Shown here: positions 1 to 51,563 of the stretch, piece after piece
Layout: each line of letters starts with the position of its first letter
Numbering within the stretch: position 1 is the stretch's first letter
NCBI GenBank assembly: GCA_910592345.1
Contig: CAJVPI010000121.1
Span: 1 to 51,563, forward strand
DNA from: Paraglomus brasilianum
Taxonomy: Eukaryota
DNA: 51,563 nt
Direction: 5' to 3'
Made by a program: the position numbers and the translations under genes
The notes under the pieces: generated by a model
Databases searched by the model: none
Told to the model about the DNA's origin: nothing
What the model saw: the letters and a program-made list of their open reading frames with translations, nothing else

Positions 1-99
1 TACGAGCTAAGCCTGGTAACATCCCCCGGTCGGCGAACACACCTACACGAAAAGATAAATCGCTCTCCCAAAACCCCAATTTAATTCCCGACCGTAACA
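1..99 (-). mobile_element. End of an LTR-like dispersed repeat (truncated by window edge)
   Basis: Reverse complement of 1-99 closely matches 23678-23762 (TGTTACGGTCGGGAATTAAAT...GGGAGAGCGAT...CCGACCGGGGGATGTTACCAGGCTTAGCTCGTA); TG start typical of LTRs. Confidence 0.6.
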
Positions 100-894
100 T
101 CTCCAATATTACATTCTCAACCGGTTTTCCTGATGGCAAGTACATGAAATCCAGTCATCGGTAATTGCGCAAAAACTTGGACAAACATATCCACAGTTAA
201 AATTAGATTGTCCGGATTAGGCTAAAAGTTTGGACCGACACAAATTACACCATTTATCCGTAAACTTGGACAGTTTAGTGAAACGATAATTAGTTATAAA
301 TACGAGTCGTAGATAGTCATCTTCAGAATCTTCAGAGCAGATCAGATCATTTAGCAAGACGTTGCTATTAGATAGTTCTTTATAATCTAATAAATATCCA
401 ATTTAAATATAGTCGTTTGGCGAAGTGTTAAAACGCTTTACCCGTCAGCGGCGAATAGAATTAATCTTGCCGATAAATTCTATTTAGTACTTTTGCAATT
501 AGGGTTATTGTTTACATAACTTATCAATTTAAGATTGGTTTTTTTTTTTGCTTCAAAATCTCATCTATTGTGTGTAAATGTAGTATAGCATTGTAAGTAG
601 AACTGTGACAGTGTATTAAAACAACAAGAGTGACATCAAGTCTTGGTTGGACCCACCAAATTGCTGACACCACCCTGACCAAAACTTTTTAACTTCAACT
701 GACATTTGTACTATTTCAGAATACGATATATGGGGCAGACTGCAACAAAACCAGACAAAGTGAACATTTTATAAATGAGAGGCTGATTATGATGTGGCTG
801 TAAAATTGATCAGTGTGACTGATGATGTTTTGAAAAGTAATAATAGTGCTCATTCATAACTTATGGACTTGTTAATTTTAATGTTCACTTTATA

Positions 895-1475
895 TTGTCG
901 ACCTTTGTAAACCGAATATTGACCCCGATAAACCGCATATTTCAGCCAATTATATTTGTCTATAAAAATTACTTTGCAATATTCTTCTCTTATACAAACA
1001 AGAATTCGATCGAACAAAGACAAAACGTTCTACAACATGGAAACGGAGATGAACAAGAAGTCAATGGATTTACCAGTTTTGACCTTATCTATCAGAGTCT
1101 AGACCCGACACAAATGTGGACACTGGAATCATCTGGTCGTATCGTAGAGAAAGTCATTTATGAATATGCACGCACCTTAAGGCATGAATCTTGTCTGCAT
1201 TCTTTTGTTATTAACGACGTCGATAAGAAAACACGGACTTTATTTCGAAATGACGAATGGAAAGAAATACTTTCTACCAACTTGAAGCGTATGCCAAAAT
1301 CGCTAAACCAATTACCGAACTTCTGAAAAAGTATTCAGTAACTAATTTACCCCTATTTCGCAAAATCATTTTTGAACCCTTCCTGCCTAACAATACTTCA
1401 TACTCCAATGAAGAACATTTTGGCTTGAATTATATTAATCATGCATATACATACTCTTTGAGCGGGCTGAACTGA
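895..1475 (+). pseudogene. Frameshifted fragment of an uncharacterised protein gene
   Basis: Protein-like ORF 895-1326 (MWTLESSGRIVEKVIYEYA...LHSFVIND...EWKEI) appears to continue in another frame in ORF 1257-1475 (KPITELLKKYS...); no clear ATG start. Confidence 0.5.
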
Positions 1476-2208
1476 AAGTGAAGGAGAATCTGTTGATGGG
1501 AAACTGCAAGATGCACTAGCAAGCACTTGTACAGGTAACGACTTGGTGAGATAAAATATACCAGCACCCTGCCAACATACCCAAGGGTTTGCTTACTAAT
1601 AGAATATTCATGTGCGTGCGTCAAAGAGACGCTTAAAAAGTTGACCTTCAAAATCAACTTCAGTGTGCGGCGTGTGAAGTTCTTGTGATGCGTATTCACA
1701 TGTTTTAACTCCTTGACAAGTTCGATATTCCTTTGTGGTATCAACACCTAAGAATTGACAGTTAGAAAATAACAACTTTTTGTTACCTGGATCACCAATC
1801 GAGTACTGTATGTTTTTTAAGGCAAAAGCTTTTCTGGCTTTTCCGGATACTCGTTGAATTCAACATAGTGATTAACTTGATCAATAATTAATTTACGCCC
1901 AAAGATAGCCAGGTGAGGTCTCATCTATACATTATTAACAGTTCACTTAACTTAAGATATGCTACACTCAGTTTAAAGAAAATGCTGTCTCTACCCAAGA
2001 TAAAGAGTTATAGTTGTTGTAATGTTGGTATTAGCATCCATTGAGATGAAAGGTGAAAGGACGTGTCAGGAATGGGAAGCGCGATTAGAATTTTTCTCAT
2101 TGAGGAAATGATAGACATAACAGCGATAGTACAGAACAGCACTTATATAGTCATATTTTATTTAGTACAGCATCATTTAGAAAAAAAGAACAGTACAGTA
2201 CAGAGCTT

Positions 2209-6428
<4,220 letters not shown>

Positions 6429-6899
6429 TGGGAAAGAATAAATTCTTCACGGTTTCTAGTAGAGTACTTTTATATTTAGATGTTGGACAACATTCTCGTC
6501 GCGTCTTTTGTGTGTGTGTCGCGTGAATTAACATTACGTAATACTGTCCGACCCTGGGAAATGTCATGCTATGGGTGCGACAAATGAGAATGTATTGCGT
6601 CATCAGAATAATGATTTATTTAGTAACTTTACTTCTTACGATACGATGCAACAAAAGAAGTACGCTTACTATTTACATTAAAGTGAGAGTGACTTGAAAG
6701 ATCTGCGTTTGTATTCAGGCTAACTGATGAAATAATCTTTTGCTTTGTCAATTGATTCCACGGCATTCGCATTCTTTCTTACATTCTTCCAAACTTCTTC
6801 ACAAGTACCAAAGCAATTATTTCATTTTCTATGACTTTTCGCTGACGCTTTTGATGCCAAATATTGGTTGATCTGCATCTCGTATATTTTCATAAATAC

Positions 6900-7230
6900 A
6901 AAAGCATGTAGAACAAATATAACGGGTCGAAAACGCATCATGTATTCGGGTTTACAATATTATTGGCTTAGAATTAATTTTACGTTTACAACTATTACTA
7001 TGGATTAATATGTTGGATTTCAGAAAATCTTTGGTTTGCATGTTATAGTGATTCAAAAAAGGGTCGGTTTTCACCTTGCTCTATGCTATGATGATGGAAT
7101 TAGAGTAGAAAAAAAGAGCACTTGAGTTGTTTCAAAAAGCAGCTGAACGAGGTTATTTTAGTGCTCAATACAACCTTGTTGTATGTTGTCGAGTCAACAA
7201 TTGTGAAAGAGATTTAGCTGTTTCCAGACG
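6900..7230 (+). pseudogene. Degenerate Sel1-like (SLR) repeat gene fragment
   Basis: 7070-7190 translates with a frameshift to FHLALCYDDGIRVEK/ALELFQKAAERGYFSAQYNL, matching the Sel1 repeat consensus; no intact ORF. Confidence 0.65.
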
Positions 7231-7540
7231 GAGCTGTGATACAATGACAGTGACTCGCCTTCGAGTTAATCGAGTGGAAGCTATAGTACTGTAGTAATAG
7301 TAATAGGTTGGGCATACTTGTATCTATCTAAAACGTGTTTCCATTTAAAGCGAATAACAACCGTAATGCCACGAGAATATCCATGGGACAAGTGGCATAT
7401 TCCTAATCATATAAAACGGTCATATATTCCTTTTATGGAATGTTTTATATATGTAATATTACTTTATTTGATAAAACGATGAAATTTCGGCCGTATTAAC
7501 AGTCTTATTACCTTATCTAGTATAAGGTGCCAAGAGTTAT

Positions 7541-7698
7541 ACACAGTGAAATTCACTTTATCGTTCCACGATTTTGCATCGTTAACCTGAAAGTTTGCTT
7601 AAGTGAACTGTCTTTTTATATGAAATATATGAATCCGTTCTGGAAAGAACTTCGGTATAAAGCGATCTTCGTTAAAGTTAAAGTGAATTTCACCGTGT
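7541..7698. mobile_element. MITE-like element with 20-bp terminal inverted repeats
   Basis: ACACAGTGAAATTCACTTTA (7541-7560) vs TAAAGTGAATTTCACCGTGT (7679-7698), 1 mismatch. Confidence 0.65.
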
Positions 7699-8539
7699 GC
7701 CATAAAATTTGGTTCAAATGATGTTATTAGAAGATATTCAAAAGCCAAGTAAAATAATATGTTACCTTGGCCGCAAGATCCAATACTGGTTTAAAACCCA
7801 CAATATAAGCATTACTATTACGCGTTTATATTTCATTCAACATCATAAAACGAATACAGTAATACCTCCACAAATGCAACGCCTTGGCTATGTTGCATTT
7901 ATGGGGGGTTTTGCATTTATTAATAGGAAAGAAATTTTACTGATTTGCGTCTATTAAACAAATTTTCCTTTCTTAACTAAGAATTGTGTTATGCTACTAT
8001 TACTTTGTTTTATTGAATTTATCTGCTGGCTCTCTCTTGTTGAGTTAGAAACGTCTTATCTTTTAATGCCTCATTAGCACTCACTATTGCTATTATTGTC
8101 AGCATATTAATCGTGTTCTCTACTAAATAAAGAAATAATATTGCCACTTTCAGAAAGCTCAAAAACGATATCTTTCTCTCAAAAGACAAATACTTGTTTG
8201 TTGTCATTGCGTCAGGAAAATTCAACCTCGCGATGGATATAGTGTTGTGCGCGACTTGTGATGTTTGAAACTTGATATTGTATATGAAACAATTTTGTGT
8301 CATTTTTCCGCAACAAATAACTTTAGGTGAATCACGTAAGTTGCACTTAGGGAAATAAATGTACTGGAAATCGTTACACTTGCAGAAAACGGAGACCGAG
8401 CAAAATGTTGTCACTGTACGATAGTTTCAAATTCAAACACCTTCTGATAGAGAACAGGTATGTCCATGAAATTGAAACCAGATATGCTTGATTCATTTAT
8501 CAATAAACTAATGGGGTCGTTTTTTCGTATTATTGTTAG

Positions 8540-10000
8540 TTCGCTTATTAGAAATTTTTTAAAACTGGTTTTTCGTAAAAGTTTTGCGCCGCAGTTTTCT
8601 TCCTCAAAGCCTTAGTTTAAAGTTTATATGTTTTACTATTGTAAAAATGATCGCAAATGATGCAAGCTCATTATAATTACTATGTATATGTTTGATCGGC
8701 AAAAAACAAGCTTGCGAAAATTTATGTGCACTACACTATTACTATCTCGTACGCCCCACTTATTTATATAGTTACGTTGGATACATCGACGATCATACGC
8801 CGCTTTGTTTGCTACACGAAATCCTTTAACGGTGGTATTTCTTACAGAAATACTTGTATAATCGTATAGTGGTTGTATTCAATAATTGTTTTTTATAAAA
8901 TAGATAACGATCAATCCAAACCTCATCACGATATGAGAGGTTGAGAAGCGATCTTAAATTTCTAATCTTAATAACTCGACAGCCACATAAATGTATTTGT
9001 ATCACGTTATCTGCCACAACATACAGTAGAATAGTGTAACTTGTCAGATGCATAATGAAATCAACGGATATTAATCTCATATAACCCACTCGATAAATAC
9101 AATCGTATTTTTAAAAGTGACTCGTAAATAATTTAACAATATAGACAATCTCTTAAACTCTCTTCGATCATTCTTTTCTACCTGCTAGCATTGTTGAGGC
9201 AAACAAATGTTCAACCAGAACAACCACCATAGCAACACCTATTACTACAACCTCTTCGACCTGCACAGCCACTCCCACTTCTGTTAAATGTGATAATGAC
9301 CCCCCTCGCCCCCGTCCTTGTAAAAAAACTGCTACTTGTACGCTTGCAACAACTGTATGTCACACCAGCGCCTGTTTGCGTTTCTGATTGTGGGCAATGC
9401 AATCTTAATAACCCAGGCGCTTGCTGTAGTCAAATTTGTTTTCGATTAGCGGCGGCCTTGGCGGAACATGCGGGCAGCCTATATCTAATTGTATTTAGGA
9501 GTATATAAACTTCTGATCCACAATTGTCCGTGATAAGACATGTTAGAAAATCCAATGTTGTTTAGTTGGTTTTTTTTTCTTTTCATTTTTTAATAAATAG
9601 AACGCTGTTTAGTTAAAAAATTTTTTTTTAGTAAAACAAAACGTCGAGTTGTTTTTTGTTCTTTAGCAAAATGAAATCTGTTTTTAATAAGACAAATCTA
9701 TCAATATTAAATACTAGTTAAACAGTTTAATAAGAACAATTAGCATTAATAATAGGAATCGAAGATTTTGTTTTTCGTCAAAAACTTTTTTTGAAATTGC
9801 AAACTCAAATAATTACAATTTAACAAGTTCAACAATACAACTCCATTGTAATTCGAATTGACGCAATGATAATACTAATACGTTATTTGTTGAGTATTTC
9901 ACGATTTATACCGAGTATTTCTGCTAATAAAATAAAAAACAAACGAATAAAAAAAATTAATTCTTTATAAGAACCGATCCAATCAAAGTTGCATATATAG
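8540..10000 (+). repeat. Copy A of a ~1.5 kb inverted duplication
   Basis: Extensive reverse-complement similarity to 18690-20330, e.g. AGTGTAACTTGTCAGATGCATAATGAAATC (9032-9062) vs its reverse complement near 19736-19765. Confidence 0.85.
9138..9500 (+). pseudogene. Decayed small secreted Thr/Cys-rich protein with knottin-like C-terminus
   Basis: Paralogue of 19617-19240; ATG lost and frameshifted; signal peptide (SLKLSSIILFYLLAL), Thr-rich stalk, CVSDCGQCNLNNPGACCSQIC motif. Confidence 0.65.
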
Positions 10001-11068
10001 CACCGCTTAAACCACTTAATATTAAACCATAATCCTCTTGATAAAACTCCGCCGTATATCTATCACTATAGAATGTAGGTATTTCAATATTTTGCTTGAT
10101 AACTTTCGAACTGCACCAAACCTATTTTTTCATCATCTTTTAAATCCATCATTGATGTACAAGTTGTAAGAAAATAAAGTCACTATTACATATTTAATAA
10201 TATCGTCTTCATTACCAATGATACAATCTTTATCTCCAAAATGGTAACAGGAATCTACGCATTCGTGATTTGTGAGTGAACAGTTGCGAAGCTTAGTTAG
10301 TGGTTGATTTGTAACAGCACTCTTTGTGTGACGACTTAATTATCCATGAAAGCAACCGCATACACGTAAGTTTGACGCTTAATCTGTGGCGTCCAATTGC
10401 CTTTGCTATGCACATTTACTCATGGTGTAAAAATATAGTAAAGGTGTTTCTATAGACATTATTTAGATCTAACGCCACCAATGTTTAAGCGCTCGATGAA
10501 GAGAATATTTTGATAATGATATCTATTATTATACCCTCCAATGTCAACAAAAAGGTGTGATTGTCAACAAGCTTATTCTCACCAAATATTAATGCACGCG
10601 TAAACGTCAACTCTGCGGAATAATTTCTAAACAAGTTTGTTATAAATATGAAACTAGTGTGTTTCCTCAAGCGCTCTTACTGTTGATGAATTGGGGAAAA
10701 CTTACATGACACTAAATCCTTTGTTAGTCTGCATTAGGTTAGTTACGAAGCGATAAATCGAGTATCGTCCGCTTCCCCCGTCATCCACAATGGTGGTAGG
10801 ATAAAGCGGGAAGATATTGCTGACGTCGAAACACTCTTTCTTTTTTCCTTTTTTTAATCTTTTATTCCAAATTGAATTGATCAATAAACTTCTTAAATAC
10901 TTTCTAAATTCAAAGCTTTGTTATTTTACGTGCCTAAGTACAAGTTGTATAGATTTCACATTTACTCAAATTTACAAGTAGCTTTCGATACATTTACACA
11001 CAAAATATTGATTCATCTGGCTATTCACTCGCTTTGGTACATTTAAATATTTTCTTCATCCTGCACTA

Positions 11069-13719
11069 TCACAACATGACAATACCCAATTTACTGCTAT
11101 CCATATCTTTGCATTTCCAATTATACATATAATAATTTAACGTGCCATCTCCTGCACCAAATTTCAAAGGTTCGATAAACAGATTATTTTCCATGATATC
11201 TAAGCAATTGAACACATCGATATTTTCCTACAGACAAGAGAAAAGATTTGATGAGACAAACCATTGGGAATGAGCCATAAGCAATAAGTTGATCGTACTG
11301 GTCAAATTATATACCTGTTTTGCCAAAATCAAGGCATCCTTGATAAGCGCTTGGAGTCGTCCTTTGACAGCCTTCTCTTCAGTCTCCTTTATTGCGTAAT
11401 AGTACAGGTATACAGCATTAATGGTTTTATGTACTGCATGACCGATTACCGATGACGGCAAAAAGTAATAAGAAAAAAAGTCTGTCAATGTTTTCGTAGC
11501 AGGATCCTAACCAATCGTTATAATAATAATATTAGAACGGTGTAATAAAAAAAGCAAAAACATAGCATTCCCTTTACAATTACAGTCACATTCGTATACA
11601 CGTGCAACATAACCATACGAACCTCAACGACGTATGACCAAATGACGCCTTCTTTTGGTAAAAGCCAATGTCTAACTTCTTCATCCGACTTGAAGACTGG
11701 AACAAAGTTAAATTTGTCCATATATTCATTAAGCAATTTCCTAATTGCAGGAGCATCTTTTGATTTCATTGGCCGCAACCCGGGTGTAGCCGTTTCAGCT
11801 GGGAGTTTAAATTTCTTGATGACACGCGACATAGTCATGTTCGGAGGAAGACGGGAAAAGTTGGTTTCGATAAGTTTCTTTGGATTCAAATTACGGTGAA
11901 AATAACTACAAGTAAAATAGCGATAATGACGTAAATATTGGGAAAAGGACGCGAATATTGAGAAACGTAATGAATATTAATAGCTTGACATAAACACCGA
12001 CCAACCGACCAACCGACCAATTAATAAACAGGCCGGTCATCTGTCTGTCCTCTGTCAATATCATCACTCTTACCGTGCACTACAAATAGGTTTGGGCAGT
12101 ACAATACCGGCCGTATAAACAGCTTGAAAGATTCCCTGGACATGGCTTCGACGAGTAATCTCTTTGATCAGCACTGGTGACAATCGCTTGCTTCGTAACT
12201 TCTTATGAACGCAAAGGAAGTTTATCTCGACCAGATGTTGCTTTCTATTTAAACCGGTAATAAAATATTTGATAACGTTAGCATTCTTTTCGCATTCACG
12301 ACAAACATATTGATGAAAAGTGATAAACACGTACGATTTGTATATGCGAATGTCTGCTGGAGTTCCGCTGATGAATGCCACGAGCTTTTTGTTTGATGTT
12401 ACACGAACACCACAATGCCACAATTTTTTGTAACCTGGCGGTTGCAATGCCCTGATATTAAGTTAGCGTGCGTTAGAATACTAAAGCAAGTTCGGACGGA
12501 CATTATAATCTCACATCAACCACATATGTCGCATAAGATATACAATAAACAAATAAACAAACAACGGCGACATTAAAGAGAGAAAGAATAAAGGCCTTTT
12601 GCTGATTTCATCTAATCTGATAAGTTTGAAGAATCCTACTTTGGGTCGTTTCATCTAATCTAATCTGACAAGTTCGGAGAGTCTTATTTTGGTCATTTCA
12701 TCTAATCTAATCTGATTCCGTGAAACCCGTTTTCACTCACCATTTTAGAAACTTTGCCGAATAATCAAATCGGAACATTGCATCTTCGTCTTCGACATAG
12801 TTATTTGTCAAGAGGGTGTAGAGCTCACTTAGCTATAAGAGAATAAAACATTGTTTCTTTCAATGGCAAGAATTAAAACAACAAATAACGTATAACGAGA
12901 GAAAAAGATTGGAGAATGTATGTTCGTGTAGAATATCAATAAACATACATTCTCAGTAAAGTATATACCTCAGACTCGTTGTTAAGATCAATCGTACACC
13001 ATTCGAATTCCTTGGGAAGCGGATAAGGGTCTTTCCGTATTTGATCGTGGGGTGTATTTTCTTCAATTGGACCATCTTCATCAATTTCTTCATCTATTAA
13101 AATCATCAATCGCAATGAATTCAATCCTCACACGCACTGACGACATACTGACTCGACATTCCCACAATCGTTGCACAGACATGTATAATAACCACGCCTC
13201 TAATCGAAGAGGGAGGGGGAAAAAAAAAGAAACCACCAAAACTCGCTCATCCATTCTAATGGAATACTTACCAAGACGCGGTACAGGCTGCGTATCCCAA
13301 AACTTGTGCGTTTTACTCTCTTTACTTTTACTGGTTAGACTCCCAGACGAATTTAGGGCTTCTTGCATAGCAAGCCTATTAATCATTTGCTTAAACTTTT
13401 CTTGCCATTCCATAGCTTCCTGGACTTTCTTTTTGGCTAATTCCTCCTCGCCTACAACAGGCGCAGCGCTAGTGCCCGCCTTCTCTGCCTTTTTCTTCGT
13501 CTTTTTCATCAGTCTTTTAGCCTCCCGCTTTTTCTGTTTCTCACGCTGCCTCTCGGCAGCTGTCATGCTGACACTTCCTTTGCTCTCTACGTCTTCGTCT
13601 TCGTTGGCAAGAGCCGGCTCGTCCGTGTCTGTGATTTCGACTATTTTGGCGGTAGGAGAAGCCTCCTCTGGGGGCATTACCTCCTCCGAGAGTGGTGTCT
13701 CTTGTTGTTCGGAGGCCAT
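11069..13719 (-). CDS. NMT1: Glycylpeptide N-tetradecanoyltransferase (N-myristoyltransferase), multi-exon
   Basis: Motifs [78 protein letters not shown] and C-terminal LGIVML-stop. Confidence 0.96.
12606..12716. repeat. ~47-bp imperfect tandem repeat in an NMT1 intron
   Basis: TTTCATCTAATCT(AATCT)GA recurs three times with related spacers. Confidence 0.75.
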
Positions 13720-14801
13720 AATTCCCTATCTAAGAAGCTCAAGCCGGACTGAAAGGACTAAAGGAAAAATTGTCATACCCCCACCTAGTTGTGTTCACTG
13801 ATCTTTGATGCTCACATGAGATTGGCCAATTAGATCGAGTTGATCATGCTGTTTATGGTTATACACTGCGAAAATTCACAAAGATGATAAATTAACATAC
13901 TGTATATAAATGCTACATAATAATAACGTTGAACAAAACATTTAATAGAACCATGCAAAATAAAGCCATTCACTTTTTAATCTGTTAATAAGATGTAAAG
14001 CCACCATCGTTGTATAACAGCATTCTCTTGAATATTTATTTGTGTTCTCCTTGTATCATACGCTACTTCTCTGTCAATGTCACCTTCAAAATAATATAAC
14101 GGAAATGGATAAGAACTGGAAATCTCTTATTTCCCTTAATAGGTAAAGGTGCGATTTTTGAATTCCCAAAAAGTTAAATATGGGATTGCAACTTTAAACA
14201 GGCTATGTAAGTTGATAGACTATGGAAATTGTTTATCGCAGTAACAAAATTAGACATTTACTATATATCGACGAAAATCACCACAGAGGTTGTGTGGGGG
14301 AAAAAGATTAGAGTGCGTAAAGCGCGTGCTGGGAACATGCTTACGATATCGAGCGTGTGAGAGATTGATTTTTTGGAGAGTTAGCGTGAATTTGGTAAAC
14401 TGTGAGAACAATTCAAGATCGTGAGACTTGCCACACAAAAGACTCTAGCCCGTTCCTTGATGCTGATCGAGTATTTAACGCTAAACTAAAGAAGAGAAAG
14501 ATCTTTCTCAAATCAATGATTAGATCTTTTCTTTGATATGCCATCCCACCGCCATATGAACAACATTTCATCAATTGTGGAGTATCATAAACTTTTAATT
14601 ATGCCCAATTCTTTTATTCCCAGAGGAAACGAAACTTGCTCAAAGAGCCGGTATTTTTTTTGTCTCCAATCGATCGAATTACCCTCTTTCCCACGGAACA
14701 TGATTTATAAATACACGCACCAAGTAGTCATGACCTTTATCCGTTTGTGAGGATACCCAAACAACACAAAAGCAACCACGATTCTCGTAACTCAAACCAT
14801 C

Positions 14802-16204
14802 ATGTCTATGCTCTCAAGAGTGCATTCCAGAGATCAGGAGATCATCACCATTACAGCCGCCGACGAATGGCTCGGATATTGCATCGCCGATACGTTACTT
14901 GGCTGTCACAATCGTCGTTTCAAAGTCCGTGCCTTATGTCGTGATAAAGACAAGTGCGAGAGACTGCGCAGAAAGGGTGCCGAAGTTTGCGAGATTGATT
15001 ATGACGACCGTGGAACTCTCGATGTTGGAGTCAGATATTCGAAATGGATTGTTTTTGTGGTCGAAAAGGAACATGATCGAGTTGACAAGGCGGAGGCGTT
15101 ATGCGATGTAAGTAGACTGGAATTTTCCCCGGGGAGTAAATGGTGTAAGGATAAGCTAATCAATCGTATTTACGTGTTCATGTCTATTAGGCCATCAAGC
15201 ATGCAGAAGTCAACAATGTCGCCTTGATGAGTACTCTTGGAACTATTGATTCCGACTGTCCAACATTTACAGACTATGAGCACATCGAAAACGCCGTCAA
15301 GAATTGCACTGACGACTGGGTAATCTTACGGTACAAAAGAAATTTTTCAAAATGACTTTATACAACTGTTCATTCCTTCCACCCCCCGCATCATTATATA
15401 ACCTCAAATTATATTTATATTTCGTCCCATAGTCTTGCTTTCATCCAACAACTTTTCTACTATTGGAAGAAATCTGTCCAAGAACATTCCATGTTGAGCT
15501 TTTCGATCCATCCAGACTCGCGCTTTTCTCCAATTCATCTAGACGACGTCATGGACTCTTTTCGCGAGATTGCTTTCCGCGGAGATGTTCCACGTGACAT
15601 AGACGCAAAACACCGTCACAAGATTTACACTCTTACCGGACCCGAGGCCATAGATGGTTTCATTCTTGCCGACATTATCAGCGAGGCTATCGATCACCGT
15701 TGGTTCGTTCGCTTTATGGAGACCTCTAGAGAACAAGTCGAGCGATATTTGAGATCATTGGGAGGAAAGAGAGACCGCAACAATATGTATCCTGAGGGTA
15801 GGAAAGAGCGCAATTATCCCCCACCTCCACCACCGAACGAAGTTTGTATTGACTCTATGTGAGTATTCAATGTGAATTGGGAGGGTTGGCGTAAGTTTTA
15901 TATACTTTGCATATAAATTTATTTGCTCTTCTTCTTCTTTTCTGCAGATGCGATCACTTTGACTATACCAGAGCCGGAAAATCTGACTATATTACTGGTG
16001 ATGTACTTCGTATTACGGGGAAACCACCCGTGCGTGCCGTTTGGTATTTCAAGGTTTGTATTGCTCAGTTTAATTAGCTGTTGCGTTGTTTACGTACAAT
16101 GGCGTGATGCTAATGAATCTTTTTAAAAAAAACAATAATAGGAAAATGTGGATGATTTCCGTCCTCTGAAGCCTACTAGTACTAGTACTAGAAGCAAAAT
16201 GTAA
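14802..16204 (+). CDS. NmrA-like / atypical SDR NAD(P)-binding Rossmann-fold protein, 5 exons
   Basis: ITITAADEWLGYCIADTLL...KVRALCRD...GAEVCEIDYDD; PIHLDDV; YTLTGPEAIDG; phase-consistent GT-AG splicing to ...ITGDVLRITGKPP...FKENVDDFRP...KM-stop at 16204. Confidence 0.8.
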
Positions 16205-16798
16205 ATAGTTAATAACATCATTTTCGAGAATTAAAACAATGTACAAATTTACCAAAAGCAGCGAATAAAAACACAGATGCGATCAGGAGAGCTCAAGAAT
16301 TCGTATCTTATTACCAAATAAAGCAAGTCATGTGAATGTTTATCTTAATATTTGTTGAACAATTCGGGATGATTTTCCGTCGATCTATCTCAAAATAAAA
16401 TAGTTCAGATTTCACGTGTCGATTGTAATTTATTTAATAGGGAATGTTTGAAACTCTAATATCATGACGAATGTTCAATGTGAGACAAATATTTTGAAAA
16501 AACCTCATTGTTAAAAGCAGCGAAACGATTTCTGGTGTCGCGCACTAGTATGCAACTACATCCCCTCGTAATTCATTCTTTGTATTCCTGTGACATTATG
16601 TGAGAGAAAAGGAAAGCGAGATCAAACTGGTTATCAAACTCTAAATACTGATGTGGCGTTTAGTAGTCTTTGATCTATTGTATCAACACTATCATTGGTC
16701 TGGAAATATATACATATATGTCGCTTTGTATTCTCTTTTGTTGTTTCTCCAACTTTGTATCGTTCCTCCTGTTTACATAGCTGCATCGAGAGAAAAAA

Positions 16799-18046
16799 AT
16801 GCCTCGTAAAGCCGAAGAAAATCACAAACAATCGACGGTAGATGTTACAGGTAAGAAAGAAAGGAACAAGACTGTGTTTTCGTCATCCGAGAGAACAAGC
16901 AAGGATATTTTCATAAGCGAAATGGATGCCGTTTAAATTCCAATGCGCAATCTAAATCACACTGTTCTAAACCGAACTTACTCAATATAGAGACACTGTT
17001 AGAGGTATCGCCAAAACATTCAGACTTGTTACCACCAACAGACGTTGTGGTCTCGTCAGATATTCCGTCATTTTTTCCCATTCTGCGTCAGCCAACTTAT
17101 CCTTATTATACTGCCGGAGAGATAGCAGAAGTAGACTTTCCGACGGAAATTAAACTATCAATATTCATGCAATTGAAAAAACTTATATTGACCTTTGGAC
17201 AAAGTGTGTGTGAGGAATGTGTTATAGCAAAATTCATTACATTTGAAGAGTGGAATAGACTTCAAGGATATGATGACGATGTTAAAGTAGATATGGATAT
17301 TAAAATTGGAGACGAACAGCAGATTGAGGAATGGATCGACATTAGCAGCATAACATATATCGACATAGATCTGGCTGCTGCAGTTCCACTTGTTACCCAG
17401 TATTCATCACCATCTTCGTCGTCGTCATCCTTAACAACTACACCATCCACATCTGCACCCTCTTCTCCGACACTATCTATTCCTGACCTTATCCAACCAT
17501 ATCACAAAGTTTCTTCTGCTTCTATAGAAATCCTTATTCACTCTCATAATACTGCGTATAAATCAGACCTTTTGCAGAGAATTTTCCACTACGCCTCTGT
17601 AGGATCATTTTATCGTCCAGACAAAGGACAGTACTTTACTCGGGTGACTCTTCCTGTACCCGACATAGAAAGCATCGAAAATTTGATGAACTGGGTAATT
17701 GGAGGAGATGATGAAAATTGGATCGCGAGTATACAGCCCTGGAGCGTCTGGAAGGTAAGGAAGACTATATGTGGACAAAAACTGGTATTAGCACTACTGC
17801 ATACTGTTCTCTCGTTTAACCCCATTCGCTATCTGTTTTGTGTTATCCTCTTTTATGCTTCATAAGATATTCAAGAATGTATGTTGGTTGGGTCTCAGAG
17901 ACGAGGCGGAGCAGTTGTTGATAAGATATGTAGACGAGATGGAATCCCAAGGAATCTACATATCAGACTATATTCCTCCCGAGGAATTCATATGGAATTA
18001 TTACGACGATGCAGAACCGAGTTTTTGGTCTGCAATGGACGAATAA
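16799..18046 (+). CDS. Uncharacterised protein with a possible divergent C-terminal BTB/POZ-like domain, 3 exons
   Basis: ATG 16799, intron 16851-16990 joins in phase with ORF 17026; second intron ~17756-17867; VTLPVPDIESIENLMNWV...IFKNVCWLGL resembles BTB C-terminal helices. Confidence 0.65.
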
Positions 18047-18689
18047 GGCAAAACACAAGTGAAATTTGAAATCAAGACAGTTTAATAATTAGTATTCATA
18101 TGTTGGATATTTTGTATATCGATTTTTGCATGAGTAATATACTGTTATATGGATAATTTACTATTACAATGGGATTATTCGTTTATAATACCTGGGTATT
18201 TTACTCGACAATTAACAATGTTGAATTTTTCGAAAATAGTACCTGAGTCTTTTACAAAATCAGGCCTCAAAATTGCTATGCTTGGGGGGGGGTCAAGGAA
18301 ATAATCTTGAAAGCATTTTTGAGGTATGCAATTAAAGCTGGTAACCATATAGCTGGGTTGTAGTCCTTTCATTTATAATTACATTATATAAGTATCTATT
18401 CACCCAAACGGATAACACCCGAAATTGTGACTGATCAAACGCTACAGTTGGTGCTAGCTTATTAAATTACCAAGTAAACCGTTGCTTGACCCGTTTACAT
18501 AGGATGTGAAAAAAACAAAGACTCTTAATTTCCAGGATTCCTTGTCATGATTTATTACTATACTCCAAGTGTTTGGTGCATCCAATATGTCTATTCTGAC
18601 CCATCAGAATACTGAATATGTGATACACCGATAATGTAAACAAAGAACATATCAATCGACTGATAATTATTAAAAAGTATAAGCATAAT

Positions 18690-20330
18690 AATGTACACTT
18701 TGATTGGTTACATCGGATCGGTCTTATAAAGAATGTCATATCTTCAATAATATTGAATACTAGTTAACCAGTTTAATAAGTGTTGTCTAGAATAATTAAT
18801 ATTAATTAATATTAATAATAGGAATCGAATTTTTTTTTTGAAATTGCAAATTCAGAAGTTTTGCATACTAATACACCGAAGTACGCATATTGTGATTAAT
18901 AAATACAATTTAACAAGTATTGTTTCGAATAATTAATATTAAATTGACGCAATGATTTATTGGGTATTTCGCAATTTATACTGAGTATTTCTGCTAAGAA
19001 ATACTACATAAATTAGATTTGTCTTACAAAAAACAAAAACAAAAACAAAACAGATTCATTTTGTAAAAGAAAAAAACAACTCGACATTTCGTTTTACTAA
19101 AAAACAAGAGGTAAAAATTTAACTAAACAACGTTCTACTTACTAAAAAACGAAAGAAAAAAAAAACAATTATACAACATTGGGACTTTCTAACAAACAAA
19201 ACATGTCTTATCGCGGACAATTGTTTCGAAGTGGATCAGAAAGTTTATATACCCCTAAACCCAACATAGACGTCCCGCATATTTCGTCAAGTCCGCCGCT
19301 AGTCGAAAGACAAGTTTGACTACAGCAGGAACAAGATTGCATCGCCCACAGTCAGGAACTCAAAAAGGCGCTATTGTGATGCATTCTGTTTGTGTAACCG
19401 TCGCCGTGGAAGTTGATTTACAATTATTACATTTCCTTGCTCGACGAATAACAGCAAGAGGTGTGGGTGGGCAGATCAAAGCGGATGTAACAGTCGTTAT
19501 TGTTACGGTGGTTGTTGTGGTTGAACATCTGTTTTCCTTAGCAATAATAGTCGATGCTAGCAATGCTAGCAGGTAGAAAAGAATGATCGAAGAGAGTTTG
19601 AGAGATTGTCCATTCATTGTTAAATTATTTACGAGTCAAATTGTAAACTTTTAAAAATACAATTGTATTTATCGGACTAAAGGAATTTCGGCTGGTTTAT
19701 ATGAGATTTTTTAAATGCAATAAATTAATATCAGTGATTTCATTATGCATCTGACAAGTTACACTATTCTATGTTGATTCTTGGGTGATGTATCAGATAA
19801 TCGTGATACAAGTACAATTATGCATAGTCTTTGGTTGTCGAGTTATTAAGATTAGAAATTTAAGGAAGATCGCATCTCGTTATCTATTTTATAAAAAACA
19901 ATTATCGATACGATTATACGATTATACCAAGTATTTCTGCAAGAAATACCACACTTAATCTTAGTTAATCAGGCTGAGAGGATTTCGTTAGCAAATAAAG
20001 CGGCGCGAGCACAACGCATGCATCGTCGATGTATTCAACGTAACTAGTGATTATTTATAAATAAGCGGTGCGTACGATATCGATAATGCAATAATGCATA
20101 GGGGAAGCCCACATAAATTTCGCATTTGTTATCCCACACTTTTAACGTCGTACAGTATATTCCTATATAGAGTATTTAACACAATGATGCTCCGATCAAA
20201 CATAGGGGTGATAGTGAACGAGTAGAGCGTCAACGGTAACTGCCCGCTGCCCGCACCCGTCCACCCGTCGAGACAAAAGAGAGCAGCCACCTGGTTAACC
20301 AGTTTAAAAACAAGTATGTTAGTAAGCGAT
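18690..20330 (-). repeat. Copy B of the ~1.5 kb inverted duplication
   Basis: Reverse complement of 8540-10000 (see copy A). Confidence 0.85.
19240..19617 (-). pseudogene. Small secreted Thr/Cys-rich protein with premature stop and frameshift in the knottin-like domain
   Basis: ORF 19360-19617 has a signal peptide and Thr-rich stalk; TGA falls where copy A has TGC; downstream VPDCGRCNL then frameshift before CCSQTC. Confidence 0.65.
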
Positions 20331-20970
20331 TATTTATCCACCAATCTACTTATGTCTATCGCCACTTCTTTTAAAGCCAACCCCTTCTTTACGTCCTCCA
20401 CGATTGATGTTGGTCAATGGCGTTACCATCTGTAATAGAGTTGTTGTGGATAAGTAAATATTATATAAAGTTCCATGCAACACTTCGACAGAATAGTAAT
20501 CTATAAATTTATCGCTGGACTAGAAGACAATGAGGGTCATATAAAATATTTATCCACAAGCGTTTCGATCTATTATCCATTCAAATAAGGCTCTGTTCAA
20601 GTTCTTACTCTCCACTTTTATTATTTCGTACTTCACTATTCTTGTTTATCTAACATTTTCATAATGGCTAAATTGTTTATGTCAGGGCTCCACGTTTTTC
20701 AGTAAGATTAAACCGCTTTGTCAGTAGTTAGGAGGCATGATCGCTTGTTATTGCTGTTGGCAATATGTCGAGTAGACTTAGCGCGCTGATAAAAATAATA
20801 ACGAAGCAAAAGTATTCCGAGATTATAGTGTCGGGAAAACTTTTCGAAAGAGGCGGTACTCGTGTGTGCTAGTATAAATAGAAATGACACTAATTTTTGG
20901 GTTATTTTATTGACGGGAATTATTTATTTTATTGAAGACAAGAATATCTGAATAAATAAACGTACATATA

Positions 20971-21061
20971 CACAGTAAAGGCCGCTTTAACGAAGGTCTG
21001 TTTTAACGAATATGGCCTTATAACGAAGGTCTGTTTTAACGAATATGGCCTTATAACGAAG
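20971..21061. repeat. 33-bp tandem duplication at a probable MITE/transposon end
   Basis: TAACGAAGGTCTGTTTTAACGAATATGGCCTTA x2 following CACAGTAAAGGCC; TAACGAA motif is shared with the TIR at 24259. Confidence 0.6.
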
Positions 21062-21909
21062 CTTTTTCATGAAACCGATTCATTCATATATGCTTAGCGC
21101 CCGGATTTATAATTAAAATCTGTATAACAATATAGCAAAGAAATTTCAAACCTGCTATATGCGAGGCTATAAGTTAAAAAAAAATCCATAATTGAAAGAA
21201 TCATCATCAAACATCCATAATAAGCCTACTTCAAACATTTTTGGGCCTCAGGAATCGTCTTGATGTAACTTGCCAATTTATCTCCTACGTTTGTATCACT
21301 ACGGAGGACCCACAGGTTGATGACATTGACTTGGATTCTTCTATACGTTCCACGAAGTCAATATTACCAATATCGTTGCTGGTAACACCGTTACGAATCT
21401 TTTCATATTTTCCTTGTCCATAAAGAATTTATCGATTTCATCTGCGGACTCCTCTTCTTCACTCGCATCCAGATCTGGATTAGATTGTCACTAACCAATG
21501 GGGTTAGAGAATAGAATCTGATCAACCAATGAAAGATCATGGTTTCAGCTTCAGCTGGATTTTTAAGCTCCCACAGGTGTTTATAATGGTAATACAGTAG
21601 TAATAGGATTTTATTCTCACAGTAAAAAGGCCGCACCAAATTTATCCATGTTCCTCGTGCGTACAAGAGAAAAGCACGAGCAGTCCTACCAATCGAGTAT
21701 TTTTATCAGAAACTTAAAATTAACAGCAGATAAACGAATACCAGAATAATTAACTCTTTCAAAGCTCACTATCGAAAGTTGTATCTTCAAACAGTATTGG
21801 AGGCCAATAGCAATAACAAACTGCAAGAGATATCTTATGATGTCTAATACCAAAGCTCCATCTGAAACCTCGTTACCCTCGTTACCCTCGTTACCCTCCT
21901 TACCAGACT

Positions 21910-22518
21910 TTGATACCAACCCACCCCGAAACATCACATTCCATTACTGACACTCTAGAAAGGGTTATAACCGACTTCCGAGCATCACGATATAATGAAC
22001 TGCGTCTAAGAGCATTCGGAAATAAAAGATACCTCGAATTAAACAAAGCCAGGAGAGAAGTCTTATTCGGGGATTCGTACATTTCTCTTGGTCCAAAAAA
22101 AACAGTCGCTGATACAGAAGCACTCGAATTACAAGAGGACATTAAAATACTCACCCAAACTATCAACGGCAATATCAGGAACTCTTACTCATCTAAACAT
22201 GCAAGCAGTACGTTGAGGTCAAGAGCGACAACAATGGTCGAAAAGTATATAGCAGCAGCGCTTTACAGAAGGTTCGGGAGTTATACAATGGATGACCAAC
22301 TTCGGGATACGAGCTTTGATCCTGAAAACCCAATAAAGTGGAAGTCGTTGGTAAAACGGAAAGCACAGTTTTCGAAGGTCTCGAGGGTGCTGACCCTCTG
22401 CGGTGTCAACTTACCAGCAGACTTGTTGTCAATAGCGCGCTGGTACGAGCCGCTGTGGGCAGACATTCCAGAAGCGACCGATATTACATGCACCAGTCGA
22501 CGACGACGACCAGTTTAG
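21910..22518 (+). CDS. Hypothetical 202-aa ORF, possibly mobile-element derived
   Basis: Long open frame, more GC-rich than the surrounding repeat-rich region; TTG start, no recognised domain. Confidence 0.3.
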   Translation: MIPTHPETSHSITDTLERVITDFRASRYNELRLRAFGNKRYLELNKARREVLFGDSYISLGPKKTVADTEALELQEDIKILTQTINGNIRNSYSSKHASSTLRSRATTMVEKYIAAALYRRFGSYTMDDQLRDTSFDPENPIKWKSLVKRKAQFSKVSRVLTLCGVNLPADLLSIARWYEPLWADIPEATDITCTSRRRRPV

Positions 22519-22895
22519 CCCGTCCGGTCAACAGTCAGCTTGTTATCGAAGCGCTCACTGTTAGACACAAACGGTAATTTCTACCACACCTTATTAGTGG
22601 TAATACCCGTATTTTGGGCATCGGTACCAGCGCCACTAGTTAACGCGGCACTCGTCCGGCAGTTTGATCGATATCGCGTTACTGGTTTCAGAATTATTTC
22701 AGCGCAGAGCAGCAGACGTTCCGTCCTCTGTTTCGCATTTTGGGAATCACTAGATATATAAGCAGTCCTTATCTCATCGTCAAATTCTCATGTTGTTCAT
22801 GTTGTTTAATTTTGTCCAATAAGTATCAAATAAATGATCCCTTTGAAATCGAAATTTTACTTTCTTTCATTGTTGCGATATTAATTATTGCCACG

Positions 22896-23007
22896 GCTGA
22901 TTCTGAAATCCGGCTGAAGCTGAAACCATGACCTTTCATTGGTTGATCAGATTTTATTCTCTAACCCCATTGGTTAGTTTTAGCTTCAGCCGGATTTCAG
23001 CATCAGC
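22896..23007. mobile_element. 112-bp foldback/hairpin MITE-like element (partial inverted copy at 21490-21560)
   Basis: Arms GCTGATTCTGAAATCCGGCTGAAGCTGAAAC / GTTTTAGCTTCAGCCGGATTTCAGCATCAGC (31 bp, 2 mismatches). Confidence 0.7.
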
Positions 23008-23029
23008 TCTCACAATTATTTAATCGGAT

Positions 23030-23446
23030 ATTAATAAACGGCTCTTTCAAGCTGTAAGAGCGGCTCACTTAAGCTGTATAAATTATCCGTTGATCTAGTT
23101 GAGGAACGATAGTTATATTGTTAATTAGTTTGGGACAAGTGACAGAATTTGACTAGTCAAAATACAAAACCGAAGATAGCCCTGTTTAATATTAAATAAT
23201 TGTTGTTGTTATTTTATTGTGGGTACCCTTATTTGGAATCATGAGTGATTTGAAGCTCGGATAGGGAGTGAGTGAAGAAGCGCGCACTTTAATGATTAAT
23301 TAGGTCACTTGTAGGTTAGAATTCAGTCTTAATCGAACAACTATCGTAATAAGGGCGGCAGCACGAAGCTAATAACCCCGGTCGGAAGAACACCCCTACG
23401 CGAAAGATCAATCGCTCTCCCAAACCCAGACAATCCGACCGTAGCA
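23030..23446 (-). mobile_element. LTR-like repeat copy
   Basis: Diverged reverse complement of 23678-24100; also matches 1-99. Confidence 0.6.
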
Positions 23447-23677
23447 TTTGAAAAAGTTCTTGGTGCTGAAGACAAAGCCTAATAGTGCTTTTAATACCTA
23501 AATGAGAAAAAGAAGGATGACAAGGACAGGATGGAAGAGTTTTCAGAAAGATGGTTGCACTTTTGATAATGAAAGAATAACTGAAAAATTAAGAGATCTG
23601 AGATCCTGAAGCTTATTATTGAAAGTAAACAAAACTCCAAAAAGTCTAGTTGAATCAGAAAATCGACCTAATAAGAG

Positions 23678-24220
23678 TGTTACGGTCGGGAATTAAATGG
23701 GGGGTTGGGAGAGCGATTATCTTTCGCGTCCGACCGGGGGATGTTACCAGGCTTAGCTCGTACTATCGCCCTTACTACGATAGTTGTACAATTAAGACTG
23801 AATTAAGCCCACAAGTGACCTATTTTTTAATTACGCGCGCTTCTCATTCCCTATCCGAGTTTCAAACACTCGTGAATACAAATAAGGGTGCCTCTAATAG
23901 AGCAACAATAATTATTCTATTAAAGAATCGAAGGGTCGGTGTCTGTCATTTGTCTCTACTAAACTAATTAAACAATAATCGTCTCGATAATTAATTATTA
24001 TTATGAACTCTCGTTCCGTTATTCACGTAATTGATCCACGGACAGCTTACTAGTTTGATCAAATCGATGCTTAAGTGAGCCGTTTATTGGAGTGTCCGAT
24101 CTAATAATCAATTACGACGATAGAAGAAATAAAATACGCATTCTAATAATAAAGGGAATTCGGGAGTATACTGCTAAGATCAGTAGTATTGTCGATTTAT
24201 TTCATTCGATGTTCACAACA
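23678..24220 (+). mobile_element. LTR-like repeat copy (probable solo LTR)
   Basis: Starts TGTTACGG; homologous to 1-99 and 23030-23446; right end approximate (…TTCACAACA). Confidence 0.55.
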
Positions 24221-24258
24221 TCATGAGGAATTTGATGATGGAAGAAGAGCTACTGCTA

Positions 24259-24424
24259 CAGTCGAACCTGGTTATAACGAATCCTACGGGACCAGAGAAA
24301 ATATTCCTTATAACCAAGTTTCTTAATGAAATTCGCTATAGCCAGCCAGATACTCAAAAACGATTGGCTTGGAGAAAATTTATCTTCATTATAAACAGAT
24401 CTTCGTTATAACCAGGTTCGACTG
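24259..24424. mobile_element. pogo/Tc1-mariner-type MITE
   Basis: Perfect 23-bp TIR CAGTCGAACCTGGTTATAACGAA with TA target-site duplication on both sides; 166 bp. Confidence 0.9.
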
Positions 24425-24436
24425 TACTTATTAATA

Positions 24437-25100
24437 CAGTCCCGAAAAAATAATACTGGCGGTACAACCTCCTCGTCTTTTTGTACCAATAAAAATTACA
24501 TGACAACAACAAACGCGTTTTTGTCATGTCTACCTTATTCAGAAAGTGTCGTGCAACATATATATTTGTTTGTCTTTTAACTTTTCGTCAAAAAACCCAA
24601 TCATCAAATCGTGAAGTGCGTAGAAATTTCTAAACTAACTGGTGTCCCACTTCGATCTTGTGAACGTACTAGTAATGTCAGCTTTTGCGGGAAAAAAGTC
24701 GTTTACGAAAAATTACTCCGTTATGCGGCGTCAAATAGGAAGGATTGTCCAAGAAAATTACGGCAGAAATGAAAGTTGCACCAGAAAAAAAGCATCCAGA
24801 GCTGAATGTTACTGAACGGACTGTCCGTAATGAGCTTTCTAGACTTGGATATGCTGCAATTTTGCCCAAGCGGGTTCCCCTTTTTACGCCAAAGGCAAAG
24901 AGATTAAACTCAAGTGGACATGTGATTACCAGCATTACGACTGGCATAACGTTGTATTTTCTGATAAACCAATTATGCCTATGGTAACACATCCATTAAA
25001 AGTTCACGTTTGCGGCTGTATGGTAAAACATCCGGGGTGTTTGCTTTTACAGAAAATATAGACTGACATCTTTATAAAAAAATTTTCTTAGAGACCATTT
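24437..25100 (+). mobile_element. Tc1-like transposon relic
   Basis: TA-CAGT start; HTH-type LNVTERTVRNELSRLGY...KRVPLFT followed by frameshifted YQHYDWHNVVFSD (first catalytic Asp motif). Confidence 0.75.
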
Positions 25101-26832
25101 GTATGCTAATGCTGATAGATTATGTAGAAAAGCCGGTTGGATCTTACCGTAATCGATGGCCCATTCTCTGGGGTTAGGTATCCTGGAGGAAGTAATATCT
25201 GTTGGGGCGTTTTTTCTTCATTGCAAGGTTACAGGGTTGAGAAACATCAGATAAGCTATTTTCTAAGGAAGCATGCGTTACATTATCACTAGATTCGATT
25301 TCTTTTGCAGAATAGAATACTTTATATCTTGAATCTTTTGTGGTCTCTGGAGAGCCATGATCATTGCTGGTTTCAATAGTCTACAACCGACTCTAAAATA
25401 ATTTCCGTTGAATTATTAATGGGTGGTTATCTCGCGGGGTATCTGAAAATTCTTCAATATTGCCAATTGTTTCCCGTAGCTTATTCGCGATTTTAGAACG
25501 ATCGATGATATACTTTTCCCACCACCTTCCCGTTTGCAGTCAATACCAATTAGCAGAAAATTTTTTTCAAGAATAGTGCTACTGAATGGGGAGTTGCTTG
25601 GAAGGACAATAAACTAAAAATAATAAATCAACGACTGTTGATGATTTTGCCTTGACGGATTTGGATTCTGAAATCACTGAAAATATACAGTGGCAGTTAT
25701 TATGTTTAGCACGTCCAATGTTACTACGTGTCCACAGCATTGTTAAAAACGTTGATGATACCAAAACTGCAAGTTAAAAGCGTTAGCATTGAAAACAATA
25801 CATGTTAAATGAATGGGTGCTAATACTGACAAATTTAATTTAACGAAAAGAAGGCTGTTCTTTTCAAAGACCGTCTCATCCGTAAACTTCAATTCCTGTT
25901 CTCCATGTTTTAAATAATACAGGCTAGTTAAAATAAGAGTTGCAAGAGACACAGAACTATAGTACCATACTCCTCCAAATAGAGTATGCATAATTCATGT
26001 GTCAAGCTAATACAGCAAGGTAAAGTATTGTAAGAACCGATGATCTGTTCTATCGGCATCGATAATACGAGTATGAGGAATGCCCACTGCTACATTTAAT
26101 TATCTCGATTTATGTCAAAATGTATCAGTTCCTGGGCTCAAAAATGAATAATAACTGTATTAGTGCTAAGTTTGCATTCGAAACTTGAACCTGAATGCTC
26201 TTCATGTTCGCAATTTGCCTTAATGACATGATAGTAGCTAAGTAGGCAGTAAGCGTCTTTTTAAGAAATCGCAAAGTATTACCAGAGAGAAATAGCGTGG
26301 GATGCTTATCACGTGGGGGTCAAAATGTTGTTTTACTATAGTCTTTCGGCAAGAATCTTCCATTGCAATAGCTTATGCACGTTCCTATTAAGTAGATTTG
26401 TATTCCCATAGACGAACAATATTTGTTTGGACAATAAACTATGTTGACTGCGGCAGGGGCTTAACGGATACAGAAACTTTCATTTACGGTGAAACGTGCT
26501 AAGCCAGATTTGAAGTAATATTCCCCAACATTCCAACGTTTGTCTCTCCCATTTCGTTACTGGCTAATGAGAGTACAAGCACTAGAATAAGATTAGTTAG
26601 ACTGTCCCTCAAAAACGGTAATGATTGCATAGCAAACTATATTTTTGGGCGCTTTGTTTGCAAATCATGATGCCTGTGACTACATCGAATAAAGTGACAA
26701 ACCTGTTTTAGCCCAGACAGTGGTTTGAAAAATTCTCCCACGCCAACTTGGAATTCGGTTATATAGCTACGACAGTCAACACTCGTTCGCATTCAAAAAA
26801 TCACCATTCATCAAATATCATTGTAAAAAAAA

Positions 26833-27227
26833 ATGGTTGATTTGAATCATTGGCAATCCAAACTAGTTGGGAAAGTTTTCCTTGACGACAATACTGTTAA
26901 GCCAGACCATGTCTCCGACGCTGAGGTAAAGGAAGGATAAATATTTACGTAAGGTGGTATTATTTACCAAACTGCGTGGGCTAACTTTTGTTTGTCGTAG
27001 TGTGTACGAAAGCATGACTTGCCTGAGAAACACAGAGTAGTGCGTGAAGGCTATATGTATACTGCGGACTTTGATGAAAGCAGGTGTGTATTGTCAATTT
27101 CAATAGATTAGAATGGAATAACATGGTGTAAACAGTGTAAATAATAACTGAAAACCATTCTCCAATATGTAGATTGCAAGTTCATGTAGATAGCACTAAC
27201 ACTATCCATAAAGTGACCGTTGGTTAA
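26833..27227 (+). CDS. Small protease inhibitor, I78 family / potato inhibitor I-like (76 aa, 3 exons)
   Basis: Exons 26833-26925, 27001-27083, 27173-27227 give MVDLNHWQSKLVGK...DLPEKHRVVREGYMYTADFDESRLQVHVDSTNTIHKVTVG, matching the family pattern T-x-D-[FY]-x3-RL-x-V-x-VD...G. Confidence 0.85.
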
Positions 27228-27480
27228 GACTACGTAGATAATGCTTTATGCTCATCGGATGAAAATAAAAGCTTTGTATTAGTATGGCCTGTTGACCTAA
27301 TGACTTGTTTATATCTGACTGTGATTGGTGGTCGGTCGGTCACATTTATTTTAGTCTCTTGTGCATGACCGAGTCCTGCCTTTCTTGAATAGTTTGACGC
27401 TTTTGATCATGAGCCAAGGTATAAAACTGTTGTCCTTTCGAGCCTTCCTGTATCGTTGAACGTTAGCTTTGTTGTATAAT

Positions 27481-28831
27481 ATGATGGCTCTAGTTAGCAG
27501 TCAGGATCAGTTTGATAAACAAAAGTCGCCTGCTGATGTAAACGCGGACGAGCCAATTGTTTCGTCTAGACTGTCAATGCTACAAACATCAATATGTGGT
27601 GTGGTTGCTGGCATGGCTTCCAGGTATATACAAAAGATATGCTAAAGTATGGTTTATGCAATCTTGCTGACGTTGTTTCTCGATCTGCCGATGGGCGAAC
27701 TGAATGCTAATTAAGATTTGCAGTAGCTCCACTTGATGTCATAAAGATTAGACTACAGGTTAGCGTAATTCACTTATACTTTGTAGCTACTACAAGAGTA
27801 GATACCATGGTTAAACACTCAACTAGTCAGCGACCTGCTAATAGTAAGCATTGTGCTTTTCCCATAATCATTAATACAGCTGCAAACAGTTCGCCATGGA
27901 CCGAAATATCGTGGCATGTTTCATGGACTGAAATTAATTGTCAAAGAAGAAGGGATACGAGTAAGTTTCGGCTTAATCGCTCTATAAAAAATCTACCTAT
28001 TCAACCATATGATCGTTTTCCCAATCAATATACAGGCGCTATGGAAAGGCAATCTCTCAGCCGAATGTCTCTACCTTTCATATGGTGCGGTCCAGTTTTT
28101 GAGCTATCAACAAGTAGATGCTTTACTCAAACGAATGAACACATCTGTGCCAATACCGAACATATTAATGCCTTTTATTAGTGGTGCTTTGTGCGGATGT
28201 ATTGCCACCGTCACGACGTATCCATTCGACTTGCTCCGAACCAGATTTGCAGCCCAAGGGAATAAAAAAATCTATAACAGTCTATCACACGCATTGAGGC
28301 AAATTTATCGCTACGAAGGCATCGGGGGGTTCTTCAAAGGAGTAAAGCCAGCAGCGATTCAAATCATGCCATACATGGGTATTAATTTCGGATGTTATGA
28401 CATTATCAAGAGACGGCTGCAGGTATAACCGGAAACCGTAAATCAGTCCCCCACCATCCTTGTATACGTTATTCATACTACATCTATCTGTTCAAAACCA
28501 GAAATCCAATCAATCAAACGTAATGAGATCTATAATAGATCTAACTAGCGGTGCTCTAGCCGGATTATTCTCCAAGACGGTTGTGTTTCCACTCGACGTT
28601 GTACGGAAGCGAATGCAGATACAAGGGCCTAATAGGATGGATTACGTCGTCCATAATGTTCCCGTGTATTCAACATCCGTTCTGACCTGCATCAAGGAAA
28701 TATTACATAAGGAAGGTCTGTTAGGATTGTATAAAGGACTAACGCCTGCTGCTGTTAAGGCCGCTTGTGCTAGTGCTGTTACTTTCTTCATATACGGACA
28801 AACCAGGAACTTACTTGAACGAATGAAATGA
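27481..28831 (+). CDS. TPC1: Mitochondrial carrier, most like the thiamine pyrophosphate carrier
   Basis: Three PX[DE]XX[KR]XR signatures (PLDVIKIRLQ, PFDLLRTRFAAQ, PLDVVRKRMQIQG); WKGNLSAECLYLSYGAVQF is typical of Tpc1/SLC25A19. Confidence 0.85.
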
Positions 28832-29199
28832 ATTGGTCAGGCCAATTATGTCTTGATGCCAATTGAATGTCGCCATTATGATATCGAGGGGTTGATTTGT
28901 GACCGCCAGAGTTGAAAGAACGTTTGTAGAATAAAGGCGGGCCCTCAATAATGATAATGGATCACACGAGACCGCAAATCATAAGATTTGTGTTAGACCC
29001 CCTGACCTTGCTTTTCTACTAATGAGAGCTGACGTTTTTATTGGCAGCTAGACATGAGCCATAATTACTGGTTCGTTATTTGAACAGCACACCTCGCAAC
29101 TCGTGGGGACGGTTAATGTAGTATTTATATGATTTAAAGTAGAAAGCGCGCAACTGAATGTTGTATAAAATATACTTATTTACGCGTAAGCATTCTAAA

Positions 29200-29800
29200 G
29201 CCGTTCAACCGTGTGGGAAGATCTACAAACAAGAGCGTGATCCATTATCGAATATGACCTTCATCAATGTGCATCTCATCTGCAAAATCCCAAAACCTGA
29301 TCAACCCTAACCCGCGAAAAAAAAAAGGGGATATTTTTTCATTTGGCCCGTATTGCAGAAGGGGCCAATATAAGTTGATGCCATATTACTCGAATTGTTC
29401 GTGGCAAGTATCTTTCTGCGTCAATGATAACAGTACTGGAAGTCTTTACAGCATCCAGCCTTACTAAATACGGGTTTATGCCTTTTGACGGCTTCCCACA
29501 AACGCGGAGTCTTTGTTACACTAATAAGCAGTCTTACGTTCTCACCGTCTGCTAATTAAACTCACGTTGTGTTCATAATAATATGAATTCTATCTTATTA
29601 TGACGATCTTTGATCGGCAATGTCTGTCGACTGTCGATTTTCTCCGTGTTTAGTATTTATGAACTAATTGCGTATGCCTAAACCAGTACAAGTACAACTG
29701 ACAGGGGGGAAAGTTTTTTTTCCCTTACGTCTCGCGAGAAAGAGATGTTGACCTCGTCAAACCATTTCAATAGTTAATTGACCACCATCATAAGAATTTG
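29200..29800 (+). ncRNA. Candidate telomerase RNA (boundaries unknown)
   Basis: AACCCTAACCC at 29303-29313; enclosing helix TGTGGGAAG 29212-29220 / CTTCCCACA 29492-29500; further stems; directly upstream of Est3/TPP1-like and TERT exons. Confidence 0.35.
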
Positions 29801-29813
29801 ACGATACTAAAGA

Positions 29814-30406
29814 ATGTCGCATATAATTTCAGAGCCATGGATTCTTTCTATTATTACTCGCTTCTTTAATGAGAAGAGAGCATTCTACGAGGATCAAATT
29901 TTCCATGGACAAATTACTAACGTAAGTGCTAATCCCATTCGAGTTAATTCTAAACTTTTTTTTTTTAATGCAAAAATTCTCTACATTGAATTAACGAAAT
30001 TGGTGCCTTGCGATAGATTGAGTACAGGCCACATGCGAACATCTTTAGGGCAAAGTTAAACGACCGTAATAGCATAGTTCAATGCGAATTATCTCCTTCC
30101 CCCCTAAACCGGTATGCTATCCTTTACTCGTGTCCGCGTAACTGTGCATTAAGTTGACAAACCAAAAATGTAAAAAAAAATATTTTCTCATGGGTTTATT
30201 AAGCGTGGCCGAAATGAAATTGTTCGCTCCATTTATTGTTGTGAAGGCTTTTTCTGTCATTGTGGACGCGATGCCGTCTAATGAAGAACGGATGGTTTAT
30301 TTAAGTATAAAAAATTACGACGTTACTCACGGTTATATCAATCCTCAACTTTTGGCCAGCTTTACACCGATTTGGAAGGAAAAGGCAATCAAAAACGCGG
30401 TAAAAG
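29814..30406 (+). CDS. Est3/TPP1-like OB-fold exons (probable N-terminal extension of TERT)
   Basis: Exons 29814-29921, 30017-30111, 30204-30406 splice in phase: MSHIISEPWILSII...HGQITN/IEY...RAKLNDRNSIVQCELS...R/VAEMKLFAPFIVVKAFSVIVD...VYLSIKNYDV, paralleling TPP1-OB PWIREL, GQLLEV, LLVSDGTHSVRC, LLLQDCGV, FYLQVDRF. Confidence 0.65.
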
Positions 30407-30671
30407 GTACGTAACTCTATTCAGTATTTACCTATTTTCTTTACGCGATGATATACCCAAGCACAATAGTGTTGCATCGGTAAAGCCTAAATTAGTTTTA
30501 TTTGATGATAATTGATTGATTTACCATGCAATTATTTATCTATCATATTGATAATCAGTCTTTACGTTGTAATCGTCATACGATAATTCAAAATCCTCTT
30601 TTATCAAATCTAGTTGGCTAACCGCATTGCATTGTCTCTCTTACCTGCACTTTTTCATCTTCATCTTATAG

Positions 30672-33600
30672 AGTACGCAACTGCACCGCAAATGCCGGTT
30701 GATTTGACTCTTGAGCGTTTCCTAGAAGCGATGGAATCCTCAGCATCGACCTCGTTAGACACTCGCAGGTCGTCCAGTCATATAAGCGTGTTAACTGATG
30801 ATTTTCTCGAAGAACTAGGTATATCGATGACTCCAAAGTCACGTAAACAATCTGATGAATCCGCTGAGCATACACGGACAGATACGGAGGAATCTCAAAC
30901 GGCAAAGGTTGCAATGAACATGCCAAAGATTCACAGCTCGCTAATCTTAAGAAGACTATTCGGAGATCGTATCACAAGTTTAGAGACATATTTGCACGAG
31001 GTGGTCGGACCGGATGTTTGCCTTGTAATCAAAGAAGATAAAGAAGATTATATTAGATTTCTTAGGGATTCGTATGCATTTGCTTACACGAAGGTGGAGC
31101 CCACTTCGGAAAGTGTAGAACGTTTTGGCCTTCCAAATGTAAGTGATAACGTGACAATCTGCATAAACTTTAAATCAGAATAAACCTTAAACTCTATGCC
31201 TCATTCAGTTAGTAGACAAGGTAATTGAAGATTCAATAATGGTCGGGAAGACATTCTTGAGAAATGTATTGCTGAACGGATATAGACAGGTATATGAACT
31301 TGCTACTCGCAGTACTAATAAGCGGAACTATATTTATTTACCAATAATTCTACGCTTATATAATAGCAACGTGTTGGCAAAGAAAAAATCACAGAGAATT
31401 TCTATCCGAATAGTCTTGTGGAATACATAAAGACTTCGACTTCATGGCAAACGCTCTTTCGTAGGTGGGCAAACGTGCATATTGATAAGAAGCAGCCAGT
31501 AGTCTTTTGTCTCATATAACACATATACTCCCTTCAATTGCCACAGAATTGGGGCTAAATTTATAGAACATCTTCTAAAGAATGCAGCAATCTTTATCGG
31601 ATTGGAGAATGGCTGCTTCTTTCAGATTACTGGTAAGGAAAATGCAAATGCTACACTCTAGATACCAGAAGAAATAAATTTTCAATTTAATTTTCTAAAA
31701 TTCGCTATTGTAATGAATAGGTCCTCCGATTAATCACAACCTTAATGCTACTGTTCGCACTAACCCAGCTTTCAGTAAAAAGCGTGGTAGTGCACCGGAG
31801 GTTGCTCATATTACCAGAAAGAATGTCACAAAGAAACGACGTTTGCACGAACCGAAACAAGACCTCGATCCAGATGTTTCTCAACAGGAGTCGATCGGCA
31901 AGAACTTGCCCGAAAAATCTACGATTGCTGAATCGAAAAGCACGGACGCATCGATCGCGGCAGGCAACGTTTACGAAAAGCCAACGCGAACGTATACAAA
32001 TCTAACATTTTCCCCGTCAGCTCTATTTTATGCACGAGCGAGACGTACTCAGAAACAAATCTGGATAGGCCTTTCCTTCAAACGTACGTGAGAATTTTGT
32101 AAAATAATATGTAATTAATATAGCTAATATAATTCTATTGCTATTTCGCAGATATCTTTAACCGTATTGTAAAAATGAAAAAGGGGGGAAGAAAAGAGTA
32201 TGGTGCCACACACGTTATGCGATACATATTTCCTAAACAGTTTGGAATGCCAAACGTCTTTGATACGGTACACCAGAAGGGAATAGTTGTAAACGCTCTC
32301 GGCAACACGTTTTATCGTGAGGCCGATATAATGGTATACATGGTTTCTCAATTATTTTGCAAACCAAGTTTTTTTATAGTTATATTAACTGACCCTTAAT
32401 TAGATTGCCGGAGAGAAACCGGTCCCGAAGCATCTCGTTCATATTGGAAAAGATATCGAAAAAATCATAAATTCACACAAAAGCTGTCCGTATCCGGCAT
32501 TTTATGATCAATGCTGTCCCAAGAAGGTATTTGGTTAATGATACTCGCTTGAGCTTGATCGAAATAGGGAATTCTGAATAGAATGGTAAAAAAAAAACAA
32601 AACTTATTTAGGAATTTAACGGCGACCCTTTAGCCTGTGACTCAACTTACGGCCAGGCACATTGATCACATTTCTCATGTATTGGATTAGATTCTTTCGA
32701 TGTAATTTACTAATTATGAAGTTATATATATAGGTCGCGGCATTTGTTCATCGCGTCATAAGACGGCTCGTCCCTGACACGTTCTGGGGTGGCGTTGAGA
32801 ATAGAAATTCTATTTTCGAGAGTAAGACAAATTAGTAGGCTAGTTTTGGATACGAATTGGATAGATTAACCAATTTCTTTCCTTTTTTTTTCTTTTTAAG
32901 AAATTTATAAATTTATTTGCTGTGGACGAAACGAGTGCACAACCCTACACGAAATGCTCCAGGGAATCAAGCTAAAGAAATGTGGTTGGCTTGTAAGAGC
33001 AGTCCAAGACCAAGATGCAGGTACGCATTGATATTTATGAAATTATGCTTGATTGCTTGTTATGACTCCAACTATCTTTGAATATAGTCGCCAAATCCCA
33101 TGTAATGAGACAACTCCTTGGAGAATTTATTTGGTGGCTAATGGAATCCATTGTTTGCTGCCTCCTCCGTGTAAGCTTGCCTTTTCCATGTTTCCAGCCT
33201 TTTTTACTTTCCCACTGACCCCCGGTAAAATCTCCGGACCGTAAATAACAATTATCACTCGCAGACTTCTTTTTATATAACAGAAAGTGCCTCCCAAAAA
33301 AAGCGCGTTGTCTACTTTAGACACGACGTATGGGAAATGATTACGGAGAATAAGCGAATGGAGCTGATGAAATCAACATATGTCGAGATTCCCCAAGTAT
33401 GACTAAGAAAATCTCCTTCGTTTATTGTTATTTCTCCCCCAAAATATTAAGTGTACTATTACAGGACAAGTTATCAGAATATGAGGGAAAAACTCTCGGT
33501 TACGCGACTCTTCGATTGGCTCCTAAGGTCGGCGGATTTAGACCAATCACAAATCTAAATATGCCAGTTAGACGAATAAATGGAGCCGTAAGTTGGATGT

Positions 33601-36164
33601 GCAATATTATAAATATAAACCCGTGTATAAAGAACAACGCTTGCGCGTGTGAAACCTGTTATTAAATTATTGGTTTGCAGCCTTCACAGATACTTAACGA
33701 AAAGGCTCCGTCTCCAAATAATTTATTATCAGATGTATTTAATATTTTGACGTTGGAAAAGGTAATTTGTTCTGTTCATAGCGCATGCAAGACTTGAAAT
33801 GAAACTAGATTTTTTTAATTGAGATAAAATACTCCTTAAAGTCGCGAGTGCTCGGCGATTCCTATATCAGCGGCCTAGGAAGAGCCTACGAGCATTTAAA
33901 AGCCTTTAAAAAACGATTGACAGTCAGGTATTGTTCCCGAAATAGACAGCATGATCACTGTACAACTTTTCGGATACGAATATACATCAAATTACATTAA
34001 CAGGCAATTGCTTTCGTTATGATTTCGACAGTAGCGCGTTATTGTACTTTGCAAAAGTTGATATACAAGCATGTTTTGACACGATTAACCAAAACGTCCT
34101 GATGGACATTGTCAAGGACATTGTCTTAAAGAGCGAATATTATAGAGATGCAAATGTTTGGCTCGTTCGTTCAACCAGCGATAGTATTACAAAGCATCAG
34201 ATACGTCGGCCTTCATACGCTGGTGAGATTAAGTAAATGCTTATATGATAAAGAACTTATTGCAGAGGCCTATGCTTCTAATGTCGCGCGAATTTTTTTC
34301 CATCATTAGACAATTTTACACAGTTCAGCAACGTTGCGCATGAACTAGCCGAGTCCAGGCACAATGCTATCTTTGTTGATGACTGTATCTACTATAAAAA
34401 GTCGACAGACAAGCTTCTCGAACTGTTAGAAGAGCATGTGAAGAAACATGTCATCAAGGCAGGAATTATCTATACGTGTACGAAACAATATATAACAACT
34501 ACTGATAGCTGTTTAATCAACTAGGTTGATGACAAATACTACAAACAGCATACTGGTATTCCGCAGGGCTCTATAATTTCAACATTGTTGTGCAGGTAAA
34601 TAACTTCCGCAAAAAAAGAAGCCTCTTTTCTCTGTGAATTTAGCTAAACATCAAAATTGTTTTGCAGTTATTTCTTTAATGAAATGGAGCGAGAAAAGCT
34701 CCCGTTTGTCCGTGATGAGGACAGTGTAAGCTAGATAACAAGACGTACTTTTGCAAATAGATCTTTTAATGAATTGGTTAATGATAATAACCTTGGGGGT
34801 TTTTTACATGCATCTGTAATCTGCAGCTGCTTCTCCGCTATATTGATGACTTTTTATTTATAAGTCTCGACAAAGGAAAGGCAGAAGAATTTTTAAGGGT
34901 GATGTTTGAAGGTACTTGTGATACTTATTCATTCAAGGCAAGTTGATGGAGATGACGAGATACCTACTTTTTATTCATAGGACATTCACATTATGGATGC
35001 TTGGTAAACAAGACAAAGAGTATAACAAACTTTGAGACAGAAATCTGTGGACATAAAATGGGTGATGGCATGGTTGTTGAAGAACCTATTGGTGAGCATT
35101 ATCAACATGATGTATTGATACATTTTAGAAAACTAGAATCTAACCACTTGTATATTGATATATTCTTTGTTAGATTTCTCATGGTGTGGTGTCCTGATAA
35201 ATACAAAGACCTTGGAAGTGAAGTGCGATTATTCCCGATATGTGGACATGCGTATCCTTTATGTGCAAGTGCAAAAAAATTTTTATTTTTTTTTACATTC
35301 TTTGCACTAAATTCAGTGTCAACCAAGTTGTCTTGTTCTTAACATATTCTGTTTGGTAGACGTGAAAGATACAATCTCAGTCAGTATGCATACCTCCATT
35401 AAGGACCTCAAAAACAAGCTGATTCAGTGTGTGGTTTTCATTATGTTGTCTGATTGTCACGGATAATGGGACGAAATGTCTGAACGTGTCCATTAATTCA
35501 TTTGTAGGATGATGCATCCTGGTTGGCAGGACATTTTTGTCAGCTTGGACTTGAACACCATACAGACAGTCTTCCTCAACCTCTATCAGAATTACATAGT
35601 GGCAGCAATCAAGGTATCTGTTGAGTGATTCTTAATATACAATAACTAATTTATTTGTATCTTCTTATATTTAGTTCCGTCATTATCTCCAGGCACTGAG
35701 ACGATCTGGTTACCATTCGGATGAGGAGCGTGTTGCTGGTATGCATTGGATGACAGTTTTTTGCCAATAACCGTCGGCCCTAAAGCCAGTTTCTTCTGCA
35801 GAAGCTATATACTACGCGTGCGAATATCCGTGCGTGCTGAAGGCGGGAAGTCCTATGTTTGTACCGCGCTTTAGGAAACGGCAACTTAAATGGTATGTGT
35901 AATTATTGTATTGCTATGCACTGGGAGCTCTTGTTTTATTGATATCCATATCCTAATAGGCTTGGGACACATGCGTTTCTCCGTGTATTTAAAATGATCA
36001 AAAGACAATACCCATGCCTAGTTAAGAATTTGAAGATAGTTAAGCATCAGTATTGCCGAGAAGATGTCGAGGTACTTTATTTTGCTTCTGACATAAATAA
36101 CAGCGAGACTTTGAAGACATTACTATACGGTGCTGATATTCAAAATCTGACCGTGGATAAATAG
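30672..36164 (+). CDS. TERT: Telomerase reverse transcriptase, highly intron-rich
   Basis: TEN (NVLLNGY; IG...LLKNAAIFIGLENGCFFQITGPP), YIFPKQFG, CP, QFP, T motif FYITESASQKKRVVYFRHDVW, LRLAPK..FRPITN, YFAKVDIQACFDTI, GIPQGSIISTLLC, LLRYIDDFLFIS, SWCG, CTE WLGTHAF; stop 36162-36164. Confidence 0.95.
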
Positions 36165-36339
36165 CATGCATGGCCTTTAAAGGTTATTCATTGCAGAACA
36201 TTTGCTGTCAATAAACAAATACATATTTATGCTTCATTATTATTAATACACTTACAGATATTTTAATTATTCATCGCTGCTTTATCTTATCACATTGATG
36301 ATACATTATAAAATACATGCAAGGTTGCCAAGTTTGTAA

Positions 36340-36600
36340 TATTATATATTATGGCTGATGCATTTATATTGAAATACTCTAAAAACGCAAGCCAAAAATT
36401 CAAAGGAAAAGGTTGGAATAAATGTCCCAAACACATCAGTCATATTGTACAGAGTTTCCTGAAACGAATGTCATAAAAGTAATTTGACAGACTATCAAAC
36501 GGTTCAGACCTTAATCCTAGTGAAAATGTATCAACCATAATGTAGAAGTGATGTATGCCTAAAAATATTGAGCATCCACAAATTAGGCACATCAGCTATG
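36340..36600 (+). mobile_element. Degenerate Tc1-type transposase 3' fragment
   Basis: CPKHISHIVQSFL and SNGSDLNPSENV resemble the DNAPKH...WPSxSPDLNPIENxW motifs. Confidence 0.6.
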
Positions 36601-36659
36601 TCAATGAAACGTTATAAGTGTTACATTTTTAGTGAGAACGATATCATCTTTTACGTAGG

Positions 36660-36980
36660 AGTGTTCACCAACCACCAAGCTTAGCTTATACTACCGCCCT
36701 AGCTGTACTATGCTTTGAGTGATCTATAAAATTAATAAATTAATTATTCACGCGTTTAATCAATCCGTAATTTATCCAAATAAGGGTACCAACGATTATC
36801 GTTGAACCGAAGGGTTGACTAGTCAATATTTCCATCGCTCACTATCAATAAGCCTAGGTTGTGTCGATAGATTATCCGCGTAATTGCGTACCAATACCTT
36901 TCGAATGTTTCTGCTCTAATCGATAGTCCGTATCGTAATTGATTTCAAAGGGCAATTATTTAATAAATATCACGGAATTA
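36660..36980 (+). repeat. Diverged relative of the LTR-like repeat
   Basis: Shares ordered motifs GCTTAGCT..TACTA.CGCCCT, CAAATAAGGGT.CC and CGAAGGGT with 23750-23940. Confidence 0.45.
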
Positions 36981-39851
36981 ACTCGATAATTCTTGACGAT
37001 GGAATTCGACCCGTGTTTATATCTTTTTCGCGGTCGATAATTTCTGCGTATTTCTATTTTGTGCTTGTATACCGTGTCAGATTTTAGGGCAGCGTCTAAA
37101 TTTACCCCGTGTCAGAAAAGCGGGCTACGGCTATGCACAGTAAATTAGAAGTTGCTTATCGATCAGGTGGTTTGTTTCGACATTAGGTATTAGTATTAGA
37201 GGATGTGACTTTAACTTGCCGATCCGATTCAAGCATAATTACTTTTATAATAAATATTAATGGAGTATCGGCAAATATCCCACATGGTTTTCTAATTCAT
37301 TTATCAAATTATATGTGCGAATATAAGGAAAATCGAATTAGTTATGATTAAAATTTGTTAACAAGACTACTACTTTCGAGCTTTAATGTAATTTTTTTTG
37401 CACCTTGTATACACGTTACTGAGAAGCTGGCAAAGAAATTTGATACAGCAATATAGAAAACAATATTAAATTGGTCATTTCTTCCGCAGCAGTCACCTGA
37501 TGCACTATACAAACTGTTTATATGTCTTAGATTCGAACAATCAATTATTCGAATGCCATGAGAGTAAATAGATCAATAATCCATATAAAATGGAAGACAA
37601 ATATAGATAGAGTACGTATGATTTTGAACGGAAAATAGTACGGGTATAATCGGCTGAACGGCTTAATATTAAGCCATTAAATTGAGGCATTATCTATAAA
37701 AAAAAAATTACTAGTATTAGCAATGCCATTAGTGAATATGTTTTAGTTGTCTTTTACAAATGACAATGATTAAAAGTAGCACTCACATATAATGAACGCG
37801 CCTTCTTATATATTTGATTAGTTAAAGCAATTGTTAAACCTAACTGGATTTGAATCTCATAATAATCGACGGCAAAGTAAACGATGCAACAGAACAGACA
37901 TTTACGTTCTTTTTATCAAATGTGAAGTAGATGACAATTTGGTCAAATATAGAAATGATAGTTACTATTACTTGGAATATGCCATCAACATTTTTCTCTT
38001 CAATCAGGGCAAACTTTTATCTTAAAAATCTGAAGAGACAGAATTCAAAGCAAAGGCTCGTATTTAACTAGCCAGTTGTATTAAAATATGGAGGACGCAA
38101 ACAAGAATTGGAATTTACGGATGAGACGGCTCTTGGGTAGGTTGTGTAAAGACAATAATACGATTAATAGTTGGTGACGTATTTCTTCCTCATTTCTGCG
38201 CCGCTATCATCGAACACATTTGTAGGTGGTAATCAGTCTTACCGAAATGGACAAATATCGATATCCGCAGTGACAGCAAAATCGACCGCTTTTAGACAAT
38301 CGGCAAAATATAATATTAGAATCATTAACATCACTCAAGCGCCATATACTCTCACAAATATTATCAGTGTTCTGCTACGACGTACATGCAAGCATTGGAC
38401 AAATTTAGAACATGTAGATCATACGTAATATCAAGAATTGGAATTATTTATTTCCGGGGTAAGCAATTATCGATATTATTAATTTTAATTAATTAAAGTG
38501 ATTGATTCTTATTCTGTTACATGTTTAACAAATCCACGCCAAGATTCGAATTTGGCATTACAAACAAAAAAGTGCATGCTTGTTATGCAACATGCTAACA
38601 ATGGTAGTTTTTGGTCAACTATTAACCAATTGCAAAGAAAATTTTACGTGACACGAAATCCTTGCTTATTTACAGAGTGTATCATCTGCAATACGGTAAC
38701 GCATTGATGTCAGCGTTGGACCTTGGTCACTTTGATGATGTTCAATTGTTTGATATTTGAGGCATTGCTTGCATATTTTGGATTGCTGCTCTGAATAGCT
38801 TGTTGTTATATAAATTAGTAATTATCTATCAGACACTTTTATATGGCGCTATTACTAAAGTATGTATGGTGCGAATTTTGGAACAAGGAGATGACAATCT
38901 GTAGTTGATTTGAAGTCATTGTAATTAGTAGTAATTTTATGTGATTGAAGTTGAGTTAAAGGATAAAACTTAACTCTGCTTCTATTTTATTCAAAGAATT
39001 TCAGGATTAGATGACGTTATTCATGTTATCGTTTTCCGTAATATGACAGCTTTAGGATTAGTATAAAAATAATTGTTTGTCTAAATAAAAATTTATATAA
39101 ATTTTCTTTTCTACTTTACGAGTGTTAAACAAGATTGTCACTACCACTACTATCATCTACATCATTACCATTAATATAACAATTATCACCAAAGAGTCTT
39201 TTATCCAAAATTTCCAATTCGTTGATATTCCACAAGTCTTAAAAGGATTCTATAATAATTTTGTCAAAAATATCTTAACCGGAAATCCTTAACCCACAAA
39301 CGCACATGATTAAACCTGGCGTGGCGAAGATTTCTTCTCCTGCGGCCATCCAGGCATATGAAGGTTATCCTTAAATGGCTATTTATCGCGACATCGAATG
39401 GTTGGTCAATCCACCTAGAATTACTGCGAGATGAAAGTCACCAAATAGACCTTTAAAGAATCGTCTACAAGCAACTTTCGATTTTTATGTATATTGAATA
39501 ACCACTCTCGACAATTGACAAGAAAAAAAACATTAGAAAATTAATTAATTGAGTGTCGTAAAGTGAATATTAATATTAATATATTGCCCTGTGACGCTAC
39601 TCAACAAGTTTTCTAATTCCAAATCCTTCGCATATTTATTGCATTGCAGTTACTGGCTGAAATGAAAAGTCTCTATATAATGACGTAAAGAGGCGTTGAT
39701 TAGAATGTTCGTCTTTTTATTCGAGTAACACTAATTTATACTGGCGTCTCACCAGCATTTTTTAAATACTGCGGATAACAAAAATAATAAAAAAGGTAGA
39801 AGATGTAACTATAACTGCAATTACTGTGCTTGCTTCATTTACTGCAATGCG

Positions 39852-41321
39852 ATGCCTCGCCCTAACACTCTCGCAAGTGACCTAAAGTTGGTTATCAATG
39901 ACCCTCGATACAGCGACATAAAAATAAAATGCTCTGATGGAGAACTCCACGCCAGCCGTATCATTCTAGCGGCTCGGTGTCGCTACTTTAATCAAATGAT
40001 ATATGCACCGGAAGATACCAACCAGAATTCAGAAATCAATTCGTTCATACGACGATTCTCTGAAGGAATCAAAGTCGACGATTCCGAAATCGTACTAGGA
40101 GAGCTAACAACAGCGGCCATGAAAATCGTGTTAGAATTTATATACACCGATTCGATCGAAAAGGACTCTGTTACTGTCGACACTTTGGTTGATATATTCT
40201 ACGCTGCGTATTATGTTGGACTTGATGAATTACAAAAGACAATTATTTCGATTGCCAAAAAACGGATACGCAATAAAAGCATGAACGACTTGGCATTGCT
40301 GCTATCCAAGGCTGTAGCGACATTGGGTAGTTCTCGAACCAATATGCTCTACGATCTCTTGCTGGAGCATCTCGGCAAGAAATCTCTAGACCAAATCACT
40401 TATAGTAATATCACAGTAGATGCTTTGTTGGTTTTGATGAAGGTGACTGGAGGGAATGCAAAGTTTACATTCGTGACGTCGGAATATGCGCTGCTTCGAT
40501 ACGTTATATTGCATACGGCGGCTCGAACGTCCGACTCGATATTCGAATTGTTGCGATCTCGGTTACCTACGCAAGCAGCGTTGAAAAAGCTCGACGATTC
40601 TGAAAAGCAACGGGTGGTTGAAGGTGTTTCGTTAGAAATCCAAGACTTGCAAAAGGTTAATGATCAGATACAGCAGTTTATACCTTTGATTGATTTACGG
40701 AGAATCGAAGTCAGCGTTGTTGCCAGTTACATCGAACCTCTTGGTATAATATCAGCAGACGTTATCAATCAGTTGTATCGATATTATGCACTAGGCAATA
40801 TTCCATTACCGCAGATGCGTGATGGGATGATTCTGCAGTGGGATCCAAAGCATTGTGGTGATGGCCTTGATATTGCCGAAGACGGGTGCGTCGTAGTGAC
40901 AGCCCCTAATACAAAGACTAGACCTTCTATTCGAGCCAACAAGTTGTTTTACGGATCCGAGGTGTATGAGTGGGACATAATTGTCGAACAGCCATGTAAC
41001 TACGTATGGATTGGCGTTGTTAGCGCTGAGTGTGTTGATTTCAATGGGTTCTTTGGTACAAGTGCCCATGGGTGGGCCATTGGATCTAACGGATACAAGT
41101 GTACGAACAATGAATACAATAGATATGGGCAGCCTTTTGGAAAGGGAGCAATCGTCACGGTACATCTAGACCTGAACAACAAGAAAATTTCATTTACGAT
41201 CAATGGATACGATTATTCTGCTGCATATTATACTCTTCCTGGCCGTCTTTATCCTGCTGTTTCCATAGATCATCCGGGTCAGTTGAGGATTAGACCGCAT
41301 AAAATTAAAAGTAAAAAGTGA
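39852..41321 (+). CDS. BTB/POZ-SPRY domain protein (intronless)
   Basis: YSDIKIKCSDGELHASRIILAARCRYF...LEFIYTD (BTB); YEWDIIVE...WIGV...VTVHLDL...FTING...LPGRLYPAVS (SPRY). Confidence 0.92.
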   Translation: MPRPNTLASDLKLVINDPRYSDIKIKCSDGELHASRIILAARCRYFNQMIYAPEDTNQNSEINSFIRRFSEGIKVDDSEIVLGELTTAAMKIVLEFIYTDSIEKDSVTVDTLVDIFYAAYYVGLDELQKTIISIAKKRIRNKSMNDLALLLSKAVATLGSSRTNMLYDLLLEHLGKKSLDQITYSNITVDALLVLMKVTGGNAKFTFVTSEYALLRYVILHTAARTSDSIFELLRSRLPTQAALKKLDDSEKQRVVEGVSLEIQDLQKVNDQIQQFIPLIDLRRIEVSVVASYIEPLGIISADVINQLYRYYALGNIPLPQMRDGMILQWDPKHCGDGLDIAEDGCVVVTAPNTKTRPSIRANKLFYGSEVYEWDIIVEQPCNYVWIGVVSAECVDFNGFFGTSAHGWAIGSNGYKCTNNEYNRYGQPFGKGAIVTVHLDLNNKKISFTINGYDYSAAYYTLPGRLYPAVSIDHPGQLRIRPHKIKSKK

Positions 41322-42395
41322 GCATTTGAAAAATAAACTGACACAAACTACGTATCGCTAAACGTCAACCATTATCGTTATCATTATCGTTATCGTTATA
41401 TCATTGCACTGTCTAAAAATGATAAAAATTTCGCGGACAATCGCGATATCTATTATATCATATCACATATATTACGTACAATTTGGACAATGCATGTGGA
41501 CTTTTTGAGTTAGATTGTGTAATTATTAGGATATTTCGCTATTGTTTATGTTTGTGCCATCAAGTCATTATCGTTACCCCTTTATTGGTGGAAATCTACA
41601 AACACTTATTTATGTTATTGCATTTGGAATGTTCTTATCAGTCAGCGTTGATTTGTCGTCGACATGCAAACAAATCATTATTTTCAACACCTATTAAAAA
41701 ATAGAACACTCACGTAGTTTTCGTATTGTCAGTTTTATTACAAGTCGACACTGTCACCTTAACAATAACATATACAAATAAAACGAAATACACAGTAATA
41801 ATAATGAGTAAAAAATTCGGCCTTTGTATTATCAATTGTTAGGCACATTCAAAATCGTAAAATAATAGTAAGATAATAATAATAATAATAAAGTCCATCG
41901 ATTAAAAAAAGCTTATTCGCGTGAAAACTATCGTTGAGCGAGAAAAAAAAAAGTATATATTTTCCACATTGATTGTGCATCGCGAGAGTAACTCTTGAGC
42001 AAAAAGTCCTTGTGTATTAAATTCTTTTTTCTATCTCCAAAGCGCTATCGTCGGAAAAACGACCGCTAACTCATTTCCAGCTCTACGCTTTTCCCAAACA
42101 CACAAAATTCAATCCCAATCGTATGAAATAACAGAAATTTATATTTTGTAGAGTAAGGAAAGGAGAAAAGGGGTGGGGGGTTATTATACAATCGAGATAA
42201 AAATACAAAACCATTTATTTATACCACTTTTTAAAAAAGTTGAACCCCAGTAGTGTTTTGAATGGCCCACAAAAAATATAACCCGTCTAAGAAAAATGAA
42301 GATAGAATTTATGCTGAAACTATATATATTAGTGAATGCGTAAAAATATAAATGTGGATATATAGCAGATATGTTTCATATAGAGAGCAAAGATT

Positions 42396-43869
42396 TTACA
42401 CAATCGTGACGTTGGTGTCGTTGCCCTGATGGACTGTCTCTTCCTTGATTGACTTTGTCTCGCCAGTCCTTGTATTGACGGTAATGAGACGATCAACGTG
42501 GTAGTAAGCCAATTCACCGAGTTCAGCTTCGTCAAGACCTCGAGTTTCTGTTTCATGATCAGCACGAATAGCAAGACCTGGAATCTTGTCCATGAGAAAG
42601 AGGATAATGTAGGTGAGAGTGAAAGAGTAGCTCATGCCAGCGGCAGAATCGGCAAGTTGACGAGGTACTTGAATCCAGTTGCCATCAAGCCAACCACCAT
42701 CGATCGGTACTGCTGCAGTGTCGAGCATGACAATTTTATTCTGGGCGAAGATACCAGTCAAGATGTTGCCAGTGAGACCGCCAATACCGTGGACAGCGAA
42801 CACATCCAAAGCATCGTCAAAGTCGAAAATGTGCTTCAATTTTACGGCCATGTTGCAGCAAATACCAGCAGCGACACCAAAGGCAACTGCAGCTGGTGGT
42901 CCGACGAAACCAGATCCAGGGGTGATAGCTACAAGACCAGCGACACAACCAGAACAGAATCCAACAACAGAAAGTTTACGTTCCAAACGGTAATCCAATA
43001 ACATCCAGGTAAGACCGCCGACAGCAGTTGCCAAGTTTGTTACGAATGAAGCCATAGCAGCACGAGCACTAGCGTCACCAGCTGAACCACCGTTGAACCC
43101 AAACCAACCGAACCAGAGGAAAACGGTTCCAAGAACGACGTTGGCAACATTGTGGGGCTTGAATTCATCAGTTCCGTGACCGTGTCGTTTACCGACAATG
43201 ATACAGTATGCAAGAGCAGCAGCACCAGATGAAATGTGGACAGGCGTACCACCGGCGAAATCAAGAACACCGAGTTGGAATGCCCAACCCTGTGGATTCC
43301 ATGTCCAGCAAGCAATGGGATCGTAAACAATAGTCGACCATATAAAGATGAAGATGATGGCAGGAACGATGCGGCCACGTTCGGCGGCTGAACCGATGGC
43401 GAGTGCTGGCGTGATCGCGGCAAACATGCCTTGGTAGACGGCGAAGAGGATTGACGTGAGAGCTGTTGCGGTAGTTGATGTATCACTACCCACATCCATA
43501 AAGAATGCATTTTCGAGATTGCCGATGAACTTGCCGGCGTTTGAGTTGAAAGCTAAACTGTAACCCCATAACCACCACTGTTTGAAAGAAAGGGTGCGTG
43601 TGTTAAATTACATAGATATGCGAAAATCATGCGTGGCGCAGTGTAACAGCAAAACTCACCTGGAATGATACGACAGCAAGAGATAGCATGGATAACATGA
43701 TGAGCGATAGAGCATTCTTGCTGCGAGCAAGACCACTGTAGAAGTAACCGACACCCGGAATCATTATCATGACGAGTGCGGTAGATGTAAGAAGCCAAGC
43801 GGCATCCCCGGGATTAAGCGGGACGGGAGCAGGAGTGTCCGTCGAATTAGCTGTACCGTTGGACCCCAT
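42396..43869 (-). CDS. AMT: Ammonium transporter (AMT/MEP family), 2 exons
   Basis: DFAGGTPVHISSG, LWFGWFGFNGGS, FDDALDVFAVHGIGG (twin His), GLDEAELGELAY; one intron ~43579-43660. Confidence 0.96.
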
Positions 43870-45916
43870 AGTTACTACTTATTGGTTTATTGTGATGAAA
43901 TTAAAGTGTAAAGGGGAGAGAGAAAGGTGTGTGTGTGTGAGGGACAGTGAGAGCAAGGTTACTTATAGTAAAAGCCAGCTTGCGAAAGAAGGATATATAA
44001 AGATCGTAATCCGTAGGACAGTCGAGTGTGATAAAAACGAATGTTGCGTATATACCAAATAAAGTTGGTAACGAAGAAGTCAGGATGAGCGAAATGCAAT
44101 ATCTTTATATAGGTTTTTTTTTGGTCGACAACAAGAGATCAACGAGATCTTTAATCATAACAGATACACAGAAAATATGTGTGGTTTGATTAAATATACA
44201 CAAACTAATTTAATTAATGATCATTGATTTAATTTATTAATTTATTCGTATATACTGTATATTTATACATCAACAAAAATGTTGTGGAACATTTATCACG
44301 TTGACTTATCTTTTGTGCTACTTTGTGAAAAAGTTAAATAGATAAACACCAGTATTGAATAGCTATATATACTATGAGCACATGATTGTCTTTCCTTTTC
44401 AATAGATTCATTGTAGAACGACGATAACAGTTTGCACTAATGGGGAAGTCTAGAAAACTTAATCTTTTGGATTTGCTAAACCGGATGTGATAAAAAAGAG
44501 ACACGAGGCGTAGACAATTGCAGTTACAACATGGGTTTTTTGTCTCGTATCTTGCCGAAACAATGATTTCCCGTTTTTCCAGCAGATATGCAAGATCATC
44601 CATATAGTACAATGTACGGAAGCTCCGATAACGTTTATTCTCCGTATATTTACAACTTCTCTATTAGAAAAACAATAGCAACAACACAGCTAGAATATGC
44701 CGTATAAAAAAAATAGTTATACCAAACCACACACAGTCTCTCGCCAATATATCGATTATCAAACACCAGCCGTAGGACATATGATATCCTGACATCCAAT
44801 GATATTGTCATGCTAGTTTAAGTAGTTTCTCTTATCAAAAGTGACACAAATTTACCTTATATGTATTAGATTTGCGCCCAACTAGCCTATCCAAGAAATC
44901 CAAGAAATGGATAGCGGCGGGTGGTTTTCCGTATTAGGAAAGTCGAAATTCTATCAGGGAGCACACAGTTCCGATAAATTTACACAAGTCATCGTCGCAC
45001 AAAAGTGTATGGTATAACGCGACCGCCACAATTATGGGTTTTTACAAGTATTAGTCAAGTGCAGTTAACGAATGGTGTATCAAAACATAAATTACTTCAT
45101 AAAACTTTTGTATTCACATTATAAGTATCCTCATAGTGGTAGTCTCATAGTGGTAGTTTCGTATCAGCCCTTTTTTACAGACGAATGGCAAATTAACGCG
45201 TGTTTCTCATAGTAATGGCTGTATTCCCTTTTCTAGGAATCGATACTCGACCGCACCATCAAACAACATGCTCGATAACATGCTCGATATACTCAGCATA
45301 TGATATGATATACTCATCATATTCAAAGCTTAAATATGATGCTGTGTACCTTGTGGCGCGTTACGTTCCACTTTATATAACAACAAGTATTCTGTTTATA
45401 TTACTAATGTACAATCGACTAATCAGCTATCGTGCGAATAATGAGTAAAACTATGTATGCTGTACATCATTTTCACATGTATTATGAATCCACTGATCTC
45501 GGCCAATAAAAGTTAGTTATATGAATTGAAAAGTCAAACTTGAAGAGTTTTGGTCGTCAATTGATGGAAGGTTTCAACTGTTAAATTGGATACGATGTAA
45601 TTAATTTGAGTTTAATTCCTGACTAATAAATTGAAAGACATTTTGACACAACTACATATTGCATTTCTTATCAACATTTTCAATTCCAAAAAAAGTTAAG
45701 GTTGGTGCAAACGGACTTGTGCGAAAGAAAAAGATAACGTCAAATTCATGATTATCACTGATGATCCTTCTTCCCCATTACTCATTCCCTTTACGTATTC
45801 AATCCTGATATATAAAGTTATACAAAGTCATCTTTTTAGGATAGCACGGCGATATCAGTGCATTATCATATCGTAAACAAGACCATGCGGATGTGGACTT
45901 GTTTAGAGAGATTGTA

Positions 45917-46700
45917 CTAGGGCAGGATATTTTTTGGTTCGTCCGCTTCAAGTCCGTCTGGGTCAGCGTGAAGTTGATCATTGTATGCGGGAATATGGGT
46001 ATTTATTATATCCTATCATGGATAAGCACCCACACATCCACCCATTCATCCATTCATCCATCAATACACATACGCGAATGCACACTCACACACACATCTC
46101 TCTCACCCCTACGAGTGCCGATTCACAAGTATCGGTATCTGTTTGTTCACAACGATCAGTAACAATAAATAAATGAAAGTATATAAAGTGTGTTTATAGA
46201 AAAATGACGAATTCTACAGAAAAATCTCCGAACAAATGTCGAAACGCTTTGTGCGAGGCTGTGGAATTCTGATAGTGGTATTTATTTCCATTGGTGTAAA
46301 ATTCAAGTATCATTGACCAATAAAAGCATACGGAAATATCTTAAGGAAAAAAAAGATGGATTTCCTGCATGATTAGATCTGTGTAATCTTGTGCAATCTT
46401 GTGATCTCAATCTGACATTCCAAGAGCGATAAGCATATCGATATCGATAAGGGTTTCCATTTTCTTTATCCTCCCTCTTCAAAAATACTCTAATGTAAAC
46501 GAATTGTAAAGTAGACCGACACACATAAAATTCTATTAGCATGCAGTCTGTAACGAAAAACAAACAAAACGCGCGCATGTTTATGAAAAACCATATCGTC
46601 ATACAAATATCAGAGTAAATTTCTTGGCCCTTTTATTTCTATGGTGTATTCGGTTCGCATGCTTGGTCAACTTTTCTTCTTCCTTACTATTACTACTCAT
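45917..46700 (-). CDS. Putative small multi-exon orphan protein
   Basis: The last three GT-AG junctions are phase-consistent (...RYF/QFHSLAQSVSTFVRRFF/YTDTCESAL/DIINTHIPAY...KNILP-stop); first exon MSSNSKEEEK... with uncertain acceptor. Confidence 0.4.
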
Positions 46701-47235
46701 ACAACAATATCAAACAATATGGCAGCTTATCAGATGTCGATCACTTCTTATCATTGTTCCATTAGCTTTGCGGCAAGATGTGATTGTCTGCAAGCGCTGT
46801 ATGCTTGCTTATCAATCAAAAAGAAAAAGAAAAAGATACTAACTGCATGTGTTACTCCCAATAACATCGATTCTGTAGCAATTATTAAGTCTTGTTTATT
46901 TCTATTATAAATGTTGTATGACTAACAGTTAAATTTTTTTTCCCTGTTCTACAAATAGATGGTGATATTTTTATTAGTCCAAGAGATCGAAAGATCGAAA
47001 AAGAAAGGTACTGTCTTGTGTGTCAATAGACTACAGGTTTTAAAATGTCTCATATAAATTAAAATAACCACTTGTTTGGGGGCACAACACTCAAGACTGT
47101 TTTACAATTCCGGTACCCCCACAGGAACGATTACGTAGTCGAATGACGAAAAACGACAGACAACTCAAGTAATGAAATTTGTCAATTTATTTTATTAATT
47201 GGCGACTCAAACAGTAACAAAACTTAAATTTACTT

Positions 47236-48813
47236 TTACTTTTTTGTGTCCTCTCTCAATTGGAGTCGCACTTTGCCAGGATATCGTAATGACGCCGCAG
47301 GATATACTTTGGCAGGAAGACCCGTGAATGCGTTTTCATACTTCACTCCATTAATAGTGAATCCACACGTCCTTTGGTTCATGTCCAAATGAACAGTAAC
47401 AGTAGTACCATCACCAAATGCAACACCATACTGACTGCTAGATGCCGGTGGGTTATATTTCGTCCCATTGGATCCTATTACCCATGCGTCTTGCGTTCCC
47501 AAAAACTTTCCAAAATCTATTCCTTCCGTGCATACTCCAATCCACATGACTGAACAAGTTCGAACTATCACAAAATCCCATTCGTACACTCCGTTGTCAC
47601 AAATAGGCAGCTTTGCACTAATCGATTGATGAGCCTGGCATCGAGAATGTGTCTCTGCTAATGCATTATTGGCAGATATTATTAGCTTGTCACCACATTT
47701 AAATTTGTCCCAATGGAGTTCTTCATCCCATCGCAATGTAGATGACGTGGCCAACTCGGAAATAGCAGTCGGTAGAGGGACGGCTTTTGGATCCCCTCGT
47801 CGGCATGAAAGTGGCCCTTTGTTCCGCGCTTGCACTCTGTATGTCTCGAGAAGCGTTTCTTTGGGTATTATGTCTAAAGGTTCTATTACATCTTGAAGTA
47901 CTTCGGCTTTGATCCTTCTAAAATCTACGTATTGGCATACTGGAGATACAACGCCGGCAAATTTATTTAGAAACACTTGATACGATTGGTCATTGACAAT
48001 ATTGTCCGTCTGTGTCCATTCGGTAAAATCATTCATGTGATTTGAGCGAGGGAGATTGGAGTCGAGAAGACTTGCTAAATCAGGCGACACCTCAAGTGCG
48101 CCCCATATCATGATATATCTAAACACGTCGTATTCATCTGTTGCAAAAAAGATTGCCTCGTCGCGCATGGTCAATGACAATAAAACTTGCAGAGATCTCG
48201 ACGTGAACTTTTTGCTATCTATGGCTGTTAATTGCGAACATACGATATATCTACTCAACAAGTAAAACAGCCTATTTACCAATTCAGCATCCGGCATTGC
48301 TTCCAATGCCTTGGACAACAAATCCACCGCATAGTCTGTTGTTTGCGTGGTCAGTTTACTATCGATAAAGTTCAATATGTGATCCTGTAATGGTGTGATC
48401 ATAAAGTAATCGGCTGCTGCGTATGCTATGATTGTGTTTTCGAGCGTTAACGATTCGGGCGCAAGTGTATCGGTGTAAATATATTCAAGGATTACTTTCA
48501 TGGCAGCGCATTTTATGGTTGGAAACGAAATCTCGTTTGCATTCGTTTCTCGCATTCCGTTATACAAAAGACGGTCGAGCATTTCACAACGCGTCGCGAG
48601 GAGTGCACGACAACCGTACAGGACGTCATCTTCGCACATGAGTTTTATGTCACTAATTGAAATAGAATGCCATTGTCACACACCATTTCGATGCCAACTT
48701 TTGACAAATACATCAATTGACTACCTGTATCGGGGATTATTCAAAGCACTTCTTAAATCGTCTACCAACGAGTCTCCTTTCTTCCATCTGTTGATAAGGG
48801 CTTTGATAACCAT
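47236..48813 (-). CDS. BTB/POZ-SPRY domain protein, 2 exons
   Basis: Exon 48813-48725 (MVIK...SLVDDLRSALNNPRYS), intron 48653-48724, then BTB and SPRY domains paralogous to 39852-41321. Confidence 0.92.
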
Positions 48814-51563
48814 AATATGTAGTCAGTTGCTTCACCAAGGATTTTTCTGCTGTTAAACAGGCTGTACCCTTTACTATTATCCTTGATCCCGTATATTCAC
48901 ATTTATAGTTTATGCTCTTCTTTATGAGATTTCCTTTCGCCTTTGTATGTAGCCAATTACAGATTTATTCATAAATCATATGACAAAAGGGTCTTGTCGT
49001 ACAACCGTTACTTGAAAGATTCGAATAATGGGGATTCTATTTAACATTAAATGTATATGTCGCAGCATTGTGGTGATAAAGGCGTCTCACACCTTTTCAT
49101 AGTTAACCTAAAAAAAGGAAAAGAAAAACAACACGGTCTTTACCAGCTGACCATGGTCAAACAAAGAAAACAGTGCTGCGGCTTCGATCTGAAACTTCTA
49201 TTCGGATCTATGTCCACACTTGTTCTATGAAATCACCCCCGCTTCCTTGTTGCTTTATTCAGAATAAATGAGTCGCAAAAAGAGAGAATGACGATAGTGA
49301 CACAAACTGAGGTGCAACTTTGTGAGACATATTATATGGCTTCTACATAAGGAAGGCCAAAAATATTATGATTCCAGAAAATTCGTTAATATTAATATTA
49401 ATTAATATTAATATTAAATTTGTATTTAAATCAAAACTGAGGTTTCGAGGTCTTTATTTAAATCAAAACTGATATACAGACTCACGCATGGATAGATCAG
49501 TGTTATTTCCATGGGCTTTCAAATTAATGTGATCTTCGCCTATGCTTCGGAGTAATTACTTCGGAAAGACACCCTTAAGCGGCACTTTTCATTTGGAAAG
49601 ATCATCATACTTTGGTACCGAGAAAAGTCGCATCCAAAATAAGAACATTGTGCTCGAGTACCTCGATCGTTATGGCGATGCCTCCAACTTTTACTTTTCG
49701 CGACATTTGACTGTGTCACTTAATGCTAAAAAACAAACCTTTTCTTCTCTCTCTCGATGCGTTAGTATGTTACTAGGAATCACGTAATGATAAATAATGC
49801 TTGTTGATTCGATCATTTATGGAATAAACTGGACATTTATTGCAGATATAATTCATCTTCCAAACCCAAGTTTGCTTGCGTCTGACGTATTGTTATTCTA
49901 ATTTGGCGTGTCTATTTTTTAGCATGTTTCCATTTAAATTCCATATGGTTTAGTTCTACTGCAAGATTTCCTTTTTACGCCTGAGAAATTCTCCTCTTCT
50001 AGGCATTGGTCTGTGTTTATTTGATTGAATTACATATTAGTCCCTTTTTTTTATCCAGTTTTGCTAGTCATATCAAGCTAGAGGACAGGAATGGAGAAAC
50101 ACATGGTTTCCTAGTCTGCATAGACAACCTGTTAGGATGCCCCACATTGATTGAGCAAATCAATCTATAATCAGTCTAATCTTACATTGTAAACTATTTA
50201 TTGTCAAAAGACTGTCTTCCGATTGTATTGACGCACCTGAGGGTTGTTGTCGGACTGCTGGAAAGGCAAGATATTTGTAAGTAACAGAATATAAAGATAC
50301 TATACCGTTAGGATTGCTTACAGTTCACGTAAGTAGTAGCTTTATTATATGACGACCTAATTACGTGGCAATATTACAAAGTATACATACGACAGTCTTT
50401 ATAGGTAAATTCTTATTATAATTATAACTTATACTTAAATTATCGAATAGCGAACAACATGTAACCGATGTCCCAAATAGCTATATTGTAACACTTTTCT
50501 CTTATTACTGTCTTTACAAAAAAAATTATTATAGCTACATTTGAAATGGTATTCAATCTTTTCGATCAAAGAAAGGTGGACTTACATAGTTGTTGTAAAA
50601 CCAAAGCAAGGTAGAATGAAGCTCTTTTGCTGAGTTTAGTTTTGCTATTCTAGTTGTGTTTTGAATGGAACATTATTTACACCCGTCTCATCGTATTAAA
50701 TCTGCTCACTTTAGGTTAACCTCAAATTAAAATGAAAACAGAAAGGTAATTAACCCGATTGATTGATCCGGATACTAACACCGTGTAACTCTTTCAAATA
50801 TCACTTGTAAAGAGTTTTAATCTAAAAGAACAACTGATCTTCACATCGTGAAAATTCACCATCAATGTGTCTTCTTGTTTGTAAATCATTCAGCTTCAGT
50901 GTCAACAATGTGGAGCGTAAACTTCAGCCTTTAAATGGAAACAATTAAATGAACAGCGCATGCTTGAGTTTCGATCAAAATGAGAAACCTAGTTCCCTGA
51001 GATCGATAAGGGGACCTCTATCATTTTCATCAGGGAAAATAGATCACGTGTTCACTCGGTCTACGTTACCATGGCAAAAGAATGAGCTTATGGGCAGAGC
51101 CATTAATTAATGGCTGGTTTTTTTTCACAAATATTTCCCATAATTAGCTTACGCCACTAAATTTTTTTCTTGGCCAATTGTCATAGGATTCAACGAAGAA
51201 CTTTTTATAATACACTATATGTTCAGTTAAATTTGCTCCTTTTAATTGGTAAGGAATGCAGGCATTGCAGATTAGCCAAGAAAGTAGTTGTTTATGAGAA
51301 CTCTCTCTGAACACTTGCTTAGTGTGCACTGGCAGAAGGAGACAGAAAACAAAGATCAAGTTTATATGATTTGCGGAAAAACCATCCACCACTTTATTCG
51401 TAATAGCAAAGTTAAAAATGACGACACCTAAGTCTACAACTCGTTAATCGATCTTATGCCTATTTAGAATCTTGCGAATCAAACATCTCGTCATTTGATC
51501 GCTCATCTATTCTCTGATATTCAGTATTTCCAAGATTTTCTTGCTATGTTTTGAAAGTTTAGA

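Follow-up and report, generated by a model that had tools for sequence, protein, structure and literature searches.

Can telomerase and its activator be a single natural polypeptide? Telomerase is recruited and activated through a conserved and regulated step, the contact of TPP1, Est3 or p50 with the TEN domain of TERT. The papers cited here deal with systems in which this contact is made in trans. The question is raised by the TERT gene of Paraglomus brasilianum (Glomeromycota, Paraglomerales), which begins with an additional domain that an earlier note, made from the DNA letters, had identified as an Est3/TPP1 OB fold fused in frame to the enzyme. If this is true, an activator that is a separate protein in other organisms shares one chain with the enzyme in a mycorrhizal fungus, and a permanent activator-TERT contact is feasible. 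Such a natural single chain would also bring Rosetta-stone support for the functional equivalence of Est3 and TPP1, which is debated (doubted in PMC2853109, partly supported in PMC7619062), and would offer a self-contained construct with which activation could be told apart from recruitment.

The window, i.e., the whole stretch of DNA that was analysed (51,563 nucleotides of contig CAJVPI010000121.1), encodes TERT. In a protein search, the query exon is 100% identical to the window's own public model, named Paraglomus brasilianum TERT (P0001), and 72% identical over the same exon to the TERT of P. occultum (P0002). The TERT domain order is complete, with PF11474, PF12009, PF00078 and PF21399 above the Pfam curated cut-offs in both proteins. 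The gene lies on the same strand as its N-terminal extension, and the features of this part of the window are the following:

29814..29921, + strand: exon 1, with the start codon; residues 1-36, carrying the PWI motif, the first helix and the GQI motif
30017..30111, + strand: exon 2; residues 37-68, carrying the L-x-D-x4-V-x-C motif (codons from 30056)
30204..30406, + strand: exon 3; residues 68-136, carrying two hydrophobic strand-like segments and a C-terminal helix-like segment
30407..30671, + strand: intron 3; 265 nt, phase 1, GT..AG, with GCTAAC at 30617; skipped in an RNA contig (X3)
30672..30913, + strand: part of the linker encoded by exon 4; about 80 codons, rich in Ser/Thr and Asp/Glu
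30914..30916, + strand: internal Met just before TEN (M154 of P0001, M220 of P0002), conserved in P. occultum
30914..36164, + strand: TERT proper, multi-exon, with TEN, TRBD, RT and CTE (from Pfam, the exon map and RNA joints)

The other genes of the window include housekeeping neighbours, namely an MCM subunit (2723-5484), an N-myristoyltransferase (11231-12462), a weak match to NmrA-like proteins (14751-15224) and a mitochondrial carrier (27988-28831) located about 1 kb upstream of exon 1. Beyond TERT, two BTB-SPRY genes in opposite orientation (39735-41318, + strand; 47239-48675, - strand) have an ammonium transporter between them (42399-43878, - strand). No other telomere gene was found among the 87 ORFs of at least 75 aa of the window, and neither a telomeric repeat tract nor a second copy of the N-terminal domain was found within it.

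The proposal of three phase-consistent exons encoding about 135 aa is borne out. Exons 29814-29921, 30017-30111, 30204-30406 and 30672-31138 join into one open frame, the first three amounting to 406 nt, i.e., 135 aa plus one base, and introns 1 to 3 (95, 92 and 265 nt) all have GT..AG ends. The earlier note had also placed and phased the splice signals of intron 3 correctly: the phase-1 donor at 30407 reads AAG|GTACGT, the acceptor is at 30671, and GCTAAC at 30617 stands 55 nt before exon 4. Branch-like hexamers located 50-60 nt upstream of the acceptor are also seen in several other TERT introns of this locus. Intron 3 is long for the locus, since the 13 other RNA joints, one joint with letters between being left out, correspond to introns of 66-92 nt. 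The open linker described downstream indeed extends over about 80 codons when counted from the acceptor; measured between the domain and the start of the TEN profile, it reaches about 88 aa (P0002 136-223).

The RNA consists of assembled metatranscriptome contigs, from four of the five runs that contain a small share of the region. The junction between 30406 and 30672, which the note had proposed to look for in RNA, is spanned exactly by the X3 contig (one of the four runs), which skips precisely 265 nt with GT..AG ends. This 157-nt contig has a depth of 7.3, 67 letters on the shorter side of the joint and one differing letter; it is a single contig from one study, and its junction carries the tool flag 'between: not known'. 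In a separate study, the X2 contig joins 30111 to 30204, intron 2 being skipped. It shows eight listed differences in exon 3, of which three are silent, and the five others all give the P. occultum residue; therefore, two lineages express these exons. In X1, one contig connects exons 4 and 5, with letters of the relative's type. This run contains DNA or pre-mRNA, because unspliced or intergenic pieces are present in it; even so, DNA could hardly account for a joint spliced precisely with GT..AG ends. Two of the three upstream splice joints are thus seen in RNA contigs, with one contig per joint. The exon 1-2 joint is absent from the 15 joints listed out of 20 and is predicted from splice signals and from the P. 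occultum model. None of the RNA contigs examined runs from the N-terminal domain through to the RT exons.

The public model of P. brasilianum starts at 30190, inside intron 2, so that exons 1 and 2 are missing from it. This start is likely wrong, as it lies within an intron that is spliced out in the X2 contig of a related strain, and the public model, which is without half the domain, is thereby corrected. Elsewhere in the gene, P0001 looks wrong at 33021-33290, where it is devoid of 34 TRBD residues that P0002 has, and it diverges in the early CTE (35090-35510). RNA joints and the sequence read by hand also give a 45-nt in-frame TERT exon (32612-32656), absent from both public models, which jump from CCPKK to VAAFV; the intron that follows it (32657-32733) is GC..AG. 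A second GC..AG intron in TERT, 34459-34524, found in contigs of three of the four runs, corresponds to the unshifted RNA joint 34456-34523, the shift being read by hand. It restores HVIK before VDDKYY, missing from the public models.

The same architecture is found in a second species. The gene model of P. occultum starts with the same three exons and continues into TERT, and the join between exons 3 and 4 is present in both public models. Using tblastn, P0002 displays 84% (37 aa), 78% and 85% identity with exons 1, 2 and 3 of the window, respectively. When the re-spliced P. brasilianum model is compared with P0002, the N-terminal domain and TEN show the same level of conservation (118/135 and 144/165 identical residues, 87% each), while the linker reaches 73% (63/86). 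Furthermore, a third lineage keeps exon 3, with its donor at the same codon; it is represented by P0020, a gene call of 86 aa from an ENA contig of 668 nt, in which exon 3 is read through into the intron. The 5' part of intron 3 (30407-30500) is alignable between the window and the read-through tail of P0020, which probably reflects close relatedness only. The RNA contig across the junction, the architecture of the second species and the lack of conservation of the Met at 30692 all uphold the in-frame fusion to TERT that the earlier note had put forward. It is confirmed that the Paraglomus TERT is a natural multi-exon gene with an extra conserved N-terminal domain.

Helix propensity reveals two amphipathic helix-like segments in the linker, VDLTLERFLEAME and LTDDFLEELGIS. 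The first is identical at 13/13 positions between P. brasilianum and P0002, and the second is identical in the alignment. A separate initiation of TERT near 30692 or 30913 had also been considered. The ATG at 30692 is unlikely to be such a start: P. occultum has an Ile there, so this Met was discarded as a conserved feature. The other ATG, whose actual position is 30914, is conserved in P. occultum, as is ATG 30731. Met 30914 coincides with the usual starting point of TERTs; it may therefore be an ancestral or alternative TERT start, and it could still yield a free TERT. At the other end of intron 3, the TAA at 30412-30414 means that retention of this intron would end a stand-alone domain of 137 aa.

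The nature of the domain is less easily settled than its attachment to TERT. The profile comparison with the Pfam TPP1/Est3 family (PF10341) gave no match with single exons, whole proteins or residues 1-141, and residues 1-141 matched no Pfam family at E<=10. The comparison with PDB sequences gave three unrelated matches (E 0.14-0.89) and none with a profile. A HMMER search of 1.84 billion representative proteins returned only P0001 and P0020 as close homologues, and no named relative. HMMER filters discard weak matches, and the TPP1/Est3 family is highly divergent. The AlphaFold2 models (mean pLDDT of 38.0 and 37.1) were too poor for structural comparison, and an ESMFold2 complex of the domain with TEN, in which alignments were unused, scored 0.00 twice. 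The ESM Atlas gave only the TERT cluster, at 0.75, and nothing usable when TERT families were skipped.

The TPP1/Est3 family call rests on collinear motifs and on a crude five-strand propensity pattern. In both species, a PW-hydrophobic motif before a helix, GQI and L-x-D-x4-V-x-C occur in this order, followed by two hydrophobic strands, then by P-I-x2-E-x2-I-x3-V in the final helix; we take this collinear series to be a hallmark of TPP1/Est3. The pattern made of the first three motifs matches residues 7-59 of P0002 and 1 of 100,000 shuffles, but no sequence in a set of 14,061 ORFs (966,471 residues). Because the sequence was already in view when the pattern was composed, the match speaks for rarity, not for family. 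A crude propensity scan gives helices at 8-18 and 124-135 and strand-like segments near 28-39, 43-51, 54-61, 76-90 and 96-108. This pattern of five strands and a C-helix fits the layout of Est3, beta1-beta5 plus a C-helix (PMC7338525). The domain has a net basic composition overall (12-13 D/E vs 16 K/R). This composition speaks against a TPP1/Est3 identity, given that human TPP1 and yeast Est3 both have TEL surfaces with a negative charge (PMC7338525). The Est3/TPP1 OB fold claimed in the earlier note therefore agrees with the motifs and with the crude propensities, and is confirmed by neither profile nor structure.

Three other explanations were weighed. The upstream exons could be an artefact of gene prediction or assembly and belong to nothing or to another gene, considering that the public models disagree on the start of the protein and share predictor habits. 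This is extremely improbable and is largely refuted by the RNA contigs, which come from two studies and splice exons 2-3 and 3-4 at the predicted bases; the 87% protein identity between species and the exon 3 kept by the third lineage argue in the same direction. It is also quite improbable that the locus contains two adjacent genes, one Est3-like ending at the stop codon 30412-30414 and a normal TERT starting at 30914, which mostly give separate proteins, the join being a minor read-through isoform. Such an arrangement would agree with an intron 3 that is three to four times longer than those of the 13 other RNA joints, with a stop located two codons past the donor, with the conserved Met before TEN and with a junction shown by one contig. 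However, the 80 codons from the acceptor to Met 30914 stay open and show protein-level conservation in both species, including the segment with 13/13 identity; no AATAAA, ATTAAA, TATAAA or TATATA occurs in 30407-30700; and the exons are joined in both public gene models. A rare isoform is, moreover, unlikely to yield an assembled junction in a metatranscriptome of low depth.

The fusion could also be real and the added domain not belong to TPP1/Est3, TERT having captured another OB (RPA70N-like or POT1 OB-N-like) or an unrelated beta-rich domain. The lack of a family match of any kind, the net basic charge and the post hoc character of the motif match all point that way, as does the fact that POT1 OB-N, too, is described as five strands and an intervening helix (PMC9119445). 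Against this, the PW-hydrophobic start ahead of the first helix and the closing P-I-x2-E-x2-I-x3-V helix are typical of TPP1/Est3, whereas RPA70N is not known for them. The domain is, moreover, carried by the very protein to which TPP1/Est3 are known to bind (PMC4359370, PMC7619062). On balance, the capture of a domain from another family appears unlikely. Given the fusion, a TPP1/Est3 identity can be proposed with good confidence, and a natural single chain made of a TPP1/Est3 OB, a linker and TERT is, on the whole, the likely state of affairs in Paraglomus.

How unusual this architecture is was examined using a TEN profile built from nine of the TERTs retrieved. TEN starts at residue 224 in P0002 versus residues 2-35 in 16 of the 17 other TERTs, the last one (P0019) giving no match. 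Metagenomic fungal TERT sequences yielded 129 matches, from which 80 loci were kept, including 47 with a TEN start; in 46 of these, a Met lies 3-76 codons upstream of TEN in the same frame. These loci say little about early-diverging fungi because, for 79 of the 80, the Colletotrichum TERT is a closer match than P0002. The sole locus that is marginally closer to P0002 (L040) starts at a Met just before TEN. None of the 80 loci matches the domain (best E 1.6 for tblastn and 5.5 for phmmer), and no Pfam TPP1 match was obtained with 114 upstream ORFs from 34 of the loci. In the same way, a homologue search of the region, with 55 candidates, found only P0001 and P0002, a scan of metagenomes for exon 3 confirmed none of 277 pattern matches, and the 19 proteins returned by the TERT search (two of them unnamed) include no other Glomeromycota or Mucoromycota name. 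Due to the biased sample and to this absence of other Glomeromycota or Mucoromycota TERTs, the fusion is shown only for Paraglomus. No earlier report of a natural TPP1/Est3-TERT fusion or of a Paraglomus telomerase was found in a literature search covering few subscription papers, and the terms 'fusion', 'fused', 'Mucor' and 'Glomer' are absent from the available part of preprint 10.64898/2026.04.26.720725. The domain is a candidate TPP1/Est3 in Glomeromycota, one that sequence searches miss.

If the domain is a TPP1/Est3-type OB, it would dock in cis on the TEN/IFD surface of its own enzyme, a site that the flexible linker of about 88 residues would let it reach. The activating contact, which TPP1, Tpz1, Est3 and p50 make in trans, would become intramolecular, and the regulated step would move elsewhere. 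This step could be the binding of a partner to the conserved linker helices, or a choice among the fused form, a free TERT starting at Met 30914 and a free 137-aa domain resulting from intron 3 retention. A weakened interface can be compensated for by tethering, and this might be the reason for a patch that is less acidic. The two conserved helix-like segments of the linker may be a remnant of the POT1-binding helices of TPP1. A bolder and doubtful scenario is that the only TPP1 became the N-terminus of TERT: the OB would activate in cis, the linker helices would be the retained POT1-binding segment, TERT would be a telomere-resident shelterin subunit, and control would operate through splicing or start choice (fused protein, free TERT or free OB).

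The Paraglomus gene is probably a natural TPP1/Est3-TERT fusion and, as such, a variant of a known system. The domain likely shares, judging by its motifs, the type of N-terminal OB found in human TPP1 (ACD) and in Tpz1. TPP1 binds the TEN domain of TERT directly, through a K78-E215 contact (PMC4359370), and after its OB come the helices that bind POT1 and a disordered linker rich in Ser and Pro (PMC8653790), of which the Paraglomus helices and Ser/Thr-rich linker are reminiscent. However, TPP1 and Tpz1 touch TERT in trans, as distinct shelterin subunits, whereas the Paraglomus domain lies within the TERT chain and has neither an evident TIN2-binding end nor an evident acidic TEL patch. Like budding yeast Est3, a stable telomerase subunit (PMC7619062, PMC2853109), the Paraglomus domain would be a lone OB of similar size. 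Est3, which docks on the TEN and IFD of Est2 through its TEL patch and NOB (PMC7619062), is encoded by its own gene as its own polypeptide and also binds Est1 and Pop1, whereas the Paraglomus domain is covalently linked to TERT and, with only about six residues before its PW motif, has little room for a long NOB.

The closest precedent for an activator and TERT in one chain, as proposed for Paraglomus, is the Trt1-Tpz1 fusion engineered in S. pombe. This fusion is functional: with it, telomeres are maintained, tpz1-K75A is rescued and Ccq1-dependent recruitment is bypassed (PMC4159562); thus, an activator-TERT single chain can work. It is an artificial construct with full-length Tpz1 at the C-terminus of Trt1, whereas the Paraglomus fusion is natural and carries a single domain at the N-terminus. 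Finally, the Paraglomus TERT has in common with canonical TERT (TEN-TRBD-RT-CTE) all four Pfam domains but adds about 220 N-terminal residues, where the other TERTs examined start TEN within residues 2-35.
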